A stretch of DNA of 64,000 bases from Felis catus (taxonomy: Eukaryota): positions 98,892,001-98,956,000 of the forward strand of contig NC_058368.1 in NCBI RefSeq assembly GCF_018350175.1. Direction: 5' to 3'. The notes under the pieces are model-generated. The model was not told the origin of the DNA, did not search any database, and saw nothing but the letters and a program-made list of their open reading frames with translations. Positions 1 through 64,000 of this stretch are shown here, piece after piece (position 1 is the first letter of the stretch; the number at the start of each line of letters is the position of its first letter). The position numbers and the translations under genes were made by a program.

Positions 1-889
1 CCGGTTTTGTTGAAGGACAAACTGGATTTCTCTTGTGTATCCCCTTACCGAGTGGTGGTAGTGTGGCAAAGCCTTTGCCACACAGGTCAAATAGTAAAAT
101 ATAGACATACGTGTAAGAACAGTTTTTTCTTTGAAAACATTATACATGTATCTATGCATTATTGCTAAATCAAGGTCAGACGCATTTTCATAGAAAACAT
201 CAGAAAATGTGTAAGTATTTACATTTGAAGATCTCATATGATATCCTTTATGTTATCGTAACCACATTCTAATTTACCTTTACAACACATACTGATTTAA
301 ATATTATACAACTCATCTTGTTTCTAGTAATTTGGAAACATAAGTTCTAAGAGTTTGTATTGGCTTTCTATTTCTCTCTCCCTGCGCTTCATCGTAACAC
401 CAAACTGAAACATCTACTGACGTCTGTCTTATGTAATTTATAATCTCCAGGATAAACCATTTTTCAAAAAATTGTTGAAGTTGACAAAGCAAAACTAATG
501 TCTGGGAATTAAAATATGGTAGCATGGCTGCCCTCAGGTAGTATGCACTGCCCTCAGTGCAGAGTAGGGTTTTGAAAGCAAAAGTCTTAAGTTTTTTTTC
601 TTTTTTAAATTCCCATAGTATTTTTCTATAAAGTTTCTAGAATGGTATACTCTCACGCTGAAGGTAATTTTAGGGTTCCACCCTGTTTAAGTCTTGAAAC
701 TGTTGATGAAGAACTAACGAACACATACTTGCTGGGCACTTTCTTTTAGTCCATCATGGTGTTAAGTGGTTGGAAAGAAGTGTGTTATGATTACTGCCCT
801 CCGTCAACTTGCAATTTAAGTAGAAAAGTGCCCTCACAGATTTTTAGGATTAGAGGTAATGAAAGGCCAAATGGAATGGAGATAAGAAT

Positions 890-1105
890 GGGTGCCTCAG
901 TGGCTCAGTAGGTTAGGTGTTGGACTCTTGGTTTTAACTCAGGTCTTGATCTCACAGTTCATGAGTTCGATTCCCATATCAGGCTCTGTGCTGACAGTGT
1001 GAAGTCTACTTGGGATTCTTTATCTCTCTCTCTCTGCCCTATGCTCTCCCTCTCTTTCTCTCAAAAATAAATAAAAAACTTAAAAACAAAAAACAAAAAC
1101 AAAAA
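890..1105 (+). mobile_element. Can-SINE (SINEC_Fc-type, older subtype)
   Basis: GGGTGCC..TGGCTCAG tRNA-like head, GGTCTTGATCTCACAGTTCATGAGTTCGA, (CT)n tract, AATAAA and A tail. Confidence 0.93.
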
Positions 1106-2239
1106 ATGCAGTTGTGAGGTCTAGGTAAAAGCAAGTTGGGTTCATTAAGAAACATGTGTGGCTTTTTTATACTTGAAATAGACCTAGAGAATTGGGCAGA
1201 CCTTGGCAGGCAGTGAGAAAGAGCGAGAACACAGAATATCTGTGAATCAATTCCTTGTACAAAGTTGAGAAAACAGAGTGTGTGGGACTCTGGGAGGAAG
1301 CAGTAGAAGCACTGCCCAGACCAGAGGAAGATGCATACTGAAAAGTGATTAGGAACCAGGTTGGGTAAAGGGTCTGATGATAAGAATATGGTGATACTAC
1401 GAGTAAACCTGCAGAGCATGTTGTTATGTACATTGCAGATTCGGGGGCAAGACTAACGAGAAATGGAGACAGGAAGAGTATCATTTTAGAAAACGAAGTT
1501 TGTGTTGGATCACAAAAACCATAGTATATGCCAGTGCTGAAGAGTATGTGTATATATACATAGGACATTGGTAGTCTATTATATACTTGGAGCAGCTCAG
1601 TGCTATGCTCACAGCTGAGCTTTGAGAGGCAGGATTTTGTGGTATTCATAAATGTAATATCTAAAGACCCCCTGGCTTTAAATTCTTGATCAACCAACCT
1701 TTGTGATATTAGGCAAGGCCATTTTAAACTCTGTGTTTGCTGTTGTGAGCATTAATGAGATATTATACGTAAACAGGTACAATGTTTGGAACACGATAAA
1801 GTCTATATAAATATTATCTACTATTAAGCTAGCAGCAACATTTAAGTAAATAGATATGAATATATTTAATGAATAAAAAATCAGATCTGATAGTAGAGGC
1901 AAGAAAAGGTCAACATCTAAGATAATGACTTTGCGCTTGGAAATACTGTAGGTGGTAAAAGTAACATGATTGATAACTGAATTTTGCTCCAAATTGGTAA
2001 GTAACATAGACGAATGACTTTTGTTCCCTACTTCACCTATAAGAGATGTAGAACCACTTTTTAAAGCTTCTTAAAATTCTAACTTATGAGGTTTGTTGAT
2101 GCTGGGGATTTATAAGAGAGTGCCTCTCTAGGGCTTAAAAAAATACTACATTCTCAGAGTACTTAGCATTTAAAAGACAGATTGTGGGAAATGGAAGGGT
2201 TGTTGAAATCAGCATGACAGACAAGAGTTAGTCTTATAA

Positions 2240-2560
2240 TCTCAGGGGAGAGTCAAACTCATAACCCGTGTGCTTGATGTCACTTGCATCAAAAGTCTAG
2301 AAAATATTATTAAAAGAGTAATTAATGGAAATAAAAAAGAGAAGAGAGCGCAGTGATCACTAGAGCCTAGAAAGCCTAGATTCTGTACAAAGTCAGGTTC
2401 ATTTCAGCTGCTTTCTTTCACGCTATCAGGGAAAAACAGATTCAAGGCATTTTTACAATATTTGCCCCCATTCTTTGTAGACAAGGTACAAATAAATAAT
2501 ATAGGTACACATACTGGATATATGGACTACCAAATGGATCAGTAATTGGTTGAAATGGTT
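2240..2560 (+). mobile_element. L3/CR1 LINE fragment (RT region, highly decayed)
   Basis: GTGCTTGATGTC..AAAAGTCTAGAAAATATTATTAAAAG..GTGATCACTAGAGCC..CAAGGCATTTTTACAA..CTTTGTAGACAAG resembles the recalled L3 consensus. Confidence 0.6.
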
Positions 2561-2821
2561 TGAAATTCCTTTCAAATACTTGATAGAGAAGAGTAGAAAT
2601 GACTGGTTTGAAGAAGCGCTGGCATTCAAAGTAAAAGATGAAAGCTACAAACAAAGGGAACTCTACTAAATTTAAGAGAAACATGTATAACTGAGTCATC
2701 TAACCGTGAGTGGATTCCCATTGCTGATTATGGTTTGTTTGTTTGGTTGGTTGGTTGGTTTTCCATTTGCTGATGATGTTTAAACAGAATAGACAGCTGG
2801 GGATCTGGAAATCACAGAGAA

Positions 2822-3245
2822 TGTGGCATGAATGTTTGCTGTTTTTGCCTGCCCAGTGTGCACATTCCATATTCCTGCACAGTGATAAAGTTTTGCATTA
2901 AGAGACTAATCTACCTTTGTTGGAAAAGGTTTAGAGAGTCTGCTAATAGAATGTCTTCCTCTCCTGGCTAAGTGGGCAACTTGATGTAGATCTTTCAGAA
3001 TTTCTTTACAAGCTGAGCTGTCACAGATGGGATCTTACTCATCCCTTGAGACCAACACAATGGAAACTACCTGTGAGTTCCCCAAACTCTGTTGGGAGTT
3101 GCTCTAGTTTCACTTCTTCCAAGGAAGCATCTTTTCACTGTCAATTCTCAGAGATCCTTCTCACTTTTATAATCACTTCATAATATTGCAAAACTCTCCA
3201 GATTTGCTTTCTGTTGTTTAAAACCAGAGAATCTTGGTGAATACA
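2822..3245 (+). mobile_element. ERVL solo LTR, LTR33-like
   Basis: Starts TGTGGCATGAATGTTTGCTGTTTTTGCCTGCCCAG, ends TTTCTGTTGTTTAAAACCAGAGAATCTTGGTGAATACA; TG..CA termini. Confidence 0.65.
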
Positions 3246-4400
3246 CAAGTGTCAAGCTGTACATTCGTTATCGAACTAAATCACTGTTAAAAATATCTTT
3301 GCATCCAGAATGTCCATGATTCTCTGATGTAGAAAAATCTTTGTCCCTTTTTAATAGGAAAAAAAATGATAGTGGAACAGAGGAACTAGAAAATTGTTGA
3401 CAGGGTGAAAAATCACAGCTCTATTTTCTTCTGATTGTGAAATTTTAGGGAATTAGTCATAATGACCTGCTATGCAGGGTTTTGAGATTTTTATTTATGT
3501 AAAGCTTTCTCTTTGGTTCCAGTGTCCTGCACTTGTTCTGTATTCGATCTTGACATCTGATCTTTAGAAATGATCGAAAGGCCTAACCCAGTAATTTCAT
3601 GAAATCTGACATTATCTCTATCAATGTCAGTTTCAACAAGCAATCACATTTACCTTGCAGGCCAGGGGGACCCTGTCACTCAGGAAAATAAATAGGATTT
3701 CCTACCTCAAGGAGATTGAATTAATCCCCTGGACCAAATAGTGAAGAATTCACTCAACAGGAGGCTGTCCTGTCTCCTTTTATCAGATCCATAAGATTGT
3801 CTTCATGTATTTACATAAGTCATCTGGATGGTTATTGGACATAAGTCAATGGAGTAGACTGCGTATAAGAAATATAAAACAATCTTTGAAAGAATATGCC
3901 TTTGGCGTCTACTTTTTCTGTCCTCCACTTGGCTAAACCACGCTCTGTTACTGACTGTCGCTGGAAGTGTTAGGTCTTCAGTTATCTGACCTCGCCCATC
4001 TGTACCTCTCCTGTTTTCTGGGAATCATCTTAACTTCTGCCAATTCTCTCCTTAATCTCTTTTCTATGTTGGTGCCCGTCAGGGATAGATCTTTAATCAT
4101 CTCTCTGATATTTTGTGTATGTGAATTGGACAAATCAAGTGTTCTCACTTGGAAAAAAAATATGGAATATATTCTATTTCCTCATGGTTTTCTTTTTCTT
4201 TATATTTTTTTTGTTTGTTTCCTTGCTTGCCAGAAAGTTATATGTCTTACTCTCCTGTAATTCTTGTAATCTCTCTTAAATCTTTAATTAATTTTTCTTT
4301 CTTATTTCAAGTATGAACTCTTCTCTTGCCTATGTTAAAATCTTAAGCTTCTGACTGTCTTTCTGGGTCGTTTCTTTTTTGACATTTTAAAAGAAGCACT

Positions 4401-4611
4401 ATTTATTTTTTTAAATTTTTTAATGTTTATTAATTTTTGATAGAGTGCAAGTGGGGGAGGTGCAGAGAGAGAGGGAGACACAAAATCTGAAGCAAGCTCC
4501 AGGATCCAAGCTGTCAGCACAGAGCCCGATGTGGGGCTCAAATTTATGGACAGCGAGATCATGACCTGTGCCAAAGTTGGATGCTTACCCAACTGAGCCA
4601 TCCAGGTGCCC
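4401..4611 (-). mobile_element. Can-SINE (SINEC_Fc)
   Basis: T-rich tail, (GA)n, GAGATCATGACCTG, ends CTGAGCCATCCAGGTGCCC. Confidence 0.95.
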
Positions 4612-4614
4612 TAT

Positions 4615-5000
4615 GATTACTGTAACTTTGTAAAAAGGCTTGAAATAAGGCAGGGTTAGTCTGTAACTTTGTGCTTTTTCTTCCCAAAGTTATTTTGGCC
4701 ATTCTAGGTCTTGTACATTTCCATGTGAATTATAGAAAAAGTTTTTAAATTTCTTCTATAAAAACCCACTTTGATTTTGATTGGGTTGGCATTTAATGTA
4801 CAGGTCACTTTGGGGAGAATTGGTATCTAAACAACTCTGAGTCCTTCCAGCTCATGATAATGGTATGTTACTCTATTTATTTCTTTAAAATTGCTCTCAG
4901 GAATATTTTATAATTTTCAGCCTATATAAATCCTGCATATAATCTGTGTGATATACATCTAAGTGTAATCATTTTTTTTTGGGTGCTGCTATAAAGGTTT
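4615..5000 (-). mobile_element. Old L1M ORF2 fragment (left part)
   Basis: Antisense ORF2 motifs GATTTTGATTGGGTTGGCATTTAATGTACAGGTCACTTTGGGGAGAATTG; continues at ~6720. Confidence 0.8.
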
Positions 5001-5070
5001 TTTTTAAGGCTTAATTTTTTAGAGTAAAGTAAAATTTTTAGAGTAAATAAAATTAAGGGGGAGATACACA

Positions 5071-5320
5071 GGGATGTCTGGGTGACTCAGTCAGTTAAGT
5101 TAAGCATCCGATTTTGGCTTAGGTCATGATCTCACATTCTTGGGTCGAGTCCTGCGTTGGGCTCTGTGCTGACAGCTCAGATCCTGGAGCCTGCTTCGGA
5201 TTCTGTCTCCCTGTCTCTCTGCCCCTCCCCTGCTGGTTCTCTCTCTGTCTCTCTCTCTCACTCTTTCTCTCTCTTTCTCTCCCACTCTCTCTCAAAAATA
5301 AATAATAAACATTAAAAAAA
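5071..5320 (+). mobile_element. Can-SINE (SINEC_Fc) inside L1MC1
   Basis: Head, GGTCATGATCTCAC, CTGGAGCCTGCTTCGGATTCTG, long (CT)n, A tail; degenerate TSD GGAGATAYACA. Confidence 0.95.
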
Positions 5321-5738
5321 CAGAAGGAGATATACAGATTGCCCCTACCTCAAATCATGCATAGCTTCAACCACTATGAACATCACCTACTGAATGGTAT
5401 ATTTGTTATAGTTGATGAACCTACGTTGACATTATAATTACCCAAAGTCCATTGTTAACTTTAGAATTCAGTCTTGGTATTTTACATTCTATGAGTTTGG
5501 AAAAATGTATAATGACATGTATCAATCATTATGATATCAGACAGAGAATTTTTACTCTCCAAAAATCCTCTGTGCTCTACCTTCCTCCTCTTCAACCCCT
5601 GGCAACCAGCACTCTATTGCCCTCTCCATAGTTCTGCCTTTTCCAGAATGTCACATAATTGGAATCATATAGTATGTACCCTTTTTAGATTGGCTTCTTT
5701 CACTTAGTAATATGCATTTATGTTTCCTCCATATCTTT

Positions 5739-5963
5739 TTTTTATTAAAACAAATTTTTTAATGTATATTTATTTTTGAGAGGTAGAGAGACAGAGTGCA
5801 AGCACGGGAGGGGCCAAGAAAGAGGGAGACCCAGAATCCAAAGCAGGCTCCAGGCTCTAAGCTGTCAGCACAGAGCCTGACGTGGGGCTTGAACTCATGA
5901 ACTGAGAGATCATGACCTGAGCTGAAGTCGGATGCCCAACCAACTGAGCCACCCAGGGACCCC
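5739..5963 (-). mobile_element. Can-SINE (SINEC_Fc) inside L1MC1
   Basis: Full antisense SINE; TSD TTCCTCCAT(A/G)TCTTT at 5724-5738 and 5964-5978. Confidence 0.96.
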
Positions 5964-6719
5964 TTCCTCCATGTCTTTATATGAGTCGATAGCTCATTTC
6001 TTTTTAGCAATGGATGATCTTCTGTTGTCTGGATATATCACCTACTGAAGGATGCCTAAGCAGCTTCCAAGCTTGGGCAATGATGAATAAAGCTGCTGTA
6101 AGCATCCTTGGGCATGCTTTTCTGTACACGTAAATTTTCAACTCCTTTGGGTAAATACCAAGGAGCACATTTGCCAGATCATATGATAAGAGTATATTTC
6201 ATTTTGTAGGAAACTACCAAACCTGTCTTGCAAAGAGACTCTACCATTTTGCATTCCTACTACCAGTGAACTAGAGTTCCTTTTGTTCCACTTCCTCACC
6301 AGCATTTGCTATTGTAAGTGGTCCAAATTTGGGCCGTTCTAGTAGGTGTGTGGTGGCATCTCATTGTTTTAATTTGCATTTCTTCATTGATATATAAAGT
6401 AGAGCATCTTCTTGTTTGTGTATTTGCCATGTGTGTATTTTCTTCGATGTTGTGTTTCTTAAGAATTTTGGCCCATTTTTTAATCCCCTTGGTTGTTCTC
6501 TTCTTGTTGAACTTTAAGAATTCTTTGTATATTTTAGCTAAGGGTCCTTTCTCAGATGTGTCTTTTAAAATCATTTCCTTCTAGTCTGTGGCTTGTTTTC
6601 TAATTCTCTTGACATTGTCCTTTGCAAAGCAGAAGTTTTTAATTTTAATAAAATCTAGCTTGTCAATTATTTCATTCACAGATTGTGCCTTTGGTGTCAT
6701 ATATGTGATTTCATTGCCA

Positions 6720-7470
6720 GTATTTTTTTTTTAATTTCATATTCCACCAGTTCAATGCTGATATATTGGAACATGATTGAGTTTTGTGTTTTGGCTTTAT
6801 ATTCTGAAAACATGCTAGACTCATGAATTAATCCTGGCCACTTTTGTATAGATTCTTTGAATTTTCTGCAAAGACTTTTGGGTCATCTTCAGAGATGGGT
6901 TTACATCTCTCTTTCCAATATGTATGCTTTTTATTACTTTTTATTGCACTACCTGGGACTCTCAGTACAGTGTGGAATAGGGGCAATAAAAGAAGATATT
7001 CTTATCTCAATCCCAATTTTAGAGGGGAAGTATTGAGTGTTTTACCACTAAGTGTAATGTTAGTTGTAGTTTTTCGTTTAATGCTGATTAAGCCAAGATT
7101 TTTTTCTATTTCTACTTTGCTGAACAATTTTTTCTTGTAAAAAGATGTTGAATTTTGTCATGTGCTTTTCTTTATCTATTGAGACTGTCATATAGCTTTT
7201 CTTTTTTAATATGGTAAATATTTATTGATTTTTGAATGTTGCTTCTAAGTTTGATTTGGTACTATTTTGTTGAGTAATTTCTATACCTTTATTTATACTA
7301 GGTCGATAATCAAAATCATTTATTGGGTTTTGGTATTAAGGTAAGTTGCCTTTATTGACTTTGGGAGAGTGTTTATTTCTTCTATTGTTTGGAGAAGATT
7401 GTATAGAATTGGCATAATTGTTTTTCTTCAGTGTTCCATCAGTTTCAGCAGTGCAACCATTTGGGTCTTG
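6720..7470 (-). mobile_element. Old L1M ORF2 fragment (right part)
   Basis: TTTAGAGGGGAAGTATTGAGTGTTTTACCACTAAGTGTAATGTTAG and GATGTTGAATTTTGTCATGTGCTTTTC are antisense RT-region motifs. Confidence 0.82.
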
Positions 7471-7669
7471 AGTTATCTTTGTAAACTTAGCCAGTGGCTG
7501 CTGTTCATCTCCCATAGTCATTATTGTGTGTAAACTGCCCATCTTCTTGAACTTCCCTGGTGCTATTTGGTAGGGAGATCCTCTTAGAGTATTGGAATGC
7601 CCTTTGTTAGCAGCCCTAGAGACTTCACCATCTCATGCTAGCCCACACTTAGTTTGGCAATATGTTTTT

Positions 7670-7886
7670 ATTAAAAATTTTTAATGTTTATTTATTTTTG
7701 AGAGAGAGAGAGGAGAGAGAGTGCAAGCAGGGGTGGAACACAGAGAGGGAGACACACAATCAGAAGCAGGCTCCAGGCTCTGAGCTGTTAGCACAGAGCC
7801 CGACGCAGGGCTCAAACCCACGGACCGTGAGATCATGACCTGAGCTGAAGTCAGAAGCTTAACCGACTGAGCCACCCAGGCACCCC
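7670..7886 (-). mobile_element. Can-SINE (SINEC_Fc)
   Basis: Full antisense SINE; TSD GTTTGGCAAWATGTTT on both sides. Confidence 0.96.
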
Positions 7887-9692
7887 TGGTTTGGCAAAAT
7901 GTTTATTAAAAAAAAAACCCTCAGTCTTCTTACTGGCTTATGTGTCACTTGGCAGCATCTATCTATTTCTAGGTGACACTTCATTTCTTCTGGCAGGTAT
8001 CTGTCTCCCTGTCTCAGGATAGTCATTTTCTCTGTGATTTCACGTCTCTGGAGATTTCAAGAAAAGTATTTAACTTGCAATTTGTCAATTTTTCTCTCAT
8101 TGTAGTGGTGGGAGCAATGCTCTTTGCAGGTCTAAACTGAAATTTTTTATATCTCTGAGATGAAACTGGTAACCCAATACTCTGAATTGCTAATATTGTT
8201 TCATAACAAGATCACCAGAATGTCAAAAACATTTTTTGAGTCACATACAGAAAAAACATTTTGGCTCAAATATGTATTAATACAGAATATTTATCAGAAG
8301 CATTGTGTTCTACATTAAGAAACATATCCGTATTCATGTTTGCTAATACAACTTTTCAGAATTGTGTAGTGGCGAATCTGTGGATACTTGTATGTACACT
8401 ACAGAAGCAACTAGAGAATTCCAATGAAGTAAAACACAAAACTTAACTTAAAATTAAATAGGACAAAATTTTTTATTAGGAGCTTGGTTATGTCACATAA
8501 ATTATTTTCTACCTGTATGTGGGAAGAGTGTTGATGGTACCTGAGCTTTAAAATTTGTGTTTTGGAATAGTTCTAGAATGTTAGAGAAAAGACAAATGCA
8601 ATTCTTAATGTTTTATTTTTAAATCATTGATTGGTGTTCATAGTAAGGACTCTCTCATGGTGGATTTTTTTTTTTTTTGGTCTGAAGCAATAGAAACACA
8701 GAATGTATAGATCTCTCACTTAATGGCAGTTATTCATGATGTTCTTATTCTGAATAGTGCAAAGAAATAACATAATGCTATTAACATTTAAATCACTTTG
8801 TAAACACAACTTTCTTTTATTTTAGAAAGAAAAAGCTAAAAAAAAAAGCCTATTTTTAATCACCTTGACCTGAGATTTGAAACTGAATTTGGATTACCTT
8901 AATTGAGATGTAGAAAATTGAGAAAACAATGACACAATTCAGAAAATTACAGTCAGTGTAATCAAAGTGTTTATTTTAGATCCTCAAGCTATGTGTTAAA
9001 ATTCTCATTAAGCTTTTCCTCTCCCATTGGAAAAGTTGATAAGAATACCACTTATTTCATCTATAATGCAAAATAATTAATACTAAAGAACATAATTATT
9101 TATGTTTAAATTAGAAACATTTATTTTCAAACAGCAAGAGTAGGTGGAAGGAACTGTGTAATATCACGAAAAAGTATTTACAGAAAGGAAGCTGCATACA
9201 CAATATCTCTCTTCTGAGTTTGTTGTTGTTGTTGTTGCTGTTGTTGTGAGAAGTAAGTAGTGGAGAAGTATGAGAGGGTATTTTCAAAGTTGAAATTTTC
9301 CGAAGGCTAATTTCAGATCAACTTTTCTCATATAGTTTTAGATGGACTTATTGTTGAAAAAAGATCTCTGACAAATGCCTCCCCTAACCGCTTCCCCTCA
9401 CCTCATGATGAAATGAAAATCAGAACATGCTTGAAGCCAGACAAAATGTATAAATCAACATAGTTCATACTCTGAATCATTTTTCATTCATTTTCCTTGT
9501 GAAAATTTGATACCTTTCTGTACCAAAGCATTTAACAGCAAGGTTTTGTTTAGTTAATAAGAATTTTGTGGAAATTTGAAACAAATTAACTGTTAACTGA
9601 ATTGGTCAGAGAGCATCTTGGAAAAAATGTATTTAGGCGTAAGTTTTGATATCTTTAAAGCTTAATATAAGAACCTGATAAGGCAAATTATT

Positions 9693-9904
9693 TAAAAAAA
9701 ATTATTTTTATTTTTGAGAGAGAGAGAGAGAGACAGAGTGCCAAGGGGAAGGAGTAGAGAGAGAGGGAGACACAGAATGGAAACAGACTACAGGCTCTGA
9801 GCTGTCAGCACAGAGCTTGACGCAGGGCTCAAACTCGTGAACAGCGAGATCATGACCTGAGCCAAAGTTGGATGCTTAACTGACTGAGCCACCCAGCCAC
9901 CCCC
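9693..9904 (-). mobile_element. Can-SINE (SINEC_Fc)
   Basis: Full antisense SINE; identical TSD TGATAAGGCAAATTATT at 9676-9692 and 9905-9921. Confidence 0.96.
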
Positions 9905-10471
9905 TGATAAGGCAAATTATTAATTCATCCTGATATAATTTAAGCCAAATTATATGCTCTATAGGTAAATGCAGATAGTAGTATGAAAAAGTTAGGACTT
10001 TTTAATTCTTTCATGAATAAGGAAACACTAATGATTTTTCAGCAGGTAAGTGATGTGATGAAAGAGCTATTTGTAAGAGTCAGCCTTGTGTGCAGGGTGG
10101 TTTGGGGGCTGTTTAAACATAAGAGGTTCGAGAAAAATTGGTTGACATGTTTCAAAAGTTCTAAAGAAGTTCAGGAGTATAGGGGTTAACAAATGACCTT
10201 TAAATCAGTCCCTCACCTGTGAAAGTATAATTTCAGTAGAGTGATCTGGTTGGCGATAAGGACATATGGGGGTTAAAATTTCCCTTATATCCTCCAAGTA
10301 ATAAGTTAACATTAATGTGGGAGAAAGAACAGGTACATAACTAAAACAAGAATATAATGAAAGTGTTCTGTTGAGGCTGGCCAGAAGGGCATCAGCTTTG
10401 CTGGGATCAACTTAGATATTTTAAAGTAAACAATGGAGTCTTAGAGACTGAACAAGATGAAGACTGGTAGG

Positions 10472-10802
10472 TGATATATATATATATACATACATACACA
10501 CATATACACATGCATTCATGTGTACATACACACATATATACATATATAAATATACACATACATACATACATACATACATACATACATACACATATACACA
10601 TATACAAATGCGCACATGCACAAATACATACACACATGCATGCATACATATACACATATATACACATCTTTACATACACAAATGCACACATACACACTTG
10701 CATACACATGTGCATACATACATACACACATACATATACATATATCCATGCACACCTGCACGCACACTCATACACATGCATGGACATACAGACACATACA
10801 TA
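10472..10802. repeat. Compound (TA/CA/TACA)n microsatellite, ~330 bp
   Basis: Nearly continuous alternating purine-pyrimidine tract; source of the six His/Thr/Tyr or Cys/Val/Met ORFs. Confidence 0.97.
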
Positions 10803-11127
10803 TAGCTGACCCTTGAACAACGTGGGTTAAAATATCATGGGTCCACATTTACACTGATTTTTTTGAAATAAATACAGCACAATACTGTAAAAGTATTTTC
10901 TTCTTCTTATGATTTTAACACTTTATTCTAGCTTACTTAATTGTAAGATTCCAATATATAGTACATATAACATACAAAGTATGTGTTAACTATTTATGTT
11001 ATCAATAAAGCTTCTAGTCAACAATAGGATGTTAGTAGTTCAATTTGGGGGAGTCAAAAGTTATATGTGGATTTTTAGCTGTGGGGGTTCAGCATCCCTA
11101 ACCCCTGCATTGTTCAAGGGTCAACTG
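10803..11127 (+). mobile_element. Tigger2a-like non-autonomous TcMar DNA transposon
   Basis: TIRs TAGCTGACCCTTGAACAA ... TTGTTCAAGGGTCAACTG, TA on both sides, internal GGGGGAGTCAAAAGTTATATGTGGATTTT. Confidence 0.9.
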
Positions 11128-11789
11128 TATTATATATTGTATATAGTAATTATACATATTAATATAGACATATTAAAAATTGAAATACTTGCTAAACATT
11201 CAACTTGGGTCAGCCTTCAGACTAGCATGTTGATGGTGACGGTGAAGATCTAAGAGACATTCACATGGAACTACTCTGCAGCCATCACCGTGCGGAGTGA
11301 ATTCATAGGCGTGATCTCACTGAATTCGTACAACTACCGTATGAGGCAGAAACTATTAGTGTACCCGTGTGGGTAAAAAGGTTACTTAGTTACTTAATTA
11401 TGTGCACTCTGACATGAAGCTTATGTTTATTTTTGTTTGCTTGTTTTTTCAAGTATTTGTTTAAATTCCAGTTAACATGCAATGTGTTACCAGTTTTAGG
11501 CGAAGTGTATGTTTTATTCACCAGAAAACCTGTAGAAATGATCTTAGACTTTTGTTTCCTGACATAAGTAAAACTCAAGCAAAAGACAAGAGTTTTTCTC
11601 CCTCAGCAGAGGAAGACCATATGTTTAATCTTATTACTAACTCCTGTACCACTGGCAATAAAAAGACTGAGGGTGACATTAAAATATACGAGCCGAAACT
11701 TTCTGCTTCAGTAACCAGACACCCTGAGGTGGAAAGGAGGGTGCAACTATTTTAGATGGAAATGCTAGAGGAAATGAGAAATGGAGAAT

Positions 11790-11995
11790 AGAATGGCATA
11801 GAGGGTACTCTCTGGAGGGAAGCTGCGGGTTGCAATCCTGGCTTTGCCATTCCCTGGTTCAGTTAGGCAAGTTTCTGTACTTCTTTAACTTTTTGCGTTT
11901 TCTCATCGGCAAAATGAAGTCATTGGGCTTGCCTCTAAGGCCTTCCATGTGGTATAATGTCAGGCAGATAGCACAGCACTTCTCTTCAGTAAGTA
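11790..11995 (+). mobile_element. MIR fragment
   Basis: GGGTTGCAATCCTGGCTTTGCCA..TAGGCAAGTT..TTTTCTCATCGGCAAAATG core similarity. Confidence 0.6.
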
Positions 11996-13504
11996 TTGAC
12001 TCTTCAATCTGTATTATTGGTATCATTGTCTTTATTTTAAAGCAGAAAGAAACAAAAATAGAGGAATTAAACGTCTTCATCCTAATGAGCTGTGGAGGGC
12101 TCTCTCTGCCTCTGTTATGGTAATTTCCGTTTTTCCTTCTACAATTTAGGATAACCTACAGCCCCTAAAGCATTCTAAGCCTGTGTCTCTCACAACTAGA
12201 AGAGCTGAAGGCTGGTTGTTAATAATAAGAAATAATGAGCCACGTTTAGGTAAAATCAGTTGACTTGCCATTACTCACAATTAAAAAATATCTTGGATAG
12301 GCAGGGTTGGCACTGGGTGGAAACTGGTCCCATTAGTGCTTGCCTTTTGCTGGGGAATACAAGACAAATAGTAGTGTTTGGAATCTAGAGCTTAATTAAT
12401 TATTTTAACTTGTTGGTTATCATCATTGGAATGGTCATGAAAACCCTTTGGACCTGGATATTGTCAAAATATAAGGTCAAGATATTTCTATAAAGTAATG
12501 ATTATAAAATGATACCAGATAAATTTAGATCCTAGGTCTTGGGAGTTGATGGTGTCTAGCTTACTATAAATATAATATAAATAGAAGCCTCTTATGGTTT
12601 TGATTTTAAGAATGTTCATGAATCACAGACACAGAGTGAAAGTAGTATTTCTAGTTCCTGGATTTCAGTAGGAAAAAAGGAACTATAATTTTCATCTTCA
12701 TAATCATTTTTGACACTGCTTTAGAGAAAAATTTATCAGGTAATCTAAGATTTACTAGTTAAATAGAGAGGGTGTGGTTTCAAATGAACTTAGAATGTAA
12801 AACTGTATTTTAACTACTTTATTGGTAAGTTCATTGTTAACAGCATTAACTTGTTCTAGCAATTTTTTCTATGATGGTTATTTGTAATTATGCATTGAGG
12901 AAAGTAACTCTTGTTTAGAATCACATTTGATGCAAAAATAATGAAAATGTCTTCTATTTATTATGAAATGTGTTAAGCAAACTTTATGTATCCTCAAATT
13001 ATATTTTATATGAATATTGGTTTTCATAATAAGTGAAAATAATAAGAACAAATATTTTTCAAGGCTTGCTATTGTTAGGCTCCATGGTACATGCCTCGTG
13101 TGCAATTGTTTTTTGTTATTTATCAATATTATTGTTTATCAGTTTTTGTCTACTGTCATTTGAAGGAATTGTGACATTTTTATTCTGTTGTAGAGCATAA
13201 GCAATGGCACAGAAAAATGGTAACCTTGTTTTTACTTAGTCAAAAGATACATTTTTCTATAGTGGTTTAAACTTCAACCTATTCTAAATTTTGAGCATAT
13301 GTCCTTTCAAACATTTTTCTTAGCATAAAAAGAAATTGCAGTGATGGAGATGTTGTCCATTGATTTTTTTATAGCATTATTTCATAAAATTTTCTTTATA
13401 ACAAAATTAAAATTCATACACCCTAATAATTTTAGAGCTACTTAAAAGTCTTATTAAAATATTTATCTTCTAAAAGATTTGTATCCAAAACATACTTACT
13501 ACTC

Positions 13505-13740
13505 TTTTCTTTTTATATGAAATTTATTGTCAAATTGGTTTCCATACAACACCCAGTGCTCATCCCAACAGGTGCCCCCCTCAATGCCCATCACCCACCC
13601 TCTGCTCCCTCCCTCTCCCCCCATCAACCCTCAGTGTATTCTCAGTGTTTAAGAGTCTCTTATGTTTTGGTTCCCTCTCTAACTTTTATTTTTTCCTTCC
13701 CCTCCCCCCATGGTCTTCTGTTAAGTTTCTCAGGATCCAC
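13505..13740 (-). mobile_element. Felid L1 (L1_Fc-type) 3' end, 5'-truncated
   Basis: AAATTTATTGTCAAATTGGTTTCCATACAACACCCAGTGCTCATCCCAACAGGTGCCC..AAGAGTCTCTTATG..CAGGATCCAC. Confidence 0.88.
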
Positions 13741-14730
13741 TTAACTCAACAATGAGAGAGCAAAATATCTAAAAAGCCTATGTGCTATATGATTCCAATT
13801 ATACAATATTCTGGAAAATATAAAAACATAGATATTATAAAAACAGAAGTGGTTGCCAGAGACTCAGAGGGAGAGATTGGGGTTGAATAGGTGAATCACA
13901 GTTTTGGGGTTTTTTTTTGTTTCTTAAGATGAGAAAATATTCAGTGTGATATTAGAATGGTCAACACATGACATTATGCATTTGTCAAAACTCATAGAAT
14001 TTTAAAGCACAAAGAGTGAACTTTAATATACACAAATTTATAAGATTATTTAAAAGATGGGGGGGGGTCCCATGAAGCAATGCAGATCATGACAAGAGAC
14101 TCTAACTGTATTAAAAATGGGTGAAACAAACTCTCCTATGGGGAAAGGTATAAAAGGTGCTGACCAAGTAACTGAGGATATGGGCAGAGTGTCTAAGACT
14201 AAAATCAAAAGGAATTGGCACATATATACTGAACTCTAGTTAATTAAGTTGTTTCATACCAATGTACAAGTTAATTCTAATGCTATTATACATGTGTAAT
14301 AGAATTGAAAAATTAAATAAGTGGACGGTGGATGTTAGGAGCCCAATTTCTCACTGTTGTAGTAGATGTACAGATTAGCAAGAGGAGGCTTGAAATGTCC
14401 ATGTGGTAATGGATTGGAGTTGGAGAGATCAATAAGAGCTAATATTTAGGTTAACATATATAGAGATGGTTACATGCCAAAATGATCATAAAAAGGTGTG
14501 TATGCATAGATTAGAATACACACACACATATATTGCTTTGTGCCATCAGCTGGGATACCGTAAAAGCAATGGCACCTCAGTAGCAATGGAGAAACACTTC
14601 GAGCCCAGACCTTGGTTTCTAAAAAAAGGAACCAGGGATCCTTGGAGAATGCCTGATTCTAACACTGGAATAGGGACTATACAAGATGATCTTTCAGCAT
14701 CTTATAAGTGCCTGAAAATAAGGAAGTAAA

Positions 14731-14732
<2 letters not shown>

Positions 14733-14766
<34 letters not shown>
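14733..14766. repeat. (CA)n microsatellite
   Basis: About 17 perfect AC units. Confidence 0.97.
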
Positions 14767-14769
<3 letters not shown>

Positions 14770-14926
14770 GTTGATACAGATCTGTCAAGGATAGAAGCCA
14801 ATTGAAAGAACACCAATGGCCAAGGTAGAAAAATTTGCATCATAAAATAAATTATTATTGTATTATAGCCCAGAATGTAAAATAAATTTTCATGAGTCCT
14901 TACTGATATAAAGAAATATTTGAATA

Positions 14927-15140
14927 GGGACACCTTGGTGGCTCAGTCAGTTAAACATCCAACTCTTGATTTCATCTCAGGTCATGATCTCACAGTTCAT
15001 GGGAATGAGCCCCATGTTGGGCTCTGTGCTGACAGTATGGAACCTGCTTGAGATCCTCCCTTTCTTTTTGTCCCTTCCCTCACTTTTGTGCATTGTTTCT
15101 CTCTCAAAATAAATAAATGAACATTTTTAAAAAAGAAAAA
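14927..15140 (+). mobile_element. Can-SINE (older subtype) inside L1MC3
   Basis: Head, ACTCTTGATTTC, GGTCATGATCTCACAG, A tail; TSD ATATTTGAATA. Confidence 0.93.
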
Positions 15141-15710
15141 TATATTTGAATAAGCAAATAAGGGGAGGAGAAGATGCAAATCTCCCATGCAGATAATTCC
15201 AAATATTTTTGCATAAATACTATGCTGTGAGGAGAGGAGTATAACTTAGAACTTGTGAAGTGTGAGTGATACAGGTGGCTTCCTTCCAAAGAGTATAGTG
15301 TGAAAAGGGGAATAAACAAGAGTGATATTACACTGGAGACACCTGACAAAACAACCTCATCCAGCTGATCAAGGTCAACATCAGCAGTGATAAATCATGT
15401 TGATAATTTATAAGCTCATGTGGGATGAAAAAGGCCCTTTACCCTTGTGGTCTTCTTCTCAAAATCCCTAACGACAGCCCAGTCACATGAAAAATACCAG
15501 ACAAATGCCAATAGTGGAGCATCCTACCAAATACCCGGCCATTATTTCTCAAACCGTCAAGGTCAAAAAAAATAATAATAATAAGTAGAGTCTGTGACAC
15601 TGTCAACAGCCAAGAGCAACCTAAGGAGACATGATAAAGAAATATAATGTGGAATCCTGGAACATAAAAGAAGCATTATGCAAAACTATGGAAACTGAAT
15701 AAAGTATGAT

Positions 15711-16078
15711 TGTATGAGTCACATAGAGCTTTTGTACAAAAGTACCACAACCTGGGGGTCTTAAACAGAAATGTTTTTTCTCATAGTTCTGGAGGCCAGA
15801 AGCCCAAGATCAAAGTGCTGACAGAGTTGGTCCCTATTCAGGGATATGAGAGGGATTCTCTACCATGACTCTGTTGGCTTGATGATAAACTTTGGGGTCC
15901 CTGGGCTTATTGAAACATCAATGTAATCTCTGCTTTCATTTCATACCATGTTTTCCTTATGTACATGCCTGTTTCTGATTTTCCCCTTGTTTATTAAGAT
16001 ACTAGTCATGTTGGATTAGGGTTCAACCTAACAACCTCATTTTAACTTCATTGCCTCTGTAAAGATTCTATCTCTGCA
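15711..16078 (-). mobile_element. MaLR LTR (MLT1B/C-like)
   Basis: AAGTACCACAACCTGGGGGTCTTAAAC..CATAGTTCTGGAGGCCAGAAGCCCAAGATCAA..AGTCATGTTGGATTAGGG..ACCTCATTTTAACTT. Confidence 0.85.
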
Positions 16079-16085
16079 ACAGATC

Positions 16086-16148
16086 ATAGATGGATGGATG
16101 GATGGATAGATAGGCTGATTGATTGATTGATTGATTTGAGAAAGATAG
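16086..16148. repeat. Compound (GATG)n(GATA)n(GATT)n tetranucleotide repeat
   Basis: Direct reading of the sequence. Confidence 0.9.
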
Positions 16149-18002
16149 ACACTAAAATAATGCAGTAATGCCTAAATTTCTAAGGACTTATCTAATATCC
16201 AATATAATTGAGAGATATGGTTATTTATTGAAATTTCAAGTGATTTTCTTCCATGTGTTCAATTTAATGACTGCCTTTTCTTTATGCATGGCTTTAAAAA
16301 CAATATGCATATGACATTGAACATACCAATTATATGGTAGATTGGACATCACCCTCTCTGATGAGTGGGGCCCCTTAAGAAAAAATTTGGAGGTGTCAGT
16401 CTCATGACCAGCAATTTAGTAATATAACCAAAATGGAAAATTTAAGCAAAAATGTTTTATGCTTTGTCTTTAGTAGAAAAATGAATCCTCTTGTGTTCCT
16501 TTCCCAGAGCCAAAACCAATTACTGAGTAGTTTTGAAACAACTTTCTAGAACAAAATGTAATTATCCCAGCTGGAGTTTCAGGTAATAAAGGCTTTACTG
16601 TATCAGCTTCATTTTCCAGAGAAATCTCAGTGGGACTTAGTGTATACAAATTCTTGCTAATTGAAAATACCTTTCTGGTTTGTATTAATAACTTCTTCAA
16701 ATTTTAGCTCCTAGGCAGTTTACTCCAAGGCCCCCGGTTTACATGGTCTAAAGTCTATTTTTTTTATCCATTGGGTACAAAGAAAGGAACACAGAGGACA
16801 CAACAAAATGAAGTACCAGTAAAAGCTAACTGCCTGCGGGCAACTTGTGGGTCAATACAGGCTGGGGGGTGTTTTTCTGTGTGTGTGCATGTGCTTACAG
16901 TATGGTCTGCTTAACCTCTTTATACTTAGGATTTTTCCTCTCAGTTCTATGAGAAAATATAGAATAGAAATTCAAAACCATAAGAAAATAATACCTGGGT
17001 TGCTTTAACTGTTAGCACATAGACTCACTTTAGCTCAAGTAAACATTTCACATTTGGTTTGGGAAAAGATCATCAAAGAAAACTTTAACAATGCACTTAA
17101 TATTTGAAATGACTACGGCATGTGGTTCATTGTGTTTATTTATTCTGATTTTGATCATCCAGGCTTAAGAAAGGAAAATTACTGATTGGGATACTGGTTT
17201 ATGTTAATTCTTTAGCTATAATGTAACACTTATAAAGTGATCTGTGAGTTGTCTAGTAACTTCAGAAATAGAGATTTTAGACTTGATGTTCTTCAATATA
17301 ATGTTTGTTGCTTAATTTTTGTGGGGAGGAGAAAAGAAACTGTATTGTAGATAATATTGAAAGGGTTGTGCTTTTCTCGTGTCATAATTTATATTTTCTT
17401 GATATTCCTTGATTGCTGTTTTAAATGTTTCACGATTTATCATGATGTATGTTCTTCTTCTGTTGTGAAGCGTATCACGGGAGAAAGTATGAGCTTCTGC
17501 CAAAATTTCTTTCCAGGAACTTGATTTTTATCAATGGGAACATTTTACTTCTGTTGTTATTGCTTTCTGTTTGTTTGCTTTGTTTTCTTTTCCCTGTGTT
17601 GGACAGACACTTAGTGATTTTTATATGCACTAAAAAGTGACTCAAGCAATGATACCCTGTAATGAATGTTCTGTGTAGTTGATGAATTTTCTGATTTATG
17701 GAGAATAGCTATGATGGTGTAACTCCAGACTGTCATATGTAATGAAGGTGAGCCCAGACCCAAGTGTATGTCAAAAACTTCCACTCAGGGGAGCATACTC
17801 AAACCTTGACTCCCCAGCAAGCTTCTTGCTATGTTAGAATAGGGATGCTGGCCTTGAAGTCCAGTGAATTTTTAACTCAGACTCATGTAGTGGCTCTGAT
17901 GCCCATATCAGCATAATTCTTGGAATGTGTTTGCATATCAGTTGAATAGGGAAAGATAATAACTTATTTGCTTGGGTAGTGGGATAGAAATGAGAGAACA
18001 TA

Positions 18003-18004
<2 letters not shown>

Positions 18005-18038
<34 letters not shown>
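18005..18038. repeat. (AT)n microsatellite
   Basis: About 17 perfect AT units. Confidence 0.97.
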
Positions 18039-18041
<3 letters not shown>

Positions 18042-18319
18042 ATGTCCTGTGTTTTGGAGAGATAGTATAGAGTAAATATTAACACTTTAAATGAGACCTG
18101 TTTTAAATTCATTTTACTTTTCATTAACTGTTATTCTTTCAAGTTGCTTCACTTCCTTGGATTTAAATTTCCTATTTAGGATATGAGGGAAGGGTGAATG
18201 TATGAATACTCTGGATGCAATGTTGTCTCTTGGACATCTGCTTTCCTTAGTCAAGTATTAATTGTGTTCAACAAATAGAAGCTAGTTTGTTAGGCAAGTT
18301 TTAACACAGTTTGAAAAAC

Positions 18320-18528
18320 GGGGTGCCTGGGTGGCTCAGGAGGGTAGGCGACTGACTCTTGGTTTCGGCTCAGGTCATGATCTCAAGGATTGTGAGTTCA
18401 AGCCCTATCTTGGGCTCTGTGCTGATAGTGTGGAGACTGCTTGGGGCTCTCTTTCTTTCACTCTCTGCCCCTCCCCTGCTTGAGCTCTCTCTCTCTCTCT
18501 CTCTGAAAATGAATAAACTTTAAAAAAA
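18320..18528 (+). mobile_element. Can-SINE (older subtype)
   Basis: GGGGTGCCTGGGTGGCTCAG head, (CT)n, AATAAA, A tail. Confidence 0.95.
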
Positions 18529-18587
18529 CCAGCAGAAGAAATAAGAGATCTAGTATTTGTTTTAAATTTTCTATCATGAAGAGTTTT

Positions 18588-18810
18588 AATACAGCCACTG
18601 TGGAAAAAAGTATGGAGGTTCTTCGAATAATTAAAAATAGAATGAACTTATGATTCAGCAATCTCACTTCTGGGTACAAATCCAAGGAAAGAAATTCATT
18701 GTCTCAAAAAGATAACTGTATTCCCATGTTCACAGCAGTATTATTTATAATAATCAAGATATGGAATCCAACAAAGTCTTGACAGACCAATGGATACAGA
18801 AATTGTGGTA
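18588..18810 (+). mobile_element. L1 ORF2 C-terminal fragment
   Basis: TACAGCCACTGTGGAAAAAAGTATGGAGGTTC..TATGATTCAGCAATCTCACTTCTGGGTA..CCCATGTTCACAGCAG. Confidence 0.85.
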
Positions 18811-19594
18811 GAACTTGTTTTTTGTTTTATCTCTTTTAAAGGATTTGGTATCATATTGTTTTTATTTGCATTTTCTGTTGCATAGTGAACTTGAGCATTA
18901 AAAAAAAAAAAACATGTCTTTTGGCCATGTGGATTTCCTCCTCAGTGCATTGTTTGTTCAACTTTTCCTACTTTACTATTGTCTTCTCTGTGTTTTTAAA
19001 TTGACGCATGGAAGTTTTAAGATACTCTGTGAGGAAGAGGCATGTATAATGATATATTCAGTGTGAAGAAAAGAAGGAAGACAGAATATAGAGGACAAAA
19101 CCACACGGTTCTAAAATAAAGTAGCAAGTGTTTAAAATATAAATAATGGGCCACAGACCCTTGCATGACCATCTCCTTAAGCAAATAATCAGAAATATTT
19201 TCTCTTAGATATCACACATGGCCCTATGGATGTTCAAAGAGGGAAGATTTAAGCAAACAGACATAAATGAAATTGAACACATTTTTGTCTGTCTTTGATG
19301 ATTCAAATGTCCCCTGGAATGACCTTACACATATAAATAAGAATTGTTGATTTTGGACTGTGATGGTGGTGAATGGCTGTGTAGGATACATCAGCTTAAG
19401 CAGATTGCATTATATAAACTGTGAAAAAATACAGCCCTGGTGAAATTTTTTAGAGTGTTTAAAGTTCTTTCTTTTCATCTTTATTTTCATTTGAGAAAGC
19501 ATTTCTTTCTGAAAATATTTGCCTGTGAAGAGTTATCTCTTAATAAAGAAATTAATCTTCTTACTTTTTCCTAAACCTCTTTCACCCATTTTAA

Positions 19595-20540
19595 AAAACT
19601 CTTACTGAGTTATAAAATGCATCTAGTAATGTTCATGTATCACCAGTTTACAGCTCAACGGATTTTCTCAAACCAAACATACTGTGTAACCAGCACTGAG
19701 TTCCAGAAATAGATAATTACCAGCACTTCCAAAGCCCCATATGCTCCTTTTCCGTCACTAGTCACTCTCTCACCCTCCAGGTAACTGCTTCCTTGATTTC
19801 TAATGGCGCAGTTTAGTTTTCTCTTTTGTACTTTATATATATGGGAAGGTAAGTACACACTTTCATAACTTCTTTAAATTGACACTATGTCTGGAGTTTC
19901 GTTCATGTTGTATGTAGCTTTTGATTTTATTCTGACTGCTATATACTGCTATTATGAAATATACCACAATTTACTTATCCATTTCAGTGTCAATTAGACA
20001 TCCTTAATAGTACATTTTGCCATTTGGGGTATCATAAACCTTGACGCTATAAACATTCTATTCCCTGCACTTTGGTAAACCTGTCTGCGTGTTAAGTACA
20101 GACCTAAGAATGGAACTGAAGAGGATATGTATCCATATGTTGAACTTTAGTCTGTCCAAATGTATACTTACACCAGGGATATAGGAGAGTTCTGATTGTA
20201 CCACGTCCTTCCAAAACCTTGTCATTGCCTGTCCTTTGTCGTATCTCTTCTGACAGAGGTGTATGGTATCTTGTTGTGTTTTTTAGTTGGATTGTCTGCT
20301 GCTTAATGAAGTTGGGCATTTTTAAAAACAAATCTCTTTCCACCATTTGGGTTTCCTCCTTTGTCAAGTATCTCCTCAACTCCTTTCCTACTTTTCTATT
20401 GTGTTATCTCACTTTTTTTTCTGATACATAGAAGTTTTAATACATTCTGGATGAATCTTTCCTATGATATGCACATTGCAAATATCATCTACATCCTGTA
20501 TGAGCTACATTTTCATTATCTAAGTGGTGTCTTTTATTTT
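19595..20540 (-). mobile_element. L1ME-like 3' end and ORF2 end
   Basis: TACAGCTCAACGGATTTTCTCAAA..TGTGTAACCAGCAC, ATACCACAATTTACTTATCCATT, GTATGGTATCTTGTTGTGTTTTT. Confidence 0.78.
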
Positions 20541-21250
20541 TACCCACTTTTTAAATATTCAACTCAATTCCCACCCCCTTTTTAAAATAAATTATTCCTT
20601 GAACTAATATGATTAAACTTATCTTCCCTTTCACTGATGTCCTAACATCCTGAATCCTCAAAAAGCACAGAAGTCTTCTTCCCCCCGCCAAGAAGATAAG
20701 CAGCTCAATTCTAGAGATGGGTATACAATAGATGCTAATGAAATGTTTGATGTAATGAATGACCTTGAAAGATGTTGCTGTGACAATTCACAAAATGGTG
20801 CCTGTTTTATATTAATAAGATAAATAACAAGATTTTGATATTTTTCCAGTTAATGGCAAATTCTGATGTGTACAATTTTTTTTAATTAAATGTGTCATTT
20901 CAAATCCTATAACTTTTCTTTTGCCCCCAAAATGGTGACTGTATGGAGACAAAATATCAGTGGTTACTTGATTCCAGAGATTCTCATACTAAGAGGGAGT
21001 AAATATTTTAAAAGGTGATGTGAAAGCCAGTGCTAAAACAGATCTGTCTATGCAACTGTTCTTGAACTTAATCACCTCACATTTGCTCAGATTTTGGAAA
21101 TAGCTGATCAAAATTGGGTAATAACATTTTGATGTGAACATAGCAAGAAATAACAGCAACTCATTTAAAAGGGTTAAAACTTAGCCTTCACTTATTTATG
21201 TTAGACTGCTGAAAGAAACCTCATACCCTTAGGTCCATGACACCCCTGTT

Positions 21251-21264
21251 GTTACCAAGGCAAC
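21251..21264. promoter_or_regulatory. RFX X-box-like motif GTTACCAAGGCAAC
   Basis: Two mismatches to the palindromic RFX consensus GTTGCCATGGCAAC, in apparently non-repeat sequence; function untested. Confidence 0.4.
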
Positions 21265-21879
21265 ACATCTCAGTCCAAATTGCAGGTTCTTAGGAGACGT
21301 GGTTGACTTGTGATGTCTCATGGCATCAGGGGACTGAGCAACATGTTTTCTCATGCCCGGCTCAAAGAGCAGACTCTCAAAAAATTCTGTGCTGATGATT
21401 CTTTTCGATAAGACAATGGATTTCACGACTTCTTCAAACAGAGCTCTCGACGTCACCAAAACAATGTACATCCCATTCTTCAGGAAGAGTGGTATCGGGA
21501 GGGACATGAAGAAAGGGGTTGTACGTGCAGCACAATCAACCCTCTTGCCCTCAAATTTGAAGATTTGAAGATGTTTGTCATCTGAGTTCTAAATTCAACA
21601 GCCTTAAGTCCCTGAATATCGAGAAACTGGTTGAATTTCACAGGGTTTAAGAGTATTCTTTCACAACAGCCAAATCACAATGTTGGGGGGGGGGGTTGAA
21701 AATGGCATAAAAATCTTTGGATGTCACCGGATGTAATTAGTCATCATTGAAAGGCACTATTCAAAGAAACAGAAGGAGAAGAAATAGTCAGTATGGCATC
21801 TTGAGCCCACTTCTCCCTCCTATATATATATATATCCTTGGCATTGGAAAAATTCACAACCTAGTTCTTGCTCCTCAAC

Positions 21880-22165
21880 TTTTTAGAAAATAACTTTATT
21901 GAGATATGATTCACATACCATAAAAACCACCACTTTAAAGTACACAGCCAGTAGTTTTTAGTATATTCACCAAATTATGCATCTATCACTGTCTAAACTC
22001 TAAGTTTAGAACATTTTATGGCCCCCAAAGAAACCCCATATCTATTAAAAGTCACCTCCTACCACACCTTGCCACCATTTGTAGCCCTAAATGGCCACCA
22101 GTTTCCTTTTTTATGGATCTGCTTTATTTGGACATTTCTTAGAAATGAAATCATACAGTGAATGA
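21880..22165 (-). mobile_element. L1MB-like 3' end
   Basis: AACTTTATTGAGATATGATTCACATACCATAAAA..TTTAAAGTACACAG..TTTTAGTATATTCAC..AAAGAAACCCCATA. Confidence 0.85.
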
Positions 22166-22419
22166 TCTCCACTCTCTACGGTAAATTTTCGCTTTTTTTT
22201 TGGTTTGTTTCCAATCAACACAGATGAGTCTCTGCAGAATGGTAGAATCACACAATACCATTCCAGAAAAGTTTTGAGGAACCAGGGCTAGATATTATAA
22301 TTTATTAGATCTTTCCTTAATATTGCTTATTACTCACTTTACTCATTCACATTTTGCTCATACTGGAATTTGTCTAAAATATTTTAGGCACTCTCTTCTA
22401 CTCTCACTCCTCAGAAATT

Positions 22420-22915
22420 ATCAGTCATTTTGCAAAAGAATAAATTGAATTTAGTGACTTTCTGATTCTGTCTCTAATTGAACATTTGGAGAAGCTGAAG
22501 CAAAAACCTGACCCTCAAGAACTCATAATCCTGGCTTAATAGGTATGGAGAAAAGAATACATTTTATTCACCAAATCCACCTGGGATTTTATGAGCAGGA
22601 AATTACAAGAAATGAATGTTTGCAAAATGATTTGGAAGAAATGAAAGGATTGCAGTAAGAGTTGTTTGCAAGTTACATTTCTTAGGACTTCTATTAAATT
22701 CAAAGAATGTTTGAAAGAAACACATTATTTGGCAAATTCAACTTAAGAGTAACAGAACAGTTCAAGAACAAGCATTGTTCAGATGTTGCCTACCACTGTG
22801 GTCTTGAGTGGATATACTTCATTTATATATTACTGTGAAACTAATTAAATAACGGATTTGAACTCCTTTCATATTATAGTATCTGAGGACAAAACTCGCA
22901 TTAAGACATAATAGG
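22420..22915 (+). mobile_element. Possible ancient hAT (Charlie-like) transposase C-terminal remnant
   Basis: Stop-interrupted manual translation (..LIEHLEKLKQK..KFKEC..QMLPTT..SGYTS..VSEDKTRI) loosely follows the hAT dimerisation-domain pattern LLPFxTTYLCESGFS. Confidence 0.35.
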
Positions 22916-23232
22916 ATTGTTCGTTATGAGTAGTTACGCTTGAATGGACAGAGTTCAAGCTGTGATGACAAGATGTGTTAGTTGGAAACTCTGCAGAATT
23001 AATAAACTTGAAAAAGACTCATTGTATGATGGAATGGGGTCAGTCTTGCATCTCAGAGTTCATTAGAATCTCAAAACTGTGTACTGCGTTATCCCCTATT
23101 TATTTCTCTGAGTAAAACTCAAAGTGCTTAATGATCTTGCCCCATGTGGATCGATCCAAACCCACTTGTATTCCTCCTACATGTACCCTTATTTTAGAAA
23201 TAATACATGCTATGGGTGGCAGAATAAAGAGA

Positions 23233-23446
23233 TTTTTATGTTTTTTAATGTTTATTTATTTTTGAGAGAGAGACAGAGTGTGAGCAGGGGAGGGGCAGAG
23301 AGAGAGGGCGATGCAGAATCAGAAGCAGGCTCTAGGCTCTGAGCCATCATCACAGAGCCTGATGCAGGGCTCAAACCCACGAACTGTGAGATTATGACCT
23401 GAGCTGAAGTTGGATGCTTAACTGACTGAGCCATCCAGGGGCCCCC
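23233..23446 (-). mobile_element. Can-SINE (SINEC_Fc)
   Basis: Full antisense SINE. Confidence 0.96.
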
Positions 23447-24808
23447 AAAACATTTTAAACATATATTCCTCCTTCAAAATCTGTTGATGGCCAGTGCTCA
23501 CAATGATGCAAGTATCAGCAAGACTACCACTGTCAGGTGTGATCCAGAGAAAAGCCTGTAAGATGAGGTGCCACAACATATCCATGAAAGGAGGAATCAT
23601 GGTCATGGCGGCTTGTCTCACCGTCTTTATGGTAAAATGAGGAGGTCTGAGCCCTAGGACAGGCCACTACCGCATCGGGGGACATCTGTGGGGAAATCTA
23701 ATTCATTCTCACAACTTGGCATGGAATTCATGCTGCAGGAGAAACCAAAGGAAAGTCATTTTCTGTAACTGAAACTTCTCTGCAAAGGAGAGTCCTGGAT
23801 GTCAAGAGGGATGACCAAAGGAGAGGAAACATCAATCACCAGGTCTCAACATGAAGTGCTTATATTTGAAGGAAATTCACAATGAGCTATACCAACCCAC
23901 CACTGCTTAAATGCTGACACTCGTGGTTTGAGGATGGGGGGTGTTTTTGTACCAAAAGGAAATATCAAACTTGGTAAGAGAGTACTGGAAATGATATCAT
24001 TCCAAGTTGGAGCTTATCCCCTTTTTTGCTCCATTATCTGACCATTTGACAGTGTTTAGCATACAGGCTATCTCTTAATGACAACTCAAAAGCAGGCGAT
24101 AAAACATACGGCGCTATGAACAGCAACTATAAACGAAGAAAAAAGATTCTTAAAGAACTTACATTTTGGAAGAATTACCTGGGGAGGGAAAACAAGATTT
24201 TAGATAGTTCTTCAAACTGCAACGAAATTACTCCCAAAAATGTGACTTCTCTTTTACAAAGAGAGTGACAAGATAATGATAGAATAAGAAACATAATAAA
24301 AACAATTGAAAACCCAACTGTAGAGACTGGAGGAGATTACTTAAAGAGCAAGCCATAAAGACATAAAAGTGACTTTGGAAATAGTCAAAGAAAATAAAGT
24401 GAAGTGTAATTGGAGTTTTAAAGAATATGGAGGACACAAATATATTCAGGGATGTGAGAGGAAATTTTCCCTGAAATAGTGTTTCCCACACGCTCGAGTC
24501 TGGGTCTCGAGAAAAACTCATTCCAATACTTTTCAATCTAGTGGAAGTGGAAAGAAATCTAAATGAACTACTTTCTTTATCTTTGATTGCAATTCATAAA
24601 TGTCTATTTTTCAAATCTAATCCCTTAGTTTAAAAATGACTTGAACCTCTTACCGTATATCAAAATTTTACCTTATGTTTACAGGGATTATTTAAAAAAT
24701 AATATTCTATCTCTTGAAAAAAAATGGACTTGAGCTTTACCAATTTGTTTAGGTCACACTAAATTTACACTGCTTCTGTTAAATGTAAGGTAATATTAGA
24801 AATACTTC

Positions 24809-25031
24809 TTTTTTTAAATGTTTTTATTTATGTTTGGGAGACAGAGCGCGGGTGAGTGGAGAAGGTGCAGAGAGTGGGGGGCCGCGGGGCGGGGGGGTGG
24901 GTGGTGGAAACGGAATCTGAAGCAGGCTCCAGGCTCCAGCTGTCAGCTGTCAGGGGCTCAAACTCACAGATCATGAGATCATGACCTGAGCCAATGTCAG
25001 ATGCTTAACCAACTAATCCACCTAAGCGCCC
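24809..25031 (-). mobile_element. Can-SINE with G-rich replacement of the (GA)n tract
   Basis: Antisense SINE body; TSD AATACTTCTT. Confidence 0.9.
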
Positions 25032-25291
25032 TTTGAATACTTCTTAAATATAGAACACAGCATAATTCAAAATTTAAATGTCATCTATTTATCTATAAAT
25101 CTATTATTATCTATTTATCTACTTATCTGTCTGCCCTTATATCTGCATATGTGATTTGAGAAATGCCTGAAATAGTATTTCTCACATGTTCATGATGGTG
25201 ATTTCTTAGGATAGAATTAAGATGTGGTGAAGAAATGAGATTTTAGTTGCTTGCCTTGTTTTCATTTTTTAATATTAGCATCTATTATTTC

Positions 25292-25506
25292 TTTTTATTT
25301 TTTTATTGTTCATTTATTCTAAGAGAGAGAGCAAGTGCGAGCATGGGAGGGGCAGAGACGGAGGGAGAGAGAGAAAGAATCCCAAGCAGGCTCTGCGCTG
25401 TGAGCACAGAGCCCAATTCCAGGCTCGAATTCATGAACCATGAGATCATGACCTGAGCTGAAATCAAGAGTCAGATGCTTAACTGACTGAGCCACCCAGG
25501 TGCCCC
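25292..25506 (-). mobile_element. Can-SINE (older subtype)
   Basis: GAATCCCAAGCAGGCTC..GAAATCAAGAGTCAG..GCCACCCAGGTGCCCC. Confidence 0.96.
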
Positions 25507-25595
25507 TAACATGGGGCACCCCTAACATGGGGCACCCCTAACATGGGGCACCCCTAACATGGGGCACCCCTAACATGGGGCACCCCTAACATGGG
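25507..25595. repeat. 16-bp minisatellite (TAACATGGGGCACCCC)x5 plus a partial copy
   Basis: Perfect units start at 25507, 25523, 25539, 25555 and 25571; partial unit at 25587. Confidence 0.97.
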
Positions 25596-25602
25596 ATGCC
25601 TA

Positions 25603-25810
25603 GGGGCCCCTGGGTGACTCAGTGGGCTGGGCATCTGAGTTCAGCTCAGGTCATGATCTCACAGTTTGTGGGTTTGAGCCCCACGTGGGTTCTGTGCTGA
25701 CAGCTCAGAGCCTGGAGCCTGCTTCAGATTCTTTGTGTCTCCCTCTCTATCCCTCCCCTGCTCTTGCTCTGTGATAAGTGAATAAAAGTGAATAAATGTT
25801 AAAAAAAAAA
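25603..25810 (+). mobile_element. Can-SINE (SINEC_Fc)
   Basis: GGGGCCCCTGGGTGACTCAG head, CTCAGAGCCTGGAGCCTGC, A tail. Confidence 0.94.
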
Positions 25811-25811
25811 T

Positions 25812-25945
25812 GGGGTGGCTCAGTTGGTTAAGTGTTGGACTTTGGCTCAGGTCAGCACAAAGCCTGCTTTGGATCCTGTCTCCCTCTATCTCTGACTCTC
25901 TCCCACTCTCTCTCTCTCTCAAAAGTAAATAAACATTTTTAAAAA
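25812..25945 (+). mobile_element. Internally deleted Can-SINE
   Basis: Head to GCTCAGGTCA joined directly to AGCCTGCTTTGGAT, (CT)n and tail. Confidence 0.85.
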
Positions 25946-26483
25946 TCTTAGAAAAGAAGATTTAAAGAATACTTTAAGAAGTATTTAGAATATACTTTTA
26001 TTAGGATATTTGAATTATACTAATTAATTTTGATCTCTAATTTGCTTTTTGTTTTTTGATTCTTTAATATAGTTTTCCTTAGATTGTGTAACATATAAAT
26101 AGAAAGTATGCAGAGTATGTTTTGTCATAAAATAATGTGGGGAAATGTGAAGAAAATACAATTGGTTTTCTTTAAAGCATCATTATCAAAATGTCAATGG
26201 TACTGTGTTATAAGATTCTCCAATGGGGACAAAATTTTATATGCATTATTTCACAAACTTACTTGTTTCGGGACCATTTCTTATGTTTTTTTTTTTTTCA
26301 AAGCATGTCCTGGGACTAATGTCAAAACGGCATACTTTGTGCAACTTCTAAGTGTATTTATTTTGGTGTAAAATCTAATGTGTCCAATATATTTATTCGT
26401 ATTTTTTGTGTTAAGGAATTATGCACATTAATTTAAAAAAATGAGCAGGAACATAGCTTTACCTTAAAATATTATATAGCCAT

Positions 26484-26700
26484 GGGGGCACCTGGGTGAC
26501 TCATTTTGTTGAGCGTCTGACTCTTGATTTCTATTCAGGTCATGATCCCAGGGTTGTGGGAAGGAGCCCTGTGTCAGGCTCTGTGTTGAGCGTGGAGCCT
26601 GCTTGGGATTCTCTCTCTCCCTCCCTCCCTCTCTCTCTCTCTCTTTCTCTATCTTCCCCTTCCCTGTTTGCACTCTCTCTCTCTCTCTCAAATAATATAT
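26484..26700 (+). mobile_element. Can-SINE (older subtype)
   Basis: Head, GGTCATGATCCCAGGGTTGTGGGA, (CT)n; degenerate TSD ending GCCAT. Confidence 0.93.
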
Positions 26701-28279
26701 ATATATATTGCCATTAAATAATGTTACATTAATCTTTTGATATCATGTTACAAAAATATTTTATGTTGAAAATTAGTTCAACTTAGGACCAAATTTTAAG
26801 AATTGGAGTAAGATATGCCAAAGCTCTAATATTGGATACCTCTGTGTGTCAGAAAGTATATTTTACTATTTTTTGCTGTTCGTATTTTCCAAGGATTTTC
26901 ATCAGTCATGTGTTCGTTCAAAATTAAAGGGTATGTTAATGTTGAAAACTAGCATAGAAACATCTTGTATTTTCCACATCTTATCTCTGAGATTTGGATA
27001 AATCTTTTCAGATTGAAACAAGATGGAGCTCTCATTGTTGTCCGCCCTCTACCCCTTAGGCCCCTTTGGCCCTTCCTAATTGCGGACCTTAAGTTCCAGC
27101 CCTCCTGCGGGACATAATTTTGTTCAAAATGTAACACGCTCTCACCTTTTGAGGCATTGGAACACTGATTTTTCTTTCTTCCCTTTAACAGGTCAAAATT
27201 ACAGAGATTAGTTTTCTTCTCTTGGGAGAAGTATGTCTCTGCTTCCTCCCCTGCTCATCTTTATGCCAAAGTGCCCTATAATCTGACTTAGCTCCTTTGT
27301 GCATATGGTTTCATCACTAAAATGTAAGCCCCATAAACGTAAAGACCTCTGTCTCTTTTGCTTGCTGCTCTTTCTGGAATATATACACTATTCCCTGATA
27401 TAGGGCATACACAATGCATTATTGGTCAAATATCTTTGTGCCTAATGATGGTAATTAATTTAACATACTACTAAGGCAAGACCTATGTATTTGAAGTAGT
27501 ACTCCAAGTGCTCAATAAATTCTATTTGAATTGAATTGAATAACAGAATTGAAGACTGTTATTAATGAGACTAATATTTCCTGGCATTATTATCACTGTG
27601 TTACATTTTTCTTTTGTTACACCTAGAGCTACTAACCAACCTCTTTATTGTCTTTCTCACACACTGGTCAGAAGACATGGTGATTGTGACATTTGTGTGA
27701 GGGACCCAGAAGGACTGGTTGGATGGATGAGTGAAGATTGTCTAACCTGATGGGTAATGTTTTGTCACAAAACGTATCATGCAGCGAGGCACCAAATACC
27801 ATAGTTGTCTACCAGTGATGAATCCCAGAGCTTGTTAAACTCACATTAGACTCTCTTAGTTATAGCTTTTAGCACCTACAAAGTATGTTTGTGGCTGCCT
27901 GAATATTTGTTTTAATTGCAAAACCCTGAAGTCATTCAGTGCCATCCCTTGAAACCGTATGCAGTCATCCCATGAAGGTTTTACTTGGGCCCAGGCTCAT
28001 GTCAATTTTGATATTTAAATCAAAATACACTTGGAGCTTTTGTCAGAATGACAGCATCTTTGGAGTTCATTCATCAAACTTTTATGGCCAATCCAGGTTC
28101 TTGAGATAACTGGAAATATACCATTTTATATAGAATATTGGTAGAGTGTGTGGGTCCCTCTGATACAGAGGAATACAGTCAGGTATTTGGCTCAGACTTA
28201 GGTCACATGCTCCATCTTGAGGTTAGAATGGATTCTTACCTGGATCCATTAAGATTTGATCCCTATGTGACATAGAGTC

Positions 28280-28707
28280 CCCAAATCACAGTGATGTTAA
28301 AAAGATAAATTACCAGTGTTTTTCTTACATGCAAGTCTTGAGGCAGATCAGGGCTGATAGGGCAGCTCTGGTTTACAAAGCTCTCAAGAACTGAGTTTCC
28401 TTTAAACATTCCTTGTGGCCATCTCTGACAAAACTGTGTTCATACTAATTGTGTAAACTGGCAGCCAGAACTCCAGCCATCAAATCTATGTTCCTGGCAG
28501 GAGGTTGGAGGAAAGGAAGAAAAAATTTCAGCCACGGGTATGGACCGGCTTTGTTTTAAGAAGTTTGCCAGGAGCTACCGCTTGATATTTTTACTTCCAT
28601 CTTTTTCTGATTTTGTCACGTTTACATATATCTTCAAGGTAGTATTTATTCTGCATGAGCAGCGGCTTAGCTAAAAATTAGATGTTCCGTTTTGAGGGAA
28701 AGAAAGG
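28280..28707 (-). mobile_element. Old MaLR LTR (MLT1J/K-like)
   Basis: CAGGGCTGATAGGGCAGCTC..GGCAGCCAGAACTCCAGCCATCAAATCTATGTTCCTGGCAGGAGG resembles recalled MLT1J/K. Confidence 0.55.
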
Positions 28708-28714
28708 CTACTTA

Positions 28715-28953
28715 TTTTTTTTTTATTCAGTTAAAAAAATTTTTTTAATGTTTATTTATTTTTGAGAGAGAGAAAGAGAGACAGAGTGCAAACAGGGAAG
28801 GGGCAGAGAGAGAGGGAGATACAGAACCCAAAGCAGACTCCAGACTCTAAGCTGGCAGCACAGAGCCTGACGTGGAGCTCGAACCCATAAACCGTGAGAT
28901 CGTGACCTGAGCTGAAGTCTGGTGCTTAACCGACTGAGCCACCCAGGTGCCCC
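28715..28953 (-). mobile_element. Can-SINE (SINEC_Fc)
   Basis: Full antisense SINE. Confidence 0.96.
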
Positions 28954-29643
28954 AAAAAGGTTATTTCTATCAGACTACCAAAAACCTGTTGAGAAGGAGT
29001 GGGATGGGGAATGTCTGTACTCCACAATAAAAATGAAGGATATTATAAGGAGATAAGGCAATGGATACAGGGAGCAAACACAGAGAGCTAACATGTTGAC
29101 AAATGAGAATAAAAAGAAATATAAATGGTGATAAATGGAGAGACAAAACGTTTTCCAGAGCAAGACTGGGTACAAAGAAATGGCAGAGAGGAGTAACACG
29201 GCACTTGTAGTGAAATTTCAGTATCTCTCTATATGGGTATTAGCAGATTTTTGTATCTGTTGCCAATCTATTCCATAGCTTGCAGATTTCCCATTATAGA
29301 ACTAATTAAAGGTAAGATTTACCATAAGAACACAGACTTGCTCATGCTACAGATGGTTATATATTCAATTACTAACTAGTTTTTATGATGATTGATTTAT
29401 TTTTGAGTTGATGGATTCTTGTTGCTATGAAAATATCAGTTTCTTTATTGCTTAAGTTAAAGCATTTAATTTCTTAAAGAGGAAGTTTTTTATAAGGAGG
29501 AAGAGAGAAGCAGATAGATAAAAGACAGTGGCTATGCTATGATTTTATTGTGTAATTCTTAGCCATCTATGAAGAGGAGATAATTTTCTCTCTTACAATG
29601 AGAATAGGAATGTAGGGGAAAGATTATGAGTTGTCCACCCACA

Positions 29644-29862
29644 GGCTCCTGGTGGCTCAGTCAGTTAAGTTGCCAACTCTTGATTTCAGCTCAGGTCATG
29701 ATCTCACTGTTTGTGATATTGAGCCCCAAGTTCTATGCTGACAGCATGGAGCCTACTTGGGATTCTCTCTCTCTATCTCTTTCTACCCCTCCCTCACTCA
29801 CGTATGCTCACATGTGTGCATGCACGCTCTCTCCAAACAAATAAACATTAAAAAAAAAAAAA
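29644..29862 (+). mobile_element. Can-SINE (older subtype)
   Basis: Head, ACTCTTGATTTCAGCTCAGG, tail; GAGTTGTCC flanks the tandem pair. Confidence 0.93.
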
Positions 29863-29864
29863 GA

Positions 29865-30092
29865 GGGGCACCTGGGTGGCTCTGTCAGTTAAGCATCTGA
29901 CTTCGGCTCAGGTCATGATCTGGTGGCTCCTGACTTTGAGCCTCATGTCGGCCTCTGTGCTGACAGCTCAGAGCCTGGACCCTGCTTCAGATTCTGTGTC
30001 TCCCTCTCTCTCTGCCCCACCCCAGCTCATGCTCTGTCTCTCTGTCTCTCAAAAATAAATAAACATTTTTAAAAAATTAAAAAAAAAAAAAA
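29865..30092 (+). mobile_element. Can-SINE (SINEC_Fc) inserted in the A tail of the preceding SINE
   Basis: Full SINE bracketed by (A)nGA on both sides. Confidence 0.95.
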
Positions 30093-30262
30093 AGAGTTGT
30101 CCCAGGGTATCTAAACACTGGCCTTAGCTGCTTACCAACCTTGGGATCTGTTGTAGGAAGGTTTCCCATGAAAATATTTTTCTTCAGAAACAGAATACCC
30201 AACTTTTTTTTTTTTTTATGTGGGAGTTGTGTGAAGATAAAAGTCATTGCCTATCTCGATAT

Positions 30263-30473
30263 CTCTCAAATGGAGCAATTTGGCCTCCCCGGAGATATTG
30301 GACATTGTCTAGAGACATTTGTGGTTGTCACTACTGGGAATTGCTAATGGCATCTGGTGGGTAGAGGTTAATGATGCTGCTAACCATTCTATACTGCGCT
30401 GGCTAGTATCTCCTTCCCAGGCCCCAACGATTACCTGACCCAAGTGTCAACAGTATTGAGTTGTAAAACCCAG
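30263..30473 (+). mobile_element. MER20 (hAT-Charlie MITE)
   Basis: TGTCTAGAGACATTTGTGGTTGTCAC..TGGCATCTGGTGGGTAGAGG..GATGCTGCTAACCATTCTA..TGTCAACAGTATTGAG. Confidence 0.88.
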
Positions 30474-30931
30474 ATTTGCATGAGTTTATTTGGAAAAGAG
30501 AGTATTTTTTATGAACACTAAAGAGATACCTCTAAACATATATTTGACTTATTTATTTAACAATACTGATCTCTGATTAAAATTTATCCACCTCTAAACC
30601 AAAGACCCTGAAGTTAAGTTCCTTGTAGTATATGAGTACTCGTGAAGAGTCATCTTGAAATCATAAGCAAAATGTTCTCTGTATATAAATCTGCTCATTT
30701 TTAAGGGGCCAAGTCCATAGCTTTTATCTGATTCTCCAAGGGATTTATGACCCTATGAAGCCTGCCACTGAATTTATTTAGAATGCCAAAGAATTCAAGT
30801 GAATTAATCAGCCATTATCTCCCCCTGAATGAGCCAAGCTACTCTTTGAGGCAGTTTCCCTGCAAATTCTTTAACCTTACTGTATTTAAGGCATGATACT
30901 TACAGAAGTAAAGTTTAAAGATTCCCCATCT

Positions 30932-31099
30932 GGGGGTGCCTGGGTGGCTCAGTCGGTTGAGTGTCCAACTTCGGCTCCGGTCATGATCTCACAGTTCCTG
31001 AGTTTGAGCCCTGCATGGGGCTTGCTGTTTTCAGCCTGTCAGAGCAGAGCCTGCTCCATATCCTGTCCCCCTTCTCTCTCTGCCCCTCCCCAGCTCATG

Positions 31100-31141
<42 letters not shown>

Positions 31142-31170
31142 AAAAGATAAATAAACATTAAAAAAAAAAA
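30932..31170 (+). mobile_element. Can-SINE
   Basis: Full SINE; identical TSD AAAGATTCCCCATCT(G). Confidence 0.96.
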
Positions 31171-31674
31171 GATTCCCCATCTGATCCTCTTTAATTAACA
31201 GAAGTCATATTGACAAGAAAAGTTCCTTTTGAAGAGCCTGTGATTTAAGAAGCCAGATTTCCCATTTTAACCAATATTTCTGTAATTTACATTTGAGTAT
31301 ATTAAATGGCCTCTGTGACACATGTGTTGTGGTGTTTGGGATAATAGTTTATCCTCTACAGTTAGTATATTTCCTCCAAACCTGCTCCTTCTTTTACCTC
31401 AGGAAATTGTCACTTCTGTCCACCCAAGTCCCCACACCAGAAACCATAAAGAAAAATCTCCCTCCCCTCTTTGATTTCCACTACAATTATTTTTCATGTG
31501 CTTTCTGTTCTACATCCTAAATACTGCTTGGGCACATTCCCTCGTCTCAATTCCTAATGCTGTTTTTCTTAACTCAGGATATCATTCTTTTTCAGTTGAA
31601 ATATTGCCTTAATAATAGACTCTTCACTGCTATCCCTCATTCGGAGTCTGCTTTCTTTTTTTATTATTCATCTT

Positions 31675-31892
31675 AAAAATTTTTTGTTGTTTATTTATTT
31701 TTAAGAGACAGAGATAGAGCACGAGCAGAGGAGGGGCAGAGAGAGAGGGAGACAAAATCTGACCCAGGTTCTAGACCCTGAGCTGTCGGCACAGACTGAC
31801 ATAGGGCTCCAACTCACGGACTGTGAGATCATGACCTTGAGCAGAGAGATCAAGAGTTGGACGCTTATTCGACTCAGCCATCCAGGAGCCCC
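31675..31892 (-). mobile_element. Can-SINE
   Basis: Antisense SINE within L2-like C/T-rich sequence. Confidence 0.92.
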
Positions 31893-32858
31893 TGTTTGAT
31901 TCATTCTTTATAGACCTGCACAGCCATCTTTCTGTCTTGCAAACCTGACCAGTCACTTTCTAGTTAAAAACATTGAAGTTCTCCCCATTATGTACATGGT
32001 AATATCCCCCTTTCCTGGTTTTGTCTCTGGCTACTGCTACCAGTCTGTAGGCCAGGTTCTAAGTGCACCCATTTCTGTCTGTTTCTGGATATGTGCTCTT
32101 CTGACTCTGTCCCTACTTTGCTTCAATGCTTTCCCTCTTGTTGAAATTCTTTTCATCCTTCTGAAGGAAGCTGGCCTTGAAACCTTCTTCCAGTTCCCTC
32201 AGGCAGAGTTCATTTTTTTCTTTTAGGTCTGCTCAAAATTCACTTGGTACTTAGTTTAATATCGTGTTCACCTTTGTTTTCCAAGTGCCTTGAGCAGTTC
32301 ATGCACGTACGTACATTTCCAATAAAGGTTTCCATAATTGGATTGACAACAGCCATGCAAATGCAAGACTTTGCTCAGGACTGGACCATCATGGACAAAA
32401 ATTGTCTTTGTTGGTCCAGCTAAATAAATAGATCATGAATTCATGAAAGGAATGAAATGAAAAAATTCACTATCAGCTCTAAACACTGTAACTTGTATTT
32501 TGGCTTTCTGAAATACTGTTATTAGGAGTACAGAGCATTATTTTTGTATAGAACAAATGTTGTGCTGTTTTTTAAGCACATTTTTTCCTTATTATTAATG
32601 CATTGCAGGTAGTGGCACAGTTCACAAGTTTTAAGTTGAGTGAATGGACAAAGTAACACCATTTAAGTTTTTGTTTAAGACATGAAATGACCCTAAAGCC
32701 AGGAATTTGGCTAAATATGCTACAATTGCCCAGGACAGCTTCCTGCCCCTCCAAAACTATTATGGAAACCAAAAATGTTAGTACTGCCAGGAATGAGAAA
32801 CATTGCCCTATACTTTAAGAGAGATTTAACCAGAGGCTATTAAAATAAATGCAAGGGA

Positions 32859-33010
32859 TTTTTTTTTAATATAATTTCTTGTCAGATTGTTTTCCGTACA
32901 ACACCCAGTGCTCATCCCAACAAGTGCCCTCCTCAATACCCATCTTCTACTTTCCCCTCTTCCCCACCCCCCAACAGCCCTCAGTTTGTTCTCAGTATAG
33001 AAAGCTTATG
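32859..33010 (-). mobile_element. Felid L1 3' end, very short insertion
   Basis: TACAACACCCAGTGCTCATCCCAACAAGTGCCCTCCTCAATACCCATC, paralogous to 13505-13740; GCAAGGG on both flanks. Confidence 0.85.
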
Positions 33011-33089
33011 AAGCAAGGGGTTGTTTTTACTTAAACTAAATGGCCTTAGGCTCCTAGGTTTTTGGGGTTTTTAAAGTTTATTTATTTGT

Positions 33090-33313
33090 TTTTTTTTTTA
33101 ATTTTTTTTTCAACGTTTATTTATTTTTGGGACAGAGAGAGACAGAGCTTGAACGGGGGAGGGGCAGAGAGAGAGGGAGACACAGAATCGGAAACAGGCT
33201 CCAGGCTCCGAGCCATCAGCCCAGAGCCTGACGCGGGGCTCAAACTCCTGGACCGCGAGATCGTGACCTGGCTGAAGTCAGACGCTTAACCGACTGCGCC
33301 ACCCAGGCGCCCC
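33090..33313 (-). mobile_element. Young Can-SINE (CpG-intact) nested in the tail of an older SINE
   Basis: GAACGGGGGAGGGGCAGAG..GACGCGGGGCTC..GACCGCGAGATCGTGACC..CGACTGCGCCACCCAGGCGCCCC; TSD ATTTATTTGTTTTTTT. Confidence 0.97.
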
Positions 33314-33506
33314 AATTTATTTGTTTTTTTAAGAGAGAGAGCAGGGAAGGGGCAGAGAGAGAGAGGGAAGAGAGAGAAACCCAAGCAGGCTCCGCAACTG
33401 TCAGTGCAGAGCCTGATGTGGGGTTCAAACTCATAAACAACGAGATCGTGACCTGAGGAGAAACCAAGAGTCTGATGCTTAACTGACTGACCCAACCATG
33501 AGTCCC
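33314..33506 (-). mobile_element. Can-SINE (older subtype), host of the nested copy
   Basis: CCCAAGCAGGCTCCGCA..GAAACCAAGAGTCTGATGCTTAAC. Confidence 0.92.
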
Positions 33507-35717
33507 AGGTTTTAAGTGTATATACCACAAGGCCTTATTGAGATTATGCTCCCTCTCCCTGAGTCCATTATATCCAGGAGCACACTGACTTCTGGGGTTC
33601 CATTAATTTCAGAATTCCACTGATAACAATGGAATTGAAAATGTAGAAATCATAGGGGTTGTTTGTTTGCACATTGTTCAGGCTAGTAAAAGTGGATGGC
33701 CCCTACCTGAACCAAAAGTGCCTTGAGAGTCCCTGAGACTAGTTTTGGTTTGACCATGATCGAAGTTACTGAATTCTGCATATAACCCAATGGTGGCACT
33801 TAGATAGTGTAGTTCATGTCTTTCAAAGTGTTATGATGTGAATTGTATTCGAAAAGTAGCATGGCAAATATTGTTAGAGAGCCTGAGACCTCCCTCTGAT
33901 TAATTCCAAGTGTAATGACAGTAAAGACTGCTTGTCATTCTGCTATTTGTCTCATTTACAAGGGTCATCTGCTTTCTGTTGGCTGTGTGGGTGTATAAAT
34001 ACACATCCTCACATTTTCTCCTTCCTAATGGTGACAAGATTGAAGAAAAGATGATAGGAAATTGACCCTTTCATTAAGTAAAAAATATCTTGGATGCCTG
34101 CCAGTTAACCTTGAAGTATTATCTTACTCCCTTTAAGTAAAACAAAACCGTTGTAAGAGACCTTCTATATGTGGCATTTTACAGACTTTCCAGAAATACC
34201 ATTCTGTTGTTAGTCGATGCAAGACATTTTTCCTATCTTTGAGCCTACAATATTTAGTCATGTATGCTTAACATGCAAAGCATTTGGGAAGAAGAAAAAT
34301 AAAATTTAAGTAGACTGTCTTTTGTTTTGTTTCCAATCCCTTTTGAGTACGTTTTAAAAAAGATCTTAATGACTAGAGATGGTCTCTTGGCATAGGCGAC
34401 TGGATGTTTTTCCAAGGCCAGTTGCTTCAGAGACTCTAATAATCAAAGAGAATCCTTGATTCCTTTCCAGACTATAACATAACTTTATTCAGCTGATTTG
34501 TCATGGCTGACCTCCTGTCCTCGACTTCTAACCCTGCCATGCTTGGCGAGGGAAGACTAGTTAACCTGATTATATTAGGTTAATAAAAAAGGCAACCAAT
34601 AAGTCCAGCTTGCTGATTCAGGGAACACATCTGATCATTTATTTAAAAGCCAGAGGAAGAAAGAAAGGCCATTTTGTAAAAACGAGAGCAGCATTTTATT
34701 ACTTGTCTACAGAATTTAATCGTTGGAAAACATCAGTGAACATTTGAGGGGGGAGCGTTGTTACTGTTTGCTCCATGTAATAAATTAAAAACCCAAAATG
34801 AATGTGGTTTGACAGAAGTGTTTAAACAAGGAGGAGGGAGCAATGCTCGTGTTTTAATTTTGTTTTGATTGAAGGTACTCTCGTTGTGCCACGGAAAAAC
34901 AATGTCATTCTTCTCGCACGCCTCATTTCCAATGGAAGTCAGTAGAATGTACACGTGTTAACGTTAGCTCAGGCAGGCTTTCATGCAGTTCCATAAAGGG
35001 GTTTTGCCAAAAGAAGGGATGAATATCACAGCCATTCATTTCACAGTGCTCTCCAGTCTGGCTGCAACTGTTTGTCTGAACTGCACACATCAGTGAATAA
35101 AAAGGAAATTAAAAAGAGCAGCAGGAAAAGAGGGATTGAGGAAGAAGGAGGCTGTCAAAAGCATGTTTGGCTTTGGAGAAGACAATTCACAATCATTAGC
35201 TTGAGCAAAATTCCCGCTTGGCCTACGGTACTGAAAACATAATGAACGGTGAGATTTTTCTTTTAGAAAATAAAAACAAAATTAAAACTCTTTTCTAAAC
35301 ACCTCTAGTGAAGATGAAGGGGAACTAGGATAAGTAAACAGCTGCATTTTTATAGAGTTGAGCCCCCCATTTCCCCAGATAATGAAGTAAATCAGTATGC
35401 TTTTCTATGTTCATGGAAAAAAATTGTCCCGGACCTATTTTTCTAAATTTGTTCCTGTAGCATTTATATTTCAGTATTCTAACACTACATGCTATATTTC
35501 TCTACTGTAATTAAATATTAGAAAGTACTTATAATTCTTTGGGTGCAAAAAGCACCGATGCTGATGTTATTAATAATGGCAGAACAAAGAGAGAAAGATA
35601 TTTTGATTCTGGTTTTTATTTCTTGGCAAATCCACTTTCATGGCTTCCTTCAGTGGTGGGAGATGGGACACCAGATTAGGGCAGTTCTATCAAGATACAG
35701 CAAGCAACCCTAAGATC

Positions 35718-35935
35718 TTTTTTTTCTTTTTTTTTTTTTAAGTTTATTTATTTTGAGAGAGAGAGGGAGAGCGAGAGCAGGGGAGGGGCAGAAAGAGAGG
35801 GAGAGAAAATTCCAAGCAGGCTCTGCACTGTCAACATGGAGCCCAACACAGGGTTCAATGTCACAAACCATGAGATCATGGCCTGAGCCGAAATCCAGAG
35901 TCTGACACTTAACCGAATGAGCCACCCAGACGCCC
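35718..35935 (-). mobile_element. Can-SINE (older subtype)
   Basis: Antisense SINE; TSD CCCT(A/G)AGATC(T/C)TTTTT. Confidence 0.95.
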
Positions 35936-36130
35936 TGCCCTGAGATCCTTTTTTGAGAATCTGATTCTCACGTAGCTTGTTCAGCACTGCTGTGGAATTA
36001 TCTACCCCTCCCCAATGTATTTATGTTTCTTTGTAAAAAGGAAATACATAAACATTGCAAAATCTTTTTTTATCTGTTTTCATTTACTTTGTTCACCAAT
36101 GCAGGGAGATAGATATGAATGTATATTTCG

Positions 36131-36218
36131 CCTCTTTCTCTTCTTCTTCCTCCTCATCCTCCTCTCCCTTTCATCTTCCTCCTTCCCCCTCCTCTTCCTC
36201 CTCATCCTCCTCTTCTTC
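36131..36218. repeat. (CCT/CTT)n low-complexity tract next to a MIR core
   Basis: Degenerate trinucleotide repeat followed by ACAGATGAGGAAACTGAG (antisense MIR core); source of the poly-Ser ORF. Confidence 0.85.
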
Positions 36219-37509
36219 AACAGATGAGGAAACTGAGTTTCAGAAACTATCTTGTCTAGACTCTTCTAGCTACTGTGGAATGAAACTTAATTTTGAGCTC
36301 CAGAGCTTAATTTTGAGCATGCAGGCATATGGTGCAGTGTATTCTGTGGAAGGAATATTTTGTATGTACAAGTTGGAATTTGCACTTAATAAGTTGGTGA
36401 TACTCTTGACAAAGTTAGTGGGTTGGGCCCATCATCAGCAGTAAGAAAGACTTCTGGAAAGTATTCTTCCAGCAAATATTTTCAGCTTGGAATCTAAAAG
36501 GATAAGAAAGAGTGTCATTTTTGTCTCATCATTAACTCCTTCTCTATGGAAGACTTTATGACATTTAATTGTAAAGTTTATTATCAATAATAACATTTTT
36601 TCAAAAGATTGACAAAAATGTCCCAAAACAGGTCTGTGGTAGGCTTCTAAGATATACTTTTTAGGAATCCTTTATGATATAAATATATTGAAATATTGAA
36701 ATTTATATTGAAATTGAAATAATTGTGTATTAAAATATATTGACATAATTATACATATATTAATATCTTGAAACATTACCACATCATTGTAACTCAACTG
36801 TTATAAATAACATCCCTCATAAAACATAACTTCCATCATTATTAAAAATTGTGTCATTAAACTCATTTCAGCCGAATTAAAATTAATTTGCAACATAATT
36901 GAAAAATACCTTTTTTCCAAACTGTTGTCATTCTGCATGGACATATACATATGTCAAAAAAAAAGATACAACTTAAGATAATAATAGATTTTTGCTGGTG
37001 AATGTAGATGTTCCATGAAGAAGAGAACTTCTATATTTTACTCACATCCATAGCTAATTTTCATAGAGGATTTCAACAAATTATTTTTTCAAGAATTTAC
37101 ATATCATAGATGGACTTTACAAACACTTTTGAAGTTTTTATTTTAGAGGGTAAAGTTTGCAGGGCCAATTTACATACCAGATACATATTCTATTTTTCTA
37201 TGTAAAAATGTCAAAACCTTAATAAGCAGACACTTGTCATTTACCTACACAAATGAGTAAAAGGAGTGATCTGGCATAAAAATCTTTTAAGTCATTCCTT
37301 AAACTGACTTTAATGTTACTTCTTATATTTCATGTACATTATTCTTCTGTAGTTACTTTTGTATGAATGGAATATGCTTTTGAATGCTCTGGATGAACTA
37401 AACACAATAGAGCATAGTATTAGGCAAAGCTGGGAATGCTGTTGGAGCTGTTTTGAGTTGCGTTGTAAAGACTTGAAGTGGGACAGATGAAAGTCTATTT
37501 GGGACAGAC

Positions 37510-38041
37510 TTGCAGCGTCATCTTCGAGGGCATGTGACCCTTGCCATTGCTTAAGACCCTGTCTTCAGAAGTCCTTGCCACCATACCCACACCCTGCTAC
37601 ACTTGGTGTTTAATGCTCTGCAGTCACTGACTTGACATTTTTATCTTTAAATTTGTGTTTTATAAGTGAAGTCCCATGGGCTAATGAGGAATGCATTGGA
37701 GGGCTTGAGGCTTCCCTTCATGCATGGTTCCATATTTGCCACCCAGACGGATGAGCTCCTGGCCACCCATTTCACCTCATATAGGAAGAGATCACTACTG
37801 CCCTCCGTCTCCATGGAGGTCAGCACTGGCAGCTGGGTTTCCAGGTACGAGTTGCAGGGCAGAGCCCCAAGGGGATATACGGGGTATGCACTCAACTTGT
37901 GCCTAAACAAGCCCGGTATTAAATAGTGAATAAAAAAGCAGAGTGACTAGGCAAGAAAGGACAAAGCTTTTTTCCTGCTTTTTGAACAAGTTCCTAAATT
38001 TCATTTTTCACTGGACCTTGTACATTTTGTGGCTAGCCTTG
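37510..38041 (+). mobile_element. MER115/MER91-family hAT-Tip100 element
   Basis: GGGCATGTGACC..TTTAATGCTCTGCAGTCAC..TTTGTGTTTTATAAGTGAAGTCC..GCTTTTTGAACAAG..TTTCATTTTTCACTGG. Confidence 0.75.
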
Positions 38042-38203
38042 GTAACTTGGAACTGATGTTGTTGAATGTTGTCTGATATGCTAGCTCACATGAGAAGGGT
38101 CATTCTCGTGCATAATATTATAAGGTATCAGGTACTTATTTTAGAAAATGACTATCTGGCCTTAAACACTTGAGTATCATCTCTCTAAACTATTGCTCTG
38201 TTA

Positions 38204-38429
38204 GGGGCATCTGGGTGGCTCAGTCTGTTAAGTGTCCGACTTTGTCTCAGGTCATGATCTCGCAGTCTGTGGGTTTGAGCCCCTCCTCAGGCTTTGTGCT
38301 GACAGCTTGGAGCCTGGAGCCTGCTTCAGATTCTGTGTCTCCGTCTCTCTTTGACCGTCCCCCAGTCATGCTCTGTCTCTGTCTCTCTCTCTCTCAGAAT
38401 AAATAACATTAAAAAAAATAAGAAGAAAA
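38204..38429 (+). mobile_element. Can-SINE (SINEC_Fc)
   Basis: Full SINE; TSD TAAACT(A/G)TTGCTCTGTTA. Confidence 0.96.
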
Positions 38430-39903
38430 TAAACTGTTGCTCTGTTAGACACATTACACTTACTAAATATCCTCTCTACAGCGTGTGCTACTTACAAGTT
38501 TGTTCAGTGTATGTTTCGCTCATGAATGTACAGATTCCTTGGGCAGTACCTGCCCTGCCACTGGGCTCAGGAAAGCAAGGCAGCTATCAGAGGGTCTCAC
38601 ATTTTAGAAAACGTCATAGATAATTCATTTCAAGACATGAGGTGTGTCAATTGAGAAAGCACTGGTAGAATGAGCAGTGTCCTTTTCCTCATGTTAAAAT
38701 AATTATTTTCAAGGTGATTTTCTCATCATTCATAATTTGTGAAGCATGAAATGAAATGTTTTCCTGAAGTAGCTTAATATTTAATAGAACTTAAAGATTC
38801 CAATGAAGTGCCTCCACAATTGGCTTTTTCCTAATTTGATCATACGCATTACATTCTATATGTATCAGTAGAAGAACTAAAACAAATTTTGTAGAACTTG
38901 GAACCAATACATGGGCATATAAAATATACTGAATGGGTGAAAGGAAATAGCCCATGATGTTTTAAAAATGATCCTAAGTCTTTTTATCTGACTACCTAGG
39001 TGGCTTCACCTACATTTTTCTTTTCAAACTGGTAATGTATTACCTCCCTATCTTTTAAGAACCAGCTTAAATATAATTTTTATCATTGAAAGCTCTTTGA
39101 AATGTTTTTCTTCACATCTCAAGGAAACCCTGCCCAACTTCTTCCATGATAGAATTTTATTTATTGTTGTTAATTCCTTCTTTCTGAAGGAATGATAGTA
39201 CCTTTCCTACTCAAAATTCCCTCTTGCATCAGACTTCCTGGCTGCAGGTCGGAAGTATCAGGGACAAGATTCAGAGGGGTCTCCGGTGTTACTAACATCT
39301 AAAAGTTCGATAACAATTTCAAGCAATGCACAATCTTTCCCTGTACCGCCTTCCTGACCACCCTTAGTCCTCAACATGTCTCAGAATAGGAAGCCAATAA
39401 CATTTTGATGTATTCATCACTAACAAAGAACCTCTGTATGTATAACACCCACTCTTAGTAGTTGTGGGCTCAACTGGACAATCAATCTCACATGACCCCA
39501 AAAGGCCACACTTGACCATGGTTTGATTAGAAGGATACAAAGCATGACAGTGGGGCAGTATCCAGTGATTCTCTAACGTGAGGGTTTTCCCACAGGTGTT
39601 GAGGGTACACATCTTTCTCTAACCATGCAGAGTGACAGCTCAGGTGGGAGAGTTTGAGATCATGGGTAGGTGTGAGATCTACCCTAACACTCACCATGCC
39701 CACAATAGTAATCAACATCTGTTATAACAGCCCGAAACAAAGAAAATGACCAGTTACAAGTGTGCACCCCAGTCAAGAAATCCCAAGAGGTTATTTATAG
39801 TCATTCACAGTCCCCCCAGACCAGATGCAGTTTACAATTCAGAATTTATTTTTATTAGAAGCAATGTTGCCTAGTAATACAGCTGACATTCTACCAGTAT
39901 CAG

Positions 39904-39917
39904 GTTTCTATGGAAAC
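39904..39917. promoter_or_regulatory. RFX X-box-like motif GTTTCTATGGAAAC
   Basis: Near-palindromic match to GTTNCCATGGNAAC; function untested. Confidence 0.4.
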
Positions 39918-40266
39918 AGAGCTAGGAAGTTAACTCAGTGTCATTTTTCTTTTCAAAGAAGGAGAGAAATGTTTTGCTATCCCTTTATTCACATTAGGAA
40001 ACATAAATATTTGGGGATTTTGATTACCAAACAAGGCTTTCTTCAAATAAATGCAAAAAAAATGCAAAAAAAATTCAAAATGACAGCTATACATTTAACT
40101 CAAAATACTGTAAAAAGAATTACAAAATCTTAAAATAGACAAGGACAACTAATAAAGATAACAAGCAAATTAATTTAGAAAAATGATCAAACAAAAAAAG
40201 GAAAGTTTGATTTTCAAAATTATTTTTTTGAAGAATGTCAAAATAGATCCCCCCCCCGCCCCCCCA

Positions 40267-40851
40267 TATATTTAAGTCCTTAGGGCTGGTATAACAAAAA
40301 TAATATAGATTGGGTGGCTTAAACAACAAATATTTATTTCTCAGTTTTGGAGCCTGGAAAATGCAAGATCAAGGCTCTGGCTGATTCGGTGTTTTTGGTG
40401 CCGCTTCAAGTTTCTAGAGAGCCTTCTTGTATTTTTTAATGGCAGAAAGGGAGAAAGGAGCACCTGGGTGGCTCAGTTGGTTAAGCGTCCTACTTCAGCT
40501 CAGGTCATGATCTCCTGGTTGGTAGGATGGAGCCCCGCGTCGGACTCTGTTGATAGCTCTGAGCCTGGAGCCTGTTTCAGATTCTGTGTCTCCCTCTCTC
40601 TGCCCCTCCCCTGTTAATGCTCTGTCTCTCTCTCTCTCTCTTAAAGATGAATAAACAGTAACAAAAAAAAATTAAAAAAAAAAAGGGTGAAAGAGCTCTC
40701 AGGCCTTTCTTTTATAAGGGCACAAATCCCATTCGTCAGGTTCTGCTGTCATGACCTATTCACCTCCTGAAGGCTCCACCTGCAACTACTGTCACATTGG
40801 AAATTAGGTTTCAACATATGAATTCGGGAGGGACACATTCAGTCTGTAGCA
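40267..40851 (-). mobile_element. MaLR LTR (MLT1A/A0-like) split by a SINE
   Basis: AGATTGGGTGGCTTAAACAACAAATATTTATTTCTCAG..TTTTATAAGGGCACAAATCCCATTC..TTAGGTTTCAACATATGAATT..ACATTCAGTCTGTAGCA. Confidence 0.88.
40457..40684 (+). mobile_element. Can-SINE (SINEC_Fc) inside MLT1A
   Basis: Full SINE; TSD AAAGGG(A/T)GAAAG. Confidence 0.95.
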
Positions 40852-41012
40852 CCATCGAAGATTAAGAAGAAAAAAAATAGAGAAGAAACAAATGAGTGAC
40901 TTTAGGAATCAGCAAGAAGAACATTTAAAAGGCTTCTGTTTAAGTGTGGATAAAATAGTTAAATTTATTTCAAAAAATGTAAATAACCTAATTTGCTTCA
41001 AGAAACATTTAA

Positions 41013-41204
41013 GAGGTGCCTGGGTGGCTCATTCTGTGACTTCGGCTCAGGTCATGATCTCACCGTTCATGGGTTCGAGCCCTACATCGGGCTCTGTGCT
41101 GACAGCTCAGAGCTTGGAGACTGCTTCAGATTCGATGTTTCCCCCTCTTTGCTCCTCCTCTGCTCACACTCTGTCTCTCTCAAAAATAAGTAAACATTAA
41201 AAAA
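41013..41204 (+). mobile_element. Can-SINE (SINEC_Fc)
   Basis: Full SINE with small deletions; TSD AAACATTTAA. Confidence 0.94.
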
Positions 41205-41535
41205 CCCCAAAAACATTTAAATAAACAATACCAAAAGAAGGTGAAAAGTAGTCAAAACTTTCACACTAAAAACTAAGGCATCATACTGAAATGATTCTAT
41301 GAGCCTTTGCTTACCACTGTCACTGTTCAACATTGTACTGGAGATACTAAACAATGAAATAAGACAAAGGTAAAAACCACATACAATCTAAATTTTGAAA
41401 AGGAAAGATGAAAGTATCAATATTTATAGACAATATGATTACTTATCTAGGTAATCCAAGAGAATACACAAAAGCCTGTTAAAACCAATAAGAAAGTGGC
41501 ATAAACTCGCTACATATAAGAATATATTTTTTAAT

Positions 41536-41746
41536 GGGGCGCCTGGGTGGCTCAGTCGGTTAAGCGGCCGACTTCAGCTCAGGTCATGATCTCGCGGTCA
41601 GTGAGTTCAAGCCCCGCGACAGGCTCTGTGCTGACAGCTCAGAGCCTGGAGCCTGTTTCAGATTCTGTGTCTCCCTCTCTCTGACCCTCCCCCATTCATG
41701 CTCTGTCTCTCTCTGTCTCAAAAATAAATAAACGTTAAAAAAAAAA
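41536..41746 (+). mobile_element. Young Can-SINE (SINEC_Fc, CpG-intact)
   Basis: GGGGCGCCTGGGTGGCTCAGTCGGTTAAGCGGCCG; identical 17-bp TSD AAGAATATATTTTTTAA. Confidence 0.97.
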
Positions 41747-41769
41747 AAGAATATATTTTTTAAGTTCAT

Positions 41770-41896
41770 TTTTTAATTTTGAGAGTAGGGTATTTATTTA
41801 TTTATTATATGAGTAGGGTAGAGTCAGAGAGAAAAGGAGAAAGAGAGAAAGAGAGAGAATTCCAATCAGTCTCCGACTGAGCCACGCAGATGCCCT
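41770..41896 (-). mobile_element. Internally deleted Can-SINE remnant
   Basis: (GA)n GAATTCCAA joined to CGACTGAGCCACGCAGATGCCC. Confidence 0.7.
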
Positions 41897-42432
41897 GATA
41901 TGAGAATATTTTAAAATTCAATATATACCTAGTAATAAAGACATGCAAAATAGAATTTAAAAACTTTTTCATCCAAATAATAATGGAACCTCCGGGAAGA
42001 GATCTAACAAGAGACATGAAAGGTATCTATGAAGAAAATGATAAAACTATTGAGAGACCTAAAATGAAGGTCTAAATAAATGTGACAGGCGGCCGCATTT
42101 TTGATATGATTACTTAATATTGTACAGGTACCACTTCTGTCCCAATTATTCTAGAAATTCAGTGTTATCCCACAGAATATGTACCTTCTGCTAAAATAGA
42201 AAACCTGAATCTGAAACGTATACTGGAGAGGAAGTGAATTTCTAGCTTCCAGAAATACACCACACATAACCATGTGGAGATGTGAATTGTTACATGATAA
42301 GAATAGCGTATCAAAGAGCAGTGAAATATGGGTAATTTAATACTTGCGCTTAAAACATTTGGCAATCCATTTGGAGAAATAAAAGGTCAGATTGGGAAGT
42401 AATTTCATAACAAATTGCATAGGTAGATTCAA

Positions 42433-42593
42433 CCAGAATTGACAAACCTTTTCTTTAAAGGACCAGATAGTAAATATTTTAGTCTATGTAAGCCATACTA
42501 TTTGTCATAAATACTCATGTCTGTACTTGCAGCACCAAAGGGATGGTTTGGAGAATAGTGAATTTGGCTCACAGGTGGTAATGCTGACCTTGA
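42433..42593 (+). mobile_element. MER58A-like hAT-Charlie MITE
   Basis: TTGACAAACCTTTTCTTTAAAGGACCAGATAGTAAATATTTTAG..GAATTTGGCTCACAGG. Confidence 0.75.
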
Positions 42594-43394
42594 TTTAATC
42601 TCACCAGAGCCAGAATTTCCTCACGTGGGAATATCCGTTTCACAGCTTAATATAACAATTGAATAAAATGTGAAATATTTAATTGTGTATCCTCAGGCTT
42701 GGCATAATGCCTGAGTTATAGTAGGTTTTCCACACATTTCCATTTAAATGAATGAAGTGAATGTCTTGCTGCTATTAGTTTGAGGGGAAAAAAAAGAGAT
42801 TTTCTTGAAAATGCCTTTGATTTATTCATAGTTTCTACTTCTGAAAATGCAGCAGACACATGACACATTGTCGCATAGTTAAAATATTTTAAATTATACA
42901 TTTAATGAAATATATATTTATAGGTATGTATTCATTTTATTAAGCATATATTTTACAACAATATGTAATCAATATATACAGATTTTGTATTTATATTTAA
43001 TAAATATAAAATACAAAAATAAAATTATAAAAATTCCATCAGGGTCCAAATAAATATAGGATTACAAGACCCTTCTGTTTGTACAAACTTTTTGTAATTT
43101 TTTTAGCGTTTCCTTAACTTTGTGTGCTGTCTTTGACATTTAAAATCAGGCTGCTCTTACTGCATTGGCATGCTTTCAGTCACTTAAAGTGCCACTTATA
43201 TAAATTAATTAACTTGACATCTAATGACTTAAAGCCTAAAAATTATCTACTACCATTCATATTTTGTACATCACATTTGTTTCTGGAAAAATTTATAAAA
43301 ATAAAAAAAAAATGACCCTTGAAGAGAGTGAAATCGTTGACCTATTCCATCCAAAAAGTGAAGAAAATTTTAATTTTAAACAAAGCCTTTTTGA

Positions 43395-43615
43395 TTTTTT
43401 TAAATGATTTTATTTTTGAAAGAGAGAGACAGAGAGAGAGAGAGAGAGAAAGCACAAGCAAGGGGTGGGCAGAGAGAGGGAGACAGAGTCTAAAGCAGGC
43501 TTCAGACTCTGAGCTGTCAGCACACAGCCTTACCCGGGGCTGGAACCCACAAACTGTGAGATCATGACCTGAGCCAAAGTGGGACACTTAATAGACCGAG
43601 CCACCGCGATGTCCC
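43395..43615 (-). mobile_element. Can-SINE (SINEC_Fc)
   Basis: Antisense SINE with degenerate TSD. Confidence 0.94.
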
Positions 43616-44527
43616 TTAAGCAAGGCTTTTTTGGACAGAATGAAGCAATTAATCCACTGATCTGAAGATTGGGTCACAAAGCGTTTCCATGAATGCTTCA
43701 AATCATTGTTGGGTATATAAGATCTTGGTGTATGTGATTTATGTTTCCTTATCTCAACGTTGAGTACATTTATTTAATGTGTACGATCGTGACGATGAAT
43801 GTTGTGTCTGCGTATTTGAAGCAAACATACAAAAAAGGGCATATGGAGGTTTGAAAATATATTTTAAAAAATAATAATTGAAGTTCATGAAATTTTTCAA
43901 TTTGCAAATTATACATGAAAAATTATTTGGGGCTTTTGTTTTGTAGGGAAGAAAATATTTGAGCCTGAAGTTAAGAGATTGAATGTGATATCTGATACCG
44001 TTATTTCCAGGGAGAGGCCTGGAAAACTAACAAATCTTCAGAACTCAGTACGATTTCAATGCATTCCACTAATACCCAATCTTAGAATTCAATCAGCGGA
44101 CATAGACATCTGCTGTTAGAAGATTTTAGTCTCTGCTTTTAATGTATGGTCACTGAGGACTGAGCTGAATGTCTGCTTCCATTAGATACCTACAAAAATT
44201 GGTGGGACAGGAAAAGCTTCATAAATAATGTTGGCTCTTATCTTAAATAGATGGAAATTGAATGCAAGTGTCTCTTAATTTAATTAAAAAGGAATGGGTT
44301 CTTTTGTCCTCTTCAATTTGCCACTAAGGAAGCATCTGCAACTGGGATTATTAGTTATTGCTTTCAGCTGATGGTTTTGCCATTCCTTTGCTGTAAGCAT
44401 CTGCCCTCTGTATGCTCGCTCTGCCTTCCATCGTATTCTCCACGCTTCCTCTGGCCACTCTCCTCATCAGACTTCTTCAGTAGTTCCCGTTACCCTTGGG
44501 ATAAAACTCTAAAATTTAAAAAAAAAA

Positions 44528-44726
44528 TTTTTTTTTAATGTTTATTTATTTTTGAGAGAGACAGAGTGTGAGCAGGGGAATGGCAGAGAGAGAGGGAGAC
44601 ACAGAATCCAAAGCAGGCTCCAGGCTGGGAGCACAGAGCCCAATGTGGGGCCTGAACTCACAGACCGTGAGATCATGACCTGAGCCGAAGTCGGACGCTT
44701 AACCGACTGAGCCACCCAGGTGCCCC
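44528..44726 (-). mobile_element. Can-SINE (SINEC_Fc)
   Basis: Antisense SINE inside L2-like sequence. Confidence 0.95.
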
Positions 44727-45930
44727 TGAAAATTTTTTTTACGTAGTATGAAAGGACACCTTGGCCCCTGAAAGCTTCTCCAGAAAAAAACTATATTTTC
44801 TCCTCTCAATTGTATGCTACACGGTATTAAAGGCACCACTGCTCTCCTTTACTTTTGTCCACCTGTTTCTGTTGGAAATTCCTTATATCATAACTAACAG
44901 CAACGTGTCACTTTTGCAAATTTCAAACGATTCCTTAAGTCTCAATTCATGTGTCATCTTCTGTAAGCTTCTAGTCCTATGCTCCTTCTTTATTTGATAC
45001 ACTATGGCACAAATCTGCTTTTGCCATGAATTTTTGTGTGTCTCCTTACCTTCTGGGTACTCATATCCCATTAGTACATCTAGAGCAGTATCTGGTATAT
45101 GGTGGGTAGGGAATACATTGTTTTGAATGAATGATTGTTCTACCAGTTTTAATAAGCTTTAAAAAATAATGATGTGGAGCGATAAAGACTCCTATATCAG
45201 AGATCCATGAAAATATAACTGGCATATTTAATTATCTTTGCCCTAAGTACATGAATTGTGTTTCTGTATGCTTGTAGAAAGTCACTTTTGTATGGTCTTA
45301 CTTAATAGTAAAACCCAAATTTTCATTATTATATTACTATTGCTGATACATTAGTAACAGCTCTAACGTCAATTTCCTTTACAGGCATGGAGGCTTATGT
45401 TTCTAGAACATACAAAAATAACATAAATAGGCAGGTGCAAATCATGCTGTTAGATTAAGGGTAGCTTAAGCCAGTTTGTTCCAGCCCTCTGAATTCCTCT
45501 ATATTGATATACTCTTGCACTGTAAGCAACTCTGTCTTCCACTACTTCTGTGTTGTTCATACAACATCTTTAGTGATGAGCCAGAGCTACCCCCCAACAC
45601 ACATTGATTAATCGTGTATGGTGATTTTTCTAGTTTTCATCTTGGAAATGAGAGAGGATCATTACTTTATTTCATTTTCATAGTTGAAGTTATTTAGTAC
45701 TAGGACTTTGCTGTGGCAGGTGAGAATAAAAAAAATGAAGAAGAATTATGATTAACCTACTAGAACAGTAATGACTGAATTTGTCACAAAAGGATTAAAT
45801 TATTTATTCTGTTTGTGTGTATGTTTGTGGCTCTGTATTGGAGAAAGCATCATGAGTTTGGAGTTCACCTACCCTCCTCCCTCATGAGGGAGTTAAAGCA
45901 AGAGGTTCTCAGGCTAAAAAAATATAGTTA

Positions 45931-46138
45931 GGGGTGCCTAGGTGGCTCAGTTTGTCAGGTGCCTGAACCGAATCTTGATTTCAGCTCAGGTCTTGATCTT
46001 GTGGTTCATCAGATTGAGCCCCAAGTCAGGCTCTGCATTGATAGGGCGGAGCCTGCTTGGGATTCTCTCTCTCCCTCTCTCTGCCCGTCCCATACTCATG
46101 CATATGCTCTCTTACTCTATAAAAACAAACTTTTAAAA
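45931..46138 (+). mobile_element. Can-SINE (older subtype)
   Basis: Head, TCTTGATTTCAGCTCAGG, GGAGCCTGCTTGGGATTCTC. Confidence 0.92.
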
Positions 46139-46702
46139 TGTATACTTAAAGTCATTACTGTCTCTGACTTTTAAAGTAATTTATTAATCAATTGATTATT
46201 GTATCAGGTTTATTTTAATAACTTTCTCGACCTATTATAGTAAGTCATTGCATAAATATTCTCTATTACATCGTAACTTAAAGAGCAGACCATAGACGCT
46301 CTCTCATTAAGTGATGTTGGATAGTGGATGGGCAGGGTGAGAGCTACAGCTACATTTCTTTTTGTTTTTTAAAAAAATATGTTCATTAATTACAAATATG
46401 AATATAAATTATTTTAAGGTGCTAGTTTAAAAAGTATTGTAGATATTCATGAAGTAAAAAAAAAAGACTAGCTCTTTGAATGCTCTGTTGCATCAGGAAA
46501 AGGATATTATTTTGACAATTTGTTAATATACTGAGACTATACAGACGGCAATGAAAGATTATCTTAAAGTGATTGCTTGATAAAATATTTTTTGAGGGTG
46601 GTATATATAAAAAGTTTATAGTCTAAAAATTTATGAAACATCCTGAGAACTTGGTACATTCACAAGTGGACAAATTTATCTGAAGTTTAAAAAAAAATGC
46701 TA

Positions 46703-46931
46703 GGGCACCTGGATGGCTTGGTTGGTTAAGCATCCGACTTTGGCTCAGGTTATGATCTCACAGTTTGTGCGTTTGAGCCCCGTGTGGGACTCTGTGCTCA
46801 CAGCTCAGAGCCTGAAGCCCGCTTCGGATTCTGTGTCTCTCCCTGACCCTGCCTGGCTCCTGCTCTGTTTCTGTCTGTCTCTCACAAAATAATAAATAAA
46901 TGTTAAAAAAAATAAATAAATAAAATAAAAA
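46703..46931 (+). mobile_element. Can-SINE (SINEC_Fc)
   Basis: Full SINE with (TAAA)n tail. Confidence 0.94.
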
Positions 46932-49054
46932 CTGCCAGAAATAAGATCTTTTCATTGAAAGATAAGCATGCTACCACTAAATTTTGACAACTAATTTTTC
47001 ATACGTTTTTATATATGAAATATAAATGGGATATGTGTTTAAAATATGCGTAGACACTTAAAATCCTCGATAAATCAAATAATTTTAAATTACGCATCCC
47101 ATTAACAAACAATTGGCTCATTAATAAGTGTAATGTGTTTTTGTTAAACTGTTTTTACTAGTTAAACTGATCTTTTATGTTTTGTTTTCCTTCCTTTGAC
47201 AGGTCCTTCAGGTTGGAAGGAATATCTTTATTTGGAGGCATGTCAGCTCATTTTTCTCACTTCAGATTCATCAATATGACTTCTTGAGGCCAGAACGAAT
47301 TTTGAAGTAACCAGGAACCTGTCCATCTTAGAGCAGCAAATCCCTCAACTTTGGAGCACAAAAGATCACTGATACGGTCTGCATAAAATCATCTGCCTCA
47401 GTCTGACAGCCATGAGCAGAACCCTGGGGGCAAAAAAAAAAAAAAAAAAAAAAAAGCCACAGCCTTAACTCTTCACTCTGAAATTACCAAGACAATTAAA
47501 AAAAAAAAATAAATAAAAGGAACTAAACAAGCAAGCCAACACCACCACCACCGACAACAAAAAACAAACACAACCCATTTTATTTCACCTTGGAAAAAAT
47601 ATTCCCAGATGTGAGCCTGAAAAAATTTATATTCAGCAATTAAGCTAGAAAATTGTAAGTTGACTTATCACTTGGGAAGGTGAAAGTATAGAGATAGGAG
47701 GTGTCTCTAGCTAGAATTATTTAGCAGTTTAAAACAAGTAGACAAAAACAATGAACAAACAGAGGAGCACATCAGCAAGGAACAGTGTTAGGACAGAATG
47801 TTGCTGTCTGCAGAGAGGATGTCTGCCATCTTGTGTACACCCTCAAAGCCATAATGGAATAAAAGCATTGTCGTTGATTGCTTGAAAAGTTTCTGCATTC
47901 ACTCCTTCACTCCATATTAAGAGAGGGGGGAGGCCAGTTCTTACTGATTACTTCTCAATGCACTTCTAATATTTGCACTGTCACGTCCATTCAGGGTAAT
48001 GATGTGTGCCGTTATTTGCACAGATGGTCCCATGAGTTTTGCGGCCACAAGCGGTTACATGCACGAGTCCAAAAAGGAAACATTTCAAAATTCTCCAGAC
48101 ATTGGTTTCTCTTTCTTCTGTAAAGATCAGTTATCTTATTAAAAAAAAAAAAAACATGGACTTGTATCAGATTAAAAAACTACAGAATAATAATGAAAAA
48201 GCATCAGTGTGGTCAAAGGAATGAAGAAGGGATCAAAAGTTTATTTTTGGTTTTGGTTTTGTTTTTTTAGTGAAGATCATTTTTATCATAAGCAGCCAAG
48301 AAGTCAGATACAGTGAACTACACACTAAACATTTGTGTTGAACATCTATTTGTTCTCTTAATTAAAGAAATCATTTGTAATTTGTATTTGACATATAACA
48401 GTTTTTTATAGCCATTTATCTATGCTTCATGGGAAAATGTACCAAACAGCATTTTCAGTTTATTTTTCTAAATAAATGTGTTGTTTGTATTATTTGTAGT
48501 TGCTTATTCAGTTTGGTTTTCGTTACTTGACAAATAAGTTACTTGTTGTCATATTAATTAAGAACTCACGGAAGACTGAAATTTAAAACATTTGTACGGT
48601 ATCAAATTGTGCTTTCTATTTCCTAAACCCTGAAGAAATGATTTATCTTACACCATGACTTTCTCGTCAAGCGTTATGTTAACATTCTAGTTAGACTAAT
48701 CACCCAGAGTTGGTTTTAATATATGGAAACTGCTGGAAACAAGAAAGTTTACGTATTATATCAGCAAGGATTTTCCCTATGTACTCTTTCTAGAAATCTC
48801 TAGAAGATGAAAATTAGATTTTTTTTAAACCATTATTCATGCCTAAGGAGTTCTCATTAATGCCCTCCCAGAGGTCTGCTGAGAACTTTCACTAGTGCAT
48901 ATAAAAATGACAGACTAGGCAATCGTACTAGAGCAAAAATAAAATTCTGCTTAAGGACTCAGTAAGTACCTTTACAGTGTTCATCCTCATTTGAGGCGTC
49001 ATTGTTTATGATCCTTGTTACCACCAATAAGTAGCACGCAGCTCAAACAAATTA

Positions 49055-49280
49055 TTTTTTTCTTTTTTCTTTTATTAAGGTGTAATTGATATATTAGTTT
49101 CAGGCGTGCAATGTAATAATTCAATATTTGTGTATTATGCTACAAAATAATCACAGCAAGTTCAGTTAACATCCATTACCATGCATAGCTATATTTTTTT
49201 TTCTTGCGGTGAGAACTTTCAAGATCCACTCTGTTAGCTACTTTCAAATATGCAATCCAGTATTATTAACTACAGTTATA
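49055..49280 (-). mobile_element. L1MA9-like 3' end
   Basis: T tail, ATTAGTTTCAGGCGTGCAA, GTTAACATCCATTACC, GTGAGAACTTTCAAGATCCACTCTGTTAGC, GTATTATTAACTACAGT. Confidence 0.85.
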
Positions 49281-50699
49281 GTCAGGCTTGTGGTGCTCTA
49301 GAATGCAGCTCAGGGAATGCAAAGATAGTGCCAGCCCTCTGAGGTCTCTGGAAAGGATAACAGTGAGTCCTCAGATGCTTGTTTTCATTTGAAGCCTGCC
49401 CCTCAGGCTGTAACTATGGAGGTAGGCTAATGGGTTCCTTTTAAGAAACATGGAGCTCCCGGGTCTGTTGCTTCCAGCTGTCCCTGGAGGATGGGAGCTA
49501 TTTAAGAACTCTCTCCATTGATTGCAGTTGTGTGGGACCCATGAGGGTAATTCCCCCTGGCCACCAGAGTCATGTAGGGATGTCCACAAAAATTGGGCAC
49601 TAGCTGAGGGTCTAAGCTCTTTTCTGCAATACACAGGTGAGCTGGTGCAAGGCAGAGGGAGACCGGGAAGATGGCATCCACCGGCCTTTGTTTCCTGAGA
49701 GCTCATGTGTGGCCTGTAGATGTGTGTCAGATCAGAAGCCTGTCCCTCAAGGCCAAAGCTCCAGGACAGGCAAATAGGCCTCTGTCTCAGAAAGACTGGG
49801 GGTCTGCTCCAGTATGTTATCAACGCAGGACCCTGGAGTTGGTAGGCTACCAAGAGCGTTCGCGCTCATTGCTGTGGTCTCGCGAGACCCGGAACACACG
49901 CTGCCCTGCCCTCCTGAGCCGCGCGGTCACCGCGCAGCAGTAGCGGAACGCCGGCCAACGGACATGTGTGAAAGCAGTCCTCTGGGAGATGCACACGCTT
50001 TGGTATGTGGTAGAGGAAACGTGTATTTCTTTTTCTGTGAAAAAGAAAGAAAGAAAAAAACCCTAGCATTAAATGAGGGGGACAAAAATGGCGCCTGTTA
50101 GCTGAAGTGAGGCCGAGAGAGGAAGAGCTGGAGATGGTGGCCGCCAGCCAGCAGCCTCTGCGTGTGTCCTAGATTACATGCCTGACCCTCAGGCTGCGAC
50201 TTGAAGATCTGTAAATGGCGCCCGTAGGGCCACAAAGTTGGGAGCTTCTGGATTGGCTGCTTCTGCGCTTGAACCCTGGGGCAGGTGAGTGCTTGTCAGA
50301 GCCTTTGAAGAGCCATTCCTCAGCTTTTTAGTCTTGTGGGTCTTGTGGACCGTTTGATTTGCAAAGCTGGACCTTTGGTGTGGGGGAGGGGGCGCGGGGA
50401 GGGTTTCTTCCCATGTGGGTGCCCGCGGTGGGGTTCAGACTCCTCACTTGGGGAGAAGCTCAGCTCCCTCCCAGCTGGACCACCTTGCAGGGGTTGGGGT
50501 TTAAGGGCGAGTTTGTGCCCCAGCCCCTCTTCCCGCCTTCGATGTGGACGTTCTGTCTTTAGCCTGGTTGGGTAAGAGTTGGTCTGCTCTTAGGTTTTGT
50601 CCCAGGAGGTGGTTCGACATGTGGCTTCAGATTCAGTATGTCAGCGGAAAGAGGTGAGCCAGGGATCCTCCTCTGTCACCATCTTGAACTGGAACTCCC
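49281..50699 (-). mobile_element. Old L1 5' UTR/promoter region with ~345-bp internal tandem repeat
   Basis: Minus strand begins GGAGTTCCAGTTCAAGATGGTGACAGAGGAGGATCCCTGGCTCACCTC (typical L1 5' YY1 start) and contains GAGCTTCTCCCC, ACTCACCTGCCCCAGG and GGCGCCATTTTTG; repeat units start at 49391 and 49735 (GAAGCCTGYCCCTCA). Confidence 0.75.
49823..50290 (+). promoter_or_regulatory. Candidate CpG-rich promoter and first exon (BANP/ZBTB33 palindrome, YY1-like sites, splice donor)
   Basis: About 17 CpG in 49823-49960; TCTCGCGAGA at 49878-49887; CCGGAA adjacent; AAAATGGCG at ~50085 and AAATGGCG at ~50213; CAG|GTGAGT at 50282-50290. Confidence 0.5.
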
Positions 50700-51281
50700 A
50701 ACAACCTAAGATAAATTATTTTTAATAATTAAAAGACGAGGTCATTAGGTTTATTCCCCAACGATGACCCGAAACCACTTCCCATTTTGTTCTGCACACT
50801 TAAATTGATTTATTGTCGGCAATCTCTCCTGGTAGTACTTAAAGTATCCTGTAACATAATGAAAATTAGTTTGCCATGCATGATTTGAACCCGTGAAAAT
50901 TAAGACGTTGTGCGTGAAAATAATCCAGCTGGGAATCAAATTGCCAGTTCCTGTGAGATGTTAGGCATTGAAATATGGATGCATGGGCTCATTCACATTC
51001 TTTTAACGTCTATGCTGATTGCTTCAAGCTGTGAATTACTTTCAATCATAAATAGGAAAATCAACTCCCCCCCCCCCCCCGCCAAACATCTAGAAGTAAA
51101 ATCCATCAAAAATAAGTGATAAAAATCATAGTTCTTTACTTGATGAATATACTGGTTGTTGAGCAGTCCTGTCTCTGCGATAGTCTATCGTGAGACCCTA
51201 AAGAATTTTGCAAAGAATTTTGACCTTATCAAGCCAGCGCTTGGGTAAGATAACACCACTGGTAATTGATAAAGTGAATTA

Positions 51282-51488
51282 GGGCACCTGGGTAGCTCCG
51301 TTGGTTAAGCGACCATCTCATGATTTCGGCTTAGGTCATAATGTTGCGGGTAGGGAGTTTGAGCCCAGCATTGGATGGATCTGCACTGGCAGTGTGGACC
51401 ATGCTTGGGATTCTCTCTCTCTCTCTGTGCCTCTCTCATGCACTCTTTCTCTCTCAGAATGAATAAATAAACTAAAAAAAAAAAAAAA
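51282..51488 (+). mobile_element. Can-SINE (older subtype)
   Basis: Head, TGCTTGGGATTCTCTC, AATAAA, A tail. Confidence 0.92.
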
Positions 51489-51849
51489 TGAGGCTGTGAA
51501 GTGGGTAGGGGTGAGAATTACATTTATTTTCTTCAACTTGAATTACATTTACTTTCTAAGTTATGTCACTTTTTAAAATCACGTTCTCTTCTTTTGTTCT
51601 CTTCAAATTTTAGATGTACCCTTTGCTATTTTCACAGTTCACTATTACTTTCACAAAACCTATTAAACAATCTTGAGTTCCCGTTGAGAATTACTATTTA
51701 CAGATTTCTCGAATTGAGCATGCCGATGTAGATAATCTCCACTTCCTGACATTTGCTTTTGGAGTGTGGGTTTGTTACATTTACATGCAGCTCCAACTGT
51801 TCTTGCTGGCCCCAGTTCACATAATTACCAGGTGTATCTGTATGGGTTA

Positions 51850-52260
51850 GATGATTCTCTTTATTTACTGAGTGCCTAGTCTGCAACACGAATTGTTCCA
51901 GGCACCAGAAAGAAATGGGTTCAGAAAAAAAGGCATGGGTCCTATTTTGACGCAGTTTAAAATCTAGAAGATTGGAGAGGGAAATACATTAAACATGTGA
52001 TTTCACTAGGTAACAAAAAAGAAAATGCAACAGTGTGCTAGGTTCTGTAAAGAAAGGTACATTTTATGCTGAAGCTATATATATCCAGTGATTGTAACTC
52101 AGTGGGAAAAGTAAACTTTGAGCCGAGATCTCAAGAGTGACTACCAGATAAATGAGGCAAAATCATGAGCAAAGCAGTACAAAGGAGAAAGAAAATAGAA
52201 TTTCAGAAGTCCTGAAAACAAGGCTAATTAGATTGGAGCAAATAAAGACGATAGCACAGA
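51850..52260 (-). mobile_element. L2 3' fragment
   Basis: TATTTACTGAGTGCCTAG..TTGTTCCAGGCACC..GGCATGGGTCCT..TTTAAAATCTAG..CTTTGAGCCGAGATCT. Confidence 0.6.
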
Positions 52261-52514
52261 GAAAATATGTACCCAATATACCTGATTGAATCCAAGCCAT
52301 AAGAAAAATGGGGAGTGGAGTGGGGGCGGGTTCCAAAAGATAATCAAAGAGTGCAGAATTATAAAGAAAAACATTAAGAATGGCCTTGGGGGCATTTTTT
52401 ATTTATATAAGGTATAGTTCTCAATGAAGATGCAAAAATGCATTCAGTAGCTATCTTTAAATTCATAAAGGCTTGAGCAACTATAGGTAGACTAACATTT
52501 AAACATGTTGAGAC

Positions 52515-52952
52515 CAATTTCTGTAAAAATAGATTTGCCTCTATGTGTCAGAGAACCCAAACTAACAAATAAGAGGCTGTTCAGACATGACAGAGCACCT
52601 CCTTAAAGTCATCAGGGATCCAGTCTTCCAATTTTCTGCTCTGATGTCCTTGGAATATGACTTTTGTCCTTATGGTGCACAACAATTGCTAGAGCTCCAG
52701 ACATCACATACACATTGCAGGCAGTACAGTGGGGAGAGAGCTTACCACTTCATTTGTAAGGAAATTTACTGAAAAATTTTCACAGGGTATTTTAGTATAT
52801 CTGTCATTGTTCAACTGGCCCCAAGAGCATAAGAACGAAGGAATGTAGTCCTTTGGCTGGGTTCTTTTGTCACTTTGAGTAAACTTGGTATTCTGACACT
52901 GAAAATTTTGGGGAATGAATTATGGTACCCATAGCTATCTAATTCTGCCACA
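52515..52952 (-). mobile_element. Old MaLR LTR (MLT1J/K-like)
   Basis: GTCATCAGGGATCCAG..TGCTAGAGCTCCAGACATCACATACACATTGCAGGCAG..GAATGTAGTCCTTTGGCTGG..TCTGCCACA. Confidence 0.6.
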
Positions 52953-54210
52953 GGACTTCAAAAATGTAGCACCAATTCATCATTCCCTGGGTTGAGTATT
53001 AGAGATTTTAAACACTAAACGATATGCAGGCTTGAGGGAATACAATTTTCAGCTCATATTTTCAGGAGGGAAATAACAAGTGGAGTTACATCATGTGAAC
53101 ATTTAATCTTCTTTGGCTTTTACTACGCTCACATCTATTCCTTTTTATGGACATATACACAGGATTGACAATCATATGGAAAATCTCTATATGTTTCCTG
53201 TTGTATCTCAACACACTTTGATTCTCGTCCAGAAAGAACAGTGCACTTTATAGATTGTAGAGGGAATTTTCACAGGACATTTTGAGTCTATCATACCTCA
53301 TTATTATGATATTCTAATGTACTGATAAATGGAATTTATCAGTAACTCACTAGTGCATACTTTAGTAGGGGGTTTTATAAATTGTTTTGGGGAAAAAAGT
53401 AGTGTTAGAATTGCCTACCATCTTTCAGATGAACAGGTCCTTAAGTTTGCGGGCATATTTTATGCTGTTTTTATGTAAGCGTCCTTTAGTATTTTTTGGT
53501 TTGGGCATAAAGAGGGGGTTGTTCATTGGGTATAGTGACAAGATCCAGGTATTCCAGAGGCTTAGATAGAGGAAATCAGTATACCCATAAAATTAAAAGT
53601 AAATGCTTGTAAGTATGTGTAGTATGGGTTCCTATAGAAAATGCAGGTCCCCACAGTCGTATGCACTTACCTAACACAGAGACTTTCTTTGGTCCCGTGC
53701 CAGTTATAAATGCATACAATAATGTTAAACATGTTTGAAATTATTTGAGATTTAGAGATAAAAAATAGCACGCAAATTGGAATTCAGTGTGATTGATCAA
53801 AAAGAGGGTAGTCTGTACTTTTCAGGACTTACCAGTCTTTTTAATCATAAAATAAAGTTAATTCATGAATGACTAATTTAACCGACCACTATGATCAAAT
53901 GAGCTGTTCTACAGCCTAGGAACATATGCTCTGCAAGCTTCTTTCAATTTCTCTGGGGAAGTGTCTGAATCTTCCAGAAGTGTTTATGCTTTATTATCCA
54001 ATGTGCAGACTGAACCCACAATTTGCTAACCTGATATGTGTTTTGAATAATTTCTGTTTCTATATTGCATGCTAACATAGAATAAATTTTTCAATGAAAC
54101 ATGAAAATGAGACCAAACCTGAATAGCACTTTGTACATTAATGACAATTCCTTTGGAAAATTACCAAGAAGGAAATATGCAATATTTTACCATAATCCAA
54201 AGAACTACTC

Positions 54211-54416
54211 TTTTTTTAAATGTGTATTTATTTTGAGAGAGAGAGAGCAAGCATGAGTGGGAGAGAGGGGCAGAGAGAGCAGGAGAGAGAATCTTAAGCA
54301 GGTACTGTGCTCAGCTTGGAGCCTGATATGGGGTTTAATCCCATGCCTATTAGATCAGGACCTAAGACTGAAATCAAGAGTCAGATGCTTAACTGGCTGG
54401 GCTACCCAGGTGCCCC
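54211..54416 (-). mobile_element. Can-SINE (older subtype)
   Basis: Antisense SINE; degenerate TSD CCAWAGAAMTACTC. Confidence 0.92.
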
Positions 54417-55019
54417 CCCCATAGAAATACTCATTTTAATTTAGAGTACTTAGAAATTGAGAGAAAGGAGCTTGGGATAAAAAGAGGAAGGTATACAGCA
54501 TGTTATATTACTTAAAATTCAAGTTTTCACTTTATTTTAAAAATATATGTTTAATTTGTATTTATTATAAATTAATATAACTTACTCAATTAGATAAACT
54601 ACAAAATTTATCCCATTTACCACCATTTGTCTATCCTATCCCTTCTCCAAAGGGAACCTGTGGCACAGATACAAATACCAATAGAATAATATAGTATTGG
54701 TGTGTATATGGATATGAACACGTGTGTTCTCCATTAATGGCATCATAATTTATCTAGTGTTTTGCCACCTGCATTTGTTCTACTGATGAATACATTTTAG
54801 AGATCTTTCCCCACTGTTACTTGTATCTCCTAGGAATTCCCTATATATAGTATTTACTCATTTCTCTTGTGTTTGGATGTTCAGATTATTTAGTTTTTTG
54901 CTGTTATAATCAACACTGCATGCAACACAAGCATAGGTGATTTCCTGTGCACATCTGCACGCTCTAAGGTGAAAATTGAGATCAGTTTTTCTTTACGAAT
55001 ATACATGGCCAATGCTGTA

Positions 55020-55108
55020 AAATTTTTTTTAAGTTTTCAGTTTTGAGAGACAGAGTGTGAGGGGGGAGGGGCAGAGAGAGAGAAGGGGAGACACAGAATC
55101 CAAAGCAG
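55020..55108 (-). mobile_element. 5'-truncated Can-SINE
   Basis: Only the 3' ~90 bp present; identical TSD ACATGGCCAATGCT at 55003-55016 and 55109-55122. Confidence 0.92.
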
Positions 55109-55942
55109 ACATGGCCAATGCTATATAGCATGTAGCATTGCCACAGATTTTGAAATTTTATTATTAAACTTCTTTGGCATTAGTGGTAGTGGTGTGTCAG
55201 AAGTCTCTTTTTATATCAGGAAATTCTGTTTAATTAACAGGAAATGAAACTGAGGAGAGAGGAACCATAGATTTTTGGGGGTAATAGATTTCACTGGAGA
55301 AGTGTCATTTGGCGCAGTAATTACTGTTTTCCAAAAGTACAGATGTAGGCATTAGTTTCGGAAACATGAGGATAGAAGATAGGTATATTTCAAAAGGCAA
55401 ATCATGCTCCTTAATTATGCTTACAAAACATTGGAAACAACTATATTTGTTAAGTCGTACTTGTTGTTTGGTTTCAGTTAATGTTGAGGCTTCTTTTTAA
55501 AGATGCCATTAGAATTCTCTTTTCTGAAATAATGCTTTTGAGATAAAAAAAGAAAAAAACAAAAAAACTATTGTTCAGTTACAGTATAAAATGTGAGGTG
55601 TGTTATCCCCTGTGACAATTTATGATCGCTGTGTTTTAGTCACAAAATTGCCTCCCTTACAAATCAACATTTTCAACAGGAGAATGTACATAGTAATTAA
55701 TGAAGAGCAAACAGACATTCACTTAGGTAGCCTAGCCCTCCTTTTAAATGAAAATGTGTATCTATTTGAATTTCAAATGCTATAAGATCTTATTTGTACA
55801 TGTAAAATATTAATGTTCTCCCGATAATGACTACATCCATAGGCTTTAACATTTTATTATAATGAACAATTAGCAGGTGGTTGAGAAATTAAAACCATCT
55901 AATTTTCTCAGGCAGAAACCCACCCTAACTGCTTCTCCTGCA

Positions 55943-56012
55943 AAAATAAAATAAAATAAAATAAAATAAAATAAAATAAAATAAAATAAAATAAAATAAA
56001 ATAAATAAAAAT
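55943..56012. repeat. (AAAAT)n pentanucleotide repeat
   Basis: About 13 units. Confidence 0.96.
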
Positions 56013-57462
56013 AACAGAAAATAAAAGCTCTTAACTGCTCTTTCAAAGCAGAAGTCCATTTGAGAAGAGGCCAAAAAGCGTGCTGAAGTAGAAATGTCCT
56101 TTGCCAGTGGATTTTCCTTTGCATATCTGTTTTTTCCAGCATTTGGACACCCAGATACTTTCCTGAGTAAAATAATGGAATTTTACTGAGAAATTTGGAT
56201 ACCTGGAGCAAAGCAGGAGGCAAAAGAGAGAAGGGGGAAAATAGGTTGCTTTCAACCAAGAGTTTAAGAAACAGCCTCCTTTTCTGTAAGGAAGCTCTTT
56301 TAGATTTAAATCTTTCAGAGCAAAAAACATCTGTCAACATCACCTGCTGGGAATACTGCCATCTCTTCTAGGGACAAAATATCTCAGCCTTAGAGAAGTT
56401 TCAGCTTCCTTAAGAGTATCCCTCCCTGTCATCCAAAACTTTCAGACCATCAATATTTTTTCATGCAACCCCATTATCCTTGAATTTGAGATTTGTCCAA
56501 TTTAATGTCTTCCTATTGACTATTCTCCTTTACTCCTTCAGCAAATATCGAGTGACTCTTATGTTCCAAATTCTCACTGCTTAAGCATAGAATTTAACTT
56601 GGAGCTTCCTGGAAGTCAGGAACAAACTATAAATAAGTGGAAAATATAGAGCTGTGTAATTTGTTAGAAAGAATAAGACAAAGTGTCAAGAAGTTCAATA
56701 AAAGCCAAGAGCTCAACAATGAAGTCCTGTGCATTTCAGTGAAAGAAGTTTTGTGTGCTTGTAAGCTAATGCACTCTGTTTGTTGTTTCTTACTTTTCCA
56801 AGACCAAAATTTGGAGTAAGTGGAAGACTGCATGTGAAAGCCTGTCTCCTGTATAAGCCAAGTTTGTGTTGCTTGAGAGTTTCCAAATCCTCTAGATTTC
56901 TGTGTTTTCACCCTACATAACCTCACTCTTGCCCCGTACATGCTGGGGGATAAACCAGCTCCTTCCCGGAGTCTGTGTGGAGTGTCTGTTTCTCCCTGTT
57001 TCCACTGATCGTGGTTCTGCAACTTGCGCATCAGAACAGATGTCCTCCTTCATGCAGTTTCTCCCCAGGTGAACACCACCCCTATTGTCTTCTTGCCAAA
57101 GCACAAACAACACAAGACTTTTCTGTGCCTAGCATGTTTTAATAAAACTAAGGAGAAAGTGGAGGATTACATCCTGCTCAAATGGCAGCCCTCACTTTAG
57201 TTTGTACACCAAAAATGCCACGTTTCGTATTGCATGATAGGTGATTTCTCTTTGGTCACTTCCTACTCTTCCTTTCCCTATCAAATTTATAGCCATCTGT
57301 CTCCTTAGCGCGTTCTGTATTAAGGTCATTGCTCTCCCTTTCTAGCTGCCTTCAACCCCAAATTACTGCCCTTTTCTTACATAGAGCAGTATGCTATTAA
57401 GACCTCATTTTGCAAAGCCAGGAAGACTATTTGAGATATTTCCTGCAATAAAGACCCACCTC

Positions 57463-57641
57463 AGGAGCACCTGGGTGGCTCAGTTGGTTGAGTGTTCAAC
57501 TCTTGATTTTGACTCAGATCGTGATCGCGGTTCATGAGTTTAAGCCCTGTGTCAGGCTCTGTACTAACAGTGCAGAGTCTGCTTGGGATTCTATCTCTCT
57601 TCTTCTCTGTCCCCTCCCCTCTCAAAATAGATATATAAACT
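57463..57641 (+). mobile_element. Can-SINE (older subtype)
   Basis: Identical TSD TAAAGACCCACCTC at 57449-57462 and 57642-57655. Confidence 0.95.
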
Positions 57642-58194
57642 TAAAGACCCACCTCTACCAAGCTTCCCACTAGAATTTAGAAATAAGAGAGTACTTGTTT
57701 ACCCAATGAAATTCTTAGGCACTTGATAGGATGCTAGTAAAAATATTTTATCTTCCATTTGATCTAACTCCTTATAAGTTGTAGGACTGGAAATAGTGAT
57801 TTTGTTGTTGATGTTTTGTTGTCTTTGCCTATTTTGATTTCTTCCAGTTATATCGGAACTCTCCTGAATAGATTTTTATGAATGAATGTAAATTAATTCC
57901 TCTTGTAATAAGATGATTAGCCCAATCATTAATATTATTATTAGTATTTTTAAATTCCTGTATTTTACTCTTAATGTATTTGGAGATCTGTGTTCTCTTC
58001 TGTTCATAATTTTGGCTTAAATTATGAAGGTACTCGGTATGACAGAAACACAATAGTCAAATGTTAATATAATTTGGTGGGGTAGAAATCACTTGAGAAG
58101 ACACAGGCTGTTTGATTACTTTAGGAATATGTTAATTATATGAGAAACACATCTCTTGGAATTCCAAGAATTATGGTGCCATTACTACAAAACT

Positions 58195-59510
58195 AATGAA
58201 TGGATTCAATAAAAATTGAATCCGTGTCTTCTGGGCCAAGGCACCATCTAAGAACAAGGATATAGTTATGCACAGAAACAGCAGTGGTTGCATTATAATG
58301 AGAGTAGGCAGATGATAAGTAAATACAAATCTTTTATATTTAATAACAAATATGGCAAATGTCTGTTGTTAGTTAGAAATATGGAAAATGATAGAGCAGT
58401 ACATGGGGAATGGGAGATGACGCAAGTTGGGAAAATCAGTGTTGTAAAAATGTTATATTATATACAGCAGTGAGGCAAGACTCCTTTGAATTGGTGACAT
58501 TTGAGCAGAGACCCAGAGGAGCATTGGGAGTCAGCAGTATGTGATTGTGGGGAGCACATTTCAGGATAAGGAAGAACAAGAGTGAAGGGTCTGAGTCAGA
58601 AATGTGCTTAAAGGAGGAAAAGTAAGTTAGCTTAGAGCCGAGTGACTAAGCACAGAGAGATGGAGATGAGGTAAAGATGTAGCATGGTGGTGTCAGACTT
58701 TGTAGAATCTTACAGGGATTTTAGGACTGTGGATTTTACTCTGAGTAAAATGAACAGTTATGATAGGGAGTATATTTGAGAAGTGGCAAGATCTAAGGAG
58801 CGAGGTGATTTATCTTTTAAAAGGAACACTTTCCTCTGCAAATGGGACTTAGGGTAGAGTTTGAAGCCAAGAGACAGTTGGGTCACCTATTGGAATAATC
58901 CTGAAGCAAACAGGTGATGTCTTACACCCAGGTAGATTGCAGTGAAAGTGGTCAAAGGTACTCAGTGTTGGGATATATTTTGAAAGTTTAGCTAATGATA
59001 CTTGTTTGTAGATGGATAAATTATGGGTTGTAGGAGAAATAGAGTGTCAAGAGTAACTTCAGGTATTTTGTTTTTTGGAGTTCTGAGTAAATAGAATAGT
59101 GAGGTTGCTGTTCATTCAGATGGGTAAGTCTGAAGTAGGTGGAACAGCAGATTTAAGAGGTAGAATCAGGATTTGGTTTAGGATATGTTAAGCCTGAGAT
59201 GAATAATAGATATCCAAGTGGACATGTCAAGAGAGGAAGCTAGAGTTCCAAGTCGGATAAGCGATGGGGATATACATTTGTGAATCATCAGGATGTAGGT
59301 GTTGAGTAAATCCATGGGCCTGGATGAGATCATCTAAGGAGGGAGAATAAATACAGAAGTTGAAAGATAGAGCCCTTGGGCACTCCAGTATTTAGAGTCG
59401 AGATGAAGAGGTAACAGCAAAGGAATATTTGTAGAAGATGGACTAGTAAAATGGAAGGAAACTAAGGGAAATTAAAAGTGACAAAGAAATACATTCTAAG
59501 AGGTCAAATC
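58195..59510 (-). mobile_element. L2 (L2a-like) 3' region
   Basis: GGTGACATTTGAGCAGAGACC, GGATTTTACTCTGAGTAAAATG, GGATATATTTTGAAAG, TAGATATCCAAGTGGACATGTCAAG, CTGGATGAGATCATCTAAGGA. Confidence 0.88.
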
Positions 59511-62303
59511 CCAAATGACATGACAATGACACTACTTATTTTGGCACAAAGCATAGTGGCCCGTCCACAGAAAATCTGTGTATTTTATTTAGGCTCACTT
59601 ATGTGTTAGGAGGAAGTTGACAGCCTCTCACAGAGGAGTCCACAAGCGTGGACTGCATGTGGTGATCATGATGGCCCGTCTTCCATCTGGCTGTGGGACA
59701 GTGACAATGCCCTAGGACTATGATCTAGTGAAAAATCACTTTCAAGTTCTCCCACCTCTCCAAACCCCAGCCAATTCAATTCAAGTGATATTTATGAGCT
59801 ACTCTGAGTCATATTATGCTCACTTTGGAAGTGTAGCCAGGCAGATGTCCAGGTTGCTCATGGCCCTGTTAAATCTTAAGCAGAGACTGTATCATTCAAC
59901 TTAAAAGAAGCAATTAAACATGATATATTACAAAAGGCAAACTAGGAAGAAACAAAAGAAGCACCCAGTAATTGATGGTCGAGGGTGATGTTATCCAGGA
60001 CCGAAGTTCTCTTTGCAGGGATGGCATTTGTGGTGCTAATCTGCACAGTGAGAAGGCTTACAGGCAGCTGGTAAAATAAAAGTAGTAAAGGTGGGCCATC
60101 ATGCTCAGAGCTTCGGGTTCCAAATGAGAGTTTGTCTTAGGGATTTGAGTAAAAATGTGAGACAGCAAGTGAGTGGAGTAAGGATCCTATTACCAGGCTA
60201 GGATTTATCATGAATGTTCTATCAGGCTTCTTTGTTGGAAGAACCTTGAGGAACCCAACCATCTTGCTTTGGTCCTCATTCTCCCTCAGGTCCCATCAAT
60301 AAAGTTGCTTTTCCTGAGCTCCTTTTTCTATCCCAGTTAGCCCCCCTCCCACTTTTTTTTTTTTCTGTGCAAAGTTTTCTAGATGTCAGGCTGATTAGGG
60401 CATTGTTCAGCTGATGCAGGCCTGGTCAGATCTTCCTCTCGCTTCCCTCCCCTTGGTGAACTTGGACATATTGGGTAATACTGTCATTCTGAATACTGCA
60501 TGAGACGTCTAGGCTGTGAGAAACAGACAGCTGCGAGGTTACTGAGGAAGAAGACACTTCCAGATACACATGGTCCCAGGGTACCCTCCAGCTCTCTCAG
60601 CAGTGCTTATTAGTGATGTCAAGGGAGTTTGCAAGGAAATGTGTTTGCTAGGTTTAACTTTACTGTTACTACTCTAAACAGCAAGGAAATCTCCTGAGTC
60701 CTGAGTACCGAGAGCACTGTATTCGTATATGGGACGTGCATCTCGTATTGATTATACATTAAAAATTGGGATATAGTCATGGAGTCTCGGTAAGATGCTA
60801 GATAATGGAAGAAGTTAATATATTTCCCACTTTCTTTTTCATTTTTTAGACTCTTGGTTTCTTCATACATTAAAACCTCACTGTGAAGAATATTATAAAT
60901 CTTGTTAATTATATGGCAAAACAACATACAGAGATGATTAAAGACCAATACAAAAATAATTGCACATGATTTCATTTGGAGAAGGAACAGGTTAGAGACA
61001 GATTGACAAATAACTATCAAATGTGTGAAAAATCCTTACAAAAAAGATGACTGAATAGTTAGCTTCCACGAGGACCAAGTAAATTGGCTTAATTAGGCTT
61101 TATTAAACAGATTTGTTTTTTTACTGAAAGGAGAAATCTTCCTAATGGTGTGTACTTTACTAAACTTTGAGGTTTTAATCTTTTCCTGTCTTCTATTGAT
61201 TTTTTTTTTCTATGTGGTTTCTTCCATCCAGAAGCAGAAGCAGCAGTTGTGGAAATTTGTGTTCTGCTCCTGTTCAGAGTGATGACATTAATAATATGTC
61301 ATAGCAAGGATAAATAAAATCTGATAAATTAGAAGCGTGGTGCATGTATATGATTCTCAAAACTCTCCCCAAATTAACAGAATAAATTTTAATTTTCAAA
61401 ATTGGGTATTTGTTTGATAATTAACTAAATTTACAAAAGAATATTTACTTTATAGAAAATATTAACCCAGGACAAAGTTTGGCTCATTTGATAATCATTG
61501 GCTAGTCATCAATTGGGATTTTGTATGAAGGATGTTAAGGCACCTGCTAAGGGTAGGAAATACTGTAAAGTGTACCTATCAGGAAAACTCCTTGAGGCCA
61601 AAGCATGGAATCTGAGTGAGCATCCATCTGGTTGCCTCTTAAAATAATGCTTGATCAAACTCATCACCCTGGAATCCCGAATGCAGAGTTTAGGGCATGA
61701 AAATAAGAGCAGGCTCTTACCTAATGGCTTTCCAAATAATTGACCTTTGTATAGTCTCATTCCTTGAAGAGCTGTTCCATTTCTTCCAGTGATACTTGCA
61801 CTTCTGTATTGCTTTCACAGCCCACGTGTGTATCTTTCATGGCTGCTTTAACTAAATATAAGAAACAGACTTGGGAGCACTGTTGTCAGAAATACTCTTT
61901 AAATTTCTGTTCTTATGGTGAAAAAGCCTTTCTATTTTGCCTAATAGCTGTAATTAACAGTAAAAATGAATGTTTACCATAGTTCAATAGTTAAAATTTG
62001 CAAAGGGGAAGTAATTGAATCCATTAAACACATCATTTTCATCATCAAATATAAAAGGTGTAAATCCAGGTGTTCTGTTAAAGGCTAAGAATTAAAAGAG
62101 AACAACATGATTTTCTCATTCCACATATTATTATGGAAGTTTTCTAAGCAAGCTTGTAACATATAAAAATGAAGGTCTACTAAGACCAACAAAACAATAC
62201 AAACAAAAAATACTGTCTTCTCATTTATTGGCATTTAAGTAAACACACGGTCTATAAAGTGGACTCTCTTAAAATCTTGGCTTTAGACACTACTTTTGGT
62301 GTG

Positions 62304-62517
62304 TTTTTTTAAAAAAAATGTTTATTTATTTATTTTTAAGAGAGCACGCACACAAGCGGGAGAAGGGCAGAGAGAGGGAGAGACAGGGGGAGAGAGAGAG
62401 AATCCCAAGCAGGCTCCTCACTGCCAGTGCAGAGTCTGATGCGGGGCTCAAACCCACACACTGGGAGATCATGACCTGACTGAAGTCAAATGCTTCACCA
62501 AGCCATTGAGGCACCCC
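62304..62517 (-). mobile_element. Can-SINE (older subtype)
   Basis: Antisense SINE; TSD TA(G/A)ACACTACTTTTG. Confidence 0.95.
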
Positions 62518-62529
62518 TAAACACTACTT

Positions 62530-62700
62530 TTGTGATCCTCAGAAAGATATTTAACCTACTTTGCATCAGTTTTTTTCATCTATAAAATAGGGATGATAAT
62601 TACATGTACTTCATATGGTTTTTTGAATTGAGTTAAAACATGTATACACTTACATACTGACATTGCCTGGCATATACTCAGTGCTCGATACATATTAGAT
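62530..62700 (+). mobile_element. MIR
   Basis: ATTTAACCT..CATCAGTTTTTTTCATCTATAAAATAGGGATGATAAT..TGCCTGGCATATACTCAGTGCTCGATA. Confidence 0.85.
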
Positions 62701-62879
62701 TAAAATGTGTAGCTTTTATTTACAAAGCACAGAAATATTTTAAGTTGGTCTAAACTTGGTGTAAAATAAGTTAACAGAAGTCAAGAATAAATCCACACAG
62801 TGATCTAAGACCACGTCTCTCTAGGCCTTCGATGCTTATCATTCTGGCCATAAAGAGGTCTTCACACAATGAACAAGTT

Positions 62880-64000
62880 CTGAATCCCAGACCTCCTATT
62901 CTCAGTCAACAGAGGTCAAGGTGGTAAACCATACATTTATGCCTTCTTACACCACCCTTCAACCCCCCACATTTATAGCCTTGTTGTTTCTATTTGGCTT
63001 AAATCCAGAACAAGTAACGCCATTAAACCCTCTACTCCCCTTTGTACAGTTAGCACCAGGAACTCATGCTTCTTGGTCCTTTCACCTCACTGGTTCTAAA
63101 CACCCTTTCTACCTGCCGTTCCCTTCCTTTGTTAAACTCTTCCTTAGCTTCCAAAAACCCTTCTACTGTGTTCTCTGGAACTCATAATCCATTATCAGCA
63201 TAATATAATGGGTTTTTAAACTCTTCTCTGAACATACTTTTGCTTTCTAGCTCTTAAAAAACCTAGGGTCTTCCTTAAAAACTCTATTTCCCCTGTAGCT
63301 TTTAATCAGTGTCTGCTTTTTCATCCCTAACTGGGCTTTGACACTGGCCTTTAAGGTGAGGTTGTGTCACCTCTACTTTTCATGGTGGTTTTCAGACCAT
63401 TTTGGATGATTCCCTTATGCTCTTCTCTAAGCACCCCCACCATCAAGGTTTAAACCTCATGATAACAGATTTATTACCCACTACCTTTCCTTGTTTCTGG
63501 CATTTGCCTGTGCCTTGGTCATTCTCCCTTCATTTCTCGGAGATTTAGCTCTCAGCTCTTTGTCATTATCAATACCTCTTCCATTTTAACTTGTGGCAGT
63601 GTGAATATTCATGGATTCATAGATAAATCTTCCAGCACCTTGCTCCCTCCATTTCTTGAGCATCTCTTCTTTTGACCTCCCTTTTTCCTGAGCTCTTTAT
63701 TCCCTAGCCATATGCTAGACCTTATTTTTACCCCACGTTACGCATTATTCCTCTTTATTTCCTATATTTCATTTCTCTTTCCCCAGCTCCCCTTTGTAGT
63801 ACTCACTACTCACTCTTAACACCCCATTTGCTTCATTCACTTGAAATAATAGGCATTCACACTCTCAGCAACTTAACCCATATTACATAGCTCAAATTAC
63901 TTGCTTAATCATTAGAAACCTTCCTTTTGGTAAACCCTCAGCTCTCTTGGTCTTCTGTTATTTCATTAGCTAGTTGGGTTCAGCTGCAGCTATGGTTAAA
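62880..64000 (+). mobile_element. L2 internal (ORF) fragment
   Basis: C/T-rich decayed L2 body: CCCTTCTACTGTGTTCTCTGGAACTCA, AAACTCTTCTCTGAAC, GGTCATTCTCCCTTCATTTCT. Confidence 0.7.

Follow-up and report, generated by a model that had tools for sequence, protein, structure and literature searches.

The origin of CpG islands is still unsettled (it is hard to tell in which order selection, methylation loss and GC-biased gene conversion, or gBGC, come into play), and the locus described here raises the question within the relic of an old L1 element: was its dense patch of CpGs preserved from the transposon, or was it written into it afterwards? Newly gained CpGs should survive only in DNA that is little methylated in the germ line, and be lost elsewhere by deamination. 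The window (i.e. the whole 64,000-nucleotide stretch of the Felis catus genome that was analysed) has a CpG observed-to-expected ratio (O/E) of 0.24, with a non-SINE background of 0.21. The CpG-rich patch announced by the original prediction is indeed the CpG-density maximum of the window (138-bp window scan), with 17 CpGs in the 138 bp of 49823-49960, a GC content of 0.67 and an O/E of 1.09; the runner-up 138-bp windows hold 11 and 9 CpGs and both fall within young SINEs. From the non-SINE background 3.2 CpGs would be expected in this segment (p=6e-8, an optimistic value because the segment was picked as the window maximum). The second CpG peak of the window is a young SINE at 33130-33315 (12 CpGs in 186 bp). 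The patch and its surroundings can be laid out as follows:

49823..49960, no strand: CpG-dense core with 17 CpGs, mostly gained (judging by the family copies), and with A/T-to-G/C change in excess
49823..50322 (at least to 50322), no strand: CpG island by sequence criteria
50700..51270, no strand: non-repeat flank, CpG O/E 0.61, 12 CpGs versus 4.1 expected

Over its 500 bp the stretch 49823-50322 (GC 0.56, O/E 0.70) lies within the usual sequence criteria for CpG islands. On its left the CpGs stop abruptly (3 in 538 bp), while on its right the O/E stays at 0.35-0.61 as far as ~51270, the value of the right flank (0.61) being higher than that of all 93 background bins. The non-repeat flank on the left of the L1 (48500-49049) also has a raised CpG O/E (0.56, p=0.007), so that the downstream CpG tail is not clearly directional, and the L1 may have landed in, or have around it, a mildly hypomethylated domain. 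A special single-strand structure was considered and rejected (z=0.03).

Within the core lie two elements of possible regulatory meaning:

49878..49887, no strand: perfect CGCG/BANP element TCTCGCGAGA, within the 14-bp palindrome GGTCTCGCGAGACC (49876-49889)
49889..49894, plus strand: CCGGAA, a partial ETS-type core whose CpG (49890) was, by the same comparison, also gained

The element TCTCGCGAGA occurs only here in the window, GGTCTCGCGAGACC is unique within it even at 2 mismatches (0.02 expected), and of 40,000 dinucleotide-shuffled versions of the 138 bp only 2 contained TCTCGCGAGA. Both the palindrome and the adjacent CCGGAA are thus present as foreseen (the latter as a partial ETS site only, without the GT of a complete one), and the identity assigned to the motif agrees with the published CGCG/BANP element. 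The CpGs are not, as had been proposed, centred on the palindrome, since 4 lie to the left and 11 to the right of the motif (mean position 49905). In the literature, a single TCTCGCGAGA is described as driving bidirectional transcription, usually within 50 nt, and as being blocked by methylation (PMC6192621), fully methylated DNA as not being bound by full-length BANP (PMC11472053), and BANP as a chromatin-opening factor that positions start sites (10.64898/2026.05.04.722487); in cattle, BANP is named as candidate gene at a trans-QTL hotspot for sperm methylation (PMC12374274).

The host of these elements is an internally deleted old L1 on the minus strand, 1.65 kb long and with three 5' UTR repeat units:

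49042..49059, no strand: probable target-site duplication, left copy (15 of 18 bases identical to 50706-50723, ungapped)
49052..49076, minus strand: L1 poly(A) tail with AATAAA signal (49071-49076, read as TTTATT at 49071)
49077..49284, minus strand: L1 3' end, ~210 bp, abutting the 5' UTR and placed by its position between tail and 5' UTR
49285..50699, minus strand: L1 5' UTR, three imperfect units (from ~49391, 49735 and 50178, plus-strand numbering)
50677..50699, minus strand: L1 5' terminus, with GGGAG start and the YY1 word CAAGATGG, its CpG decayed
50706..50723, no strand: probable target-site duplication, right copy, pairing with 49042-49059

A poly(A) tail, a target-site duplication and copies elsewhere (26 homologous translations) were all found, and together with the 5' YY1 word and the repeat units they bear out the assignment to an ancient L1 5' region. 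The interval 49040-50725 holds both L1 ends and the target-site duplication without the ORFs. Because only ~210 bp separate the tail from the 5' UTR, ORF1 and ORF2 are missing, and no L1 domain was found in a Pfam scan of 147 window ORFs (taken from ~200 of at least 58 aa, plus 4 shorter), in which none reached the cut-off and 5 gave matches below it (short exons would escape such a scan). Either the L1 lost its ORFs by deletion after insertion, or it was mobilised as a non-autonomous form. The segment 49077-49284, for which a relative was sought in the window and none found, presumably resembles an L1MA9-type 3' end, and the host subfamily is presumably of L1MA9/L1M2 type. These subfamily names appear, as names only, in PMC5753468. 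On the minus strand CAAGATGGTG sits 12 nt past the GGGAG start and provides the CAAGATGGC YY1 word of an L1 5' terminus, which fits the mammalian L1 start consensus with its YY1 CAAGATGGC core, as given in PMC5381506; 50240-50699 is assigned to the L1 from this terminal word and the duplication only. As for the internal repeat of ~345 bp that had been described, the spacing holds (the units at 49391 and 49735 lie 344 bp apart), yet the part that aligns well spans only ~155 nt (score 46 vs 22+-3 in 500 shuffles), and there is a third unit, in which 50097-50242 matches 49637-49800 (score 60.5 vs 36.8+-5.4).

A repeat copy has relatives from which its earlier state can be estimated. As a search for DNA copies of the repeat had 0 matches among either viral or metagenome contigs, we used translated ones: a profile-free HMMER search, run with the minus-strand frame of 164 codons, yielded 27 proteins. 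One is that of the window itself; the other 26 are unnamed translations from further copies, which are colinear with it over 49291-50143 once frameshifts are allowed (3 of them reaching 50107-50217) and thereby also underlie the 5' UTR assignment. Three reading frames are represented among these copies, so that the residues limit which bases the family can have had, and CpG decay is recognisable from the residue mix (e.g. Trp and Gln out of an Arg codon). The family state so obtained rests on the residues of 26 spurious ORFs (unknown species, possibly mixed subfamilies) and on alignments seeded on the window copy, the reference being neither DNA nor a Dfam consensus.

At the motif site the translations of the 26 other copies give the family state TCTC(G/A)TGGGA; in 17 hand-checked segments TCTCATGGGA and TCTCGTGGGA together account for ~0.95, and the posterior is 0.003-0.005 for a CGCG core in the family and <1e-8 for the perfect motif (17 segments, 3 parameter sets; P0008 and P0012 were omitted for frameshifts at the site, and P0025 as ambiguous). 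A first automatic inference had placed the second CpG of the motif at 0.58, which the fuller alignments and the hand-checked segments settled. From this family state the BANP motif lies no fewer than two substitutions away, and the second unit must at a minimum have acquired T>C at 49883 together with G>A at 49885. The first unit has the following counterpart:

49528..49537, plus strand: first-unit motif counterpart TTGTGTGGGA, whose GTGGGA half equals the family state

The original prediction had read this counterpart as a TpG-decayed internal control. The family state at the first-unit site is TCCCGTGGGA (posterior 0.70-0.92, 19 segments), so that the second TG of the first unit is ancestral and no decayed CpG; the motif was gained in the second unit.

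The same holds for most CpGs of the core, of which 14 of 17 are absent from the family and 2 are ancestral (32 aligned segments; 12-16 gained in 25 bootstraps). Rather than the CpG retention that had been suggested, the inventory gives ~4 family CpGs in the 138 bp, 2 of them kept; in 49300-49822, 2 of 15 family CpGs survive. A stricter run on first-pass alignments counted 10 gained and 2 kept among 15 scored, 7 of 11 were gained when P0015 (the copy nearest to that of the window) was left out, and with a prior favouring CpG sevenfold in addition, 6 were gained and 4 kept of 11 (p=0.014; p=0.002-0.014 over the stricter runs). Simulated pure retention over the same columns yields 1-3 gained and 8-12 kept of 15, which indicates that the method separates gain from retention. 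By comparison with the family copies, we consider that the core CpGs and the BANP motif are mostly mutational gains made after the L1 inserted, and that the stretch looks like a newly built gene switch and not a preserved one.

P0015 requires separate consideration. At 59% identity to the window copy, it agrees with the window in 15 of 22 window-derived residues (p=2e-4, best of 26), the other 25 copies doing so in 101 of 357. It has 8 derived residues in common with the window between 49823 and 49910, and both read S-R-E-T at the motif; the Arg of P0015 presupposes the gained G at 49883, whereas a change at 49885 would be silent in this reading frame. The same residues over the motif also occur in another sequence that is almost identical to the window's ORF. 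We regard P0015 as the probable orthologue of this locus in a rather distant mammal, the alternative being a sister subfamily; if orthologous, the motif change predates the cat family, and the suggestion of a possibly lineage-specific origin becomes doubtful in its narrow sense, as P0015 has many of the derived states. The residues common to both within 49823-49910 could also be accommodated by retention from an unsampled L1 sub-lineage (P0015 included) whose 5' UTR already had the motif and the CpGs, the more so as clustering of the protein set at 50% identity may have concealed near sister sequences. Nevertheless, the derived residues are found in just 1 of 26 copies, a search with P0015 gave no further relative (1 match, itself, among 13 candidates), and outside the core the element agrees with the sampled family to within 16-22% divergence, as against 29% inside it, all of which makes such a sub-lineage decidedly improbable.

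If the CpGs were gained, the manner of their gain may be read from the direction of change. A/T-to-G/C (W>S) substitutions amount to 19 of 48 sites in the core versus 19 of 166 in 49300-49822 (p=5e-5), with equal G/C-to-A/T (S>W) rates in both (13/75 and 36/220), i.e. the clustered W>S excess without S>W excess that characterises gBGC tracts; G>A at 49885 goes opposite to the GC bias. The concentration in the core bears the mark of GC-biased gene conversion acting on unmethylated DNA. According to PMC11170920, gBGC tracts overlap with many orphan CpG islands in cat, dog, pig and horse, and according to PMC11161765, PRDM9-independent recombination sites are used in 39 of 52 mammals, hypomethylated sites being PRDM9-independent hotspots in most placental mammals. 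As a W>S excess requires no function, the patch might also be viewed as the neutral gBGC scar of a past hotspot (PRDM9-directed or not), with the motif as a by-product that has no present regulatory role: the family state is just two substitutions off the motif, so that chance maturation is expected in some copies, and no gene was found in the Pfam scan of 147 ORFs. We hold such a scar to be unlikely, albeit worth weighing, since the CpGs of a short-lived hotspot should decay if methylated (like 13 of 15 in 49300-49822), whereas the core shows no surplus of TpG or CpA (O/E 1.25 and 1.01), the flank is CpG-enriched, and the probable orthologue P0015 retains the Arg codon. From known deamination, the persistence of the gained CpGs points instead to low germ-line methylation, and the locus is most plausibly unmethylated in the germ line, with a role as promoter or enhancer.

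Should the island initiate transcription, the following plus-strand features (antisense to the L1) would lie downstream of the motif:

50085..50093, plus strand: YY1-type word AAAATGGCG, also a 5-codon upstream frame (YY1 by the CAAGATGGC core as given in PMC5381506)
50213..50220, plus strand: second YY1-type word, with an ATG at 50215
50282..50290, plus strand: consensus splice donor CAG/GTGAGT, candidate first-exon end at 50284

The window has only these two YY1-type words (50085 and 50213), and its CAG/GTGAGT sites comprise 4 on the plus strand and 0 on the minus; for GTRAG donors in 48600-51700 the numbers are 7 and 0. The L1 poly(A) signal faces the minus direction, 800 bp off. According to 10.1101/2024.05.28.596138, YY1 motifs lie just downstream of start sites and are strand-biased. 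The YY1-type words and the donors came with the L1 and therefore say little on use, and strand skews outside SINEs are weak and mark no new transcription unit. From the ATG at 50215, 23 codons run to the donor (50215-50284, phase 1), a frame that could serve as N-terminal extension if spliced to a coding exon. For the putative product, the likeliest options are a non-coding RNA and an alternative first exon. A coding role was rejected both for the 107-aa plus-strand ORF of the island, which matches only itself among 5 candidates, and for the 164-aa minus-strand ORF, which matches only unnamed repeat translations; an Rfam search of 48200-64000 gave no match.

Among the 24 runs listed, 20 hold at least half the words of 49700-50700. 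Those recorded as RNA (n=3, 2 studies) hold 0.60-0.85 of these words, bearing in mind that RNA runs can hold DNA, and those guessed to be RNA (n=11, 4 studies) hold 0.84-0.87; some of these 14 runs are contig sets of just 27-137 million letters. The steady shortfall of ~14% hints at coverage from near the island, and would fit DNA carry-over or chromatin libraries equally.

Elsewhere in the window, 21229-21674 is exon-like, with few stops, and contains a 119-aa minus-strand frame (21232-21588) that had no homologue among 272 candidates (longer proteins) and no Pfam match, for which reason no neighbouring gene is named. Nearer the island, an acceptor-like site on the plus strand at 47203 precedes a short frame, which gives way to a long AT-rich run and then to AATAAA near 48471, such that 47203-48476 looks like a terminal exon ending 1.4 kb ahead of the island; its three frames gave no Pfam match. 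At 25503-25595, between SINE ends, a 16-bp unit with CCCC/GGGG arms is present in 5.8 perfect copies, a recent tandem expansion.

The small size of the island, with no coding exon near it in the Pfam scan, would also suit an unmethylated orphan island that acts as an enhancer or poised element and yields unstable bidirectional RNA only, and species-specific orphan islands are described in PMC11170920 as marking enhancers. We find this role rather improbable, as high-affinity ZBTB33/BANP and YY1 motif instances are reported to be promoter-enriched and enhancer-depleted (10.1101/2024.05.28.596138) and a consensus donor follows on one strand.

Taken together, these observations favour, at somewhat better than even odds (about 0.55), an orphan CpG-island promoter that is young for mammals and was built within a dead L1. 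Its history, as read from the family copies, began with an L1 5' UTR carrying a near-site two substitutions short of the BANP element, after which this copy acquired TCTCGCGAGA and ~14 CpGs, with W>S changes packed into ~140 bp. BANP would then occupy the unmethylated site and open the chromatin, and the open, unmethylated site would draw PRDM9-independent recombination, whose GC-biased repair adds CpGs and reinforces the island. Starts near the motif would be bidirectional and productive on the plus strand (L1 antisense), where the transcript would reuse the YY1-type words of the L1 and the donor at 50284, while the minus-strand transcript would meet the L1 poly(A) signal. A further and more specific proposition, that the birth of the BANP site itself nucleated the island (two substitutions leading to an unmethylated spot, then to recombination and gBGC, and finally to CpGs), is tentative, and we would bet against it.

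Each of these components is of a known kind, and comparison with published systems suggests that it is the route, through CpG gain and not CpG loss, that is unusual. Like the CGCG/BANP CpG-island promoters (PMC6192621; PMC11472053; 10.64898/2026.05.04.722487), the locus combines an island lacking a TATA box with a perfect TCTCGCGAGA and, close by, with words of partial ETS and of YY1 type; those promoters are mostly conserved and housekeeping, whereas the site described here appears to be derived, is part of an L1 relic and can be linked to no known gene. With the maturation of transposon proto-motifs (PMC8240256; e.g. RSINE1 E-boxes, Alu p53/MYC sites and the MER39 prolactin promoter) it has in common an imperfect consensus site perfected by point mutation after insertion. 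That route, however, proceeds mainly by CpG deamination in methylated copies, while here maturation would have created CpG, and the resulting site is methylation-sensitive and needs an unmethylated state. Orphan islands that arose by transposon insertion or gBGC (PMC11170920) and PRDM9-independent hotspots (PMC11161765) resemble it in being small, off-gene, found in a carnivore and marked by directional W>S change; unlike them, it would combine both sources at one site, with a candidate nucleating motif that can be dated against a repeat family. Finally, L1 antisense promoters and other transposon-derived starts (PMC4908685; PMC12963367; PMC5932608) offer a parallel for the predicted antisense transcription and the donors within the 5' UTR, but are mostly intrinsic, young and CpG-poor or decaying, whereas here an old element appears to hold a rebuilt island: more than 93% of human transposon-derived start sites are without CpG islands (PMC12963367), and young repeat-derived ones evolve fast and lose methylation with age (PMC5932608). 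The literature consulted (mostly open-access text) contained no report of a transposon-born BANP site matured by CpG gain, the nearest precedent being the enrichment of BANP/ZBTB33 motifs in active THE1B/THE1C copies (PMC10474299).

For the question of how CpG islands arise, the value of this locus is that a repeat copy supplies its own ancestral reference, against which the island and the BANP site appear to have been written in and not left over. As a single locus known from its sequence, it is a clean example and not a new mechanism. If the pattern recurs in the L1 family, it would tie a single transcription factor site to the birth of a CpG-island promoter and reverse the usual view of transposon sites as maturing through CpG loss. 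Moreover, if nucleation by the motif were true, the family would provide a natural experiment, in which CpG gain is expected in the copies with a matured motif and not in the others, and, because every copy of this L1 5' UTR carries near-sites, it would constitute a genome-wide seedbed of new CpG-island promoters.
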